A stretch of DNA of 64,000 nt, taken from the NCBI GenBank assembly GCA_963663165.1, contig OY760175.1, positions 3,232,001 through 3,296,000 of the forward strand, read 5' to 3'. Within the stretch, counting starts at the first letter, position 1; each line of letters begins with the position of its first letter. The notes below the pieces were generated by a model. That model searched no databases, was not told the DNA's origin, and saw only the letters and a list, made by a program, of their open reading frames with translations. The DNA is from an uncultured Desulfospira sp. (GTDB lineage Bacteria > Desulfobacterota > Desulfobacteria > Desulfobacterales > Desulfobacteraceae). Shown piece by piece: positions 1-64,000 of this stretch. A program made the translations under genes and the position numbers.

Positions 1-373
1 TAACAGGCCAGAAGGATTTCAGCCACTGGATATCCCGGGTAATAAGAAAAGCATGGAAAAGGCCCACCGCCGGATAGCAGGCCATGTGGGTTTCACAGGT
101 CCGGTCTTCGGGCTGGCCGTCCATATAGGAGGAATACCAGGAACCGTCGCCATTCTGATTGGCCCCGAGCCATTCATAGGCCTTCCAGGCCGCTTGGAAA
201 TCCCCCCCGATATTCAAGCCCATGGCGGATTCCACCAGGTCCCAGGGGTCTGTTTTGCCGTTCTCATGCCAGGGGATATCCCCTGACGGGCGTTGAAGAC
301 CGGCGATCATGCCGACAACTGAGTCAATGTTCAGATCTGAAAGCGGTTTGATTATTTGCCTGCTGCAAGGCAT
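1..373 (-). CDS. Prenyltransferase/squalene-cyclase-repeat-like protein, N-terminal part (runs off window start)
   Basis: Manual translation from ATG at 373: MPCSRQIIKPLSDLNIDSVVGMIAGLQRPSGDIPWHENGKTDPWDLVESAMGL...WLGANQNGDGSWY; Qxx(D/S)GxxxW-type repeats; open to window edge. Confidence 0.6.
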   Translation of the reverse strand, partial: MPCSRQIIKPLSDLNIDSVVGMIAGLQRPSGDIPWHENGKTDPWDLVESAMGLNIGGDFQAAWKAYEWLGANQNGDGSWYSSYMDGQPEDRTCETHMACYPAVGLFHAFLITRDIQWLKSFWPV

Positions 374-476
374 GGCCTGGTCTCCAAGTTCATAATATCC
401 TCTCATTCTTTTGACAAAAGCGCTTTAACCTACCAAATCCCTCTGTTTTTTACAAGAAGTCCCGCATTTTTTATTC

Positions 477-492
477 ATGAATATATATTCAT
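477..492. promoter_or_regulatory. Perfect 16-bp palindrome ATGAATATATATTCAT, candidate operator
   Basis: Same TGAAT-N4-ATTCA core as the site at 653-666; lies in the divergent intergenic region. Confidence 0.5.
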
Positions 493-618
493 AAAGATCC
501 GCCCCGGGACAACTGCCGGATTCAGGATTCCCAATGCCCAAGCTAATTTACCTATAACTTTCTGATATATAAAATTTTTCTAACTCTAATTTAATGGATT
601 TCAATAAAAATTTTTTCC

Positions 619-666
619 TTGACAACCCGGGCTATCATCTGGTACTCAAAACTGAATGCTCATTCA
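619..666 (+). promoter_or_regulatory. Sigma70-like promoter (TTGACA at 619) followed by operator-like palindrome TGAATGCTCATTCA (653-666)
   Basis: Perfect -35, weak -10 (TACTCA at 18-bp spacing), palindrome near the predicted start site, AGGAGG RBS before ATG 705. Confidence 0.5.
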
Positions 667-704
667 TAACCGCATGAATTAAATGTTCAACTTAGGAGGT
701 AATC

Positions 705-3113
705 ATGGTAAGAAAAGTCAGAAAGGCGGCAGTCATTGGCTCTGGAATCATGGGAGGGGGGATCGCGGCCCTTCTTGCCGGCGCCGGCGTCAAAGTCCTG
801 CTCCTGGATATTGTTCCTTTTGATTTGAAAGATGAGGAAAAAAACGACCCCCAGGCCAGAAACCGACTTGTACAGGCAGGACTGGATGCAGCCCTGGCGT
901 CAAGTCCCTCTTTGTTTTTCAATAAAAAGGACGCCGGCCTGATTTCCATCGGCAACCTGGATGACGACATTGAAAAACTGTCTGAGTGCGACTGGATCAT
1001 CGAGGTTGTGGTCGAAAATCTTAACATCAAAAGAGACCTGTTCACCAAGGTGGACAAAGTCAGAAAACCCGGGGCCATTGTTACCACCAACACATCGGGC
1101 ATCCCTCTCAAAGACATCAGCGAAGGCTTTTCCAAAGAATTCAAAGAGCACTTCATGGGGACCCATTTTTTCAACCCGGTCCGTTACATGCACCTGCTGG
1201 AGCTGATCCCCGGTGAAGAAACCCTTCCTGAAATCCTGGAATTCATCGCCGGATTCGGCGAGAAAAACCTGGGCAAAGGCATTGTCTGGGCCAAAGACAC
1301 CCCGAACTTTGTGGGCAACCGGATCGGAGTCCAGGGCATTGGCGCGGTCATGAATTTTATGGCCGATGCCGGCATGTCCATTGCCGAAGTGGACGCCGTG
1401 TTCGGACCGGCCTTAGGCCGTCCCAAAACCGCTATCTTCAAGACCTGCGATCTGGTCGGCCTGGACACCATGATTCATGTGTGCAAAAACTCCTATGACC
1501 TGTGCCCGGATGACGAACAGCGGAACACCCTGATCCTGCCGGATTTTGTTGGACAGATGATGGAAATGAAGCTGCTGGGCAACAAAACCCGGGCGGGTTT
1601 CTACAAAACCGACCTGACCCCGGAGTGGAAAAAAATCAGAAAAGTCCTCAATCCGGCCACCATGGAATATGAAGATCTGACAAGACCGAGCTTCCCCTGC
1701 CTGGATGAAGCCAAAAAGAAAGCCACCCTGGCGGAAAAGGTAAAAACCGTTCTGACCGGAGACGACAAAGGCGCCAAATTTGCCTGGACCATCGCGGCCA
1801 ACAACTTCCAGTACGCCGCCTGCCGGGTGCCGGAGATCGCCGATACCGTGATTGAAATCGACAACTCCATGAAGTGGGGCTACAACTTTGAAATGGGCCC
1901 CTTTGAACTCTGGGACACCTACGGGGTGGCCCAGGCCGTGGAAAGAATGGAAGCCGAAGGCCTTGACGTTCCCGCCAATGTGAAAGACATGCTGGCCGCC
2001 GGAGCAACCTCCTTTTACAAACTGGAAAACGGCGTCAAGTACTTTTATGATTTTTCTTCAAAAGACTATAAGGCGGTGCCCGTGGGCAAAAACATGGTCT
2101 CCATCGCCGCGGCCAAGGGCAACAACAAAACCGTTATCGACAATGCCTCGGCCAGCCTGGTGGACATCGGCGACGGCGTGTTCTGCCTGGAATACCACAC
2201 CAAGATGAACGCCATCAATGAAGAGATTGTGGATACCATTGGCGCGGCCCTGGAATATGTGGACGAGAACGGCGTGGGCCTGGTCATCGGAAACGAAGCC
2301 GGCGGCATGCCCGGTGCATTTTCAGCCGGTGCGGACCTGGCCTATGTGTCCAAACTCTGCCATGACAAAAACTACGCTGAAATTGAGCATTTCCTGAAAA
2401 AAGCCCAGACCGGGGTCCAGGCCGCCAAATACGCGCCATTCCCGGTGGTGGCCGCCCCCTACGGCATGGTCCTTGGCGGAGGGTGTGAAACCTGCCTGGG
2501 GGCTGACCGCATCGTGGCCCATTCCGAACTTTACATGGGCCTGGTGGAAATCGGCGTTGGCCTGCTGCCTGCCGGCGGCGGCACCATGAACCTGTGGAAA
2601 AAATATGTCAATGCCCTGCCCGGCAAGACCGTAAAGGAAGTGGACCTGGCCAAACTCTTTGTACCGGCCTTCATGAAAATCGGCATGGCCGCGGTTTCCA
2701 TGTCCGCTGCCCAGGCCCAGGGCAACGGGTATCTTGGCCTTGCCGACCGGATCGTTTTCAACCGGGACAACCTCATCGGCGAAGCCAAAAAAGAAGTGTT
2801 GAAAATGGTGGATGACGGATATGCCCCGCCGAAAAAACAACCCCTCAAGGTTATGGGGAACGCCGGCCAGGGCATGGTCAATGCCGAGATTTTCAATATG
2901 GTGAACGGCAAGTTCATGAGCGAACACGATGCCTTCCTGGCCAAACGGATCGCATATGTCATGAGCGGCGGCGATGTCAATGTCGGCAGTGAAGTGGCCG
3001 AAGAGACCATCCTGAAGCTGGAAAGGGAAGCCTTTGTGGATTTCTGCAAAGAAGAAAAAACCATTGCCAGAATCGACCACATGCTCAAAACCGGCAAACC
3101 CCTGAGAAACTAA
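705..3113 (+). CDS. fadN: 3-hydroxyacyl-CoA dehydrogenase / enoyl-CoA hydratase, FadN-type
   Basis: GSGIMG Rossmann motif, TNTSG, HFFNP, KDTPNFVGNRIG; C-terminal crotonase domain (FSAGADL, LGGGCE, GLVEIGVGLLP). Confidence 0.92.
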   Translation: MVRKVRKAAVIGSGIMGGGIAALLAGAGVKVLLLDIVPFDLKDEEKNDPQARNRLVQAGLDAALASSPSLFFNKKDAGLISIGNLDDDIEKLSECDWIIEVVVENLNIKRDLFTKVDKVRKPGAIVTTNTSGIPLKDISEGFSKEFKEHFMGTHFFNPVRYMHLLELIPGEETLPEILEFIAGFGEKNLGKGIVWAKDTPNFVGNRIGVQGIGAVMNFMADAGMSIAEVDAVFGPALGRPKTAIFKTCDLVGLDTMIHVCKNSYDLCPDDEQRNTLILPDFVGQMMEMKLLGNKTRAGFYKTDLTPEWKKIRKVLNPATMEYEDLTRPSFPCLDEAKKKATLAEKVKTVLTGDDKGAKFAWTIAANNFQYAACRVPEIADTVIEIDNSMKWGYNFEMGPFELWDTYGVAQAVERMEAEGLDVPANVKDMLAAGATSFYKLENGVKYFYDFSSKDYKAVPVGKNMVSIAAAKGNNKTVIDNASASLVDIGDGVFCLEYHTKMNAINEEIVDTIGAALEYVDENGVGLVIGNEAGGMPGAFSAGADLAYVSKLCHDKNYAEIEHFLKKAQTGVQAAKYAPFPVVAAPYGMVLGGGCETCLGADRIVAHSELYMGLVEIGVGLLPAGGGTMNLWKKYVNALPGKTVKEVDLAKLFVPAFMKIGMAAVSMSAAQAQGNGYLGLADRIVFNRDNLIGEAKKEVLKMVDDGYAPPKKQPLKVMGNAGQGMVNAEIFNMVNGKFMSEHDAFLAKRIAYVMSGGDVNVGSEVAEETILKLEREAFVDFCKEEKTIARIDHMLKTGKPLRN

Positions 3114-3126
3114 GGAGGATATAAAA

Positions 3127-4308
3127 ATGAGAGACGCATATATTGTACAATCCATCCGGACTCCGGGCTGCAAAAACAGAAGGGGGCAGTTCAAACAGAC
3201 CCGGCCTGAAGAACTTTTATCCTTTATCATGAGGGAAGCCGTCGCCCGGACCCCGAACCTTGAACCCGAACATATTGAAGATGTCATGATCGGGTGTGCC
3301 TTCCCCGAAGCTGAACAGGGGCTCAACATCGGCCGGATCGCCGCCAAAATGGCGGGTTTCCCGGATTCGGTATCCGGCGCCACGGTCAACCGGTTCTGCG
3401 CATCAGGCCTTGAAGCCATTGTCCTGGCCGCTGCCCGGGTGCAGTTAGGCTGGTCAGACATCACCATGGGCGGCGGTGTGGAGTCCATGACCTTTGTCCC
3501 CATGGGCGGCAACATTCCCCGGCCCCATCCTGAATACTCCGTAGAAGACCCGGCCATGTACGTGTCCATGGGCATCACGGCGGAGAATGTGGCCAACCGG
3601 TACAACATTTCCAGGGAAGACCAGGACAAGTTTGCCGCCGCATCCCAGGCCAAAGCGGCCCGGGCAAGGGACAACGGGCTGTTCACGGAAATCGTCCCCA
3701 CCCCGGCTTATAAATATGTGGAGCAGGAAGACGGCACCTGGAAAAAAACCGAGTTTATTGTCAAGCATGATGACGGGATCAGAGAATCCTCCCCGGAAAG
3801 CTTAGGCAAGCTTCGGGCCGTATTTGCCGCTGGCGGTTCCGTCACCGCAGGCAACTCCTCACAGACCACGGACGGCGCGGCTGCCACCATCCTGGCGTCC
3901 AAGGAAAAATGCGATGAACTCGGCCTGACCCCTATAGCCAGACTGGTTGCCTATACCACCATCGGATGCCGGTCCGATGAAATGGGCGTGGGGCCCAGAT
4001 ATGCCATCCCCAAGGTTCTTGAACAGGCCGGCATGACCATTGATGACATTGACATTTATGAAATCAACGAGGCTTTTGCCTCCCAGGCCCTGTACTCCAT
4101 CCGGGAAATCGGCATTGAAAAATATATGGACAGCCGGATCAACATCCACGGCGGTGCCATTGCGTTAGGCCATCCTTTGGGATGCACCGGCGCCAAACTG
4201 ACCGCCACCTGCCTTGCCAACCTCAAGGAAGTCAACGGCAAATACGGTATTGTTTCCATGTGTATCGGCGGCGGCATGGGGGCTGCGGCCATATTTGAAA
4301 GGCTCTAA
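3127..4308 (+). CDS. fadA: Acetyl-CoA C-acyltransferase (thiolase)
   Basis: VNRFCASG, NEAFASQ, GGAIALGHPLG, SMCIGGGMG catalytic motifs. Confidence 0.95.
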   Translation: MRDAYIVQSIRTPGCKNRRGQFKQTRPEELLSFIMREAVARTPNLEPEHIEDVMIGCAFPEAEQGLNIGRIAAKMAGFPDSVSGATVNRFCASGLEAIVLAAARVQLGWSDITMGGGVESMTFVPMGGNIPRPHPEYSVEDPAMYVSMGITAENVANRYNISREDQDKFAAASQAKAARARDNGLFTEIVPTPAYKYVEQEDGTWKKTEFIVKHDDGIRESSPESLGKLRAVFAAGGSVTAGNSSQTTDGAAATILASKEKCDELGLTPIARLVAYTTIGCRSDEMGVGPRYAIPKVLEQAGMTIDDIDIYEINEAFASQALYSIREIGIEKYMDSRINIHGGAIALGHPLGCTGAKLTATCLANLKEVNGKYGIVSMCIGGGMGAAAIFERL

Positions 4309-4344
4309 TCCCTTTCCCCTGAATTTTTAAAATTAACTGCCATG

Positions 4345-4386
4345 CAAACGGCTTCCCCTTTTTGGGGGGGGGCCGTTTGTTTTTTC
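4345..4386 (+). terminator. Rho-independent terminator of the fad operon
   Basis: CAAACGGCTTCCCC/GGGGGGCCGTTTG hairpin followed by T-run. Confidence 0.75.
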
Positions 4387-4717
4387 TCCCGCCCTGTAAA
4401 TCCAAGCACGAGGCTGAGGAGCACCTGTTGGGGTTAATACGCCTGACATTTCAGGCCGAAACAAGCCCCAAAAGGCCCTTGTTAAATCTTGTTGAAATCC
4501 ACAAATTCCTATGTTACCTTAGGGGATCAGATTGCGCCAGGGTAGGTTTTGGTACCTTACCGAAATTTTCCTAAAATTAAAGATGTGTTATGCCGGCATC
4601 GCGGGCCTCAGGCATTGCCGAAGGGTTCCTTTACGACAGACAAGGGAAAGAGCCCTGTGAAGCAACTGGACCCCATATTGTATGTTTTAACCGAAAGGAA
4701 CTGTACGACTGACGCCG

Positions 4718-5215
4718 ATGGAAGATGAAAATAAATCAAAGCAGGAATTAATTGCTGAATTAGTGGAACTTCGCCGGGAGAACGCCCGTTTAAAAGAAAA
4801 ACTTGAGAACAGCTTGCCAGGGGGAAATGACATCCCCCCCAAAACCATTCTTGTAGTTGACGATAACCAGGAATTGTGCAGCCTTCTGGATGGCATGCTC
4901 AGGAGTTTGGGGCATATCTGCCTGGAGGCCAGGAGTACCGGCGAGGCCCTTGACGTGTTTACAGCCAATAAAGACCGCATCGACCTGGTTCTCTCAGATG
5001 TGGTCATGCCGGACGGTTCCGGCCATGAATTGACCGAAGAACTTCGCAAACTCGCCCCGGATATAAAAATCCTTTTTATGAGCGGGTACACTGAGGATGA
5101 TATTGTCCCGGACGTTATCTTTAAAATTCGTAAAGCTGACGCCGGGCTGCTTCAAAAACCCTTCACCCGCAGGGAATTAAAAGAACACATTCAACAGGTA
5201 TTTGACAAAAAATAA
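4718..5215 (+). CDS. Response regulator receiver protein with N-terminal coiled coil
   Basis: ILVVDD, LVLSDVVMP, LFMSGY, LQKPF receiver motifs. Confidence 0.85.
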   Translation: MEDENKSKQELIAELVELRRENARLKEKLENSLPGGNDIPPKTILVVDDNQELCSLLDGMLRSLGHICLEARSTGEALDVFTANKDRIDLVLSDVVMPDGSGHELTEELRKLAPDIKILFMSGYTEDDIVPDVIFKIRKADAGLLQKPFTRRELKEHIQQVFDKK

Positions 5216-5232
5216 TTTTTTCAGGCTAACCC

Positions 5233-6285
5233 ATGATAAATAATGCATACTCTGAATCCGTTGAGGAGTCGGGAACCTTCCTGAGGATCGCATTACAGCA
5301 GATATCCAGGCATAAGCTCCCTTATAATCCCATCACCTACTCCGTCTGGTATGAATTCGCAACCGGGAACAACCCGGAACTGACCGATAAAATTCATAAC
5401 CTGGAAAAAGAGCACCAAACCATTCCTTTGGACATCATTCATAAGCTGTTCAAGCAGTATATCGCCGACAACCATTTCCTGCTGGCGGAAAAAAAGATCA
5501 CTGAATTTCAAACCATCCTAAGTGAACTGACCACTTCCATGGCAAGTTCCGGCAGCGACCTGAACAGCCATGGCGGCTCCCTGGTCACCTACGCCAAAAA
5601 GCTGGGCCGGGCCACCAGCCTGGATGAAATCCCTCCCCTGTCCAAAAATATCATTTCAGCAACCAAAAATATGGTTGCTTCAGGGCAGTCCATCGCCAAG
5701 CAGATGAATGATACGGCCTCAGAAATTGAGCTGTTGAGAAAAGAGCTGGAAGGGACCAAGCAAAAGGCCAAAACAGACCCCCTGACCGGCCTTCTCAACC
5801 GGGCGGGGTTTGACGATATGATGTCCCAGGCCATGGATCAGACCAAAAGCGACGGCACCCCCCTGTGCCTGGTCATGGCGGATATCGACCATTTTAAGAA
5901 AATCAATGATACCCACGGCCACCTGATTGGGGACAATGTCTTGAAGATGCTTGCCCGTCTCATCAAGGACAATATTGACCCCACAGATACGGCCGCCCGT
6001 TTTGGCGGCGAAGAATTCATCCTGGTTCTTCCGGGAAAAACCCTGGAAGATGCCTTTAACACGGCTGAAAAAATACGCAAAAGCCTTAAAACCATGCGAT
6101 GGGTGGCCAAAGAATCCAAAAAACCCATTGGCATTGTAACCATCTCCATGGGTGCGGCCCAGTATACTGCTCAGGATTCCGTCCAGGGCCTGATCCACAG
6201 AGCCGACCAGGCCCTGTATGCGGCCAAGGAAAGCGGCCGGGACAAAACCCTTACCGAAAACGATATTGAGGCCGAAGAAGCTTAA
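5233..6285 (+). CDS. Cytoplasmic diguanylate cyclase (GGDEF)
   Basis: DPLTGLLNR, DIDHFKKINDTHGH, ARFGGEEF, ADQALYAAK. Confidence 0.92.
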   Translation: MINNAYSESVEESGTFLRIALQQISRHKLPYNPITYSVWYEFATGNNPELTDKIHNLEKEHQTIPLDIIHKLFKQYIADNHFLLAEKKITEFQTILSELTTSMASSGSDLNSHGGSLVTYAKKLGRATSLDEIPPLSKNIISATKNMVASGQSIAKQMNDTASEIELLRKELEGTKQKAKTDPLTGLLNRAGFDDMMSQAMDQTKSDGTPLCLVMADIDHFKKINDTHGHLIGDNVLKMLARLIKDNIDPTDTAARFGGEEFILVLPGKTLEDAFNTAEKIRKSLKTMRWVAKESKKPIGIVTISMGAAQYTAQDSVQGLIHRADQALYAAKESGRDKTLTENDIEAEEA

Positions 6286-6504
6286 AGCAGAAGAACCGTC
6301 TTGTGTCCCCGGCCCTGAACATCCGTGTCAGACATAATCCCCAGTGTCCGCCCCCCGGGAAACTTTTCCCGGGGGGCCGGGCTGATCAGAAGGGGTCATC
6401 TTTTCCTGCCCCCCCAATAGCTAAGAATCTCAATGGATTGAAGAAAGTCCTTCAGGATTGAGCGGCAGGGTAACCGCATTTATGAAAATACACTTCAATA
6501 AAAT

Positions 6505-6570
6505 GGACTTGGGATATGGGACTTGGGACTTGGGGATTGCAGCATCCGTGGCCTCCCCAAGTCCCAATTC
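6505..6570. repeat. Heptamer tandem-repeat hairpin (GGGACTT)n...(AAGTCCC)n
   Basis: GGACTTGGGATATGGGACTTGGGACTTGGGGA followed by TCCCCAAGTCCCAA; related element at 40738-40821. Confidence 0.6.
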
Positions 6571-6731
6571 TATACATTATTAAAGCTGCTAACGCCCTCC
6601 ATATCATGCCGGATTACAAATGCGGTGCCCCTTGCATTGAGCGGATGTTAAGGTTGTCACCTTTATTCCAAACTGTTAAGAATAATAAAGGCAGCATCTT
6701 CAAAAAAACGCGGGGGAGGGGCAACATTGTT

Positions 6732-7859
6732 ATGAAAAGTCCATTGTGGCAACGTGTATTCAAACCGGCCCCGGTTGATGCAGGCACTTTAGAAGGCAGC
6801 GAAATCCTGAGAAAACAGGTCATGCTGTATATCCTTTCCCTGCTTGGCATCTTCTTTCTTCTGGTCATGAGCACCTGGCTGTATTCAGAAAAATCGTATT
6901 TTTATGTTTTTCTGGACCTGGCTTTCGCCTGTTTTCTACTGGTTCTCTTTTTTCTTGTCAGAACCGGGAAGAATTTACAATTATACAGCAAAATAAGTAT
7001 TCTGGCGCTTCAGCTGTTTTTCATGTTTATATTCCATACCGGGGCCGGCAACCAGATGGCGTTCGTATGGTATTATCTATTTCCCCTGGTGGCGCTCTTT
7101 CTTCTGGGTATCCGTCTGGGGTCCATCCTTTCCTTATCCATGATTGGAATTTCAGCTCTGCTGAATGCCGCGTCTGATTTTCTTCCGGGCATTGTCCCTT
7201 TTTCGTCTCAAATGTTTGTTCGGATTCTCTTCAGTTACATGGGGGTGTTCCTTTTTGCATTTGCTTTTGAAAAAACCAGGCAAACGGTTCAGGAAAAACT
7301 GTCAAAAATGATGGAACAGCTCAATGAACTGGCCATCCGGGACAAGCTCACCGGACTTTATAACCGTCGGTATATGGATGAAATTATTTTTCAGATTCTT
7401 AATCAATGCAGCCGTTCAGGACTGACCGTTGCGTTTATCATGGCGGACCTTGATTATTTCAAAAAATATAACGATACTTACGGTCACCAGCAGGGGGACA
7501 AACTGCTTGAGGCATTCTCAAACCTGCTGCTTTCTCTTGTCCGGCGGCAGACCGATTTTGCATTCCGTTACGGCGGGGAGGAGTTCGGCATATTTCTTTC
7601 GGCGACTTCATTAAACACAGCTGAGAATTTAGCCGAAAGCATTGTCAAGGAAACGCCGAATCTGCCGTTTATCCATGCAAAGAATCCATCCGGGAAAGTG
7701 ACGGTCTCAGTGGGGATGGTTTGTGTGGAATCTCCCGATAAAATAACGATTCAAGAGTTAATTCATCAGGCAGATCAGGCCCTTTACCAGGCAAAGGAAT
7801 CGGGCAGAAACCGGTTTGTAAGCAAATTTTGTAACTATTCAGCTAATGCTGAAAACTAA
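6732..7859 (+). CDS. Membrane-bound diguanylate cyclase; last codons supplied by a MITE
   Basis: About 6 hydrophobic segments, then DKLTGLYNRR, DLDYFKKYND, FRYGGEEF; ATG 6732 follows a G-rich RBS; pre-insertion stop would be 8013. Confidence 0.88.
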   Translation: MKSPLWQRVFKPAPVDAGTLEGSEILRKQVMLYILSLLGIFFLLVMSTWLYSEKSYFYVFLDLAFACFLLVLFFLVRTGKNLQLYSKISILALQLFFMFIFHTGAGNQMAFVWYYLFPLVALFLLGIRLGSILSLSMIGISALLNAASDFLPGIVPFSSQMFVRILFSYMGVFLFAFAFEKTRQTVQEKLSKMMEQLNELAIRDKLTGLYNRRYMDEIIFQILNQCSRSGLTVAFIMADLDYFKKYNDTYGHQQGDKLLEAFSNLLLSLVRRQTDFAFRYGGEEFGIFLSATSLNTAENLAESIVKETPNLPFIHAKNPSGKVTVSVGMVCVESPDKITIQELIHQADQALYQAKESGRNRFVSKFCNYSANAEN

Positions 7860-7982
7860 GCAAAACAAGGGTCCGTAACTGTTCATCAGTGCTTCATATT
7901 TGTTTAGTCAGGCCTTCGTAGCATACTGTTGCTATGTGAGAAGGCCTGAATGAGCGAAGATGGGGCACTGCTGAACAGTTAC
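7831..7982 (+). mobile_element. 152-bp MITE, copy 1
   Basis: TIRs GTAACTATTCAGC / GCTGAACAGTTAC; 8-bp TSD CAAATTTT (7823-7830, 7983-7990); identical to the copies at 33417 and 56742. Confidence 0.95.
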
Positions 7983-8022
7983 CAAATTTTTATCCGATGG
8001 GGTAGAACAATAGCTTAAGACA

Positions 8023-9540
8023 CTATCCCCCCGCCATATGATCTGCAATCCGTTTTGACACCTCCATATTGGGGACAATCCCATTGGTGAAAAGCTGTAC
8101 CCCCCTGGTTATTTCACCGACGGCATAAAGCCCCGGGGTGCTTCTCCCCTTGCCGTTCCGGACTTCACTTGACTGGAAGTCGGCATGAATCCCCCCGTTG
8201 GGATGGGGCTCAATCAGGCCCTTGTGCAGCAGTCGTTTTATTAACGGACTCTTAAACTTAGTAACGTCCAGTCCCTGGCCAATGGCATTAATGATATAAG
8301 GTGTCTTTATGGTATAGGTCAGACCGAACCGGGTGCTGATATCTATTTCAAAATTTTTTTCACCGCATGCCCTGACACACCGGCATCCGGACAGGATATC
8401 CAGCTGTCCCGATTCCAGAGCCTTTAAAATCTTTTGGGCATTGCCCAGGGGCATGGGATGCCGGTATACGGTCCACAATGTTTTAAATTCCCGGTCAAAC
8501 CGCATTTTGTCATCACTGGACATGCTGTTCCATAAAATGCCGGTTACCTGGGCTGACGCCGTCAGGGCCGCCTGGTAGGCAATAACGCCGGACCGGGCTT
8601 TTGAAATATCTTTTTCAAGGATTTGGGCCGGCGATCCGGTGGGGTTTAAGATATCGAGCCAATGATCCCTTATATTTTCGGCCTCCTCCAGCTCTCTGAA
8701 AAACAACCCCTTTACCTGATCAAAGGAGAGTCTGCCGCCGGGGGCTTTAGACAGAATCCGGCGGACATGGTCTTTATTCAGATATTTCAAGTCATAATCC
8801 GAAGGCGCTCCCTGGACCTTGGGCAGAAACCCCCGCCGTGATACAAAGTTAATCTTCCCCCTGTGATCGTTTGCCGTTAAGGTAAAAAGGGTGTCAATGG
8901 CACTTAAGCCCGAGCCGAGGATGCATACCGGCACATCTTTGGGAATGGAATCAACAATCCGGGAAACAGGCCATGGATAGGGGATATACCCTTTTATACG
9001 GTTTAATTCTTCAAAAAATGATGTGGGAAAATTCCCGGGGGCAAGGACCACCTTGTCCGCATCAATGACCTTTCCATCGGCGGTTCTGACCTGAAAGGAC
9101 GAGCCCTGGTGATCAAGGTCCACCACCTCTGCCCGGACCAGATGAAGGGCACCGGAAACAGAGGCCGCCCGTTTGATTGTGAAATCCAGGATGTGCCGGA
9201 TATAGGTGCCGTAGACATGCCTTGAGGGATAGTTCACACGGTCCCCTTCAGGGTCCATTGGACCCAAAAGAGCCGGGTCCTGCCGTTCAAGCCATTTGGG
9301 GAAATCCATGGGGTCGCCGCCATTCATGACGCCGAGCGTATCGGCCCTCATATTCAATATATGGGAGGGCAGCGGGGTGCTGTAGGCAAGTCCCGGCCCG
9401 AAATCGTCTCCTTTTTCAATCAGATAAACGGTGAATGCCGGCCCGGAGCCATCATGGGCATTTTCGATGATCTGGTGGGCCAATATGGTTCCGCTGGCAC
9501 CGGAACCGATTATCGCAACAGTTTTCTTTCCTGAGTTCAT
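8023..9540 (-). CDS. FAD/NAD(P)-binding protein (YdhS-like)
   Basis: VAIIGSGASG, GPGLAY, HILN, ILGSGLSAID, SRRGFLP, LYAVGEITRG; start may be 9540 or 9558. Confidence 0.75.
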   Translation of the reverse strand: MNSGKKTVAIIGSGASGTILAHQIIENAHDGSGPAFTVYLIEKGDDFGPGLAYSTPLPSHILNMRADTLGVMNGGDPMDFPKWLERQDPALLGPMDPEGDRVNYPSRHVYGTYIRHILDFTIKRAASVSGALHLVRAEVVDLDHQGSSFQVRTADGKVIDADKVVLAPGNFPTSFFEELNRIKGYIPYPWPVSRIVDSIPKDVPVCILGSGLSAIDTLFTLTANDHRGKINFVSRRGFLPKVQGAPSDYDLKYLNKDHVRRILSKAPGGRLSFDQVKGLFFRELEEAENIRDHWLDILNPTGSPAQILEKDISKARSGVIAYQAALTASAQVTGILWNSMSSDDKMRFDREFKTLWTVYRHPMPLGNAQKILKALESGQLDILSGCRCVRACGEKNFEIDISTRFGLTYTIKTPYIINAIGQGLDVTKFKSPLIKRLLHKGLIEPHPNGGIHADFQSSEVRNGKGRSTPGLYAVGEITRGVQLFTNGIVPNMEVSKRIADHMAGG

Positions 9541-9854
9541 ATACAGTCCCCCATCCATTGAAATGGACCTGATTCAACCATTCTTTTTTTGCCAAACCAC
9601 CGCACACCGGCAAGAAGGACAAAATCAGACATCAAAACTTAAATCAATTGCTGCAACAGGAAAAATTGCTACGATGTAGTACTTTTCAAGGTTAAAATGA
9701 AAAATTTATATGAAAGTCTCACTAACATCCTGAGAAGACTTTCGTTTTTTGTTGTGGACGGTTCTTGGTTGGATAACCAAGGCCGCCCGTGGCCGTTATT
9801 TAGAATCACACCATATCTCTTAATCACTAATCAAGGTTTGACCCCGCCCGTGAC

Positions 9855-12776
9855 CTATAGCATCTGTTTTAAATATGCTCCGGTATGGCTTTCCGGCTCC
9901 CGGGCCACTTTTTCCGGGGGGCCCTGGGCAACGATTTCACCGCCTTTTGCCCCCCCTTCAGGGCCGATATCCAGAATCCAGTCTGCGGTTTTGATGACAT
10001 CCAGGTTATGTTCAATAATGATGATGGTGTTGCCGGCATCCCGCAGCCGTTTTAACACCGACAGCAGCATTCTGACATCCTGGAAATGAAGCCCTGTGGT
10101 GGGTTCGTCCAGGATGTACAGGGTGTCTCCTGTGGCCTGCCGGGCCAGTTCCCGGGCCAGCTTGATCCGCTGGGCCTCTCCCCCGGACAGGGTGGTGGCG
10201 GCCTGGCCGAGCTTGATATAGGAGAGCCCCACATCCATGAGGGTGTCCAGAATCCTGAGGATTTTGGGATGATTTTCAAACAGGTCCCGGGCCTGGTGTA
10301 CGGACAGGTCCAGCACATCGGCAATGGAGTGGTCTTTATAGGTAATTTCCAGGGTAGAGCTGTTAAACCGTTTGCCTTGGCAGACCTCACAGGGGACAAA
10401 CACGTCGGCCAGGAAATGCATCTCCACCTTGATATAGCCGTCTCCCTGGCAGGCCTCGCACCGTCCGCCCTTTACATTAAAGGAGTACCGTCCCTTTTTA
10501 TACCCCCGGGCCTTGGATTCCGGCAGCATGGCAAACAGGTCCCGGATCGGATCAAACACCTTGGTATAGGTGGCCGGATTGCTTCTCGGGGTCCGGCCGA
10601 TGGGCTTCTGGTCGATATTGATCACCTTGTTTAAATGGGACAGGCCGGTGATGGTGCCGTGTTTTCCCACACTCATCTGGGAGTTGTGCAGGCGTACGGC
10701 CAGGGCCGGATAGAGGATCTGGTTGATCAGGGTGGATTTACCGGCCCCGGACACCCCGGTCACCGCCGTGATCAGGCCCAGGGGAATTTTTGCGGTAATG
10801 TTCTTTAAATTATTCTCCCTGGCCCCTTTAAGCGCAATCCAGCGCCCCTTTTCCGGTTTCTTCCGTTGTTCAGGCACCTTAATGGTTTCCCGGCCGGTCA
10901 GGAATTTCCCCGTGATGGATGCCGGGTTTTTCCGGATCTGATCCGGCGTGCCCTGGGCCACGATCTGTCCGCCCAGGTGGCCGGCCCCGGGACCCATGTC
11001 AATGATCCAGTCCGACTCTTCCATGGTTTCCTGGTCATGCTCCACCACGATCAGGGTATTGCCGATGTCCCGCAAATGCTGAAGGGTCCGCAGCAGCTTG
11101 ATGTTGTCCCTCTGGTGAAGGCCGATGGAGGGCTCGTCCAGGATATAAAGAACCCCGGTCAACTCGCTGCCCACCTGGGAGGCCAGCCGGATCCGCTGGG
11201 ACTCCCCGCCGGACAGGGTGGGGCCGCTCCGTTCCAGGGAGAGGTAATCCAGGCCCACGTTAACCAGAAACCCCAGGCGGTCGGATATTTCCTTAAGCAG
11301 CTCGGCCGCAATCAGCTTTTTGCTCCCCTCAAGGTCCAGGCCAATGATAAATTCATGGGCCTGGCGGATGGTCATGGCCGTGACATCAATGATGGATTTC
11401 CCGTTAATCAGCACATGAAGGATCTCCTCCCTGAGCCGCTTCCCCTGGCAGGCCTTGCAGGTGGAGGCGCTCATGAAAGCGGCATAAAATTTCTTCTGGG
11501 ACTCGGACTGGGTGGACTGGTACCGCCGCATCAGGGTGTGGATCAGCCCCTCATGGGTCCGGGTGAACTCACCGTTAACCCCCTTGGAGTTCCATCTCAC
11601 GGTCATGGCCCGGGAGCCGGACCCGTAAAGAATCAGGTCCCGGTGCTTTTGGGGCAGATCCTTCCACGGCTTGTCAAAATCAATTCCCCATTGCTCTTCC
11701 ATGGCCCGAAGCTGGCTTTTGCCCCAGGACTGATCACTGTGAGGGAACCGGGAGTTCTTTAAAAAATAATTTTTCCAGGGCACCACTGCCCCCTGCCGGA
11801 TGGCCAAGGCCGGGTCCGGCACAATTTTATCCGGGTCCATGGCCAGCAGGGTGCCGATGCCGTTGCAGTCCGGACACATGCCCAGGGGAGAGTTGAATGA
11901 AAAAATCTGGGGGATCAGTTCCGGGTAGGCAACGCCGCAGCAGGACCGGGCCTCGCTCATCTTCCGGTCTTCCCGGCCCAGGATGTGGACAATGATCTGG
12001 CCTTTCCCAAGCCTTAAGGCCGTCTCCACGGAATCCGTGAGCCGGGCCTGGAAATCCGTGTCTTTTTTAATGACCAGGCGGTCCACCACCACCTCGATAT
12101 TATGCTTTTTGTTCCGGGCCAGGGCCTGGACCGCCTCAAGTTCCTGGACCACCCCGTCCACCCGGACCCGGCCGTATCCCTCTTTTTGTAACTCTACCAG
12201 CCGTTCCCGGTGCTCCCCTTTCCGGTTTTCCACAATGGGGGCCAAGACCAATATTTTTGATTTTTCCGGCAGTTCCATGATCTGGGAGACCATGCCCTGG
12301 GCATGGCCCCGGCCCACCTGTTGTCCGCATTTGCAGCAGTGCTGGGTCCCCACCCGGGCAAACAGCACCCTTAAATAATCATAAATCTCGGTAATGGTGC
12401 CCACGGTAGACCGGGGATTTTTGGACGCCGCTTTCTGCTCAATGGCAATGGTGGGGGAAAGCCCCCGGATGGTCTCGTACTTTGGTTTTTCCATCTGCCC
12501 GATAAACTGCCGGGCATAGGAGGACAACGACTCCACATACCGTCTCTGCCCCTCGGCAAATATGGTGTCAAAGGCCAGGCTGGACTTGCCCGATCCGGAC
12601 ACCCCCGTGACCACCACCAGCTTTTTTTTGGGAATTTCCACATCAATGTTCTTGAGGTTATGCTCTCTGGCCCCTTTGACAATGATGGTGTTCAACTCTT
12701 TGGACGCCTGTGGCAAAACCGGATCAACTTCTGCCGGAACAACCGGGCCGGCACAGGCACAACTGCCGTCTTTCAT
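9855..12776 (-). CDS. uvrA: Excinuclease ABC subunit A
   Basis: GAREHNLKN, two Walker A motifs ([16 protein letters not shown]), [12 protein letters not shown], Zn fingers. Confidence 0.97.
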
Positions 12777-13201
12777 ATATATTGTCTCACCTGTTTATCA
12801 AATTGTATTTCATGGCTCACAGCGGATTGCTGACAGCTAGAAAAAACCATAAGCACGACAGAAAAAAAGTAAACTAAAAATTGAGGAAGACCGCATAACG
12901 GAAGCCGCTTCAGGAACCGATACGGCATCTTGCCCTTGATCATGGACCAGGGGGGGGCAACCCCCTGAATTCCCCGGTTGGACAAAGGCCGATTGGCAAC
13001 TTGACAGCATCCGAATGCTGCCATTTGGTCTGTCAAAATTAATTTTTAATCTTTTTTTAACACGTTCCTTGACAAAAACTAACCTTACATCTTATATCAT
13101 TGCTAAAAAAGATAATTAGCCAAATAAAATATTTGTTATCTTATAAAAACAATTTGACAAGCTTGTTTGCTGTTAAATCGCTGCATATCAGGAGGCCTAA
13201 A

Positions 13202-13531
13202 TTGATTGGAAAACCGTTCCGGAAATTCTTACTGCCCCTGGCGATTTCATTCTTATTTTCCGCTTCTTCCATCGCCGAAACCATAACCTGTGAATACGAC
13301 CATCATAACCGGATTGTTAAAATGGAAAAATCCGATGATTACGTCATTGAGTATTTTTACGATGATGCAGGAAACCGCACACAAACCATAACCCAGGTTC
13401 AAAGCCCTGCATTTGACCATGATTCAGACGCAGACATTGACGGGGCTGACCTGCAGCATTTTATTTTGAATTTCAGCGGCTCCACCGGGGATCTTTTTGA
13501 TTTCTCGCAGATTTTCGGCACTCAAAACTGA
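13202..13531 (+). CDS. Small secreted YD/RHS-repeat protein with dockerin/EF-hand-like C-terminal tail
   Basis: AGGAGG before TTG 13202; signal peptide (RKFLLPLAISFLFSASSIA); EYDHHNRI and YFYDDAGNRT repeats; tail DHDSDADIDGADLQHF...FSQIFG. Confidence 0.75.
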   Translation: MIGKPFRKFLLPLAISFLFSASSIAETITCEYDHHNRIVKMEKSDDYVIEYFYDDAGNRTQTITQVQSPAFDHDSDADIDGADLQHFILNFSGSTGDLFDFSQIFGTQN

Positions 13532-13551
13532 TTTTTCAAAAGGAGAGACCC

Positions 13552-16500
13552 ATGCTTTCGTTTTTTGAGAAAAAAGATATTCCCCGAAAAAATAAAGCCC
13601 CTTCGGGGGGAACCAGACGGTCCGCATTTTGTGTTCCCTTGTTATGGCTTTTGTGTTTGATTAATCTTTGTGTTTTCACAGCGCCCCTGGTTCATGCCGG
13701 TGTATCCGGACCCGGATGGGCCAATGTCCGGGGCCAGGGGGTCACGCCTGAACAGGCAAAGGCATATTATGCACAAAAAAAAGCGCTATCCCTGGAAGCC
13801 ATGTCATTGCTTTCGGAAGAAGGATTGGCAACAGAGGCCACATCAGAAATTGTCGAATTGGCCCGGGGCCTGAACTACGAGCCCAAACTGATTTATGAGT
13901 ATGTGAAAAATCATGTGGACTATGTTCCCTATTTCGGATCGCTCAAAGGGGCCACCCTGACTTACCTTGACGGCTCCGGAAACGACTTTGACCAGGCATC
14001 GCTGATGATCTCTCTATTAAGGGCCAGCGGATATGAAGCCCAATATATTTACGGCACCATGGCCATCCCGGCCTGGGGGGCTGCCGGCCAAAAAGACATG
14101 CAGCACTGGCTGGGCGTCACTGCCGATAATATAGTCGCCGTTATCAATGTGGTCAATTCAATGCTGATAAACGGCGGCATTCCCGGAACCCCCGGCACAA
14201 CCTTTGAGATGGACCGGGTATGGGTCAGCGCCGTGATAGACGGGACCACTTATGTGTTTGATCCGGCGTTTAAGGTATATGAAACCGTTTCCGGAATAGA
14301 TCTTACAGACGCCATGGGATACGACCAGGCAGCGCTGCTTTCGGCTGCCGGCGGCACCCGGGGAACGGACTATATCCGGAATTTAAACGAATCCGCCTTA
14401 CGGACAAAACTGAACACTTACTCCGCCAGCTTATTCAACACCATCCGGGACAACACCCCCAACGCGCACATGGAGGAAGTCGTCGGCGGCAGGCAGATTG
14501 TTCCCGAGTATTCGGACGATCTTCCCACAAGTCTCGAGTTTACAGTCATAACTCAGGAAGATCCCTGGGATGAAATCCCGGATGAATACAGCCATACCAT
14601 CACTATCCGGCACGGTGGCATCGACATAACAAAAGATATAGCAAGCCTTGGGGGCAAACGGCTGTCTTTGACCTATCAGGATGCAGAAGGCAGCACAATG
14701 ACTGCTCTTTCAACAGATTCCCTTTTGTTCTTAACAAAAGCAGATACCGGGCTGTCGGCCGTCTCTATAGAGGGGCCGTCTTCGGTAGAAATGGGGCAGC
14801 CGGCCGACTCAACCCTGTCGCCGGATATACAGGTGACGGCTCCGGATATTGAGGGCGGCGGCATGATAAGCACCAAAGGGACGTCCAGCCAGAGTTTCGG
14901 GCGGATCTACCCGTCTTCTGTGGGATCAAGCTCGAGCTCGGTAACATGGGGGCCATCTGCTCCCAGCACCAATACGGTGACCATTCAACTTGTCGTAAGC
15001 CTGACAAGCAACCCCCAGAGTGCTTATACCATCACCGCCGGGTCGGGAACCCATAACCTGGCACCGGGAAAGGGTGTGAACGTTACGGTTAAATTTTCCA
15101 ACAGCGGACAGTCAGCGGGCACCAAAACCGGCCAACTGAGGTTTCAGTGGAAACATGGCGGGGCCGTTTTTCAAACCGACTATATCAACCTGACCGGCGT
15201 TGTGGCCAATGCGCCGGACATTTCCCTTGGAGGCATCAATTTCGGGCAGGCCATTTTGAACGATCCGCGCACGGCTACGGCCACACTGACGAACAACGGC
15301 TTAAAATATTTATCCCTGACAAGCAACATTGTATTATCAACAGGAAATACCGGCAGATTCCAGATCACATCCAATTACAGAACCGGAAACCTTGCCGCAG
15401 GCGCCACAAGAAATATGGGGGTTACGTATAAAGCAGATGTCCGGGGCTCACACGCTACAGGCATGGCACTCGCCTTCACCTACGACGAGTTGCCTTATAC
15501 CTGGACCTATTCCAATGTTCTGGCAGGAAGCACCCATTACGAACCTGACCTGACAGGGTCCTACAATCCGCCCTCCTGGCAGACATATATGGGGAACAGC
15601 AAATCCGGCAACTGCATTCTCAAAAATTCAGGAAGTTTAAACCTGTCTGTTACAAGCCTTGAAATTACCGGCACGGACGCAGCCCGGTTTGAACTTACAG
15701 GCAATACATCGGCTGGCACTCTCTCTTCCGGGCAGGAACGGGAAATTGAGGTTGAATACAAGGGAGACAGCGTGGGAAGCCATACGGCTTCCGTGCGGGT
15801 CTATTTTTCATATGACGGACGGGCAAGCTATGTTGACTTTTCCTTATCCGGCGAGACCCTTGCAACGCCATTGGCCCGGCTCTGGCTGGATGACACCCTG
15901 ATCGCAGAAGAGACCGCTCCGGTATCCGGGGACGACCTGGATACCATGTTCCTTACCATTACGCATCCTTATCCCGGAGAAGACGGGGATTTTGCCGATC
16001 AGGAAGACATTGAATACCCCATGAAGCGGGGCTCGAATTATTATACCATTATCTATGATTTTGGCGGCAGCCGGGATGGAAGGGTTCTTGAAAAACGCCA
16101 ACGGCAATTAAATACTTACCGCCAGTCCGGGTATGGGGATGGCTCCCGGGAGGTGATCACTGAAGCCCTTAATGTGATGGGCATGACCTGGATGCGGGAC
16201 ACCACGCTAAATGCAACACTGCTGGGAGAAATATCCGGTGTTTTGGGCACCTGGCACCACCGGTTCGGGGTGGTGGCCCAGGAGAGCGGGTATTATATTG
16301 ATGTCAAGGCCCAATCATGTTCCAGCACGTCAAGACACGGAGACGCCGGGGCTGAACAGGCGCATTTCAAGGCCATGAGCCATTTGGCCAGCGCCATGGA
16401 ACATGGGGTCCTGGAACAGATGCAGGTGGACAGCCCGGCGGTCTCGACCGTCAAGCTCTTTGCCCTCAGCAATGAAGCCGGAGATAAGATCTTTGAAGTC

Positions 16501-19500
16501 ACTTCCGATAACTATTCGGACATCGAATCTGAGCTTTCCAACTACAGCGACAAAGACCTGGCCACACTTCAGGCACTGGCAGCCGGCGGCAGCACCCTGA
16601 TCCTTCCGGCCAACGGCCGGATCGGCCTGGAAGCATGGGCCGGCAAAGCCTATATCGAATATGAAATTGAAGGTGACGGGGCCATGCACTGCGGCATGAT
16701 CATCGGCGGTGATTATTACGGCGGCTACAGCGTTTTAAAAGACCGGGCCGTTAACGCATATCAAACCGCAACAGCGGCCATTGCCCAAATATGGTCCTCA
16801 ATCACCGACTTTAAAATAGCCTCCACAGACCCGGTGGACATGGTCACCGGCACTTTTATGGCCAGCAATACCGATCTTGCCCTGGCCGGGGGCGCGGGCG
16901 GCCTGGCCTTTAAACGAAGCTATTTTGGGGCCAACCACCAGATGGACAGCATCCTTGGCTACGGCTGGTCTCACAACTGCGATCTGTATGCCCAGGTGCA
17001 TTCCAGCTCGCCCATGGGGCTTGGCACCCGCCTGCCCGCGGATGCAGCGGCCCTGATCACGGCATCGGTGGTGATCCTGGATCTCATGGCCGGTGATACG
17101 GATCTTGCGGACTGGATGGCCTGTGCCCTGACCGGCCAATGGGCCATGGACAACCTGACCGACAATGCCGTGAGCATCCACCTGGAATCCGATGTACTCA
17201 CCTATATCAGGCAGCCTGACGGCTCCTTTGGCCTGCCCCCGGGGGTGAATGCAAGGCTTTCCCTTGATTCGGGGGGGTACCGCCTGGATGACCGGTTCGA
17301 TAAAACCATCCTGTTCAATGGGGACAACAAAGTCAGCACCATCACCGATGCCGACGGCAACGCCGTCACATTCGCCTATTCCGGGGATAACCTTGCTTCG
17401 GTATCCGATGATTTCGGGCACAGCCTCACCTTTGCCTATTCCGGCGAAAAGCTCTCTTCGGTAACCGACTCCGCGGGAAGAAGTGTTTCCTTTAACTATA
17501 CCGGGGATAACCTGGCCACTTACACCGACCCGGAAAACAAGGCCTGGGTCTACGGGTATGACTCAGACCACCGGATCACCACCCTGGCCAACCCGGAAGG
17601 CATTACCACGGTCACCAATGCTTACGACAGCCTGGGCCGGGTCATGACCCAGACCGTGCCAAGGCAGTCCGGCACGGCAGGTTACAACCTTTACTTTACC
17701 GGATACCGGAACATTGAAGAAGACAGTGACGGCAACCAAACCATATACCACTACGACCGCCGCCAAAGGCTGATCGCCCTGGAAGACGCCCTGGGCAGCA
17801 AGACAAGCCATTCTTATGACGGCCAGAACCATGTCATCCAAACCACCGACCCCCGGGGCAACACCACCCTGTACGAATATGACGGCAGCAACAACCTTGT
17901 CATGTCAACCGACGCCCTGGGCTATGAGACCACCAATGTTTATGACGTGGATTTTCACTTAACGGATGTAACCGATCCCCTGGGCAATCTGGTCCACTAT
18001 AAGTTTGATGAAGAACACCACCTGGTCAACACCGCAGTATACCCGGAGTCCGGCCAGAGCATCGAAACATCTGCCACGTTTTACGCCAACGGCCTGCCCC
18101 ATATTTCAACCGACGCAAGGGGCATTGCCACCACCCTGACCTATGACGCTTACGGCAACCCTGCCGCCAGCCAGACCGCATCCGCCCCGGCCGTCACCTA
18201 CACTTATGACGGAACCGGGCTGATGACGTCCCTGACGGACCAGAAAAGCCAGACCACGGCATTTGCCTATGACAACCGGGGCCTATTAGAGACCCGGACC
18301 GATCCCCTGAGCAAATCCATGGTCCTGGCCTATACCGGTGACGGAAAAATCAGCACCATCACGGACAGGAACAACGATACGGTGACTTATGCTTATACGG
18401 ATTCAGGCAAGATCGGCACGGTCTCCTTCCCGGCCGGGACTCCCATCACATACACCTATGATAACCGGGACAACCTGGTTGCCATGGCGGACAGCACAGG
18501 CACCACCGCCTTTGCCTATGATGCGGTCAACCGGCTGGTTGCCCGGACCGACGCCAGAGGGTTCACCGCAGCATACACATACGATGAAGCCGGAAACCCG
18601 GCCACCCTGAGCTACCCGGACGGCAACACCGTCACCTACACCTATGATGAGCTCAACCGCCTTGCAACGGTCACAGACTGGCTGGGCCGGACCGCAGTAT
18701 ATGATTATGACGCTGCCGGCCGGCTCACCACGCTCACCCAGTTCAACGGAACCCGGGCCGATTACACCTATGACAACGCCAACCGGCTCACCGGCCTTTC
18801 CAACCTGGCCGAAACCGGCGGTGACGTCATTGCCTCCTATTCCTTTACCCTGGACGGCAACGGCAACCGGACCGGCGTCACCCAGGAGACTCCCTTAACG
18901 CTGAACCTGACCGCCGCCACCGTGGATTACACCGTGGGCAGCGCCAACCGCCTGGAAAGCGCCGGCACCGGCAGCTTTGCCTATGACGATGAAGGGCAGC
19001 TCATCTCCGCTTACGGCAGCACCCTCACCTTTGACTATGAACACCGGCTGACCGGCATTGCCGGTGAAACAACAAGCCAGTTCAAATACGACGGGGCCGG
19101 CAACCGCCTGGAAGCCGACCGCAACGGGACTGTTACCCGGTACATCTACGACGATTCGGGCAACCTCCTGGCCGAGGCGGACAGCAGCAACCAGATTACC
19201 CGGTACTACATTTACGGGGCAGGCCTCCTGGCCATGGTGGACACTGCCAACACCATGTACTGCTACCACTTTGACGCCACCGGCCACACCATTGCCATGA
19301 CAGACAATGCCAAAGCCATTGTCAACGCCTATGCCTATACCCCCTTCGGCATCCTCGCCAATCAAACCCAAACCATTGAACAGCCGTTCAAGTTCGTGGG
19401 CCAATACGGGGTCATGGCCGAAGACAACGGCTGGTATTATATGCGGGCCAGATATTATGACCCGGAAACCGGCCGGTTCATCTCGGAAGACCCGCTCGGA

Positions 19501-19950
19501 TTTGACGGCGGAGATGTTAACCTGTATGTTTATGCCTCAAATAATCCTGTTATGTTCATTGATCCGTTGGGATTGTGTACGGAATATAATTCAGGAACAC
19601 TTTTCCGTACGCTAGTTCCTGGGCAAATTGCATGGGATAATGCTATGACTTCATTTAACCAAGGAGATTATACTTCTGCTGGTCTATCTACAGTTGAAAT
19701 GCTTGGAGAGCAAGTGTTGACAGTATTAACATTAGGTGAAAGCCAGGCAATTGCTCAATCAAGCAAACAAGCTACAGATGCTGCATTTAAGTATGCTTTT
19801 GGGAAAGGGGGTCTTCTTAACAGTAACAGATACCTTCGATTAGGTGTCGGTCGAAAAGGAGGGGAAAAAGTATTTCGTGCTAGTGGGCAGTGGATAAATA
19901 AAATTTCAAAATCAGGCCACATTGATCTTTTTAAAATGGGGAAATTATAG
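13552..19950 (+). CDS. Rhs/YD-repeat polymorphic toxin with signal peptide, transglutaminase-like domain, Ig-like domains and C-terminal toxin
   Basis: DPVDMVTG core start, many YDxxGRL repeats, YYMRARYYDPETGRFISEDPLG...NPVMFIDPLGL autoproteolysis motif, low-GC C-terminus. Confidence 0.92.
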   Translation: MLSFFEKKDIPRKNKAPSGGTRRSAFCVPLLWLLCLINLCVFTAPLVHAGVSGPGWANVRGQGVTPEQAKAYYAQKKALSLEAMSLLSEEGLATEATSEIVELARGLNYEPKLIYEYVKNHVDYVPYFGSLKGATLTYLDGSGNDFDQASLMISLLRASGYEAQYIYGTMAIPAWGAAGQKDMQHWLGVTADNIVAVINVVNSMLINGGIPGTPGTTFEMDRVWVSAVIDGTTYVFDPAFKVYETVSGIDLTDAMGYDQAALLSAAGGTRGTDYIRNLNESALRTKLNTYSASLFNTIRDNTPNAHMEEVVGGRQIVPEYSDDLPTSLEFTVITQEDPWDEIPDEYSHTITIRHGGIDITKDIASLGGKRLSLTYQDAEGSTMTALSTDSLLFLTKADTGLSAVSIEGPSSVEMGQPADSTLSPDIQVTAPDIEGGGMISTKGTSSQSFGRIYPSSVGSSSSSVTWGPSAPSTNTVTIQLVVSLTSNPQSAYTITAGSGTHNLAPGKGVNVTVKFSNSGQSAGTKTGQLRFQWKHGGAVFQTDYINLTGVVANAPDISLGGINFGQAILNDPRTATATLTNNGLKYLSLTSNIVLSTGNTGRFQITSNYRTGNLAAGATRNMGVTYKADVRGSHATGMALAFTYDELPYTWTYSNVLAGSTHYEPDLTGSYNPPSWQTYMGNSKSGNCILKNSGSLNLSVTSLEITGTDAARFELTGNTSAGTLSSGQEREIEVEYKGDSVGSHTASVRVYFSYDGRASYVDFSLSGETLATPLARLWLDDTLIAEETAPVSGDDLDTMFLTITHPYPGEDGDFADQEDIEYPMKRGSNYYTIIYDFGGSRDGRVLEKRQRQLNTYRQSGYGDGSREVITEALNVMGMTWMRDTTLNATLLGEISGVLGTWHHRFGVVAQESGYYIDVKAQSCSSTSRHGDAGAEQAHFKAMSHLASAMEHGVLEQMQVDSPAVSTVKLFALSNEAGDKIFEVTSDNYSDIESELSNYSDKDLATLQALAAGGSTLILPANGRIGLEAWAGKAYIEYEIEGDGAMHCGMIIGGDYYGGYSVLKDRAVNAYQTATAAIAQIWSSITDFKIASTDPVDMVTGTFMASNTDLALAGGAGGLAFKRSYFGANHQMDSILGYGWSHNCDLYAQVHSSSPMGLGTRLPADAAALITASVVILDLMAGDTDLADWMACALTGQWAMDNLTDNAVSIHLESDVLTYIRQPDGSFGLPPGVNARLSLDSGGYRLDDRFDKTILFNGDNKVSTITDADGNAVTFAYSGDNLASVSDDFGHSLTFAYSGEKLSSVTDSAGRSVSFNYTGDNLATYTDPENKAWVYGYDSDHRITTLANPEGITTVTNAYDSLGRVMTQTVPRQSGTAGYNLYFTGYRNIEEDSDGNQTIYHYDRRQRLIALEDALGSKTSHSYDGQNHVIQTTDPRGNTTLYEYDGSNNLVMSTDALGYETTNVYDVDFHLTDVTDPLGNLVHYKFDEEHHLVNTAVYPESGQSIETSATFYANGLPHISTDARGIATTLTYDAYGNPAASQTASAPAVTYTYDGTGLMTSLTDQKSQTTAFAYDNRGLLETRTDPLSKSMVLAYTGDGKISTITDRNNDTVTYAYTDSGKIGTVSFPAGTPITYTYDNRDNLVAMADSTGTTAFAYDAVNRLVARTDARGFTAAYTYDEAGNPATLSYPDGNTVTYTYDELNRLATVTDWLGRTAVYDYDAAGRLTTLTQFNGTRADYTYDNANRLTGLSNLAETGGDVIASYSFTLDGNGNRTGVTQETPLTLNLTAATVDYTVGSANRLESAGTGSFAYDDEGQLISAYGSTLTFDYEHRLTGIAGETTSQFKYDGAGNRLEADRNGTVTRYIYDDSGNLLAEADSSNQITRYYIYGAGLLAMVDTANTMYCYHFDATGHTIAMTDNAKAIVNAYAYTPFGILANQTQTIEQPFKFVGQYGVMAEDNGWYYMRARYYDPETGRFISEDPLGFDGGDVNLYVYASNNPVMFIDPLGLCTEYNSGTLFRTLVPGQIAWDNAMTSFNQGDYTSAGLSTVEMLGEQVLTVLTLGESQAIAQSSKQATDAAFKYAFGKGGLLNSNRYLRLGVGRKGGEKVFRASGQWINKISKSGHIDLFKMGKL

Positions 19951-19970
19951 ATTGTCTATGTAGAATTATC

Positions 19971-20249
19971 ATGAAAAAACTTACAACCTTTCAAATAAAA
20001 TGCGAAGATAAGGCGATGGAACTCTTATCCCGACATGGTATAGTTCTTCAAAACAGAAATTTAGGTGGAGAAAGCGAAATTTATATCCATGCTCGATTAA
20101 AGGATACGGAAATTTGGATTTATGAAGATGAAGCAATGATTTACGGGAATGGAAAAGACATCCGTTTTGAGTCCCCAGACTATGATACGGAGGATCAATT
20201 GATTGAAGCCTTTATTTCTGGTTTAAAATCTGTGCTTAACAGTGATTAA
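19971..20249 (+). CDS. Putative immunity protein for Rhs CT1
   Basis: 92-aa acidic, low-GC ORF 20 bp after the toxin stop. Confidence 0.7.
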   Translation: MKKLTTFQIKCEDKAMELLSRHGIVLQNRNLGGESEIYIHARLKDTEIWIYEDEAMIYGNGKDIRFESPDYDTEDQLIEAFISGLKSVLNSD

Positions 20250-20296
20250 GGAAAATACTTATAAATTTCACCCCGATTCAGGAACCTGGCAAAAGG

Positions 20297-20365
20297 CCAT
20301 GGGGCCAGGTTTGACATTCTGACATACTAACACCGGGTCTTGATCGCTGATCAAGACCCGGTGTT
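20297..20365. repeat. Repeat unit ATGGGGYCAGGYTTGACATT plus palindrome AACACCGGGTCTTGATC-GCT-GATCAAGACCCGGTGTT
   Basis: Second, truncated copy at 25441-25513. Confidence 0.75.
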
Positions 20366-20669
20366 ATTTTTAACTGCCTTAAAAGTCCCTTGAAGGGCAC
20401 CATGTTGAGCGAGGCGAATAAATCACCGTTGAGCAGAGCGAATAAGGCAGGACGCAAAGTAGACCCCTTTGAAAAAGTGGGCCTACTTTGCATGTCCTGT
20501 CACCCTAACGCTCTATCTTTTTATGGCTTAATCTGATTTTTTATATTTGATATGTGGCGGGGTCGGGCCGAGCTAATAGAGTGAAATATATGAAAATACC
20601 ATTAAAAGATATCCTTAAAACAGGCTTAAGTTGACGTTTTTGGGTGCAAAATGAACGTTATAAGAAAGT

Positions 20670-22804
20670 GGCCGGAACCATGTGATCAAACCACCGCCCC
20701 CCGGGGCAACACCACCTTGTACGAATATGACGGCAGCAACAACCTTGTCATGTCAACCGACGCCCTGGGCTATGAGACCACCAATGTTTATGACGTGGAT
20801 TTTCACTTAACGGATGTAACCGATCCCCTGGGCAATCTGGTCCACTATAAGTTTGATGAAGAACACCACCTGGTCAACACCGCAGTATACCCGGAGTCCG
20901 GCCAGAGCATCGAAACATCTGCCACGTTTTACGCCAACGGCCTGCCCCATATTTCAACCGACGGCAGGGGCATTGCCACCACCCTGACCTATGACGCTTA
21001 CGGCAACCCTGCCGCCAGCCAGACCGCATCCGCCCCGGCCGTCACCTACACTTATGACGGAACCGGGCTGATGACGTCCCTGACGGACCAGAAAAGCCAG
21101 ACCACGGCATTTGCCTATGACAACCGGGGCCTATTAGAGACCCGGACCGATCCCCTGAGCAAATCCATGGTCCTGGCCTATACCGGTGACGGAAAAATCA
21201 GCACCATCACGGACAGGAACAACGATACGGTGACTTATGCCTATACGGATTCAGGCAAGATCGGCACGGTCTCCTTCCCGGCCGGGACTCCCATCACATA
21301 CACCTATGATAACCGGGACAACCTGGTTGCCATGGCGGACAGCACAGGCACCACCGCCTTTGCCTATGATGCGGTCAACCGGCTGGTTGCCCGGACCGAC
21401 GCCAGAGGGTTCACCGCAGCATACACATACGATGAAGCCGGAAACCCGGCCACCCTGACCTACCCGGACGGCAACACCGTCACCTACACCTATGATGAGC
21501 TCAACCGCCTTGCAACGGTCACAGACTGGCTGGGCCGGACCGCAGTATATGATTATGACGCTGCCGGCCGGCTAACCACGCTCACCCAGTTCAACGGAAC
21601 CCGGGCCGATTACACCTATGACAACGCCAACCGGCTCACCGGCCTTTCCAACCTGGCCGAAACCGGCGGTGACGTCATTGCCTCCTATTCCTTTACCCTG
21701 GACGGCAACGGCAACCGGACCGGCGTCACCCAGGAGACTCCCTTAACGCGGAACCTGACCGCCGCCACCGTGGATTACACCGTGGGCAGCGCCAACCGCC
21801 TGGAAAGCGCCGGCACCGACAGCTTTGCCTATGACGATGAAGGGCAGCTCATCTCCGCTTACGGCAGCACCCTCACCTTTGACTATGAACACCGGCTGAC
21901 CGGCATTGCCGGTGAAACAACAAGCCAGTTCAAATACGACGGGGCCGGCAACCGCATAGAGGCCGACCGCAACGGCGTGATTACCCGGTATATCTACGAT
22001 GCTTCGGGCAACCTCCTGGCCGAGGCTGACTCCGAAAACCAGATTACCCGGTACTACATTTACGGGGCAGGCCTCCTGGCCATGGTGGACACTGCCAACA
22101 CCATGTACTGCTACCACTTTGACGCCACCGGCCACACCATTGCCATGACAGACAATGCCAAAGCCATTGTCAACGCCTATGCCTATACCCCCTTCGGCAT
22201 CCTCGCCAATCAAACCCAAACTATTGAACAGCCGTTCAAGTTCGTGGGCCAATACGGGGTCATGGCCGAATACAACGGCTGGTATTATATGCGGGCCAGA
22301 TATTATGACCCGGAAACCGGCCGGTTCATCTCGGAAGACCCCTTGGGATTTGACGGTGGGGATATCAACCTGTATGCGTACGCCTCAGGGAATCCACTGA
22401 CCTTCATTGACCCCAATGGGCTGTGTATTAAAGCTGCATGGGATACGACAACGAATACTATTTTACCGGGAGCAGGGAAAGCCTTTAGTGAGGCAGGAAA
22501 AACTTTATGGTCGGAAAAAGAAAAAATTGTAGCCGGTGTGGGCAAAGGACTGTATGAAGGAGAAAAAGCTATCCCTACAATATGGAATGATGGTGGTCCA
22601 CTTGCGAAAGGTGTCTTATCTTTTGCTGGATTAACAGTAATCTTACCAGCAAGCTATGTCATGCCTGCTTCAGTGGCCGAATTTGCAGGTGGATATTTAG
22701 AATATCATTCATTGCCAGCAGCTACAGGTCCTGGCATTGGAGGTTTTGTTACAGGTAATATTGTACCGTATATAGACTCTCGATTAGACCCCAAAACATG
22801 GTGA
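20670..22804 (+). pseudogene. Orphan Rhs core plus alternative C-terminal toxin (CT2)
   Basis: Near-identical to about 17820-19570 at offset 2848, diverging after DPNGL; no signal peptide or N-terminal domains; ATG 20651 lies outside the homologous frame. Confidence 0.88.
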
Positions 22805-22811
22805 AAAAATA

Positions 22812-23132
22812 ATGAACTTTTGGCGTGTATACATAGGGCTTGGTTTTATAATTTGGGGTATTTTTGTTAATAGAACTGGATACATTGCTAAATATGGATA
22901 CCAGGTTCCTCCAGAGGTTGGAATTTTTATTATTTTTTGTGGTTTAATATTTTTATTTATAGGTTTTTTACCAACAAAGAAGATTAAAAAACATAAAAAA
23001 TCTTTATTCTGTCCACACTGTAAAAAAAAATATCCTAAAATACATATTCAAATCCCAGTTTGTCCGATATGTAATGGCAAATTAATTGAGTATAGAAATT
23101 TGAAAGACAATGATGCCGGCAGGCAAAAGTAA
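22812..23132 (+). CDS. Putative immunity protein (2 TM helices plus CxxC...CxxC)
   Basis: 7 bp after the CT2 stop; two hydrophobic segments; CPHC and CPIC; low GC. Confidence 0.7.
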   Translation: MNFWRVYIGLGFIIWGIFVNRTGYIAKYGYQVPPEVGIFIIFCGLIFLFIGFLPTKKIKKHKKSLFCPHCKKKYPKIHIQIPVCPICNGKLIEYRNLKDNDAGRQK

Positions 23133-23180
23133 TGGGAAAAAGTGGGACGCCCTTAACTTTTGATTCCTGTGAAGCAACTA

Positions 23181-23250
23181 GATAAATGGATAAATGGGGT
23201 CAGAGTAAAATTATTTTTATGACGTTCGATTTTACCCTGATCCCAAATCC
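23181..23250. repeat. Palindromic repeat R1 (degenerate right arm)
   Basis: GATAAATGGATAAATGGGGTCAGAGTAAAATTA ... ATTTTACCCTGATCCCA. Confidence 0.75.
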
Positions 23251-23274
23251 GGTTTGACCGAGTGTTCCAGTTCA

Positions 23275-23375
23275 CCTACCCCCAAACCGTCACCGACGGC
23301 AGGGGTATTGTTACAACCTTTACCTATGACAATTACGGTAACCCGGACACCACCCAGACAGCCAATGCCCCGGCC
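23275..23375 (+). pseudogene. Diverged Rhs core fragment
   Basis: Encodes PQTVTDGRGIVTTFTYDNYGNPDTTQTANAPA, homologous to PHISTDARGIATTLTYDAYGNPAASQTASAPA at about 18095-18195. Confidence 0.8.
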
Positions 23376-23392
23376 ATTGACAATGGACAATG

Positions 23393-23468
23393 AATGGGGT
23401 CAGAGTAAAATTATTTTAAAATTCCCAATTTTTGGGCTACGTTTAATTTTACTCTGACCCCAAAATTC
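23393..23468. repeat. Palindromic repeat R2 (68-bp core 23395-23462)
   Basis: Perfect 19-bp IR TGGGGTCAGAGTAAAATTA around a 30-bp spacer identical in R2-R5. Confidence 0.9.
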
Positions 23469-23500
23469 GACTCCGCGGGAAGAGGCGTTTCCTTTAACTA

Positions 23501-25377
23501 GTGCCTGACCGGAAATTGGAACCATCATATTTTCCAGGGGTATCTGGGCTGAAATTCGTTTGAAGTTTCTGTTGTGATATGAATTACTTGTTGCTTTTTA
23601 CTAATCACTATGTTAATCTAACCCTATAAAATTATATAGGATTTATGTTTTGTGAGACAAGCCAATAGTAATTCAAACTTCAACATTCCATCAGAACTTC
23701 GAGGTCGTTTTGCGTAAAATTTTTGAACTACAGATGACATTCGGGCAGACCCCTATCGATCAAATTAAAATTGATATGAGAGCCAGGGATGAAATCCCCA
23801 AACTTCTTTTGGGACTCCAACATATCTATTGCGACCAGAGTCTTCGACAAAAAGTTTTTGATATCCTCACGGACATGATCCCAGAAAGTACCGATTCTAA
23901 AAATGGACGTCCCGGTATGGACCTGTGGAAGATCCTTGTAATGGGCGTCATTCGGCTCAATTGCAATTGGGATTATGATAAACTCCAGGAAATGGTGAAC
24001 AACCACAAAACAATAAGGCAGATGCTGGGGCATGGCATGATGGACAATGATATCGCCTACCCCCTTCAGACCCTGAAAGATAATGTCAGGCTTATGACCC
24101 CAGATATTCTTGAAAAATCAACACTCTGGTTGTGCAAGAAGGCCATAAACTTCTGATGAAAAAAAACTTCGGACGATGGAGCCTTGATTGGGCGGTGTGA
24201 TTCATTCGTTGTAGAAACCAATGTTCATTATCCCACAGATATCAACCTGCTTTTTGATGCAGTCCGAAAAATGATTCAAATTGCCGCTTATTATCAGCCA
24301 GGACATTGGAACGAGTATGTGGCGGCAATCAGCGTATAATATTAAAGCATTTAAAAAGCTTTATCGAATAGTCCAGCGTTTGAAACATTCCACATCAAAG
24401 GATGAAAAGAAAAAGGCCAAAAGAGTCCAGCAAATTATGGATGCCCATACAGCATATATCAAGCTTGCTGAAAAATATATTCAAAAGGCGCGATTGACCG
24501 TGGAAATGATACCGGCATCCGATATTATATGTGCAGCCCGAGCTGAAGAATTACAAACATATATCAACTACGCACTTTGGCAAATTGATTTGATCAAACG
24601 CCGGGTGTTACAGGATGAAAAGATCCCCCATGAAGACAAGATTTTTTCGATTTTCGAACCCCACACGGAGTGGATTTCAAAAGGCAAGGCCGGTGTTCCC
24701 CAGGAATTGGGCTTGCGGGTATGTATCCTGGAGGACCAATATGGCTTTATCCTGCACCACCGGGTGATGGAGAAAGAAACCGATGATAAAGTCGCCGTTG
24801 CGATGGTAACATTGGCACAAAGCAAATTTTCTGATCTCAAAGGATGCAGTTTTGATAAAGGGTTTTACTCTCCAGGCAACAAAAAGGACCTGAAGGGCAG
24901 ATTGGATATTTTGGTGCTTCCGAAAAAAGGCAGATGCAACAAGGCGGAATATGAAGAAGAAACAGCGGAAGATTTCATTCGTTTTAAAAGAAAACATTCA
25001 GCGGTGGAATCTGCCATAAACGGACTGGAAAATCATGGTCTTGACAGATGCCCGGATCATGGCATTCAAGGGTTTAAGAGGTATGTGAGCCTGTCGGTTT
25101 TGGCAAGAAATCTCCAGATCATCGGGCATCACATACAACAAAAGGGATTAAAAAAGCTGCAAGGGTCTGAACAGCGCAAAGCAGCTTAAAACAGGCCATT
25201 GCTTAAAAAAAACACGGCAAACACTACAGTTGCGTCCGGAAAAGGAGAAAGTTGCCGAAAACCGGCAGAGATGGAAGCATTTCTCCCGGTTTGTGATGAC
25301 AGGAACAACAAAGATTTAAGGTTTTGTCAAACATCGACCCCCTGAAAATTTCAAAATCGGGGTTTCCGGTCAGGCAC
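23501..25377 (+). mobile_element. ISNCY (ISDol1-like) insertion sequence with frameshifted transposase, inserted in an Rhs remnant
   Basis: 15-bp TIR GTGCCTGACCGGAAA; 6-bp TSD TAACTA (boundary ambiguous by 1-2 bp); tnp split into 23710-24156 and 24281-25189 (KIFSIFEPHTEWISKGKAG, SFDKGFYS, HSAVESAIN); flanks rejoin to an rhs fragment matching about 17467-17555. Confidence 0.85.
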
Positions 25378-25512
25378 TAACTATACCGGAGACAACCTGG
25401 CCACTTACACAGACCCGGAAAACAAGGTCTGGACCTATGGCCATGGGGTCAGGCTTGACATTTTGACATTTAGGTAAAAGCAACACCGGGTCTTGATCGC
25501 TGATCAAGACCC

Positions 25513-25659
25513 GATAAATGATAAATGGGGTCAGAGTAAAATTATTTCGGATAAATGGGGTCAGAGTAAAATTATTTCGGATAAATGGGGTCAGAGTAAA
25601 ATTATTTTAAAATTCCCAATTTTTGGGCTACGTTTAATTTTACTCTGACCCCAAAATTC
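25513..25659. repeat. Palindromic repeat R3 with three tandem 30-bp left arms
   Basis: (ATAAATGGGGTCAGAGTAAAATTATTTCGG)x2 followed by the full element. Confidence 0.9.
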
Positions 25660-25660
25660 G

Positions 25661-25822
25661 GGATTAGTTGTTGGTCCCGGGGATAATATTTTTGGTTTTA
25701 ATGTTGGAATAGTTGTTGGAGCCAGCGTTGGCCTTCCTATAGAGACTTCAATCTCAAAGAATACGACTTGGGCTACAGGTGCCTCTAATACTACAAGCGG
25801 TTCTACTGCCTGCTTGAAGTGA
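25661..25822 (+). pseudogene. Truncated toxin C-terminus (CT3 remnant)
   Basis: GLVVGPGDNIFGFNVGIVVGASVGLPIETSISKNTTWATG...CLK-stop begins right at the R3 end and precedes an immunity-like ORF. Confidence 0.55.
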
Positions 25823-25868
25823 TATTGTATTTTTAAAAATTTAATGATCTAATTTTTAACGTGCCATT

Positions 25869-26183
25869 ATGGAAAACACTACCAACAAAGCGAAAAACGA
25901 ACTTCGTATTGCTTTTAAAAAACGTCGAATAGGCTTTCTGATAATATTGTCTTTTATTCCTATAGGATCACTAATTGTTGAGGTTGGCAAATCTTCTATT
26001 TGGGTAGGAATATTTATTTTTACATATCTACTTTTTATTGGTTATTTTCTTTCCAGAGTTTTATTGTACAGGTGTCCTCGTTGCAAAAATATCTTTCTTG
26101 GGCCTTCTTCAAGAATTAAATTTGTAACAAATAGATGCTATTATTGCGGTCTTAGTTTAGAAGAAGATAATCCGAAAAAATGA
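25869..26183 (+). CDS. Putative orphan immunity protein (2 TM helices plus CxxC...CxxC)
   Basis: Two hydrophobic segments, CPRC and CYYC, low GC, same architecture as 22812-23132. Confidence 0.65.
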   Translation: MENTTNKAKNELRIAFKKRRIGFLIILSFIPIGSLIVEVGKSSIWVGIFIFTYLLFIGYFLSRVLLYRCPRCKNIFLGPSSRIKFVTNRCYYCGLSLEEDNPKK

Positions 26184-26228
26184 ATACCACCAGTAAACTG
26201 GTGGTTTCATGAGGCCCCCCTAAAGGTG

Positions 26229-26322
26229 GATAAATGGGGTCGGATAAATGGGGTCAGAGTAAAATTATTTTAAAATTCCCAATTTTTGGGCTACGTTTAA
26301 TTTTACTCTGACCCCAAAACTC
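26229..26322. repeat. Palindromic repeat R4
   Basis: GATAAATGGGGTC stutter, then the full 68-bp core. Confidence 0.9.
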
Positions 26323-27103
26323 AGAAGAAGGTCGCCAAAGCCAAGGTAAAAAAAAATTCCTGAAACAGACATCATTTTTGAATATGTGCATAGGACAAAC
26401 CAACTAGCCGATGAAACAGATGGCGTTTTACGTATCTCAATGGACGCAAAAGCCACTATTAAAATAGGGCCTTATTCCCGAGGCGGATATAGTCGTTGCA
26501 ATCTTAAAGCGGCGGACCATGATTTTAAACCCGATTCCCTTTTGAAACTTTTCGGTATCAACATACCTGCTCTGGATGAAAATTATATGTACTTCACTGA
26601 AAGCAACATCACCTCTGATTTCATGATTGATGCGCTGGAATCACTCTGGCCTTCTTTGAACGCAAGATTCGCCCCACATACACTGGTGATCAATCTTGAT
26701 AATGGGCCGGAAAATAGTAGCCGAAGGAGCCAATTCATTAGTCGCCTCGTGGACTTTGCCAAATCAGCATTTGTAAATATTAGTTTGGTGTACTATCCCC
26801 CGTACCACAGTAAATACAACCCAATAGAGCGAGTTTGGGGTGTTTTGGAAAATCATTGGAAAGGCGAATTGCTGAACAAAATTGAAAAGGTTCTCGGTCT
26901 ATGTCGAACAATGACATGGAAAGGAGAAAATCCTGTCGTCAAATTAATCAAAGGTGTTTACCCGACAGGGGTACGTTTGGTCAAGTCCGCCGTGAATAAT
27001 ATAGAAAACAAAATTATTCGGATTCCAGGGATTGAAAAATGGGCTGTTGATATTCCATGCTATGAGGAATGAATTGTGGGTTTTAATTTTACCACATCCC
27101 TTA
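26323..27103 (+). mobile_element. 5'-truncated ISAzo13-family transposase remnant
   Basis: RISMDAKA, DHDF, INLDNGPEN, YYPPYHSKYNPIER motifs; begins abruptly at the R4 end. Confidence 0.8.
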
Positions 27104-27155
27104 TTGTCTTAACGCTGTCTTGTATCCTAACCGGTATTTTATAAGAGTAAAAGAA

Positions 27156-27370
27156 GATAAATGAGATAAATGGATAAATGGGGTCAGAGTAAAATTATTT
27201 TAGATAAATGGCGATAAATGGGGTCAGAGTAAAATTATTTTAGATAAATGGGGTCAGAGTAAAATTATTTTAAAATTCCCAATTTTTGGGCTACGTTTAA
27301 TTTTACTCTGACCCCAAAATTCTAAAATTCCAGACCCCAAAATTCCAATTTTACTCTGACCCCAAAATTC
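27156..27370. repeat. Palindromic repeat cluster R5 with multiple left-arm and right-arm stutters
   Basis: Three GGGGTCAGAGTAAAATTATTT arms plus partial GATAAAT prefixes; repeated GACCCCAAAATTC suffixes. Confidence 0.9.
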
Positions 27371-27868
27371 CGTGGTGCCGATGACCATGAAAAACATGCC
27401 ACAGGCCTTTTTTGATAAAAAACCATGTACTTGAGCTGCTCTCCAACTGGATGGCAATATCCCAGATAATGATGGTGCTCGATCAGGCTATTGAACAATG
27501 CCTCATTGGGGGTATTTTTAACCAGTTCAATATCAAGGGGTGTGAGCTCATTAAGACCGGCCGTCACCCGGGTTTGATCTATCTGTATTTTTGCCGATTT
27601 TTTACGGTTCAAAAATGGATTATTGGGAGTCTGTTTTCTGGCTGGAAGGGGTGATATGCCCCTGCCTGTGAAGTGCCAGCATGTATCCTCTGGCAATCAT
27701 GTCACGAAGATTACCGTTGAGCTGAACCCAGTTCCATTCCTCGCACAGCATTTTTGACAATGCCAAACGGCTGTCTTGGGGGTTATCCTTTATTAACCGG
27801 TTTATGAAGGCAATATCATCCCGGGTTGCCGTCCTGCCTCTATATGTAAGTACGATGTCATCTGTCAT
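27371..27868 (-). pseudogene. DUF4338-like gene, frameshifted and 3'-truncated
   Basis: LSKMLCEEWNW..NG, HHYLGY..PVGEQLKY motifs; extra base near 27650. Confidence 0.7.
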
Positions 27869-27913
27869 GGCAACGTCTTATAATAGATTTTGGGTTCGAA
27901 CGTACGAAAAAAA

Positions 27914-28267
27914 TTATGCAGACAGCTTTTTCCATGCCGGGGCTGCCCTGGTATTAAACGGATCACCGTTCCATAGCAGCATTTGAAGTTCATGCGCATC
28001 AAGGGTTTTGCATCCGGTTGCGTTTACCGGCCACCATTTAAAACGGCCTTGGGATAACCGCTTCTGGCATAACCAGAAACCTTGAGAGTCATAGCATAAT
28101 ACCTTTATGGCTGTTCGTCTCCGGTTGATAAATACAAACAGGTATCCGGAAAAAGGATCGGAATGGAGTATCTTCCGGCATAACCCGGCCAGGCCGTCAA
28201 TGCCTTTCCTGAAATCTACCGGATCAACAGCCAGTAAGATCTTCATATGAGGTGTGATCTGGATCAT
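27914..28267 (-). CDS. tnpB: IS66 accessory protein TnpB
   Basis: PVDFRKGIDGL, LFVFINRRRTAIKVL, GFWLCQKRL..GRF.W. Confidence 0.92.
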   Translation of the reverse strand: MIQITPHMKILLAVDPVDFRKGIDGLAGLCRKILHSDPFSGYLFVFINRRRTAIKVLCYDSQGFWLCQKRLSQGRFKWWPVNATGCKTLDAHELQMLLWNGDPFNTRAAPAWKKLSA

Positions 28268-28677
28268 GGCAGTCCCTCAAGAAAATATCTGCCAAGATCA
28301 ATGGCCGCGGGATCTGCCCGCCCCCGGAAGCACATGCGCAGCTTTACTCCGGATGGTTTTTCCATCTCTATGATGCAATCCGTGGCGGCAAATGGCGGTT
28401 CCAGTTCAACAAATGTGGCTGGCTCATCCTCAATGGGTTGTATGGCAACCGGCGGGCTTGCTGTGATGTGTAATTTCAGGTCTGTATAATTGAGCCTTAA
28501 AGTCCGGGCAATCTTGTTTATACTCAGGTTATAAGAATAAAAAAGATTTACAGCCGCAGACCATAATGAATCCGGAATACATCCGATTTTTGTCCGCGTT
28601 TCTCTCCAGGCTGCAAACTGTTGTGCCACTTTTTCAAGTGCTGAATACTGTTTGCCTGTCAGCTTTGTTTTATTCAT
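28264..28677 (-). CDS. IS66 Orf1/TnpA-like HTH protein
   Basis: FAAWR...IPDSLWSAAV, FVEL; 4-bp overlap with tnpB. Confidence 0.7.
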   Translation of the reverse strand: MNKTKLTGKQYSALEKVAQQFAAWRETRTKIGCIPDSLWSAAVNLFYSYNLSINKIARTLRLNYTDLKLHITASPPVAIQPIEDEPATFVELEPPFAATDCIIEMEKPSGVKLRMCFRGRADPAAIDLGRYFLEGLP

Positions 28678-28815
28678 GGGTCCCTCCTTAAAATGTTGAT
28701 GGGACCGTTATATCAGCTGCGAAAACTTAATTCATACAGGCTTACCGAAGGGACACAATGGAACTAGAGTGATACAGGTGCATAAGCACACTCTTTCAAT
28801 GAAAATATGTTCCAT

Positions 28816-29652
28816 TCAAGGAAACGTAACCTGGGTCCCGGCATTGTTAAGGAAAAAACGGTCCCCAAAGGATTGCGCCAGAAATGATGTGGCCCGGAAC
28901 CCGGTACAATGGGACACGCCTATTTTTTTCAGGCCGATATTTTTGAGCTCGGCCGCGGTGTGTTTGAGCCTTTCGTCTGTGGCCGGGGCCAGATGAGTTC
29001 CGCCCACCACCCCGTATACACGAGATTCACCGGTTAACTTCTGGGCATGGCGTATGGTATTGATAATGCCGCGGTGGGCACACCCTGAAACAATGACCAG
29101 CCCCTGGGCGGTTCTTACAATCAGCGACAGATCATCTGGCACGGTGTCAGGAATCATAGTCCCCTGGTCTTTGACCTGAAGGTTCGGCTCAATCTGTTCA
29201 TAGGGGATATTCATTGTGACCACGCCGGTGGTCATGATTTCTTCTGAAAATTTCACCGGTGCTTCGCTATAGGTAAAAGAGGCCCCATAACCGATGAGCT
29301 CTTGGCGGGTAAAAGGGATACCAATATAGGTGATCTTATTCTCATTGGGGAACCGGGTGTACTTGAGGTCCCAAATGGCCGGATGGGCAACAACCTCTTT
29401 TTCCCTGGTTCTTTTAAGCACTTCTCTAAGGCCGCCGGTATGATCCCCATGCCCATGGCTTAAAACGATTTTATCAATCGTTGAAAGGTCAATACCCAGT
29501 TTATCGGCGTTCCTTACTGCCGCATCTTCGGCACCCGTATCGAACAATATTTTATGGTGTTCGGTTTCCACCAGAATGCTCAATCCCCATTCGGCCATGA
29601 AGCCTGGCTTGGCAGCGGTATTTTCGCTAAGCGTGGTCAATCTGAGTGCCAT
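28816..29652 (-). CDS. MBL-fold metallo-hydrolase
   Basis: EWGLS, LFDTG, SHGHGDHTGG, GCAHRG, GGTHL, SHCTG. Confidence 0.88.
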   Translation of the reverse strand: MALRLTTLSENTAAKPGFMAEWGLSILVETEHHKILFDTGAEDAAVRNADKLGIDLSTIDKIVLSHGHGDHTGGLREVLKRTREKEVVAHPAIWDLKYTRFPNENKITYIGIPFTRQELIGYGASFTYSEAPVKFSEEIMTTGVVTMNIPYEQIEPNLQVKDQGTMIPDTVPDDLSLIVRTAQGLVIVSGCAHRGIINTIRHAQKLTGESRVYGVVGGTHLAPATDERLKHTAAELKNIGLKKIGVSHCTGFRATSFLAQSFGDRFFLNNAGTQVTFP

Positions 29653-29825
29653 GCTTTTATCTTCCTTTTAAAAATATTATTTTCAGGCATAAAAAAACAT
29701 GCCGTCCCAAAAAGATGGCATAGCATAAACCGGACCGGCTCTGCAATTTGTTTAAAGTGCAATTCACTCAAGAAAGGAGGGGGAAATAGAAGGAGGGGAT
29801 CAAGGCTTGACCCCCTCCTGAGGTT

Positions 29826-32585
29826 CTAAGATGCTATTTTTTCAATGTTCACGGCGCAGGCTTTGAACTCTGCGGTCTTGGAAACCGGGTCAAAGGCGGA
29901 GTTGGTCAGGAAATTGGCGCATCCCTCCCGGAAGTGAAAGGCCATCCAGACAAGGCCTTCAGGCACCTGGGGGGTGATTTTGGCCGTGACCTCCACCGAT
30001 CCCCTCCGGGAATAAACCCGGATTTTCTCACCCTGTTCAATGCCCAGGCGCCGGGCATCCGCAGCGCTGATATCGGCGGTCTCCTCTCCCAGCAGCTCGT
30101 TGAGGCCGCTGCACCGGCCGGTCTGGGTCCGGGTATGGTAATGGTAAAGGCGGCGGCCCGTACTCAGCACAAAGGGATATTCTTTATCCGCCACTTCCGC
30201 CGGCGGGGTCCATTCAATGGCTTTCAGGTTGCCCTTGCCGCAGGTAAAGGCCCCGTCCGGGTGCATGACCCGGGTGCCCGGATGATCCAGGGAAGGACAG
30301 GGCCACTGCAACCCGTCTTTCTCAATGCGGGAAAACCGTATGCCGTGAAAAAGGGGGCAAAGCTGCGCCAACTCATTGTCCCAGATTTCCTGGCCGCTGG
30401 CTGACGCCCATTCCCGGCCCATGCGCCGGGCGATTTCTTTGAACACCCACCAGTTGGGCCGGGATTCACCCGGGGGAGAAACCGCCTTTCTGACCCGGCT
30501 GACCCGTCGTTCACTGTTGGTGAAGGTGCCGTCATCTTCACTCCAGGCCGTGGCCGGAAAGACCACATGGGCGAACCGGGTGGTCTCCGTGGGGAAAATA
30601 TCGTTGCAGACCAGGAATTCGGCGGCCTCCAGGCATTTTTCCACATGATTGATATCCGGCTCGGTATTGGCAATGTTTTCCCCGAACACATAAAGGGCCT
30701 TAACCTTTCCCGAGGCCAGGCCGTCGATCATGTCCGGGATCATCAGGCCCGGCTGGCCGGAAAGTTCCGCCCCCCAGGCGTTGGCAAATTTTTCCCGGGA
30801 CGCCGCGTCCGTCACCTTCTGGTAACCCGGAAAATCCCCGGGCAGGGCCCCCATGTCGCAGGCCCCCTGGACATTGTTCTGCCCCCTTAAGGGGTTGACC
30901 CCGCCCGTGGCATAGCCCACGTTGCCCAGCAGCATCTGAAGGTTGGCGCAGGACATGACATTGTTGACCCCGCAGGTATGCTCGGTAATCCCTAAGGTGT
31001 ACATCAGGGCGGCCGGCTTGACCGAGGCCATTTTCCACGCTACTTTCCGAATGGTATCGGCTTCAACCCCGCAGATGTCCTGAGCCCTTTCCGGTGGCCA
31101 TGACAGGGCCATCTTCTTGAGGTCCTCAAATCCGGTGGTATGCGCTTCCACATAGGCCTTGTCATAAAGGTCTTCGGTGATCAGGACATTCATCATGGCG
31201 TTGATCAGGGCCACATCCGATCCCACCTTGATCTGCATATAGGTGTGGGCATGGGCGGCAATGCCGTTGAACCTGGGATCGGCCACAATCAGGTGGGCCC
31301 CGTTGCGGACCGCCTGTTTGATCCAGGTGGCGGCTACGGGATGGGCCTCGGTCATGTTGGACCCAATGACAAAGAACAGCTTGCCGTTCTGGAATTCCTC
31401 AAAGGAATTGGTCATGGCACCGGACCCGAAGGACTGGGCCAGACCGGCCACGGTGGGGGCATGGCAGGTCCGGGCACAGTGGTCGATGTTGTTGGTGCCG
31501 ATGGTCGCCCGGAACAGTTTCTGCATGTTATAGGAGTCTTCATTGATGCTCCGGGCGCAGGAGATCCCGGCCAGGGCATCAGGGCCATGGTCGTTGATAA
31601 TCCGGGTGAATGTATCGGCCACAAGGTCCAGGGCCTCGTCCCAGGTGGCCTTTCGGAATTCTTTTCCTTCCCGGATCAGGGGATGGGTGAGCCGCTCATC
31701 CGAGTGAATGAAATCGTATCCGAACCGCCCCTTGACACAGAGACGGCCCATGCTCGGGGCCCCGTCTTCCACCCCGGTCACCTTAACGATCTTGTCATCC
31801 TTGACATGGAGCAGCTGCTGGCACCCCACCCCGCAATAGGGGCAGGTGGTCCGCACGGTCTGGACATCCGTTCCCTGGGCCAGGCCGAATGCTTTTTTCT
31901 CAAACAGTGCGCCCGTGGGGCAAACCTGAACACACTGGCCGCAATGGGTGCAGGCCTCGTAATCCACCACCGGGTACCACCCGTTCAAATGATCGGCCCG
32001 GCGGCCAAAGGGTTCCGGGATGGCCAGGTTGACCTGGATCTCGTTGCAGGCCTGAATGCAGCGGCCGCACCCGATGCACCGGGAATAATCCCTGACAATA
32101 AGGGGGGTCTCATCGTCCAGGGGATGGCCCTGCCAGTTCAAGTCTTCCTCTTTGACTTTCACGTCATACTCAATGGCCAGTTCCTGGAGCCGGCAGCCGC
32201 CATAGGCGGGGCAAAGCTGATCATGCCAGGGCTGGGCCATGATGTCGGTCTGGTTCTCGCTCCAGGCCGGGGCGGCCGCGTCCATGAGCAGGCAGTTGTG
32301 GGCACCTGAGGCAATGAACATCTCAATGATGGTTTTTCTGGCCGCTTTCACTGCCGGGCTGTGGGTGTGGATGACCATATGGGCTCCGGCAGGGGTTTCG
32401 CAGGCGGGCAGCAGTTCGGTCACCCCCTCCACCTCCACCACGCAGATCCGGCACTGGCCCGTGGGCATGCATTGGGACAGGTAGCAAAGGGTCGGAATCT
32501 CAATCTGATTTTCTTGGGCCACCTGGAGAATGGTTTGTCCCTGTTCAAACGATACGGTGTTGTTATTTATGATGAGGGTCGGCAT
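29826..32585 (-). CDS. fdhF: Formate dehydrogenase alpha subunit (FdhF-like; 2Fe-2S, 4Fe-4S and Mo/W-bisPGD domains; Cys ligand)
   Basis: IPTLC, CRICVVE, CIGCGRC, CPYCGVGC, NNIDHCARTCHAPT, PLRGQNNVQG. Confidence 0.88.
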   Translation of the reverse strand: MPTLIINNNTVSFEQGQTILQVAQENQIEIPTLCYLSQCMPTGQCRICVVEVEGVTELLPACETPAGAHMVIHTHSPAVKAARKTIIEMFIASGAHNCLLMDAAAPAWSENQTDIMAQPWHDQLCPAYGGCRLQELAIEYDVKVKEEDLNWQGHPLDDETPLIVRDYSRCIGCGRCIQACNEIQVNLAIPEPFGRRADHLNGWYPVVDYEACTHCGQCVQVCPTGALFEKKAFGLAQGTDVQTVRTTCPYCGVGCQQLLHVKDDKIVKVTGVEDGAPSMGRLCVKGRFGYDFIHSDERLTHPLIREGKEFRKATWDEALDLVADTFTRIINDHGPDALAGISCARSINEDSYNMQKLFRATIGTNNIDHCARTCHAPTVAGLAQSFGSGAMTNSFEEFQNGKLFFVIGSNMTEAHPVAATWIKQAVRNGAHLIVADPRFNGIAAHAHTYMQIKVGSDVALINAMMNVLITEDLYDKAYVEAHTTGFEDLKKMALSWPPERAQDICGVEADTIRKVAWKMASVKPAALMYTLGITEHTCGVNNVMSCANLQMLLGNVGYATGGVNPLRGQNNVQGACDMGALPGDFPGYQKVTDAASREKFANAWGAELSGQPGLMIPDMIDGLASGKVKALYVFGENIANTEPDINHVEKCLEAAEFLVCNDIFPTETTRFAHVVFPATAWSEDDGTFTNSERRVSRVRKAVSPPGESRPNWWVFKEIARRMGREWASASGQEIWDNELAQLCPLFHGIRFSRIEKDGLQWPCPSLDHPGTRVMHPDGAFTCGKGNLKAIEWTPPAEVADKEYPFVLSTGRRLYHYHTRTQTGRCSGLNELLGEETADISAADARRLGIEQGEKIRVYSRRGSVEVTAKITPQVPEGLVWMAFHFREGCANFLTNSAFDPVSKTAEFKACAVNIEKIAS

Positions 32586-33019
32586 AACTTTTCCTTTCCG
32601 TCTAACGTTAATCCTTGGTTCAGGCCTTTATTTTTCCAATAGTTGCTTCATATATCCGGATGCTTTTCTGCCGGGAACAGCCCTGAAAGGCCGACCCCTG
32701 TAAAGACGCAAAACACCCGGCCGCTTTTATCGGTACAGGAAAACCGGCGTTGAAGGTTGCCGGAAAGGACTAATGTGAACGGAAATTAAAAGATATCCAT
32801 TATCTTTACGCCTTTTACCCTACAGGTAAATTTCCTGTACCACTCAGGTAAAGCCGAAAAGATAATGCATAAGACAGATCCTCTTGGGTTTATAAACGGC
32901 TGTTTGCCATAACCTGCCCCATGACATAGTTGAAAACAAAGAAATTGTCAAATAGAACAACACATCTAATTCCGGGGAAAATCCCGTTTTTTCTGATGGA
33001 AAATTGAACAAACAGGTTT

Positions 33020-34475
33020 CGGGAATTCATCTATGCCAGCCCCTCCCACAGCCGCCTGGGATATTTACCTGAAAAGCTGATCGGCAAACCCTTGTTCTTC
33101 CTGGTTCACCCGGAAGATATCTTTCCCGCGTTCAATGTGGCCGGCCCGGGCCGGTCAGGGCAAGGGGGCAGAAGCCTTCACAAATACAGGCTTGCGGATA
33201 AGCAGGGCCGGTATCACCACTATGCCGGATCATTTGATCTGGTTTTCAGCCAGGATGGAAAGATAAAACAGGTCATTGGCGTTGCCAAAGACAACACGGA
33301 ACTGTTCCGTGCCCAAAAAGAAAAAATGGACGCCGTCCAGCGGGCGGCCGAATCGGAAAAACTGGTCCTGGTGGGAAAAATAGCCGGAAGGATGGCCCAT
33401 GATCTCAATAATATTTGTAACTATTCAGCTAATGCTGAAAACTAAGCAAAACAAGGGTCCGTAACTGTTCATCAGTGCTTCATATTTGTTTAGTCAGGCC
33501 TTCGTAGCATACTGTTGCTATGTGAGAAGGCCTGAATGAGCGAAGATGGGGCACTGCTGAACAGTTACTAATATTTTAGGAATCATCATGGGCAATGCCC
33601 AGCTGGCCACTTTGGACTGTTCCCATCCGCCTACCTTGAAAATCCTTAATATGCTCATAGAACAGACACGCCGGGGAAAGAACCTGACACGGAATCTGGT
33701 GGCGTTTGCAAAGAGCCATGAGCCCAGGCAGTCTTTTTTCCGGATTAATGAGAAAATTGAACTGGTTCTCACCCTGCTGCGCAAAGACCTGGAAGGCATT
33801 GACATCAACTGTGACCATGATCCGGATATACCCGGACTGTACGCGGACCCTGAAATGACAGAGAATGCCCTTGTCAATGTAATTCAAAACGCCATTCATG
33901 TGGTGAGCTTAAGCACACATCCCCAAATCAAAATCCGTGTACGGGAAAAAAGGTGATCGCCTCCGGATTGATATATCCGACAACGGGTGCGGCATTCCAA
34001 AAAAAGCTGTAAACCGGATCTTTGATCCGTCATTTTCCCTGAAGGGCAGTGCCGATATAACGGCCACGGGCTGCAGGCCCACAACGAACAATGAAACTGA
34101 AGACCACCGGCAAGGATGAGGAGCTCATATTTTCCGTACAGCAGCGAATCCTCACCCAGGCCCCCCCTGTTTCATCATGTGGATGTGGCAGAAACCGGAA
34201 ATGACGCCAAAGTCCTGATAGACAACACCCCGTACGACCTGATCAGCCTTGATTACGTGCTTCCGGGTGGTGTCACCGGAATGGACGTCTACCACCACAT
34301 CCGGGAAAGCGATCACCGCGTGCCCATCCTCTTTACTTCGGGAAATATTGAATTCCTGGAGTCCGTTAAAGAACTCAAACAGGCCGACACCTTTGTGGAT
34401 CATATCCCGAAACCCTACAGCAACGATGACTATATCCATGCGGTTGATCAATTATTGATCCGGGGGAAAAAATAG
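33020..34475 (+). pseudogene. Decayed PAS-HisKA-HATPase-REC hybrid kinase
   Basis: Fragments in shifted frames: YASPS..LGY..VHPED; MAHDLNN / ILGIIMGN (split by MITE); ISDNGCGI; DLISLDYVLP. Confidence 0.8.
33417..33568 (+). mobile_element. 152-bp MITE, copy 2
   Basis: Identical sequence; TSD TAATATTT (33409-33416, 33569-33576). Confidence 0.95.
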
Positions 34476-34700
34476 AACCGCCCCCTGCCCCGGACAACCA
34501 ACAGCCGGCGACATTTCCTCCATGGCGGCGCCAGGGGAGATAAATACCCGGCGAATAATGGGCCCCGAGATTAAAATGTGAAAAAAATGACATAATCAAC
34601 GGCCCGGGGTGTTACATTTTTTACCCATAGTATCACATTTTCTTCACACTTCACTTTTTCGCAAAAACACAACCTTTTGTTTTTATAGGAAAAGAACTCT

Positions 34701-34716
34701 TGGCTCAAAAATTGCA
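34701..34716 (+). promoter_or_regulatory. Sigma54 -24/-12 promoter candidate
   Basis: TGGCTCA-AAAA-TTGCA with correct GG-N10-GC spacing and AT-rich upstream sequence. Confidence 0.6.
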
Positions 34717-34981
34717 TTTATTTTGTGTTGATTTTTTAAGCGATTTATTGGAGATTAGTTAGCGATTTTGGCGAGCAGGTATCCATCCATCACGCCCTGA
34801 TGCGCCAGGGGAAAGTGTTCAGATATCTGCAACAGGTGCCGGATCTCTATTGGCTGCATCAATTTACAATTTATTTTAACGTTTTCTTTACGGTTTCTGC
34901 TGCGGGCAGTTCCATGCCGGATCCGGTTCAGATCCGTCGGAGACTGTGCTGACTGTCGGACCACTTTGGGGAGGACGATTT

Positions 34982-37900
34982 ATGTCCCGTGCCGGGCGAG
35001 TTCAATGGAATGGGGTTTGGGTTACTTTCTGTTGTCTTTTCATCTTTGCATTCAGGGCAGATGCTTATGAACTGTCCATTAAAGTGCCTGTTTTAGAACC
35101 GGCGGTTGCCGTTTCAGGGGCCAACTATGTGTTGCTGCCTGACAGTCCGGGGACCATGACCGTGACCATAACGGTCTTATGCACCCTGGATGAGTTGCTG
35201 GAATCCCCGCCGGCATCCCTGGATCTGACCTACCGGCTTTTAAGGGGCAGTGCGACGGTAGCAGAAGTCCAGCAGACCCCTCTCACCCCTTCGTACAGGT
35301 GGAGTACCACCGCAACCTATGAGAGAACCATTGAAATTTCTTATGCGTTTCCTCTGCCTGCCGCCGGTACTGGAGATGAAGAATTAAAAACCAGCAGCGG
35401 TTATCAGTTTGAAGTATCCATTTGGGCAGATGACACACTCAAACCGGATGATACCCGGGCCAGCGCCAACTTTGCCTATACGGTCTATTCTGGAAGGTTG
35501 ATTTTCAATAAGGTCGTTACCGGGCTGACCTCCCTTGTGCCCGCAACCGGATGCGTTGGCGGTGACATCACCCTTTCCACCTCATCCACGGCCGTGTGGG
35601 ATGCAGGGGTGGACTCTTTTTCTTTTGACGCCGCAGGCCTTTGCGCTTCCCTTTCAGGCAACAGGGACAGGTACTCATCGGATCTGCTGGTGGTGTCCGG
35701 ATCAGTTGAGGGCATCGGCCCGGTCCAGGGGACTGCGGCAGGCCTTGACTGGACCATTGAATCCATTTCCCTGGATGCCGCCGGAGGCAATTTTTCCGGT
35801 GCCGCCATTGCCCTTCCCGAGAATGTCACCTGCCACGCCTATCTGCTCCAGAGGGCCTGGCCCATGGGGATGACCTCCATTACCCTGGCCCAGGGGGGCA
35901 GTTTTACCTCGGGGCTTGATTCAGCGGTCCTGTCCCTGGGCAACCCGGTTCTGTTTCACCCCCGGGATCTGCCCTTTTATGTCTATGCCCAGGATGTAAG
36001 CTTCGCCCTGGACGATACCAACATCCAGGGCATTGTCCTTTCCTCCCCGGCCCCCTATTATGTTCATAAGGATGCCTCAGATTCCCTGGCATCGGCTCAT
36101 CCCAGGAAGGCCTTTGGCTTTCCCAGCAACGATGCCATGTTCCGGCAGGCCCCGTCTTCGGCGGACAACGAGATCACCATTGACCAGTACGGGGTCCAGG
36201 GGCATCTTGACTTTGACGGCACCACCAGTGTCATGGCCTTTCCCATGGCCCGGCTGGATCACCCGGCCTACGAGGTTACCCTGGTTAACAGCGCTCTTGC
36301 CGACCAGAGCGCCCTTTTTGGAGTAACGGCTGTCAGCCTCACTGCAGGCTTTAACGGCAACTGCCCGGACGGGGGCTGCAACGGCCTGCTTGCCGCCAAT
36401 TCTTTTAAAGTCAGCTCCCCTGACGGGGCCAGGTTTCTACCCAACGGCGGCCTTGCCGGACGGTTCGACAACTTAGGGGACACCCAGGACCCGGAATCCA
36501 GCCAGCTGGAATGGGGCGGGTCCAACGGAACGGACGGCACCTTTTTCAGGGAGGATGCCGGGATTCCCGGGGTATGGGTGGTCCCGGGCTTTATCATGCC
36601 CCAGACGGCGGCCACCCCTTCCGTCCAAAGTGACATCAGAATCACCCAGACCCTTCTGGGATCCTTTACCTTTGGGGCAGCCCCGGCTCAGGGAGAGCCC
36701 CTGGGGGAAGGCACCCTTCATTTATTAAGCGATCCGGCCGACCTTTCGGCCCGGCAGGGGGACGGATACTTTGCCGGCATCAATATGGGACCTGAATTTC
36801 TCGTGGGTGACGACCCCGCTGTACCGGCCATTCTGCCCGGGGCAGGTGAACTTTTGGCCGGCACCCTGGATGTCCGGTTTAACGGCAATACGGATTTTGC
36901 CGTCATGCCCGACCGGGAAGCCGTCAAGTATGTGCTGAGGCCCGGCGGCCTTACCGGGGTGTTTAACACCGGATTTTCAGGCAGTTCGGCCGGAGATATC
37001 AGCATCTACGGCTATGGTATCAACTTCAGCCGGTTTTCCTTCAGGCAGACTTTAAACCGGCTGTCGCCTGAAACCTTTATTGACGGTGAACTGACCCTGC
37101 CCGCCCCGGTAGGGGATGACAACGGCATGAGGGTCGGGTTTACCCGGCTTACCCTGACCTGTAACGGCAACCTGGGATCCGGGACCCTGGACAGCGAACC
37201 GGAACCGGACTGGCCCAACGGGAGTGAACCCACGGGCTGCGACGGGGTTAACCAGGATGGGGACACTTATCCCGATGAAAGCTGCCATGTGCTGGGATAC
37301 TGGAACATGAAAACCCTGGTCACGGGCATGGCCTTTGAAAATGATCCTGAAGGCCCAGACGCATTAGGCGACTGCAACAGCCTTCCCCGGGTCCTGACCC
37401 TGGACACCCAAAATGTCGTAGACCACCTTGACAGTATCTTAACCCTGTCGGCCGTCTACACCCCTGACGGCCTGATTCGAAACCAGACGGCGGCCTGTGA
37501 CACCGACACTGTTCTGGACCCACCCAGCGGAGGTGCCAAGCCCGGATTTCCCGTCAGGGTATCGGACATTTATCTCAATGAAATCACAGATCCTGCCGCC
37601 CTGCCCGACTGGCAGGGATTTACCGTCATTAGCGGCAAGGTGGATGTGCCGCTGTTTAACGATGCCGCCATCAAAGGGCATCTGATCAACACGTCTGCCA
37701 CATCAGCCCAGTCGGTTTATGTCATGGCCGACGGCGAGGACTCAGACCATGACGGTATCCCCTCGCCCTTCGATGACGACACGGACGGTGTGGATGTGTT
37801 CCGGACGCTTTTGGCCCCGTCGGGACCAGATGCGGCCCCCAAACCTTTATTTGAATACCACTGGCCCGGCCCGGGAGTCGTTGATCTGGCCTACCGGGGG

Positions 37901-40738
37901 AATTTTTATCAATCCGGGGCCGAAACTATGCCCCGGTTCAAGGGAATTAAAAAGCCCACCGACCTTGCCGGCGTTCTGAACATTGAATCGGTTCCCGATT
38001 ATATCAATCCTGAGCGCACCAAATTTTCCTTTGGGGTGAGCGCCGAAACCGAGGCCTTTGCCAACCTCTCCATTGACGTGGGCGGCATCACCGACGGCCT
38101 CAACGATTTTTTCTCCTCGGAACTGGGCGTCTCCTTTGACATTGAAAGCATGCTGGCCCAGCTGGCCGATGCCCAGCAGGTCATGCACGATATCACCGGG
38201 GCAGACGTTTCCGATATCCTGGCCCGGGTCATTGCTGACATCGTGGACAGCACGGATCTGGCCGATGCCATCCGGGCGGCGGCCAACGGGCTCTCCCAGG
38301 CCCACCAGGCCCCGGCCATGGTCTATGCGGTCCTGTCCGAACCTTTTGAAACCCTGATGGACGAAATCATGGCCCTGGCCGACGACCCGGACCTGGATCT
38401 TTCCGCCCTTTACATTGATGTCAGCGTGGCCGATGAGCTTTCAGGGGCCCTGGCCCCGTTTCTCAGATATGATCATACCGGACTTCGGGACCTTTATGAA
38501 AATTACTCCGGGGAAATTGGCGACCCGGCATTTGATGCGCTCCTGGCAAAATTCCAGGCCCTTCAGGATATCCTTTTAACCATCACCGACAAGCTTTCCT
38601 ATGCCCAGGAGGCAACCGATGCCGCAGCCGATTTTCTCTCCGACGGGACAGGCGCCGCATTAACCTATCTGGACACGGTCATTGACTTTGCCTATACCGC
38701 ATCGGATCTGGTCCATGACCTGTATGATGAGGCCACTTCAGGGTTGGGCGGGTTTGTCACCACAGGACAAAGCAATCCCCTGCTGGCAAGGCTTTTAGAG
38801 GCCAAAGACGGGATCCGGCAGGTCAATACCGCCATTCAGACCGTTCACTTAGGAGACATTGCCAATGCCCTTTTCCTGGCATCGGTGGTGGCCGGTTCTC
38901 CCATGGATGTCTCCATGCTCCATGCCGCCGAGGAAACCGCACTCACGGCGGTCAGTCAGCTCAATGAGACCATCACCCAGGCCGAAGAAAATCTCATCCT
39001 GCTGCTGGAAGGCCTGCCCATGGCCGATGTCCTGGCCACCATTGACGGATTTATAGGGGACGACGGCCTGATCCAGACCGCCCTCAGGGGCGCCTCTTAC
39101 CCCGACACCCCGGCTGAAGGGGGTCTAATTCATTCCCTTGAAGCCATTAAAACCGACCTTCCCCAATATGTTGATCTCATGGGCCAGGACCTGGAACGCC
39201 TCTCCCTTCTGGTTCAGGCCCTGGTACCGGGGGATGCCCAGGTGGTGGACGTGGCCACCTGGCAGGAGGCCGTAGAACTGTCCCAGGCCCAGCTCAACCA
39301 GCTGATCACAAGCCTTGTGACCCAGATCACCCAGACCGGGGAAGGCGCAGAAGGCATGATTTTCCAGGAACTGGCCCAAATTTATGAAGCAGCCAACGTC
39401 GACTCTTTAGGCTTTACCGCGGTCTGGGCCGACCCCGGGGTCCGCAAACGGATCCTTGTCGCCCCCCTCCTGTTTATTGTGGAAGGGGCCGGAACCATCC
39501 AGCAGGATATTAAAGATATGGTGGAAACCGTCACAGGGCTGCTGCCCAACCCCAGCGAGGAAGACATCCGGGCCATGCTGCGCGCCACCATCCTGAACAC
39601 CGAACCCGTGGAAGAGATGAACCGGATCTTTTATGAACAATTCGGCTTTGTCAGCGACATGGTGGATGATGTGACCACCCAGATGGCCCTGCAGATCAAC
39701 ACCATGATCCGGGATGCCATGGCCTCCATCAACGAAGCCCTTCAGGCCCAGCTTGAGGCGGTGACCGCCGACATCGGCAGCAGCTGGGGGGTCTCTTCGG
39801 CAGGCATTGACGGGTATGCCATTGTCAGCCAGGACGAGATTGAGCGCATTCATTTAGAGGCGGCATTCACCTTTGACGGGGAACCGGATCCCACATCCTT
39901 TACCGGGGCCCTGGACATCACGGCCTGGAACACCGAGAACGGCCCGAGCGGCTGCATTAACGGCGGATCCGGCAAGGTGGACGTGGTGCTCTCCACCCAC
40001 GACGTCACCGCCGACATGCTGGGCATGGATGTGGGCTTAAAAGAGGCCCTTCTGGGATTTACCCTCCAGACCGATCCGGTGCTTCCCCTGGGGATTTTCG
40101 GCCGGGTCTACCTTCAGGGGGAACTGGGGTTTGAATCCCTTGCCCTTTACGACCTGGGGTTTGAGGCCGCCTTTGGCAGCCAGGAACGTTATTTTGCGGC
40201 CAAAGGGGCGGCACGGTTTTCAGACTATACCATTCCCATGGCCGCCTTTTATTTAGGGGTGAGCTGTTTCGAGAATAATGTTTTAGAGCGGCTGGACCCT
40301 GAAGTCGCTGAATTTATCGGGGAAATCAACCCAATGAGCGGAGTCTATGTCAGAGGATCGGTGGAGGTGCCGGTCTGGAACAACGGCTGCGCCCTGACCC
40401 TCGGGGTGGGGGCCGACATCGGGGCCTGGTTTTTTACCGAGCCCGGATCCGGAACCTACGGCGGTCTTCTGGGCGGCTCGGCCTATGGCGAACTGGGCTG
40501 CCTGGCCTCCCTTAAGGGGGCCATGTCTCTGATCGGCCAGAAATCGGGATCAACCTATGCCTTTTCCGGATCCGGCTGGGGGGCCGCCGGCGTGGGCTGG
40601 TGCTCCCAAGGCAAATGGAAAAGCGTTAAGGACGCCAGAAAAGACGACTGGTGCCTCACCGGTGAGGCCACCTTTGAGGTGACCTATGAAAACAACGGCT
40701 GGGTTTTTGACGGACCCCATGTGAGCTGTTGTCACTAG
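34982..40738 (+). CDS. Giant secreted hypothetical protein (about 1918 aa): beta-rich N-part, long helical middle, beta/Gly-rich C-part
   Basis: GGAGG RBS; signal peptide ending AFRADA; acidic; paired Cys; no catalytic motif recognised. Confidence 0.8.
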   Translation: MSRAGRVQWNGVWVTFCCLFIFAFRADAYELSIKVPVLEPAVAVSGANYVLLPDSPGTMTVTITVLCTLDELLESPPASLDLTYRLLRGSATVAEVQQTPLTPSYRWSTTATYERTIEISYAFPLPAAGTGDEELKTSSGYQFEVSIWADDTLKPDDTRASANFAYTVYSGRLIFNKVVTGLTSLVPATGCVGGDITLSTSSTAVWDAGVDSFSFDAAGLCASLSGNRDRYSSDLLVVSGSVEGIGPVQGTAAGLDWTIESISLDAAGGNFSGAAIALPENVTCHAYLLQRAWPMGMTSITLAQGGSFTSGLDSAVLSLGNPVLFHPRDLPFYVYAQDVSFALDDTNIQGIVLSSPAPYYVHKDASDSLASAHPRKAFGFPSNDAMFRQAPSSADNEITIDQYGVQGHLDFDGTTSVMAFPMARLDHPAYEVTLVNSALADQSALFGVTAVSLTAGFNGNCPDGGCNGLLAANSFKVSSPDGARFLPNGGLAGRFDNLGDTQDPESSQLEWGGSNGTDGTFFREDAGIPGVWVVPGFIMPQTAATPSVQSDIRITQTLLGSFTFGAAPAQGEPLGEGTLHLLSDPADLSARQGDGYFAGINMGPEFLVGDDPAVPAILPGAGELLAGTLDVRFNGNTDFAVMPDREAVKYVLRPGGLTGVFNTGFSGSSAGDISIYGYGINFSRFSFRQTLNRLSPETFIDGELTLPAPVGDDNGMRVGFTRLTLTCNGNLGSGTLDSEPEPDWPNGSEPTGCDGVNQDGDTYPDESCHVLGYWNMKTLVTGMAFENDPEGPDALGDCNSLPRVLTLDTQNVVDHLDSILTLSAVYTPDGLIRNQTAACDTDTVLDPPSGGAKPGFPVRVSDIYLNEITDPAALPDWQGFTVISGKVDVPLFNDAAIKGHLINTSATSAQSVYVMADGEDSDHDGIPSPFDDDTDGVDVFRTLLAPSGPDAAPKPLFEYHWPGPGVVDLAYRGNFYQSGAETMPRFKGIKKPTDLAGVLNIESVPDYINPERTKFSFGVSAETEAFANLSIDVGGITDGLNDFFSSELGVSFDIESMLAQLADAQQVMHDITGADVSDILARVIADIVDSTDLADAIRAAANGLSQAHQAPAMVYAVLSEPFETLMDEIMALADDPDLDLSALYIDVSVADELSGALAPFLRYDHTGLRDLYENYSGEIGDPAFDALLAKFQALQDILLTITDKLSYAQEATDAAADFLSDGTGAALTYLDTVIDFAYTASDLVHDLYDEATSGLGGFVTTGQSNPLLARLLEAKDGIRQVNTAIQTVHLGDIANALFLASVVAGSPMDVSMLHAAEETALTAVSQLNETITQAEENLILLLEGLPMADVLATIDGFIGDDGLIQTALRGASYPDTPAEGGLIHSLEAIKTDLPQYVDLMGQDLERLSLLVQALVPGDAQVVDVATWQEAVELSQAQLNQLITSLVTQITQTGEGAEGMIFQELAQIYEAANVDSLGFTAVWADPGVRKRILVAPLLFIVEGAGTIQQDIKDMVETVTGLLPNPSEEDIRAMLRATILNTEPVEEMNRIFYEQFGFVSDMVDDVTTQMALQINTMIRDAMASINEALQAQLEAVTADIGSSWGVSSAGIDGYAIVSQDEIERIHLEAAFTFDGEPDPTSFTGALDITAWNTENGPSGCINGGSGKVDVVLSTHDVTADMLGMDVGLKEALLGFTLQTDPVLPLGIFGRVYLQGELGFESLALYDLGFEAAFGSQERYFAAKGAARFSDYTIPMAAFYLGVSCFENNVLERLDPEVAEFIGEINPMSGVYVRGSVEVPVWNNGCALTLGVGADIGAWFFTEPGSGTYGGLLGGSAYGELGCLASLKGAMSLIGQKSGSTYAFSGSGWGAAGVGWCSQGKWKSVKDARKDDWCLTGEATFEVTYENNGWVFDGPHVSCCH

Positions 40739-40821
40739 GGGATATGAGACCTGGGACTTGGGATATGGGGAGAAAATCTTTCCCCGGATTCCGGGTCCCA
40801 GGTCCCAAGTCCCTCATATCA
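40738..40821. repeat. Heptamer-repeat hairpin in the intergenic space
   Basis: GATATGAGACCTGGGACTTGGGA ... TCCCAGGTCCCAAGTCCCTCATATC. Confidence 0.65.
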
Positions 40822-40840
40822 ACATACAAGGAAAAAATTG

Positions 40841-43800
40841 ATGTCTGAGATATTCCGAAAACTTGTTCTGGTTCCGGCATGTTTACTCCTGATGTTCCCG
40901 GTTCTTTGCCTGGGAGCGGACCGGCTTTACTTTGTCCATTTGGTGGAGCACGATCTGAGCAGCAATCCCAGGGTCATCCTGGAGTGGGGGCCCTTAGAGG
41001 GGAATGTGCCCGAAGAGATTGATTCCTTTAACCTTTACCGGTCCATCAATTCCGGCGATTTTGAACTGCTTGCCGCCATGGATTACCAGGTGGCCGATCC
41101 CCTGGCCATCCGGGATTTTGTGGAAAATGATTTCAATCAGGACCGGCAAGCGGAACTGATCCGGCTGCTCAACCAGATGAGCAGCGCCCAGACCCCGCCG
41201 GGCCCGGCCATTGACAAGACCAATTTCCCCGGCTTTATCCACAGCATCATTGACCCGGCCTCAGACACCTTCAATCCTCTCCAGCGCATGCTTTTGATCC
41301 GCTTTCATCCCGGGGTTGCCCGAGCCGCAGGCCTTGCCTTTATCGATGAGGCTCCGGGAGCCTTACCGGTGCAATACCTGCTTACCGCCACAGCCAATGG
41401 CACAGAATCTCTTCCCATCGGCAAAACCCCCAAGATGAGTACCAGCTTAGATACGGTTCTTCCCGCACCCCAGGGACTGGTCCAGGTCAGAACGGCGGGC
41501 TGCTCTCTGATCCGGAAAAACCTGGACGATCTGCGGGTCCACCTGAACTGGGCGGTGCCAAACCAGCCCCAGGACATTGGATTGAATATCCTGACATACG
41601 GCTATGACGTGTTCTGGGCCGAAACCGACCTGGGGGTGCTGGATTTCAGTGCCGGGATCCCCACGGGCCTTTACCGGGTGAACGAAAAACCCGTGGTGGT
41701 ATCGGGCCAGGCCCCGGAAGAAGAAAAAGACGGGTACCTGGTCCGGGATACAGCTGAAAATCATTTGACCGGGCCCGAATGGACCCGGGGCCAGACCTTT
41801 TATTACTATCTGGTGGCCCGGGACCTGGCCGGCAACTATTCCCAGGCCGCGGCCCCCATTGAGGCCACCGTGGTGGACGGCCAGCCCCCGGTATCCCCTT
41901 TCCGCCTTCACACCAAAGAGCTGTCTCAAATTTCAGGGGATGATGCCCTTCCCCGCCTGGCCCTGGTCTGGGACCAGATCAACCCGGTAAACTATATCCG
42001 GTACTACGGCACCAACCGGACCGTGTGTGGCACCGATGACCATGAGGTGTGCACGGCCCCTTCGGCCCAGGCCTGTTCCGATGAAACCCAGATCCGCTGT
42101 ATGGACCTTGATGTGGACCAATACCATGTGTTCCGGTTTGATTCCCCCCGGGAGGCGGCCGCCTGGGGAACGGATACCGACGGGGATTTATGGCCTGACG
42201 AGATAGAGGAAGATGAGGACACCGACCCCTGCGACCCGGACGAATTTCCCGACGACAGCCCGCCCTCTGAACGGGTGGCGGTCATTGACCAGACCGATAC
42301 CAATTTTCAAAACGCCCTTGCCGACAGGCATGTTCAGATGGTTTATGTGGACACGGATCTGGACGACACCATGTTGGACAAGGTCTTTTATTACCGGGTA
42401 ATGGCCCGGGACAGTTCCGGCAATTTGAGCCCCATGTCCGCCCCTATCAGGGGGGTCCTCTATGACCGGACCCAGCCCGAAGCTTCGGCAAGCCTTTCGG
42501 TTCTGGACTGTTCCTCCTTTTTTGCCGCCCATGAGGATACCACCGAATACGTTCAGGCAAGCGAGGTCTTAACCCTGGTGGACACCACGGGAAAAGCCGG
42601 CCGGTTTACCCTTTTCAGAGACTGCCAAAGTTCAACCCATATGATCTATGATGAGGCGGTCCTGTCCGGGTACATGGACAACGGGATGGCCATGATCAAC
42701 GCTGAAGACATCCCGGCCAGCCAGTGTGGAACAGAAGGGTGCGACGGGGGAACCACCCTGGGCTATTATGTGGTGTTCAAAGATACCAATGGATTTGCCA
42801 TGGCCCAGTCCGACACCTTTTCGATAACAAGCCTTTGTTCGGACTATAACGGTGCCGTGGTGCTGGACGGCAAATGCATCTGGAACACCCCCCTGCCCGG
42901 GGCCGTGGCAGACGGCGCCATCAAGGTCTGTGCCGATCTTTCCTTGGGGCAGACCGCACGGGTTTACCACGAAATTGCAGGAAAGATGTCCCCCATCCGG
43001 ACCATCGCCTATGCCCCGGATGCCGAAAACGATGATCTGTCCTGTGAGGAAATCTCCGACATGGCCGGGCTGACCGCTTCGGATCTGTGCCTTGGGGTAA
43101 GGGTATTCAGTGAAAACCATGTGGGATCGGGCATGGCTTACTTAAACTGCCTGACCGTTGCCGATGCCGACGCCTCCCCGCCCCCGGCCCCCCTGGTCCA
43201 GGGGGTGTTCAGCAAAGAAACTCAAGGAGAAGAACCCTATTTTGAACTCCGGTGGTCGGCCCCCTCACAAGGCATGGCCGGTTTTATTGTGTCTTTGACA
43301 AGCGATGCCGGAACCAAACAAAAGACCGTGTTTCCGGAAGCACCCGGTGATAACGGTCAGTTCAGCGCCGATATCATGCTGTCGGCCTCAACGGATCTGA
43401 ACACCGAGTGGTGCGTTAAAATGCGGGCCATCGGCACCGATATGAAGATGAGCGACTGGTCCGAGCAGACCTGCGCTGAGTGGACGGCCCAGGAGCCTGA
43501 AAGCTTAAGCTGGCCCCACGTGTCCCAGCCCCCCAAAACCGGCAATGTCCGGGCGGTCTTCATCAATGAAGGATCTTTAGGGGGACGGCCCGCCCTGGTG
43601 TTTAACCCGGATTTTACCACCACCTTGTCCGCCCTTGACTGCCAGTATTCCGATACCGGCAAATGCATAGACGAGGTCCCGGTCTGTACCGGCAGCAGCC
43701 TTTGTGTCGCCTGGCAGCAGGAAACCGACGGCACCATTATTGATACCCCGGTGGATTTTTCCAATGATGCGGCCGGCAATTATGTCTACGCCCTGGTGGG

Positions 43801-44188
43801 ACAGAAAAATTTTATCTTGTACCGGCAGGAGCAGGGCCGGGACTTTGTCCAGGTCTCTCCCCTCATCGAAGGGTTTAATTTCTCCCGCAAATCGGTTTAC
43901 GTTCACAACATTACCAATAATTTCTGGGAATGGCACCACTATTACAGGCTCAATAATCCCTTTTACTTTCTTCGCAACCTTGAGGAAAGCGCCATCGGCG
44001 GAACCGATCCGTTAACCGGGCTTGCCCTTGACCCGGCCGAATTTATTGGGGCCAGGATGCTGATCCTTGACCGGTATCCCTATACCCCCGGCACCACCGT
44101 CCGGTATAAAATGGTGTTCTTTGATCCCAAAACCCGCGAGCCGTCATCGGTTCAGACCAGCAACTGGCTCACACTGCCATCATTGTAA
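40841..44188 (+). CDS. Large secreted protein with fibronectin type III-like domains
   Basis: Signal peptide; repeated LxW...YYxxxARDxxGNxS patterns; DTDGDLWPD Ca-binding-like motif; Cys-rich inserts. Confidence 0.75.
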   Translation: MSEIFRKLVLVPACLLLMFPVLCLGADRLYFVHLVEHDLSSNPRVILEWGPLEGNVPEEIDSFNLYRSINSGDFELLAAMDYQVADPLAIRDFVENDFNQDRQAELIRLLNQMSSAQTPPGPAIDKTNFPGFIHSIIDPASDTFNPLQRMLLIRFHPGVARAAGLAFIDEAPGALPVQYLLTATANGTESLPIGKTPKMSTSLDTVLPAPQGLVQVRTAGCSLIRKNLDDLRVHLNWAVPNQPQDIGLNILTYGYDVFWAETDLGVLDFSAGIPTGLYRVNEKPVVVSGQAPEEEKDGYLVRDTAENHLTGPEWTRGQTFYYYLVARDLAGNYSQAAAPIEATVVDGQPPVSPFRLHTKELSQISGDDALPRLALVWDQINPVNYIRYYGTNRTVCGTDDHEVCTAPSAQACSDETQIRCMDLDVDQYHVFRFDSPREAAAWGTDTDGDLWPDEIEEDEDTDPCDPDEFPDDSPPSERVAVIDQTDTNFQNALADRHVQMVYVDTDLDDTMLDKVFYYRVMARDSSGNLSPMSAPIRGVLYDRTQPEASASLSVLDCSSFFAAHEDTTEYVQASEVLTLVDTTGKAGRFTLFRDCQSSTHMIYDEAVLSGYMDNGMAMINAEDIPASQCGTEGCDGGTTLGYYVVFKDTNGFAMAQSDTFSITSLCSDYNGAVVLDGKCIWNTPLPGAVADGAIKVCADLSLGQTARVYHEIAGKMSPIRTIAYAPDAENDDLSCEEISDMAGLTASDLCLGVRVFSENHVGSGMAYLNCLTVADADASPPPAPLVQGVFSKETQGEEPYFELRWSAPSQGMAGFIVSLTSDAGTKQKTVFPEAPGDNGQFSADIMLSASTDLNTEWCVKMRAIGTDMKMSDWSEQTCAEWTAQEPESLSWPHVSQPPKTGNVRAVFINEGSLGGRPALVFNPDFTTTLSALDCQYSDTGKCIDEVPVCTGSSLCVAWQQETDGTIIDTPVDFSNDAAGNYVYALVGQKNFILYRQEQGRDFVQVSPLIEGFNFSRKSVYVHNITNNFWEWHHYYRLNNPFYFLRNLEESAIGGTDPLTGLALDPAEFIGARMLILDRYPYTPGTTVRYKMVFFDPKTREPSSVQTSNWLTLPSL

Positions 44189-44200
44189 GGAAAGATAAAG

Positions 44201-47200
44201 ATGATCCATCTGACCCGTATCATCCCCCGGTTGAAACCCTTTTTGTGGGTTGTTCTGATGGTCCTGCTGTGCCCCTCATGGGCGGCGGCATGGGATCAAA
44301 CCCTCCATGAAAATATCCTGGTGTTTGACGAGACCGGCCAGCCCGTGGCCGGATACCATACCGGCAACTGGTCCACAAAGGTGGATACTTCAGGACTGGT
44401 GCGCTTTGAGCTGTGGACCCAGGGGTCCCCGCCCGCCCTTTCAGGCCCGGGAACAGACGCCATCACCCTGGAAGCAGGACAGGTGGCGGTTCCCAACTAT
44501 ACCCCGGGCAGCAGTGTGGCCCCTTCATCCGGGGTTCCGGCGGTTTCCCTGTACAGCTTTGATGCATCGGTATTTCCCTCAACGGCTCCGGGAAAAGTGC
44601 CGGGCATTTCCATCACCCCCACCCCCGGGTCCTACACCCATACCCTGGCGGTGGAACTGACGGCTTATGCCTTAGAAGGCGATCCCGTGGTTCAGATCAA
44701 AAATGCGGCCGGGACCTGGGAGGACAGGGGAAATCCCTGTGTGATCTATATTTCCCGGGACAGGGTTATCCAGGCCCGGGCATCCAATGACGGCAACTAT
44801 TCCGATGAAAAGACCTATTCTTATACAGTGTCCCAGCCGGCCCTGGTGGACTCGGATTCCGACGGCATCCCCGATGTCTGGGAGATCCAGTTCGGGTTCA
44901 ATCCCCTCTCTTCAAAAGAAAACCCCCTTGATGTGGACACGGACCTGGACGGGGTTTCGGACTTTGATGAAATTTTGCGGGGGACGGACCCGAAAAACAA
45001 CGGCTCCGTACCCGTTGACAGAGATCTTGACGGGTGGAGCGACCTGGATGAAACCTTAAGGGGGACCAGCCCCACAACCCGCCGGGATACGCCTACCGCC
45101 ACCCGGCTCTACGAAATAGAGACCAAGACGTCCGGGACCTTCCTGGACCATGAAGGGAGCTCGCTTGCCCTGGCCGTTTTCGAAGTGGAAACCGTGAACG
45201 GCGAGGAAAGGGCCCAGGGCCAGGCCGATGACTCAGGCAATTATTCCTGCCGGATCCCCAGGGGAACCGAAACGGTGATCCGGGTGGTTTCAAACCTGAA
45301 TTCCGCCTATACCATGAAACGGTTCTTTCCCGATATGGCCGATCTCACGCCTGCCGACATGGTGTTTACGGAAGAGGACTGCACCGGCGGCGATCCCTCT
45401 TTATACTGGCAGGAGTGGCAGAGCGCCTGGTGGGCATACCTTGGCGAACATCTGGTGGTGACCGAAAAATATGTGCCCGTTGATCCCTCTTTTACGGTTG
45501 TGGTGGGGCTGCTTGAACGACAGCTTGAAATCCTCACCGGCGCAGTCCCCGAAGAAGTTCTGTACAGCCTGCCTGAAGGGACCCCGGAAGAATTCTGGCT
45601 CTCCTTTGCCCTTTTCGGCCACCGGCCGGCACCTTCGGTGGTGGAAGCCCTTAAAACCATGATCGCAAGCCCCCGGACCCTGGCCTTTGATGAAGACCGG
45701 ATCCAGCCGCCCCGGACCCTGAGCAATCTTGTGGAAGATATAGAAACCCTCATGGCCCAGCCCTGCCAGACCCTGGCCTCCCAGGCGGCGTCCCTTTATG
45801 AGGACACATCTTCAGGGGATTTAATGGATGACAGAATGTCCCGGCTCCTCCAGGGGTCTGAAGGCACCTATCTTTCCGGACTGCTCATGGCCTATGCCAT
45901 GGATGCCGTCACCGGATATTCCGTTAATCTGTGCCATGTGCTGGACCCCCTTGAAGACAGTGACCAGGACGGGATTGCCAACGGCATGGAAACGGCAACA
46001 GCCCTGCTGCCCCACGGCGTTTCAGACCCCTTTGCCCTGGATACCGACACCGACGGCATCACCGATGACCAGGACAACTGTACCCTGGTTTATAATCCGG
46101 ACCAATTGGACCGGGATCAGGACGGGGCCGGAGACCTGTGTGACAGCGATGACGACAATGACGGCCTTGACGACGAGATTGAAACCGCTTTCGGGTCCAA
46201 TCCCTATGACGACGACACGGATGATGACGGAGAAAAGGACCTTGCCGAGTGGCAGGCCGCCTCAGATCCGGGCATTGCCGTTTACCTGACCCATTTTACC
46301 TCCCCCTCCAACCAGACCGGACAGACCGTGACCGGATTCAGGGAAGAAAATGCCACGGTTTTACTTGCCATCACCGGTGGTGCTACCCTTGGAACAGTGC
46401 TTTACCCCACCCCCACCACCTTTTCCTGCGCCCTGTCCGATATGACCGGAGAGGGCAGCTATACCTTAAGTCTTACCGGAAGCGACGGTACGGGCAGAGA
46501 GGGAATCAGCACCCAGGAAATCCAGGTTGATCTGACCGCTCCGGTGGTGGACATCACCTCTCCCGAAGACGGTTCGGTTCTGGACCTCAACACCCCCCTG
46601 CTGGTATTTTCAGCCTCAGAAGGCTCGGTTCTGGTCCGGGTAGACGAAGAGACCGTCTCCATTGATTCAGGAGAGGCCCTTTCCGCGCTCACAGAGGGAG
46701 ACCATCTTATCCGCATCACCGCCGTGGATGGGGCCGGCAACACCGGATTTGATGAAATCACCTTTACCGTTGACGCCAACCGGCCGCCCCTGGCCCATGC
46801 CGGGCCGGATCAGACCGTTGCCCCGGACGCACCGGTCTCCTTAAGCGGGGTAAACACCATAGATCTGGACAATGGAATCACGGGCTTTGCCTGGCAGCAG
46901 ACCGCAGGCGAAACCGTCACCCTCACCGGCAGCGATACCTCCCTGGCCGCCTTTACCGCCCCGCTGACCCAAGGGGCCATGGCCTTTGAACTCACGGTCA
47001 CCGACGAATCCGGGGAAACCGCCACGGCCCGCTGTCTGGTCAATGTATCTGATGACAACCTGCCCCCCACAGCCGATGCGGGAGACGATATGACCGTCCT
47101 TCCTGCCACTGTCATTCAGCTGGACGGATCCGCCTCCCTGGACCCCGAAGCCCAGAATCTGACCTTTTCCTGGCAACAGGCGGCAGGGCCGGGGGTTGTC

Positions 47201-47743
47201 TTAAGCGATACAAGCCTTGCATCCCCGGAATTTACCGCCCCGTCCCCGGCAGATGACGGCGCCTCCCTGATTTTTGAACTCACGGTCACCGATGGGGAAG
47301 GCCTCATGGCCCGGGACCAGGTGGTGGTGTCCGTGAAAGGCACCAACACCGCGCCCCTGGCCAATGCCGGTCCGGACCAGGAGGTAGACCCCGGGCAGGT
47401 AGTGATCCTTTCGGGCAGCCAGTCCCAGGACAGTGACGGCACCCTTGAGACAAGCCAGTGGCAGGATATTTCAGGAAATCCCGTCACCCTGGATGGCCCG
47501 GGCGCATTGACCACCACCTTTACGGCCCCTGAAACAGCCTCGCTTTTTACAACGCTCCGGCTGCGGCTCACCGTAACGGACAACGCAGGCCTTCTGGATC
47601 AGGATGAACTGGACATCACCATTGTCCGGATGGACCAGGACGATGACCTGGATGTGGACGGGAAAGACCTGTTTTGGCTGATTCAACAGCCCGGTCTTTC
47701 CAGAGATTCCATCAAGGCCTTTGCTGAACGGTTCGGGCTGTAA
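44201..47743 (+). CDS. Large secreted protein with thrombospondin-type-3 Ca repeats, Ig-like and three PKD/REJ-like domains, and a dockerin-like tail
   Basis: DSDSDGIPD, DTDTDGITDDQDNCTLVYNPDQLDRDQDGAGDLCD, three NxxPxAxAGxD repeats, DQDDDLDVDGKDL...FAERFG. Confidence 0.8.
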   Translation: MIHLTRIIPRLKPFLWVVLMVLLCPSWAAAWDQTLHENILVFDETGQPVAGYHTGNWSTKVDTSGLVRFELWTQGSPPALSGPGTDAITLEAGQVAVPNYTPGSSVAPSSGVPAVSLYSFDASVFPSTAPGKVPGISITPTPGSYTHTLAVELTAYALEGDPVVQIKNAAGTWEDRGNPCVIYISRDRVIQARASNDGNYSDEKTYSYTVSQPALVDSDSDGIPDVWEIQFGFNPLSSKENPLDVDTDLDGVSDFDEILRGTDPKNNGSVPVDRDLDGWSDLDETLRGTSPTTRRDTPTATRLYEIETKTSGTFLDHEGSSLALAVFEVETVNGEERAQGQADDSGNYSCRIPRGTETVIRVVSNLNSAYTMKRFFPDMADLTPADMVFTEEDCTGGDPSLYWQEWQSAWWAYLGEHLVVTEKYVPVDPSFTVVVGLLERQLEILTGAVPEEVLYSLPEGTPEEFWLSFALFGHRPAPSVVEALKTMIASPRTLAFDEDRIQPPRTLSNLVEDIETLMAQPCQTLASQAASLYEDTSSGDLMDDRMSRLLQGSEGTYLSGLLMAYAMDAVTGYSVNLCHVLDPLEDSDQDGIANGMETATALLPHGVSDPFALDTDTDGITDDQDNCTLVYNPDQLDRDQDGAGDLCDSDDDNDGLDDEIETAFGSNPYDDDTDDDGEKDLAEWQAASDPGIAVYLTHFTSPSNQTGQTVTGFREENATVLLAITGGATLGTVLYPTPTTFSCALSDMTGEGSYTLSLTGSDGTGREGISTQEIQVDLTAPVVDITSPEDGSVLDLNTPLLVFSASEGSVLVRVDEETVSIDSGEALSALTEGDHLIRITAVDGAGNTGFDEITFTVDANRPPLAHAGPDQTVAPDAPVSLSGVNTIDLDNGITGFAWQQTAGETVTLTGSDTSLAAFTAPLTQGAMAFELTVTDESGETATARCLVNVSDDNLPPTADAGDDMTVLPATVIQLDGSASLDPEAQNLTFSWQQAAGPGVVLSDTSLASPEFTAPSPADDGASLIFELTVTDGEGLMARDQVVVSVKGTNTAPLANAGPDQEVDPGQVVILSGSQSQDSDGTLETSQWQDISGNPVTLDGPGALTTTFTAPETASLFTTLRLRLTVTDNAGLLDQDELDITIVRMDQDDDLDVDGKDLFWLIQQPGLSRDSIKAFAERFGL

Positions 47744-48034
47744 AGAGATTTGGCTGTTTCATAAAAAGGGGACCATCGCAATCATTTCCATGCTGAAGTG
47801 ACGGTGAATTTGTTCTAACCACAAATTAACTAATTTTAGGCCCTTCGAGTTGTTAATTTCACCCTGATGGTCCCCCCCGAATTGAAATTTTTAAAAAAAT
47901 CGCTTACATTTTTCGCCGATTCATACTATAGATAATAACTACCATTTATTATGCCTAAAATTTGTAACGTTAGCGAAGGCCCATTACGGGAACATAACAC
48001 CGTATATTCCTTATTATTTTAGGAGTATTTATTA

Positions 48035-49699
48035 ATGCCGGATAAGCCAACGTACGAACAATTGGAACAGCGCGTCAAAGACCTTGAGCAAAATGAGATT
48101 AAGCACCAGCGGATTGAAAAAGAGCTGAAAATAAGTAAAAAATTACTCCGGGACGTCATGGATATGGCCCCTGTCTTTATCTGCGCTAAAAATATGGATG
48201 GAAAATTCATTCTGGCCAACAAGAAACTGGCGGATTTTTACCAGACAACGGTTGATGAAATTTTAAAAGGGGCCCATGCCGACATCTGCGAAGACAAAGA
48301 CGAACTAAGGTCAATGATTGCCGATGACCATGAAGTGATTAACAGCGGCAAGCCCAAACTTATTTCAGAGGAAACCATGAAATCCCCGGACGGGCAGGTT
48401 GTCATACTTGAAACCTGCAAAATCCCTTTCACAGCCTATGATGACCCGGCGGTTTTAATAGTCGCCACCGATATCACCGCCCGGAAACGCGATGAGGAAG
48501 AACGGAAAAAACTTGAGGACCAGATCCGGCATTCCCAGAAACTTGAATCTTTAGGCCGCCTGGCCGGGGGCGTTGCCCATGACCTGAACAACCTGCTGTC
48601 GCCGATTCTCGGGTATAGCGAACTCCTTTTTTATAACGCTAAAGAAAATGATAAGCACAAGGAATTCATTGAGCAGATCATACAGGCCAGCCGGCGGGCC
48701 AAAGATATTGTCCGCCAGCTGCTCACCTTCAGCAGAAAGCAGCCCCTTGAATTCAAAGATATTGATATAAACAAAATCTTGGCCCGGTTTGAAAAACTGC
48801 TGGTCCGGACCCTGAGAGAGGATATCACGGTCAACATAAAGCCGGCCCCCCATGTGCCCATGATCCTTGGCGATATCGGACAGCTTGAACAGGTGATCAT
48901 GAACCTGAGTGTCAATGCCCAGGACGCCATGGCCGAAGGCGGCACCCTGATCTTTGAAACATCTTTCAAAGAAGTGGGGAGAAACACAAGCTGCTTTGAT
49001 GAGAAAGTCATACCGGGAAAATATGTGGTGCTGAGCGTCAGCGACAACGGATGCGGCATGGATGATGAAACCCGCCGGAATCTGTTTGATCCTTTTTTTT
49101 CAACAAAGGGGAATCGCGGTACCGGTTTGGGACTTTCAATGGTTTACGGCATTATCAAACAGCATGGCGGATATGTTTTTGTGAACAGTAAACCGGGCAA
49201 AGGGAGTACATTTAACATTTACCTGCCCGCATCCCGGGAAATAGAAATGAAACTGGAAAATGACGCTGCCATTGCACCGAACCTGTACGGAAATGAAACC
49301 ATTCTAATCGTAGAAGATAACCCCCAGGTCAGGAAGGTGGCCCACGATATTCTCATGCTCCATGGATATACGGTCCTGGAAGCCGAGAATGGAGAACGTG
49401 CCATGGAGATTCTAAATGAGTATGAAGAACCGGTACACCTGGTCCTGACCGATGTTATCATGCCCAAAATGGATGGAAAAAAACTGGCCGATCAAATAGC
49501 GGATTCTGATCCTGAAGTGAAAATTTTATACATGTCCGGTTATACCGACGACATGATTGCCCATCACGGCGTACTGAATGGGGACTTGAACTTTATCCAG
49601 AAGCCGTTTTCCCTCCAGGCCCTGTCCATTAAAATCCGGGAAGTGCTGGACAGCTGTGAAACCGCCACTGGACAAAGTTTGCCGCCGGCAATGCCCTAA
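48035..49699 (+). CDS. PAS-domain hybrid sensor histidine kinase / response regulator
   Basis: GGVAHDLNN, NLSVNAQDA, SDNGCG, GTGLGL, LVLTDVIMP. Confidence 0.93.
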   Translation: MPDKPTYEQLEQRVKDLEQNEIKHQRIEKELKISKKLLRDVMDMAPVFICAKNMDGKFILANKKLADFYQTTVDEILKGAHADICEDKDELRSMIADDHEVINSGKPKLISEETMKSPDGQVVILETCKIPFTAYDDPAVLIVATDITARKRDEEERKKLEDQIRHSQKLESLGRLAGGVAHDLNNLLSPILGYSELLFYNAKENDKHKEFIEQIIQASRRAKDIVRQLLTFSRKQPLEFKDIDINKILARFEKLLVRTLREDITVNIKPAPHVPMILGDIGQLEQVIMNLSVNAQDAMAEGGTLIFETSFKEVGRNTSCFDEKVIPGKYVVLSVSDNGCGMDDETRRNLFDPFFSTKGNRGTGLGLSMVYGIIKQHGGYVFVNSKPGKGSTFNIYLPASREIEMKLENDAAIAPNLYGNETILIVEDNPQVRKVAHDILMLHGYTVLEAENGERAMEILNEYEEPVHLVLTDVIMPKMDGKKLADQIADSDPEVKILYMSGYTDDMIAHHGVLNGDLNFIQKPFSLQALSIKIREVLDSCETATGQSLPPAMP

Positions 49700-49782
49700 G
49701 AATTTTATCGGTGGCCGTTGGTTGGATTTTATTCAACCGGCTTAAAAATTGATACCGTGGTCAGGAAAAAAAGTTCGGATAC

Positions 49783-50436
49783 ATGAAGTTCTCATCTTTA
49801 TTAATCTCGGTCAAAACAAACCTGTCGCGCAAAGCCGGGATCCTGGCGGACTGGGTCCAGGGGTATGATTTCACAAGGGGGATGAAACCTGAAGATGCCG
49901 GTCTTGACCCCCGCTGTTCATATGGGTATGGCCCTTCGGGCAACAAATATTTGAAGCGCCTCTTAACTGTTCTTAAGATTACATCACGGGATGCTGTGAT
50001 AGACATCGGGTGCGGAAAAGGCAGCGGCATGAAAACCATGCTTAATTTTTCATTTTCCCGGGTGGACGGCGTTGAGTTGTCGGACCGGATCGCCCGGATT
50101 GGTATTCGAAATTTTAAACGGCTCCACGCGGACAGGGTAAAAATATTTATTTGCAACGCCGCCCTGTTTTCAGCATATGACGCTTACAATTTTGCGTATT
50201 TGTACAATCCGTTTCCCTGCCAGGTCATGGCGCAGGTGGTTAAGCGTTTAGAACGGTCCGTCCATCGCTCGCCAAGGGAATTTGTGATCATATATAACAA
50301 TGCGGTTTGCCACGAAACCGTTATTGCCCAAGGCGTATTTAATAAAAAAGGGGTTTCCCCGGACCAGTGGGGCAACGGGATAACCCTTTACTCAAATCGG
50401 GACGGTCAGAACTCCAGACTTTTTTGGTATCTTTGA
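49783..50436 (+). CDS. Class I SAM-dependent methyltransferase
   Basis: IDIGCGKG, GVELS, YLYNPF. Confidence 0.8.
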   Translation: MKFSSLLISVKTNLSRKAGILADWVQGYDFTRGMKPEDAGLDPRCSYGYGPSGNKYLKRLLTVLKITSRDAVIDIGCGKGSGMKTMLNFSFSRVDGVELSDRIARIGIRNFKRLHADRVKIFICNAALFSAYDAYNFAYLYNPFPCQVMAQVVKRLERSVHRSPREFVIIYNNAVCHETVIAQGVFNKKGVSPDQWGNGITLYSNRDGQNSRLFWYL

Positions 50437-50572
50437 GAATGGTGCCAACCCTTCCCCGCCGCTGGCCTGAAAGCGGAAAAATTGGTTTCCCGGGATGAAA
50501 ATTTTGTAATCGGTCTTTTTGATTTATCGGGTGATTTTTAAAATATCTCTTTAAAATCAATCCATTATGCTT

Positions 50573-50587
50573 TGGCATGCCTTTTGC
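50573..50587 (+). promoter_or_regulatory. Sigma54 -24/-12 promoter candidate for the GT2 gene
   Basis: TGGCATG-CCTT-TTGC, 34 bp before the ORF, AAGGAG RBS. Confidence 0.7.
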
Positions 50588-50620
50588 CACATCGGGTAGT
50601 GGATTTAACTTAAAGGAGAT

Positions 50621-51985
50621 ATGGATATGGCACTACCCGAAAAAGAAATTGAAATTAAACGGCGGATTGCGGTATTGGCGTGCATCATGGTTGGGGTTTT
50701 AATGGTCTGCCCATATGGGATGCACGGGTCATCGGCAGCCCGGGTTTTAAAGGGCATGGCCGGGGGGGATGCCCTGGTCACCGGTTTTATGATTTTTGGT
50801 TTCTTTGCCCTGGCTGAACTGCTGTGGCGCATTGTGCTTGTGGCGATGTATGTACCGGTTTCAGGCCTGCCGGATGAACTTTTGCCCACCTGCACGGTGG
50901 TGGTGCCGGCCTATAATGAGGGGCGCCAGGTATTTCTCACCCTTGAAAGCCTTGCCAAAAGCAACTACCCCAAAGATAAAGTCCAGTTTGTTGCCGTTGA
51001 CGACGGCAGCCTGGATGATACCTGGAAGTGGATCGAACATGCCCGCCATACACTGAACCGGCCGGTACTCACCATCCGCCTTCCCAGAAACCAGGGCAAA
51101 CGGCATGCACTGGATGCCGGGTTCCGCAAGGGAATGGGGGAAGTCCTGGTAACCGTGGACAGCGACTGCCTGGTGGAACCCGATACCTTAAGAAACCTGG
51201 TGGTGCCCTTTGTGTTTGACCGAAATGTGGGTGGCGTGGCCGGGAATGTCCGGGTCCTGAACCAGTCCGACGGGCTTATCCCGAAAATGGTGGATGTGGT
51301 CTTTGTCTACAGCTTTGATTTCATGCGGGCAAGCCAGAGCATGGTCCGTACGGTAATGTGTACCCCGGGGGCGTTGTCGGCCTACCGGAAATCCGTTGTC
51401 ATGAATATCCTTGACGAGTGGATTCACCAGCAGTTTCTGGGGCAGCCCGCCAATATCGGGGAAGACCGGGCCATGACCAACCTGATCATCCGGCAGGGGT
51501 ATGACGTGGTGTTCCAGCAGAACGCCAGGGTGTATACCCAGGTTCCGGTGACTTATTCCCAGTTGTGTAAAATGTACTTGCGGTGGGCCCGAAGCAACGT
51601 CAGAGAAACCCTTGCCATGGCCGGGTTTATATTTACCCCCTTTCGCAAAGGCTCGAAGCTTGGGGCCCGAATCAACCTGATTTCAGATGTGATGAAACTG
51701 ACCAAAACCCAGGTTTTTCTGGGCATTGCCTGGGGCCTGATTCTCTGGCAGCCAGCGATTTTCGGCAGCGGGGCCGTGATGGGCATTGTCCTTGGTTCAA
51801 GCCTGTCAGCAGCCATTTACGCATGGAAATTCGGCCGGTTCTCATCCCTGCTGGCATTTGCCTACGGGTTTTTCTTTTTCACGGCCCTAAGCTGGATCAA
51901 ACCCTACGCCCTGTTCACGGTGAGCAATTCCGCCTGGCTTACCCGGACCGTTCCCCAGGGGGCACCGTCCCATGCGGGATGTTAA
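50621..51985 (+). CDS. Processive GT2 glycosyltransferase (hyaluronan synthase/NodC-like)
   Basis: PAYNE, DDGS, GKRHA, VDSD, CTPGALSAYR, GEDR, LRW; flanking TM helices. Confidence 0.85.
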   Translation: MDMALPEKEIEIKRRIAVLACIMVGVLMVCPYGMHGSSAARVLKGMAGGDALVTGFMIFGFFALAELLWRIVLVAMYVPVSGLPDELLPTCTVVVPAYNEGRQVFLTLESLAKSNYPKDKVQFVAVDDGSLDDTWKWIEHARHTLNRPVLTIRLPRNQGKRHALDAGFRKGMGEVLVTVDSDCLVEPDTLRNLVVPFVFDRNVGGVAGNVRVLNQSDGLIPKMVDVVFVYSFDFMRASQSMVRTVMCTPGALSAYRKSVVMNILDEWIHQQFLGQPANIGEDRAMTNLIIRQGYDVVFQQNARVYTQVPVTYSQLCKMYLRWARSNVRETLAMAGFIFTPFRKGSKLGARINLISDVMKLTKTQVFLGIAWGLILWQPAIFGSGAVMGIVLGSSLSAAIYAWKFGRFSSLLAFAYGFFFFTALSWIKPYALFTVSNSAWLTRTVPQGAPSHAGC

Positions 51986-51992
51986 AAACAGG

Positions 51993-53135
51993 TTATTTCC
52001 GGTGCAGAATAAAGCCGCCGCAAAGGGCCGTAAAGGGGGCCACGGCCACCAGGCCAAAGCTGCCGATGAGTGTTTTGAGGATCTCTGATGAGACGTAAAT
52101 CAGGTTAAATGTGTTTGACAGGGGGACCCCCTGGGCCATGAAGGCCATGAGCAGGGTGATATATCCCCCGGAATAGGCAAACAAAAGCGTGGTGGTCATG
52201 GTGCCGGTGACGGCCCGGCCCACATTCAGGCCGGAACCCATTAACTCAAGAATGGAAATGTCCGGATCTCGCTCTACCACCGCCTGCATGCTGGCCGCCA
52301 CATCCATGGCAAGGTCCATGACCGCCCCGGAGCAGGCCAGAAAAACGGCGGCCATAAAAATTTTGGTCAGGTTCAGGTGCCCGAACCCGGCGTAAAGCAG
52401 GGTCTCGGCAAAGGGAAGCACCGCGCCGTGGACATGAATCTTCTGTGTAAAATAGATGGATAAAAGGCCGCTGGTCAGGATGCCGAGCATGCTGCCGGCC
52501 AGGGCCGTGGCCCCTTTTTTGTTTAAGCCGGCCACCAGAAGGATAATGACGGTGCAAAGAAAAAAAGTAATTCCCAATGTCAGGATCACCGGGTCCCACC
52601 CTTTGAGCAGCATGGGCACCAGCACTTTCCACAGGGTAAGGGCGGCAAAGACAAAAGACAGCAGGGCCTTGATCCCGGTGATGCCCCCGAAACAGACCAG
52701 CAGAACGGCAAACAGGCACAGCAGCACGCCTTCAAGGCCGATCCGGTAATGGGCTTCCGGATTGACGAACACCACGTTTCCTTCTTTATCAAGGCTTAAC
52801 ACCACAAAGGCGGTATCCCCTGGCGCAAACAGGGTGTCCCTGTCCATCCGGCCGAGCAGGGGGTTGTTTGCCTTGAATACCTTTCCCTTGAACGGGCCGG
52901 ATAATATCTTAATTTCCACCAGCTGGTCGCCGGTTTTAATCAGGTTAATCTGTTGGACATGGTCGTTGTCTGCGGCAATAATCTGCCCCCGGCAGCGGAC
53001 CGCCGTTTGTCCGGTCCTTTTTTCAAAGCCCGTGGGAATGGCCAGCAGGATAATGGATAAAAAGATAAAAAAAACGATCAGAAGGGCATCGCTTTTATTG
53101 ACTTTGAAATGGGCAAACAAACAGCGCGTTTTCAT
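51993..53135 (-). CDS. YibE/F family membrane protein
   Basis: GAVMDLAMDVAASM, GLNVGRAVTGTMTTTLLFAYSG, multiple TM segments. Confidence 0.85.
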   Translation of the reverse strand: MKTRCLFAHFKVNKSDALLIVFFIFLSIILLAIPTGFEKRTGQTAVRCRGQIIAADNDHVQQINLIKTGDQLVEIKILSGPFKGKVFKANNPLLGRMDRDTLFAPGDTAFVVLSLDKEGNVVFVNPEAHYRIGLEGVLLCLFAVLLVCFGGITGIKALLSFVFAALTLWKVLVPMLLKGWDPVILTLGITFFLCTVIILLVAGLNKKGATALAGSMLGILTSGLLSIYFTQKIHVHGAVLPFAETLLYAGFGHLNLTKIFMAAVFLACSGAVMDLAMDVAASMQAVVERDPDISILELMGSGLNVGRAVTGTMTTTLLFAYSGGYITLLMAFMAQGVPLSNTFNLIYVSSEILKTLIGSFGLVAVAPFTALCGGFILHRK

Positions 53136-53230
53136 GGCAACCCCTGCCAGGCCTTAATTCGTGAGAAAAACAAAGACGGTGCAATGGAAAACTGCGGCAC
53201 CGTTTTATTTTATGGTGTGATCCCCCCCCC

Positions 53231-54682
53231 TTAATTCACGGTAAAGACCGGTGCCGGCGAAAGCCCCATGACCGCCATCAGCTTGAGGGCAATCTCGGTA
53301 TTGTCGTACATTCCCTGAAAGGTCATGGCGCCAACCCCGACCGCAGAGGTACTGACCGGAACCCCGGTGTGGTTATAGGAGGTCCAGGCAATGCCGGCCT
53401 TCTGGTTTAACAGGTGGGTAATGGATACCGTAAGCGGGTTGTACCCGCCGTAAAGCAGGTAGGTCTGAGGATCGGGTTTTACCGCCTGGCCGGCCATGGC
53501 CCGGTCAAAGGCCTTTTCAAGAATGGCCACTTCAAAGTCTTGAAGGGATAACGGGTTATCAGACCCGTCAAATTTAAGCCCGAAGACAGCGGTAATCTTG
53601 GGTTTCACATCGCCAAAGGAGACCGCTTTATCTTCTTTGAGCCTGGCCATCACGTATTGATCAAAGTAGGCAAAAGACTTTTTCTGGGCTGAAAGAATGT
53701 CAAAGTGGGTGTTATACCGGGTGCCGGCAAACCCCAGGGACATCCCGCCGCATTCATGATCCCCGGTAACAACGATGGTGGTGTCTTCCGGGTGCTGTTT
53801 GTAAAATTCATAGGCGGCTGCCACGGCCTGGTCAAAAGCCACGGTGTCCCGGATGGATGCTGTGGCATCGTTGGCATGGCAGGCCCAGTCAATTTTACCG
53901 CCTTCCACCATCATGAAAAAGCCCTTGTCATTGTCTAAAACCTCAATGCCTTTTTGTGTAAACCGGGCAAGGGAAATATCCGCATCCGCGGCATCCATGT
54001 CATAGGGAAGGGCTTTGCTGCGCTCAAGCCATTGGTTGAAGGTAAAAATTTTTCCGTCTTTTGGGGAAAGCCGGTTAAAGGCCTCTGTGCCCTGGGCAAT
54101 GGTGTAACCGTTTTTTTTGATCAGGTCCATGGCATGGCCTTCAAATCTGGCCGGGTCCCCTTTCTGGTTTTCAGGGTCTTTAAGCCCGCCGCCGGCAAAA
54201 TAGTCAAACCCGCTTCTGGCCAGAGCCACGGCAATATCATAGTATTGAGATCTTGCAGGGACATGGGCATAAAATGCGGCCGGGGTGGCGTGGTCAATGG
54301 AAACGCTGGAGACAATGCCCACCTTTTTCCCCTGTTCTTTGGCCATTTCGGCAATGGTCTTCATGGGCCTGAGGGCTTCGTCAACGCCGATCCGGCCGAT
54401 GGTTGTTTTTTTGCCGCAGGCCAGTGCCGTTGCACTGGCAGCGGAACCGGTAATAAATCTGTCGGCGGCATGGGTGGTGGTAATGCCCTGGGCGGGAAAG
54501 GTTTCCATGAGCAGTTTTTGCTGCATGAACTGGCTGGCGGCAACTCTCTGGGGAATTCCCATGCCGTCTCCGATAAACAGAAAGGTATATTTTGCGGTCT
54601 TGGCAAAGGTGACACCCGGGCAAAGCAGCAGACAGACAAAGGCTGCGACAAAAAATGCGTTCAATCTGTTAAAGGATTCCAT
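53231..54682 (-). CDS. phoA: Alkaline phosphatase
   Basis: Signal peptide; FIGDGMG, SAASATA, HATPA, MVEGGKIDWACHAND, TGDHE, HTG. Confidence 0.9.
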   Translation of the reverse strand: MESFNRLNAFFVAAFVCLLLCPGVTFAKTAKYTFLFIGDGMGIPQRVAASQFMQQKLLMETFPAQGITTTHAADRFITGSAASATALACGKKTTIGRIGVDEALRPMKTIAEMAKEQGKKVGIVSSVSIDHATPAAFYAHVPARSQYYDIAVALARSGFDYFAGGGLKDPENQKGDPARFEGHAMDLIKKNGYTIAQGTEAFNRLSPKDGKIFTFNQWLERSKALPYDMDAADADISLARFTQKGIEVLDNDKGFFMMVEGGKIDWACHANDATASIRDTVAFDQAVAAAYEFYKQHPEDTTIVVTGDHECGGMSLGFAGTRYNTHFDILSAQKKSFAYFDQYVMARLKEDKAVSFGDVKPKITAVFGLKFDGSDNPLSLQDFEVAILEKAFDRAMAGQAVKPDPQTYLLYGGYNPLTVSITHLLNQKAGIAWTSYNHTGVPVSTSAVGVGAMTFQGMYDNTEIALKLMAVMGLSPAPVFTVN

Positions 54683-54796
54683 TGGACGCTCTGGGAAATG
54701 ACGGGTTTAAATTTCGGCCGGGCCTTACCCGGTAATGGTAAGGCCCGGCGCAGACGGAACGGATGGATGGCAGGCAGCCGGGGTCCTGAAAAAAAA

Positions 54797-55309
54797 TCAG
54801 GTCGGCGGCACCATCATCACCGGTATTTTTGAACGGCGCATCACGGATTTAATCGTGGAGCCAATGGCATTGTCTTTCAGGAAATTCTCCCGTGCCCCCA
54901 GAACGATCAGGCCGCAGTCAAATTTTTTGGCAGCGCTGATGATTTCATCCACCAGATCTCCATCGGCTACAACGATTTCTCTGGACTGATAAGTGCAGGA
55001 ATCGTCCTCAATGCCGGCATTGGTGCAGAACTGGTTCAATGCCTCGCGGATCAGGTTGGAAGATGACTGTTTTCCAATCAGGGCCTGCCGGGCAGAGTTG
55101 GAGTTTCTCTGTACCAGGGCCTCAAACTCTTCGTTGCCCAGCATCCCTTTAAGGCGGCTTTCAACATAGTCGGGCATCTGGGCCAGTACGTGAACCAGGA
55201 CCAGCGTGGCCTGATTTTGAACGGCCAGGGTTGCCGCCATTTCAAATGCCGGGATGCAGCTTTCAGACAGATTGGTGGCAAAAAGGATGGATTTAATGGG
55301 TTTGAGCAT
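54797..55309 (-). CDS. Universal stress protein
   Basis: IKSILFATNLS, LIVLG, IGSTIKSVMRRSKIPVMMVP; GGAG RBS before ATG 55309. Confidence 0.88.
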   Translation of the reverse strand: MLKPIKSILFATNLSESCIPAFEMAATLAVQNQATLVLVHVLAQMPDYVESRLKGMLGNEEFEALVQRNSNSARQALIGKQSSSNLIREALNQFCTNAGIEDDSCTYQSREIVVADGDLVDEIISAAKKFDCGLIVLGARENFLKDNAIGSTIKSVMRRSKIPVMMVPPT

Positions 55310-55532
55310 GTCTGTTCTCCAATTTCTATTATAAATTAATAAGCCAATTGTAACGGTTCCATAAAAAACCCTCGGGCTTTCATCCATTTGATTGTAAAAA
55401 AATTAAAGCGCCCTTTGTCACGGATTTTACTGCATTAACCCTAATTATAAGGTTTCATATCGCGCTGTCAACACAACATAAGAGAATTGTGTGTAATATT
55501 TCATGCAATTCAATGTTCATCTATAATACAAA

Positions 55533-55690
55533 TCAAACAGATAACCGGGCCACCACGGCAAATTCCAGTGCGCCGGGATCAAAATCGTCGCCGGCCACGC
55601 TGCCGTAAAACTGTTCTATTACAAGCCCTGCCTTGTTGAATTCCGTTTCAATGGACCCCCCGGGTAAAGTATTGCAGCCAGTTGTACACC
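55533..55690 (-). pseudogene. C-terminal remnant of a probable methyltransferase gene
   Basis: VYNWLQYFT / SIETEFNKAGLVIEQFYGSVAGDDFDPGALEFAVVAR, split by a frameshift in a G-run; no N-terminus. Confidence 0.45.
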
Positions 55691-55741
55691 ACCCGCATGC
55701 GTGATTTTTCATGGAACATGTTTTAATCCCACCTGGAAAAA

Positions 55742-56933
55742 CTACTTCACTTTGAATTCCTTTAGCCGGGTGCATTCAATAAGCCGATCCAGGGTTTTTG
55801 CGGTGAATACTTTTCCCCTTGTGGCATGAATCATTTTTTTCATATCTTCCCTGCGTACCCCGAAACCACGACCGCCAATACAGGCAATAACTTCGTATCG
55901 AGGATCATCCTCGGTACGACCGGCAATGCTCAACTCTCCAAGGTGCTGGATGCGAGTCACTTTGTCACGGGCTGTTCCGTCATCCTCGGTAATTTTTGCT
56001 TCTATAATCACCTTGGGGTTGAATTCACTTGGAATGATAAAGTCCGGGGTCTGATCAAAACCCTCAATTCGTTCTGCCCGTTTGGTTTTCCTGAAACTTA
56101 TACCGGCGTTTGATAGAACATTTTCAATGGCAGATTCAAGGCTGTCACCGATTAAGTCGCTTACTGAATCCCTGTGCCCGGCAAAGGGCCTGCCAAGAAA
56201 TCTTTCATAGAGCAGCATGGCATACGGTGCGCCCATCCCGGAAAGATTCCGGATCCCCTCAAGGCCATATTTTGTATCTGCTTTGTCCAGGCGGTGCAAT
56301 TGATCCGGCTTCACTTCACCGCCCCCGGCAAAAAGCAATTGACAGGCCGTTTTAACCATTGCTCTAAGCCGTTCAGCTGTAACGCCACGAACCTTTAGTT
56401 GTGATTCCGGGTCCATTCTGACTTTTCTGTCCAGAGAACGGACAAACCCCTGGGTTACTGAAACCCCGGTTTTTTGTGTTGTGACATATCCCCATTCAGG
56501 CGGCGTAAACCCCAACATTGAACGTAAAACGATGATGCTGATCGGCTCAGTAACTGTGGTAGAAAAAATTTTATCCGGGTCCAGTTGAAAAAATCCCTTT
56601 GTTGCCATTTTCAAGGCCTCGTATCCACGCTCAAAAACCGGATATTCCACAAATCCTGACCCTTTGGGCATAACCAAAAATTCTGATTCCAGACAGGCAA
56701 ACACACTGTCAACATAAGGTTCCGGGTTTTCAAGAAAGGCGGTAACTGTTCAGCAGTGCCCCATCTTCGCTCATTCAGGCCTTCTCACATAGCAACAGTA
56801 TGCTACGAAGGCCTGACTAAACAAATATGAAGCACTGATGAACAGTTACGGACCCTTGTTTTGCTTAGTTTTCAGCATTAGCTGAATAGTTACGAAAGGC
56901 GTCCAAAGATACTTCAAAAGGAAACATCGTCAT
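55742..56933 (-). pseudogene. PD-(D/E)xK restriction endonuclease-like gene interrupted by a MITE
   Basis: TPDFIIP...VIIEAK motif; removing the MITE and one TSD gives MTMFPFEVSLDAFLENPEPYVDSVFACLESEF, overlapping the MTase stop. Confidence 0.75.
56742..56893 (-). mobile_element. 152-bp MITE, copy 3
   Basis: Exact reverse complement of copies 1 and 2; TSD GAAAGGCG (56734-56741, 56894-56901). Confidence 0.95.
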
Positions 56934-59153
56934 GCTCGGCTCCATATTTGGCTTGGTTTTCGTTAACGCTAAATAACAAAGGTAACGGTCTTTGTGTGTT
57001 TGCTTTTTCGCCTTTCATACAATCGTATACCTGTTCACAGCTTCCGAAATGATGAAGCCAGTTCTTTACTTTTGCAATGCGTGATTTGGTCGGTTCGGTT
57101 TTATTCCATTCAAGACGTAATGACCAGATTGCCAGACGAATCAAATGCCCGTAGACAACGCACCTGGTATCGCCAAAGGTTGGTCTGACATTGCCGGCTT
57201 TCAAGAGATTCAAGTCATTTTCAACAATTTGCGCAACATCCTCAGGTGAATCAGCCAACCACTTTCGTAACATGGTTCCGGTTTGTCTGCAGACAAAAAT
57301 CGTGTCAATGATTGATGAAGCAGTTCCCTTTATATGAATGGAGGCCCCCATTTCAGCAGGACAGGGAAGTGTCGCAGAACAGGTCAGCCCTGCATCCGCC
57401 ACCGGATAATAGGCTTCAAGTTTATTATGATGATAGGTGAATGCCAGAGGTGCCCCGGGTTTCAACGCTTTTGTCATGCGTTGGAAAACAGCAGAAAGCC
57501 CATCCGTAAAATGTTCAATTCCCCGGCCCATGTCCGCATTGCCGGTCAGTTCTCCTGGTGTCCGGGTGGAAGCGGCACGGAAGGTGTTTGAATTTTTGCC
57601 AATCAGTTTTCTAAGCCAGACATAACAAAAATCCATAAGTTCTGCATATTGGACATTTCCGAAATACGGCGGGTCAGTAAAAACCGCATTCAGTGAATTG
57701 TCAGGAATGCTGCAGAATGCGGCGTCCCGGCATGAAATGTTAACCCTTCGCTTCTGTTCAGCAGCATTGCCATTTAAATGATCACCTATCCATTCTCCGG
57801 GAATGGGAATAATTTTTTTAGTCCGGCCGTGGTACCGGACCTCGAAGGGATGATCACAATAAGCCTTTGCTTTTTTGAATTTTTCAATGATATTGGACCA
57901 CCCGCCGCTTCCAATACACATATTACGTCCTGGAGCCATGATGCCCAGAAAATTTGACTCGCATTGAATTAAGCCCACCGGGAAGCCGTGAACGGAAAAG
58001 ATATCAAGGGATTTCAAGGCCCTGCTGTCATATCTACACAACATATTCTGATACCGCAGCAGATCAGAAAGATTTGTTGCCAGCGCATTGCGTATACGTT
58101 CATCCGGTGTTGCTGCAATTAAGCGGGCTGACAGTTCCATGCCCAGAAGCTGCCGATCATTAAACATTTGTTTATAATGTGTGTACCCCCATCGGTGGAG
58201 ACGGTCTGTTTCATCTCCGCTAGGAATTTTATCAGCAGGAACAGATTCCTGCTGCATTCCGGCCCAGCGTTCCTCAACCTGATGAAGCCGGTTCAAATCG
58301 TCTTCATCAGGGGCTTTAAAAAAACGGCCGGTATGGAATGGCGTACATTCCGGGCAATGGTATTCTATGGCAAAAAGCCTGTGCCGGGGAGCACCACGGC
58401 TTGCATCGGGATAACTGTTCATTGTTCCGCAAGCCGGACATGGGCAGCGTCCCCGGCCCGCCGGGCCGGTCGTCAGCAGTTTTGTAGCGCAATGGGCGCA
58501 AGCGCCTGGATTCTTCCTGTCACTGGTTTCGGTCAGTTTCCCGCAGGCAGGACAAACAAAGACATTTTTCGGGTGTCTGGCATCGGAAGCGAGAAGATAG
58601 CCCAGGAACAGATCAATCCTCTTTCCACATTGGTGGCATGATGCGATTTTCACCCATAAAAAGTATTTTACATGGGCGTTTGGGGAGCCGCAACATAAAC
58701 AGCGGGTTCGGTGGAATGTCCCCATCTCATTTTCCAGTGTTGCCTTAAAGGCTTGGGCAGCCTCTGAATAGGCATCAAGGTTGAGGTGCTCAATCTCCTG
58801 TTTGACGATCCAGAAGGACATGGGATTGATATCAAATCCCGTAACATCACATCCGATACGATTGGCTTCTATAATTGGGGTTCCGCCCCCCATAAAAGGA
58901 TCACAGAATTGGGGTTCCGCCCCCCCATAAAAGGATCACAGATATGAAGCCCTGAAAGATTGTTGGGTCTGTAAAACGTTTCGTGCAGTTGTTCTTGTAA
59001 AAATTCGGCCAATAGAAGGCCTCTGAATAATGTACCAGGCCTTCTTGCAAACCATTTGTGTACAGCGATAATCGGGCGGTAATTCTGCTGAATTTGTTTT
59101 TCCCGAAGCGCAATATTGGAAATGAATGGTATATCAAATTTTTTTTCGATCAT
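56914..59153 (-). pseudogene. Amino-(adenine) DNA methyltransferase with Zn ribbons (DUF1156-like N-terminus), frameshifted by a tandem duplication
   Basis: HKWFARRP, motif I DPFMGGGT, multiple CxxC, motif IV TDPPY; split into 58869-59153 and 56914-58893. Confidence 0.82.
58873..58941. repeat. 34/35-bp tandem duplication with C6 vs C7 tract
   Basis: AATTGGGGTTCCG(C6)ATAAAAGGATCACAG followed by AATTGGGGTTCCG(C7)ATAAAAGGATCACAG. Confidence 0.92.
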
Positions 59154-59244
59154 TAGATTTGATTATCTGTCGCGGGCTATAGTGTCAAGGTTGTTTTTTT
59201 CAATTCACAAAGCTCGAATAATTGGCAAATCAACCGGGGAGTAA

Positions 59245-60528
59245 TCAAGAAAGGTTTCCCGGAATAAAGTCAACCATTGTGGAATGCCTGCCTAAGCAGA
59301 CCGTGGCAAAGGTCTCCGGCATCCGGCTGATGATTTTCCCGGACCGGATTACGAAAAGGCGCAGGGGCCGCAGGCGAATGGCGTCAATTTTAGACCGGGC
59401 CTGGAGAATGACCATGTCCGCTTTGCATCCCTTTGCAAGGCCGTAGTTTTCAAGGTTCAGGGTTTTGGCCCCATGAAGGGTGACGGCATCAAACAGGGTC
59501 TCTAACTGGCCGGTGCCGGTCATGTGAAGGGCATGGGCCGCCATGTGGGCCACATCCAGCATGTCATGGGAGCCCAAAGGGTACCAGGGGTCCATGATAT
59601 CGTCATGGCCGAGGCTCACGTTGATGCCGGCCGCCAGAAGTTCGGGCACCCGCATCAGCCCCCGCCGTTTGGGATAGGCATCATGCCGGCCCTGAAGGTT
59701 CATGTTGACCAGAGGATTACAGATACAGCTGATGCCGGCTTCCCGGATCAGGGCAAAGAGTTTGGTCACATAATAGTTGTCCATGGCATGCATGGAGGTC
59801 AGATGAGATCCGGCCACCCGGCCGCCCAGCCCGAGCCGCTGGGTTTCAAAGGCCAGCCGTTCGATGTGCCGGGACATGGGGTCGTCGGATTCATCACAGT
59901 GCATGTCCACCATGAGCCCCCTTTTTTCGGCCATCTCGCACAACAGTTTTACAGATTCACCCCCCTGGTCCATGGTCCGTTCAAAATGGGGAATCCCCCC
60001 CACCACATCCACGCCCCGGTCCAGGGCCCGGTTAAGGTTTTCCACCCCCTTGGGGATACGCAACACCCCGTCCTGGGGAAAGGCCACCAGCTGAAGGTCG
60101 ATAAAGGGGGCCATTTCTTTTTTGATATCCAGGAGCACATCCACGGCCATAAGGCGTTCATCGGAGGTGTCCACATGGCTGCGTACGGCAAGGTTTCCCT
60201 GGGCCACAGACCAGTGCAGCAGTTCCAGGGCCCGTTTTCGCACCCCGTCAGGGGTCAGGTCGGGTTTGAGTTCCCCCCAGATGTTAATGCCTTCTAAAAG
60301 GGTGCCTGAATCGTTTTTCCGGGGCATGCCATACGTCAGGGTGCCGTCTAAGTGAACGTGGCTGTCCACAAAGGGAGATGTTACCAGAAACCCTTTGGCG
60401 TCAACGGTTTCAACGGCCCGGGCATCAAGGGCCTGGGCCACCTCACAGATAAGGCCGTCCCTGCAGCCGATCTGCATTAAATCCTTTTTCCCGTGAATCC
60501 GGGCATTAATGACCAGAAGATCAAGCAT
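59245..60528 (-). CDS. codA: Cytosine deaminase-like amidohydrolase
   Basis: FVDSHVHLD, SGTLLEGI, VAFPQDG, GGIPHFE, HCDE, GHDDIMDPWYPLG. Confidence 0.88.
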   Translation of the reverse strand: MLDLLVINARIHGKKDLMQIGCRDGLICEVAQALDARAVETVDAKGFLVTSPFVDSHVHLDGTLTYGMPRKNDSGTLLEGINIWGELKPDLTPDGVRKRALELLHWSVAQGNLAVRSHVDTSDERLMAVDVLLDIKKEMAPFIDLQLVAFPQDGVLRIPKGVENLNRALDRGVDVVGGIPHFERTMDQGGESVKLLCEMAEKRGLMVDMHCDESDDPMSRHIERLAFETQRLGLGGRVAGSHLTSMHAMDNYYVTKLFALIREAGISCICNPLVNMNLQGRHDAYPKRRGLMRVPELLAAGINVSLGHDDIMDPWYPLGSHDMLDVAHMAAHALHMTGTGQLETLFDAVTLHGAKTLNLENYGLAKGCKADMVILQARSKIDAIRLRPLRLFVIRSGKIISRMPETFATVCLGRHSTMVDFIPGNLS

Positions 60529-60529
60529 A

Positions 60530-61471
60530 TCAGCGTTCTCCTTTCCTGAAAGGGATCAGAAGGGCCTTGGGATAGGCGGCTTTCCTGGACATGATCACCA
60601 GGGCCGCAATGGAAAACAGATAAGGCATCATCAAATAGACCTGGTAGGGGATGGCCATGCCGGCCTGCTGCTGCACCCGCATCTGAACCGCATCAAAAGC
60701 GGCAAACAAAAGGCTTCCCAAAAGCGCCTTAAAGGGTTTCCAGGACGCAAATACCACCAGGGCAATGCAAATCCAGCCCCGGCCGTTCACCATGCCGATG
60801 TAATAGGCGTCAAAGGCGGACAGGGTTAAAAATGCCCCGCCCACAGCCATGAGGGCCGAGCCCGCGCACACGGCAAGGGTCCTTAAGAAAAAAACGTTCA
60901 GTCCCTGGGCTTCAACGGCCCTGGGGTTTTCCCCGGTCATGCGAAGGGCAAGGCCTAAAGGGGTTTTATACAGGATATAGGCCACCACCCCCACACTGAT
61001 AAAGGCCAGAAGGGTTAAGGGCGTCTGGGTAAAAATCACATCCCCGGCAATGGGAAGGGATTTGAGAAACGGGATGTCCATGGGGGCAAAGGGGACGATT
61101 TTCGGCGGGGTGGTGGCCTTGGGCAGCAGCATCCTGAACACAAAGGCGGACAGGCTCGACCCCAGCATGGTGATCCCCAGGCCTGCCACATGCTGGGACA
61201 ACCCTAAGAACACGGCCAGAAACGAATGCAAAAGCCCCAGGGCAATGCCGACGGCGGCCGCAAAGGCCACCCCGCCCCAAAGGCTTCCCCCCAGGTAGAC
61301 AAAGGTCCATCCGCCCATGCAGCCGGCGGCCATGATGCCTTCAATCCCCAGGTTCAATACCCCGGCCCGTTCGCAGACCAGTTCACCCAATGTACCGAAA
61401 ATCAAGGGCGTGGCCATCCTGACCATGGCCACCCAGAATCCGGTCTCAACAAAGAACGATAGAATATCCAT
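60530..61471 (-). CDS. ABC transporter permease (nucleoside/nucleobase type)
   Basis: ERAGVLNLGIEG, GRGWICIALVVF. Confidence 0.9.
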   Translation of the reverse strand: MDILSFFVETGFWVAMVRMATPLIFGTLGELVCERAGVLNLGIEGIMAAGCMGGWTFVYLGGSLWGGVAFAAAVGIALGLLHSFLAVFLGLSQHVAGLGITMLGSSLSAFVFRMLLPKATTPPKIVPFAPMDIPFLKSLPIAGDVIFTQTPLTLLAFISVGVVAYILYKTPLGLALRMTGENPRAVEAQGLNVFFLRTLAVCAGSALMAVGGAFLTLSAFDAYYIGMVNGRGWICIALVVFASWKPFKALLGSLLFAAFDAVQMRVQQQAGMAIPYQVYLMMPYLFSIAALVIMSRKAAYPKALLIPFRKGER

Positions 61472-61477
61472 TTTATC

Positions 61478-62524
61478 TTATCCTTTCCTGATCCGGTACC
61501 GGGTGAAAAAAAGGGCGCAAAGCACCGACAAAAGGCAGACTGCCGTGGCGACATCGGCAATGTAATTGGAGATGTTAATGGCCCGGCTCATGCTGTCCGC
61601 GCCGATATAGATCATGGCCACAAACAGGGCCGCCCCCACCACGCCAATGGGATGCAGGGCTGCCAGCATGGCCACCACAATGCCGGTATACCCGAACCCG
61701 GGGGACAGATCCGTGGTCAGATACCCTTTGACCCCGCACAGTTCGCTGACCCCGGCCATGGCGGCAAGCCCGCCGGAGATCAGGGCGGTCCGGATCACCG
61801 CCGCCGTCACCGGCATGCCGGCAAACCGGCCGGCGTTGGCGTTAAAGCCCACGGCCCGGATTTCAAACCCCCACACGGTTTTTTCCATGAACAGCCAGAC
61901 CAGTACGGCGGTGATCAAGGCCAGGATAAACCCGAGATGAAGCCGGGTCCGGACCACCAGAATCGGCAGAACCGCTGAATCCACCACCGGGGCCGACTGG
62001 GGCCATCCCATGGACATGGGATCTTTCCAGGGACCGAATACCAGCCAGTTGACAAATAAAAGCACCACAAAATTGAGCAGCAGGGTGGTCACCACCTCAT
62101 CCACATTCATTAAGGTTTTCAGCAGGGTGGGGACCAAAAGAAAAAGCCCGCCGGCCAGGGCGCCTGCGGCAAAAAGGTAGGGGATCATGGCCCAGGCGGG
62201 CAAGGTGCCCTTGGTCCCTAAGAGGACGGCCATGACGGCCCCGATATAAAACTGCCCTTCACCGCCGATGTTCCAGAGTCTTGCCCTGAAGGCCACGGCC
62301 GCGGCAAGCCCGGTAAAGATCAGGGGCGTCGCCCGGGTCAGGGTTTCGGTCAGGGCAAATGTTGAGCCGGCCGAGCCCTTGAACATGAGCCACCAGCCCG
62401 CCAGGGGGGAGGCCCCGCCCCAGACAATCAGAATGGAACAGACAGCCATGGCCGCGGCAATGGCCGCGGCCAGTGCCCCTGCCACCAGCCATATCGAATG
62501 GGTTTCCCGCAGCTCAATTCGCAT
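61478..62524 (-). CDS. ABC transporter permease (nucleoside/nucleobase type)
   Basis: LWNIGGEGQ, DEVVTTLLLN, GFGYTGIVVA. Confidence 0.9.
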   Translation of the reverse strand: MRIELRETHSIWLVAGALAAAIAAAMAVCSILIVWGGASPLAGWWLMFKGSAGSTFALTETLTRATPLIFTGLAAAVAFRARLWNIGGEGQFYIGAVMAVLLGTKGTLPAWAMIPYLFAAGALAGGLFLLVPTLLKTLMNVDEVVTTLLLNFVVLLFVNWLVFGPWKDPMSMGWPQSAPVVDSAVLPILVVRTRLHLGFILALITAVLVWLFMEKTVWGFEIRAVGFNANAGRFAGMPVTAAVIRTALISGGLAAMAGVSELCGVKGYLTTDLSPGFGYTGIVVAMLAALHPIGVVGAALFVAMIYIGADSMSRAINISNYIADVATAVCLLSVLCALFFTRYRIRKG

Positions 62525-64000
62525 GGGCCACCCCCTGGGAGTCACTGTGGCCGGCCATGGCCAGCCCCAATTGTTCCCGGCTGGCCTCTTTCGTATGACA
62601 GGCCTTTGAGAGCCGTCCCTGGACCATCACCTGGATCCGGTGGGAAATCTCAAGCAGTTCATCAAGGTCTTCTGAAATAATGACCACACCGGCGCCTTGT
62701 TCAGCGGCCCGGACCAGCCGGCGGTGAACAAAGGCGGTGGCCCCCACATCCAGGCCCCAGGTGGGCTGGTTGGCCAGGATGATGCCGGGACTGCCGGACA
62801 GCTCCCGGGCCAGAATCAGCTTTTGCATGTTGCCGCCGGAAAGATGGCGGGCCAGGGCCTTGGGGCCCGGGCAGCGCACGTCAAACTTCCGGATACGCTC
62901 TGTGGCATAGGCCGTCATCTGTTTGGTTCTGAGCAGCCCCCAGCGGGAGTAAGGGACTTGCCGGTAGGATTCGGCAGCCAGGTTTTCCATGACCGTCAGA
63001 TCGGTGATCAAACCGGTGCCGGTCCGGTCGTCGGGCACCCGGCCAAGGCCTGCCCGGATCATATGGCGGGGACTGATCCGTTTAACCATGGTGTCCCCCA
63101 CGTTGACGCACCCGGCATCGGGCTTTGCCATACCGCAGATAATGTCGGCCAGCATGGCCTGCCCGTTGCCGGACACCCCGGCAATGCCAAGGATTTCTCC
63201 GGCGTTAAGGCTCAGGTCAAGATCGGTAAGCCCGGCCCCGGACAGATTGGCGGCACAGACCCCCTCAAGGCTGAGGACGGTCTGCCGGCCTGCCGGCCGC
63301 CTGATGTGATGCCGCTTTACATCCCGGGATGATACCGCTTCAACTTCTTTGCCCACCATGGCCCTGGCCAGGGATACCGGGTCTGTGTCACGGGTGGGGC
63401 ATTGAAACACAACTTTGCCTTGGCGCAGGACAACGCACCGGTGGCTGACCGCCATGACCTCCCGCATTTTGTGGGTAATGAAGATGATGCTCAATCCCTT
63501 GGCCACCAGCTGTTCAAGGGTGGCGAATAACGCATCCGATTCCTGGGGGGTGAGGACAGCCGTAGGCTCATCAAGGATCAGGATTTGGGCATCCCGGTAC
63601 AGCACCTTCAGGATCTCCACCCGCTGCTGCTGGCCCACACTCAGGTCCCGGACCAGGCGCTGGGGGTCCACTTTGAGGCCGAACCGGCCCATCAGGCCGT
63701 CAAGCCTCTGAGCGGCTTTTTTCCGGTTGCTCGAGAAACGGAACAGGCTTTCCGTTCCCAGGATGATATTGTCCAGAACGCTCATGTTTTCAGCCAGGGT
63801 GAAATGCTGGTGGACCATGCCCACACCGCTTTTCAGGGCGGCTGCAGGCGATCCGGCCTCAAGGGGATGTCCCATCACCTCTATTCGTCCTTTGTCCGCC
63901 ACATAGTGGCCGAACAAAATCGACATTAATGTGGTTTTTCCCGCTCCGTTTTCCCCGAGCAGGGCAACGATTTCACCCTTGTGAAGATCCAGGCTGACAT
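62514..64000 (-). CDS. ABC transporter ATP-binding protein with two ATPase domains (5' end outside window)
   Basis: LLGENGAGKT read near 63930-63965, LSVGQQQRVE, LDEPT, LSGGNMQK. Confidence 0.92.
   Translation of the reverse strand, partial: VSLDLHKGEIVALLGENGAGKTTLMSILFGHYVADKGRIEVMGHPLEAGSPAAALKSGVGMVHQHFTLAENMSVLDNIILGTESLFRFSSNRKKAAQRLDGLMGRFGLKVDPQRLVRDLSVGQQQRVEILKVLYRDAQILILDEPTAVLTPQESDALFATLEQLVAKGLSIIFITHKMREVMAVSHRCVVLRQGKVVFQCPTRDTDPVSLARAMVGKEVEAVSSRDVKRHHIRRPAGRQTVLSLEGVCAANLSGAGLTDLDLSLNAGEILGIAGVSGNGQAMLADIICGMAKPDAGCVNVGDTMVKRISPRHMIRAGLGRVPDDRTGTGLITDLTVMENLAAESYRQVPYSRWGLLRTKQMTAYATERIRKFDVRCPGPKALARHLSGGNMQKLILARELSGSPGIILANQPTWGLDVGATAFVHRRLVRAAEQGAGVVIISEDLDELLEISHRIQVMVQGRLSKACHTKEASREQLGLAMAGHSDSQGVAHAN

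Follow-up and report, generated by a model that had tools for sequence, protein, structure and literature searches.

What could leave a row of palindromic repeats in an rhs locus, each preceded by partial copies of its own tip and each followed by a gene cut in mid-sequence? The question is raised by five clusters (R1 to R5) in the window analysed here, by which we mean the whole 64-kb stretch of DNA from an uncultured Desulfospira sp. A reading made from the letters alone took them for a candidate system of DNA capture and shuffling, with toxin tips and immunity genes as the bank so assembled. We think it probable, though by no means certain, that R1-R5 are dimers built from a TIRtron's terminal inverted repeat (TIR), that the partial tip copies (stutters) are scars of nicking, extension and resealing, and that the cuts at the right ends are deletions from the same nick and not captures.

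Structure of the repeat array

The 19-nt arm TGGGGTCAGAGTAAAATTA has 14 copies in the window (13 exact and one with one mismatch), all within 23195-27364, while none of 100 shuffles of the window contained any 19-mer match, so that the clusters can be taken as real. R2, R3, R4 and R5 lie in one orientation and have an identical body of 66 nt from GGGG to CCCC, which bears out the identity of their 30-nt spacers. R1 has diverged from these: its loop measures 13 nt and its right arm is degenerate. The claim that the element is confined to this stretch stood in part: in a search of the whole genome the R2-R5 dimer variant was restricted to the R1-R5 locus, where all four genome-wide occurrences of the spacer lie, but the arm has 29 genome-wide matches with up to one mismatch. 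As single-stranded DNA the repeat unit folds into a hairpin (-20.8 kcal/mol, z = -6.8); folding was seen for the dimer only, the 19-nt arm having neither an internal palindrome nor GTAG. No direct repeats flank the units at any of R1-R5, in agreement with the absence of target duplications noted before. Rfam gave no match at threshold in the region 19500-29000; a sub-threshold match to MIR7504 (30.7 bits, where the gathering score is 83) lay on the R5 palindrome.

Parsing the clusters into prefixes confirmed the nested partial copies at the arms, including those on the right side of R5. R1 (23181..23250) consists of an 8-nt tip copy, GATAAATG (23181-23188), and the diverged dimer, and R2 (23379..23468) of a 7-nt tip copy, GACAATG (23379-23385), and a 66-nt dimer with the right tip AAAATTC. 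R3 (25513..25659) opens with GATAAAT and two 30-nt units, each a 28-nt prefix plus CG (partial copies at 25513-25579), and ends in a full 66-nt dimer with its tips, while R4 (26229..26323) has GATAAATGGGGTC plus G as partial copy (26229-26242), a full dimer and the right tip AAAACTC with one extra A. R5 (27156..27371) parses into left prefix units of 8+A, 8, 30, 9+C and 30 nt (27156-27242), a full dimer and three right-tip prefix units (27323-27371). The read data were seven runs of short unitig contigs; because unitigs break within repeats, the numbers of 30-nt units in R3 and R5 are those of the assembly. Contigs of run X4 span 23100-23217 at R1 and 27293-27401 at R5, both with 0 differences.

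The parent element and its transposase

A TIRtron of 772 bp, situated 230 kb upstream of the array in the same genome (positions 3,023,527-3,024,298), has the arm of R1-R5 as its TIR. Its arms, at 3023527 (+) and 3024298 (-), form a perfect inverted repeat that brackets the gene of a RAYT-like Y1/HUH transposase (TIRYT), a 234-aa open frame (P0001) with an HVH motif and YIELNP, and the TIR start GGGGTCAG fits the published GGGGWSAS motif. P0001 scored 54.8 bits against PF01797 (cut-off 23), its only Pfam family at E <= 0.01, with no HTH domain and a C-terminal extension that matches no family. It reached 74.8 bits against NCBIfam NF047646 (REP_Tyr_transpos; cut-off 80), the query being without its frameshifted N-terminus, and E 0.009 against TnpArep (PDB 4er8). 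The suspicion that the palindromes belong with a RAYT-type enzyme was thus justified, the cognate gene being flanked by the same inverted arms, and so was the statement that the window holds no such enzyme: PF01797 has 14 matches elsewhere in the genome and none within the 64 kb.

Searching the genome and relatives for the 19-mer and for an adjoining Y1/HUH transposase, as had been proposed, revealed Y1 genes here and in other phyla. The exact TIR 18-mer was found in several phyla, often with a transposase homologue beside it (as in records of Arenicella, Psychrosphaera, Methylophilaceae and Desulfobacter), and intact orthologues bracketed by the same TIRs are present in genomes G002 and G018. 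To judge from these sequences, R1-R5 are miniature, hairpin-forming dimers of the TIRtron terminal inverted repeat.

Two full copies of the element and one left-end fragment exist in this genome. In both local transposase genes the frame shifts by 1 nt near codon 17, as contigs from four runs confirm, and because of this lesion the array is probably a fossil or served in trans. The second TIRtron is split by an insertion sequence (IS), a copy of the one that occupies 23499..25379 of the window, and at genome position 1242220 the break lies inside the element, at codon 7 of the gene, and not at its tip. Programmed frameshifting was considered as a rescue of the transposase and rejected: the lesion lacks a plausible slippery site, and use of the A AAA AAT site upstream of it would replace the conserved IPIHIIQ segment.

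The rhs locus and its cut genes

The locus is laid out as an rhs array, in which a full-length rhs gene is followed by a 5'-truncated rhs-CT and small downstream genes. The main rhs gene (13552..19950, plus strand, 2132 aa) matches Pfam RHS_repeat (E 3.4e-64) and DUF6531 and forms the context of the array; the 5'-truncated orphan module (20651..22804, plus strand, 717 aa) matches RHS_repeat (E 9.1e-53). Next to it lies a small membrane/zinc-ribbon gene (22812..23132, plus strand; Pfam DUF2614, E 4.7e-5), which from its position is a candidate for an immunity role.

At the right tip of R1 there is an rhs YD-repeat fragment cut at both ends (23250..23393, plus strand, by its reading frame), whose positions 23292-23375 match 20957-21040 at 78.6% DNA identity; it begins at about 23250 and not at 23275, as first read. 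The second rhs fragment, after R2 (23468..25440, plus strand), is homologous to main-gene positions 17466-17555 (blastn, 93.9% and 88.5%) and is split by the DDE_Tnp_1 insertion sequence (23499..25379, plus strand), which is present genome-wide in 10 or more near-identical copies and is covered by contigs over 23499-25379. R3 is followed by what is left of an Rhs C-terminal toxin domain, its final 53 codons (25661..25822, plus strand), which align along 100% of the query with the C-terminal end of P0002 at 89% identity; P0002 is a protein of 136 aa with the DPLGLW core-end motif. The complete domain would measure about 125 aa; the tail lacks some 75 aa of it as well as the rhs core, and it bears no likeness to the C-terminus of the neighbouring rhs orphan. 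Behind it lies an intact small membrane/zinc-ribbon gene in immunity position (25869..26183, plus strand), an ORF with a sub-threshold Zn_ribbon_3 match and a weak likeness (E 0.047) to 22812-23129.

R4 abuts an ISAzo13-family IS of which the 3' part remains, about 780 nt long (26324..27104, plus strand; Pfam DDE_Tnp_ISAZ013, profile positions 85-306 of 308). The piece is 99.7% identical to more than 20 genomic copies, which continue upstream, and about 500-560 nt are missing at its 5' end when it is read against an intact copy; the cut IS had been recognized before, but junction comparison and contigs place its start at 26324 rather than 26323. Finally, an IS66-type element (27372..28677, minus strand) with a DruA-like N-terminal piece (E 1.4e-8) and TnpB_IS66 (E 2.9e-30, Pfam) is cut at the right tip of R5, while its second copy (genome 1865929-1866856) extends past the junction. 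Every right end thus abuts truncated sequence (5/5), the cut falling inside an rhs gene, a toxin domain or one of two multicopy ISs, while left flanks are natural gene or terminator ends in four of five cases. The three junctions that can be compared share no target motif. A TIR-tip-like stretch, AATAAATTGGGT, was found about 15 nt upstream of the IS junction, alone among these three.

The link between repeat and truncation points, whose absence had been named as part of what would refute the first reading, is seen not only in the window but also at another rhs locus and in the congener G012. In the latter, the same dimer adjoins a 5'-cut rhs orphan, and another dimer lies where the present genome has 12.3 kb, including about 4000 codons of an rhs gene; the alignment of G012 with the window at 20250-20720 shows no clean empty site, the insertion there being complex, 355 bp long and equipped with a right arm that is cut.

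Such truncations might have arisen by homologous recombination between directly repeated 66-nt dimers inserted in genes, with no part of the transposase in the deletions. Identical direct repeats are good RecA substrates, and exchange between R2-R5, which are 100% identical and in the same orientation, could yield similar junctions. However, recombination predicts genes cut on both sides, whereas the right flanks are all cut and the left ends mostly natural, and it needs many earlier insertions in coding DNA of a dimer variant that is absent elsewhere in the genome, so we regard it as rather unlikely.

We have still less faith in capture, by which re-initiation at repeat ends would copy or move adjacent DNA into the array, much as integrons, IS91 or Helitrons do, and so provide toxin tips and immunity genes for use. 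It is true that directly oriented dimers lie between unrelated segments, that the dimer variant was amplified locally only, that TIRYT-type repeats are found at module borders in two rhs loci, and that in relatives (L042 and L141, for instance) 13-21 nt of unrelated sequence come after some of the stutter units, so that template switching may occur. However, the segments beside the dimers are non-functional remnants (a toxin tail without core, an IS without its 5' part, a cut IS66-type element), none is duplicated from a donor site together with its dimer, and the cognate transposase is frameshifted. Because the pieces are remnants, we read the flanks as end-adjacent deletions, which is a simpler account of the pattern than capture. 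The expected enrichment at rhs loci did not prove a general rule either: outside the genus, one of 112 repeat-bearing loci has an Rhs flank, and with eight G012 loci included the count for other genomes is 2/120 (L086, from Electrothrix, and L202, from G012). In this genome TIR copies are present in two of about nine rhs loci, and a related D/R repeat has 7 of its 17 matches near rhs loci, five of them in one locus and three identical.

Stutter at the element tips

All stutter units are prefixes of the tip plus arm from one fixed 5' start, mostly 7 nt outside GGGG, and they lie on the strand reading GGGGTCAGAG. They measure 6-50 nt, are placed only outside the element ends, and were followed by 1-3 nt of untemplated filler in 38 of 86 cases. 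The prefix parse detected stutter at 12/18 ends in this genome, 21/40 in chosen family loci and 19/100 in an unbiased cross-phylum set, as compared with 1, 1 and 0 ends when the same parse was applied 100 nt farther out. Similarly, the tip 8-mer was repeated outside 6/18, 15/41 and 15/100 ends of these sets, the controls yielding 0, 0 and 3 (reversed 8-mer) and 0, 1 and 0 (tip 8-mer inside the element). Stutters that flank the TIRtron sit within short-read contigs with 0 differences, and other TIRYT loci of this genome, with unrelated TIR sequences, have stutter at their own TIRs. In this replichore, stutter was observed at 8/9 plus-strand and 3/6 minus-strand ends (the cumulative skew of the genome is lowest at 3.99 Mb and highest at 0.75 Mb), too few ends for a conclusion on replication-strand bias. 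It is highly improbable that the stutters merely reflect slippage in replication or errors of assembly where a palindrome is AT-rich, with no relation to the transposase: even if the two R3 units, identical 30-mers down to the CG filler, could be a simple tandem duplication and unitigs leave unit numbers unconfirmed, such events do not account for units of varied length with one common 5' start and only outside the ends, for their presence in several phyla, in assemblies independent of one another, and in read contigs from two studies, or for the same pattern in other TIRYT families.

We return, then, to the action of a transposase on TIR dimers. The predicted TIRYT enzyme would nick 5' of the tip and remain on the 5' phosphate, as Y1 enzymes do. 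Extension of the flank 3'-OH by a polymerase before resealing would add a prefix copy; loss or resection of that 3'-OH beforehand would delete the flank DNA adjacent to the tip. We suggest only tentatively that one and the same nick ends either in stutter or in adjacent deletion, that these scars mark its site, strand and 5'-attachment, and that the dimers might be directional deletion hot spots pruning rhs arrays. That kilobase deletions proceed through resection and resealing is speculative, and the simple nick-extend-reseal model does not predict the 1-3 nt fillers.

Relation to known systems

In REPIN-RAYT systems, two inverted copies of a transposase-flanking repeat reportedly constitute a non-autonomous hairpin of about 70 nt that multiplies in the genome. 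The R1-R5 dimer has the same composition and also forms a hairpin, but its arms are not self-palindromic REPs and lack the 5' GTAG tag, the transposase gene is not single-copy as the vertically inherited RAYT genes are, and the arm is common to several phyla rather than species-specific. Orphan toxin/immunity arrays of Rhs are likewise said to consist of a main rhs gene and 5'-truncated rhs-CT/immunity modules, the layout seen here; the present array differs in that module borders are transposase-end dimers and that two modules are cut down to no core homology or to a toxin tail only. IS26 and other ISs cause adjacent deletions and same-orientation arrays with truncated genes beside the copies and no target duplications, IS26 being a DDE enzyme that acts on double-stranded DNA. 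The identical, directly oriented copies of our array, each beside a truncated gene and without target duplications, resemble these, but their unit is a hairpin of 66 nt, non-autonomous and belonging to a single-strand Y1 system. IS200/IS605 elements have subterminal hairpin ends without TIRs, in contrast to the perfect inverted-repeat ends found here, and P0001 scored 24.5 bits against the IS200 equivalog NF033573 (cut-off 55). Literature searches found no paper for the arm sequence and nothing relevant on RAYT or REPIN together with Rhs.

According to their main texts, TIRtrons, TIRYTs and the GGGGWSAS motif were described by Di Nocera, De Gregorio and Rocco (2013, PMC3733652), and TIRYTs were equated with TnpA-Y1 subclass 2.1, the class-2 Tyr context being Y---NP, by Quentin et al. 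(2018, PMC6006769). Our element agrees with these in its RAYT-like Y1 gene between long TIRs instead of REP hairpins, in the HUH motif and Y---NP, and in TIR copies scattered as singles, dimers and clusters. In contrast, neither partial or tandem tip copies nor cut flanks are mentioned in the two main texts. Our element, present here as two copies and one fragment, may also differ in the C-terminal HTH of subclass 2.1 (Bac_DnaA_C, HTH_23, HTH_28), for at E <= 0.01 Pfam listed PF01797 only for P0001.

In the scheme of BIME amplification by the E. coli enzyme TnpAREP (Ton-Hoang et al. 2012, PMC3333891), as drawn in its Fig. 7B, a nick leaves Tyr-5'P and a 3'-OH, host polymerase extends the latter and, after a second cleavage, the new 3'-OH attacks Tyr-5'P and rejoins the strand. 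Here too the added copy would begin at the nick, and the earlier idea of repeated nicking and re-initiation at repeat ends fits both this scheme and a strictly 5'-anchored stutter. However, that scheme produces whole BIME units after a second site-specific cleavage, whereas we find ragged 6-50-nt prefixes, often with 1-3 nt more, and an apparent deletion counterpart.

Biological meaning

TIRYT-type (subclass 2.1) Y1 enzymes are present in about 15% of the strains sampled, according to the main text of Quentin et al. (2018, PMC6006769), and no description of TIRYT activity, cleavage site or biological effect was found in those parts of the literature that the search covered. The stutter footprint would fix the predicted TIRYT cut site, about 7 nt outside GGGG, and its strand, and offers a directly testable biochemical prediction; if true, the scars would give cleavage site, strand and 5'-attachment polarity for a predicted HUH family that spans several phyla. 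For annotation, palindrome-bounded "cassette arrays" of this sort should not be taken for integron-like capture systems. TIRYT end-dimers likely reshape the DNA beside them, here by shortening an array of polymorphic toxins but sparing its orphan immunity-type genes.

Repeat clusters R1-R5 and their parent element

The sequence-only reading described five palindromic repeat clusters (R1-R5) in this window. This is borne out by direct reading of the window sequence and by the 19-mer TGGGGTCAGAGTAAAATTA, which occurs 14 times between positions 23195 and 27364 and not once in 100 shuffles. R2, R3, R4 and R5 have one and the same 66-nt body, beginning with GGGG and ending with CCCC; R1 is related but divergent, its loop measuring 13 nt. 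As single-stranded DNA, the unit is predicted to fold into a hairpin with a 19-bp stem (-20.8 kcal/mol, z = -6.8). Reading of the sequence disclosed no direct repeats flanking R1-R5, and an Rfam search found no family for the repeat. The earlier claim that the repeat is confined to this 4-kb stretch holds for the 30-nt spacer of R2-R5, whose 4 copies in the 6.74-Mb genome all lie at the array locus, but not for the arm, which has 29 genome-wide matches with at most 1 mismatch. A different stretch, GGGGTCAGGCTTGACATTTTGACA..., ending in the palindrome GGGTCTTGATCGCTGATCAAGACCC, has two copies in the array (window 25439-25512 and 20295-20375), each placed after a module and just ahead of a repeat, and its relatives are present at several rhs loci of the congener G012.

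Inverted arms at genome positions 3,023,527 and 3,024,298 delimit a 772-bp unit around a 234-codon open frame that carries an HVH motif and YIELNP. This frame scored 54.8 bits against Pfam Y1_Tnp, 74.8 bits against the NCBIfam REP-associated tyrosine transposase (slightly below the cut-off of 80) and E 0.009 against the E. coli TnpArep structure 4er8. In Di Nocera et al. 2013 (PMC3733652), RAYT-like genes between terminal inverted repeats (TIRs) are named TIRtrons and their enzymes TIRYT, with a common TIR motif, GGGGWSAS, and TIR copies that occur as singles, dimers and clusters; Quentin et al. 2018 (PMC6006769) equate them with TnpA-Y1 subclass 2.1. Since the arms bracket a Y1 transposase gene and GGGGTCAG of the Desulfospira element fits GGGGWSAS, R1-R5 are TIR dimers of a TIRtron, analogous to REPINs. 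The RAYT-type attribution made from the sequence is thus supported by a gene elsewhere in the genome and, in keeping with the sequence-only reading, the window gave no PF01797 match.

A second TIRtron copy (4,947,520-4,950,175) is split by a DDE insertion sequence that is also present at window 23499-25379. Both local transposase copies have a common 1-nt frameshift near codon 17 relative to intact orthologues, and we consider it real because the contigs of four short-read runs agree at this site without an indel. Intact ORFs of 235-240 aa lie between the same TIRs in genomes G002 and G018. The window copy of the DDE_Tnp_1 insertion sequence shows single-base indels at 24113, 24158 and 24288 with respect to the corresponding contigs of the isolate runs X2, X4 and X7, and its transposase frame is divided into three ORFs; it is either a decayed copy or one with residual homopolymer errors of the assembly.

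Partial copies at the TIR ends

Read along the GGGGTCAGAG strand, stacked partial copies of the tip (stutter) stand ahead of each end. These copies have one fixed start, mostly 7 nt outside GGGG, and a variable inward extent, with clusters of end points at arm depths of 1-2, 6-7 and 10 nt. A prefix parse, which excluded ends less than 150 nt from a locus edge and the outer copies of a stack, detected stutter units at 12 of the 18 innermost ends in this genome, at 21/40 ends of family loci (a biased set, chosen for closely spaced matches) and at 19 of 100 ends in an unselected cross-phylum sample, the control parse 100 nt farther out yielding 1, 1 and 0, respectively. A coarser test points the same way: outside the end, the tip 8-mer was found again in 6/18, 15/41 and 15/100 cases (same order), the controls being 0, 0 and 3 for the reversed 8-mer and 0, 1 and 0 for the tip 8-mer inside the element. 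The stutters at R1-left, R5-right and both TIRtron flanks were reproduced without differences in short-read contigs of two studies; as these contigs break within the repeats, the number of 30-nt units is beyond their reach and not confirmable from them. A second organism, sequenced in study P3, carries the array as well. Four further RAYT-like/TIRYT genes in the genome (4834496, 4888309, 4421637 and 4426374 regions) have their own, unrelated TIRs (e.g. ATCATAGGGGTCAAGTCTCTCC and GAATTCCGGGGACACG), and each of the four presents comparable stacks of partial tip copies. Neither "duplication" nor "tandem" is a word used in the main text of PMC3733652 or PMC6006769, the papers on TIRYT.

Y1 transposases cut a single strand and remain held on the 5' phosphate, leaving a free 3'-OH, and Ton-Hoang et al. 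proposed that a host polymerase extends this 3'-OH and that the new 3'-OH attacks the Tyr-5'P, so that a unit is added (PMC3333891, Fig. 7B). By analogy, we believe that the stutter is likely to arise by nicking, extension and rejoining at the tip. The enzyme would nick the outer edge of the tip, the freed 3'-OH would be extended by the host polymerase, and attack on the Tyr-5'P would reseal the strand with a prefix copy added. A nick at the tip edge would give copies that all start at the nick and have ragged ends, as observed, and this fixed start, which matches the prediction of the published model, favours the nick-and-restart idea of the sequence-only reading. The 1-3 extra nucleotides carried by 38 of 86 stutter units are not predicted by such extension and rejoining.

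Distribution in other genomes

The 18-mer of the repeat was present in 25 of 101 sampled family genomes, representing 8 of 19 genera. Among the matches listed (at least 131 stretches), the exact 18-mer occurred in Gamma- and Betaproteobacteria, Desulfobacterota and a Balneola MAG, and at many of these loci homologues of the transposase (50-84% identity) lay within 400 nt of it. The enrichment at rhs loci that had been put forward for testing did not appear in other genomes, Rhs flanks being found at just 2 of 120 loci. In a Candidatus Electrothrix marina contig (L086), a TIR dimer lies between Rhs-coding pieces corresponding to positions ~1367 and ~1763 of an Rhs protein; this is an rhs gene whose internal gap of ~400 codons is marked by the repeat or, alternatively, the border of an orphan module.

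Truncated sequences next to the dimers

As the sequence-only reading proposed, the repeats are linked to truncation points, and all five right tips adjoin cut sequence. That of R1 meets an rhs repeat fragment (23250-23393), and that of R2 meets sequence homologous to main-gene position 17466. R3 is followed by the C-terminal 53 codons of an Rhs toxin domain (~125 aa) that in its full form (P0002, 136 aa) has the DPLGLW core end. The right tip of R4 runs into the interior of an ISAzo13 copy (26324 onwards), and that of R5 into the interior of an IS66-type element, another copy of which continues past the junction. On the left, four of the five dimers border natural ends of genes or terminators. 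A second rhs locus (1.22-1.25 Mb) shows the same polarity, with 5'-cut rhs genes next to repeats that carry the TIR, and in G012 the same dimer adjoins a 5'-cut rhs orphan. Moreover, G012 carries a stuttered TIR dimer (L203, G012:C1:331600-332000) where the source genome (3514040-3526335) has 12.3 kb that include ~4000 codons, most of a 5231-codon rhs gene.

Because right tips meet cut genes, most left flanks are natural and the polarity is repeated elsewhere, we infer that the truncated flanks are deletions starting at the tip. Deletion might be the counterpart of stutter, the 3' end of the flank being lost before resealing instead of extended. The main alternative, that recombination between identical dimers produced the truncations, would be expected to leave cut genes to the left as well as to the right of a dimer, whereas only one of the five left flanks here departs from a natural end. 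The capture system postulated from the sequence, in which segments would have been moved into the array as a reusable bank of toxin tips, is not supported, as the inter-dimer segments are remnants that are not re-usable (the toxin tail lacks core homology), none of them is present elsewhere together with its dimer, Rhs flanks are rare at the repeat in other genomes, and both local transposase copies are frameshifted.

A DruA/DUF4338-like N-terminal fragment (window 27325-27696, minus strand) is part of an IS66-type element (TnpB_IS66, 27917-28267). At G000:C1:1242220-1242812 of the source genome, a TIRtron left end plus the first 7 transposase codons (MARLQRI) reads on in frame into an rhs fragment, forming a 182-codon ORF with a transposon start codon ahead of an orphan Rhs piece. 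A diverged repeat of a second family (GGGGTCGGGCC...TAAAACAGGCTTAAG...; window 20554-20650) immediately precedes the orphan rhs gene at 20651; this family also appears after the giant rhs gene, at 3514031, and is joined to the AGGGTCAGAGTAAAATTA arm in "D" elements at genome positions 912991, 1225455, 1245781 and 1246283.

The Desulfospira element belongs to the TIRtron kind and, as far as our literature searches reach, neither its polar stutter nor the truncations beside its ends have been described before as likely footprints of TIRYT.
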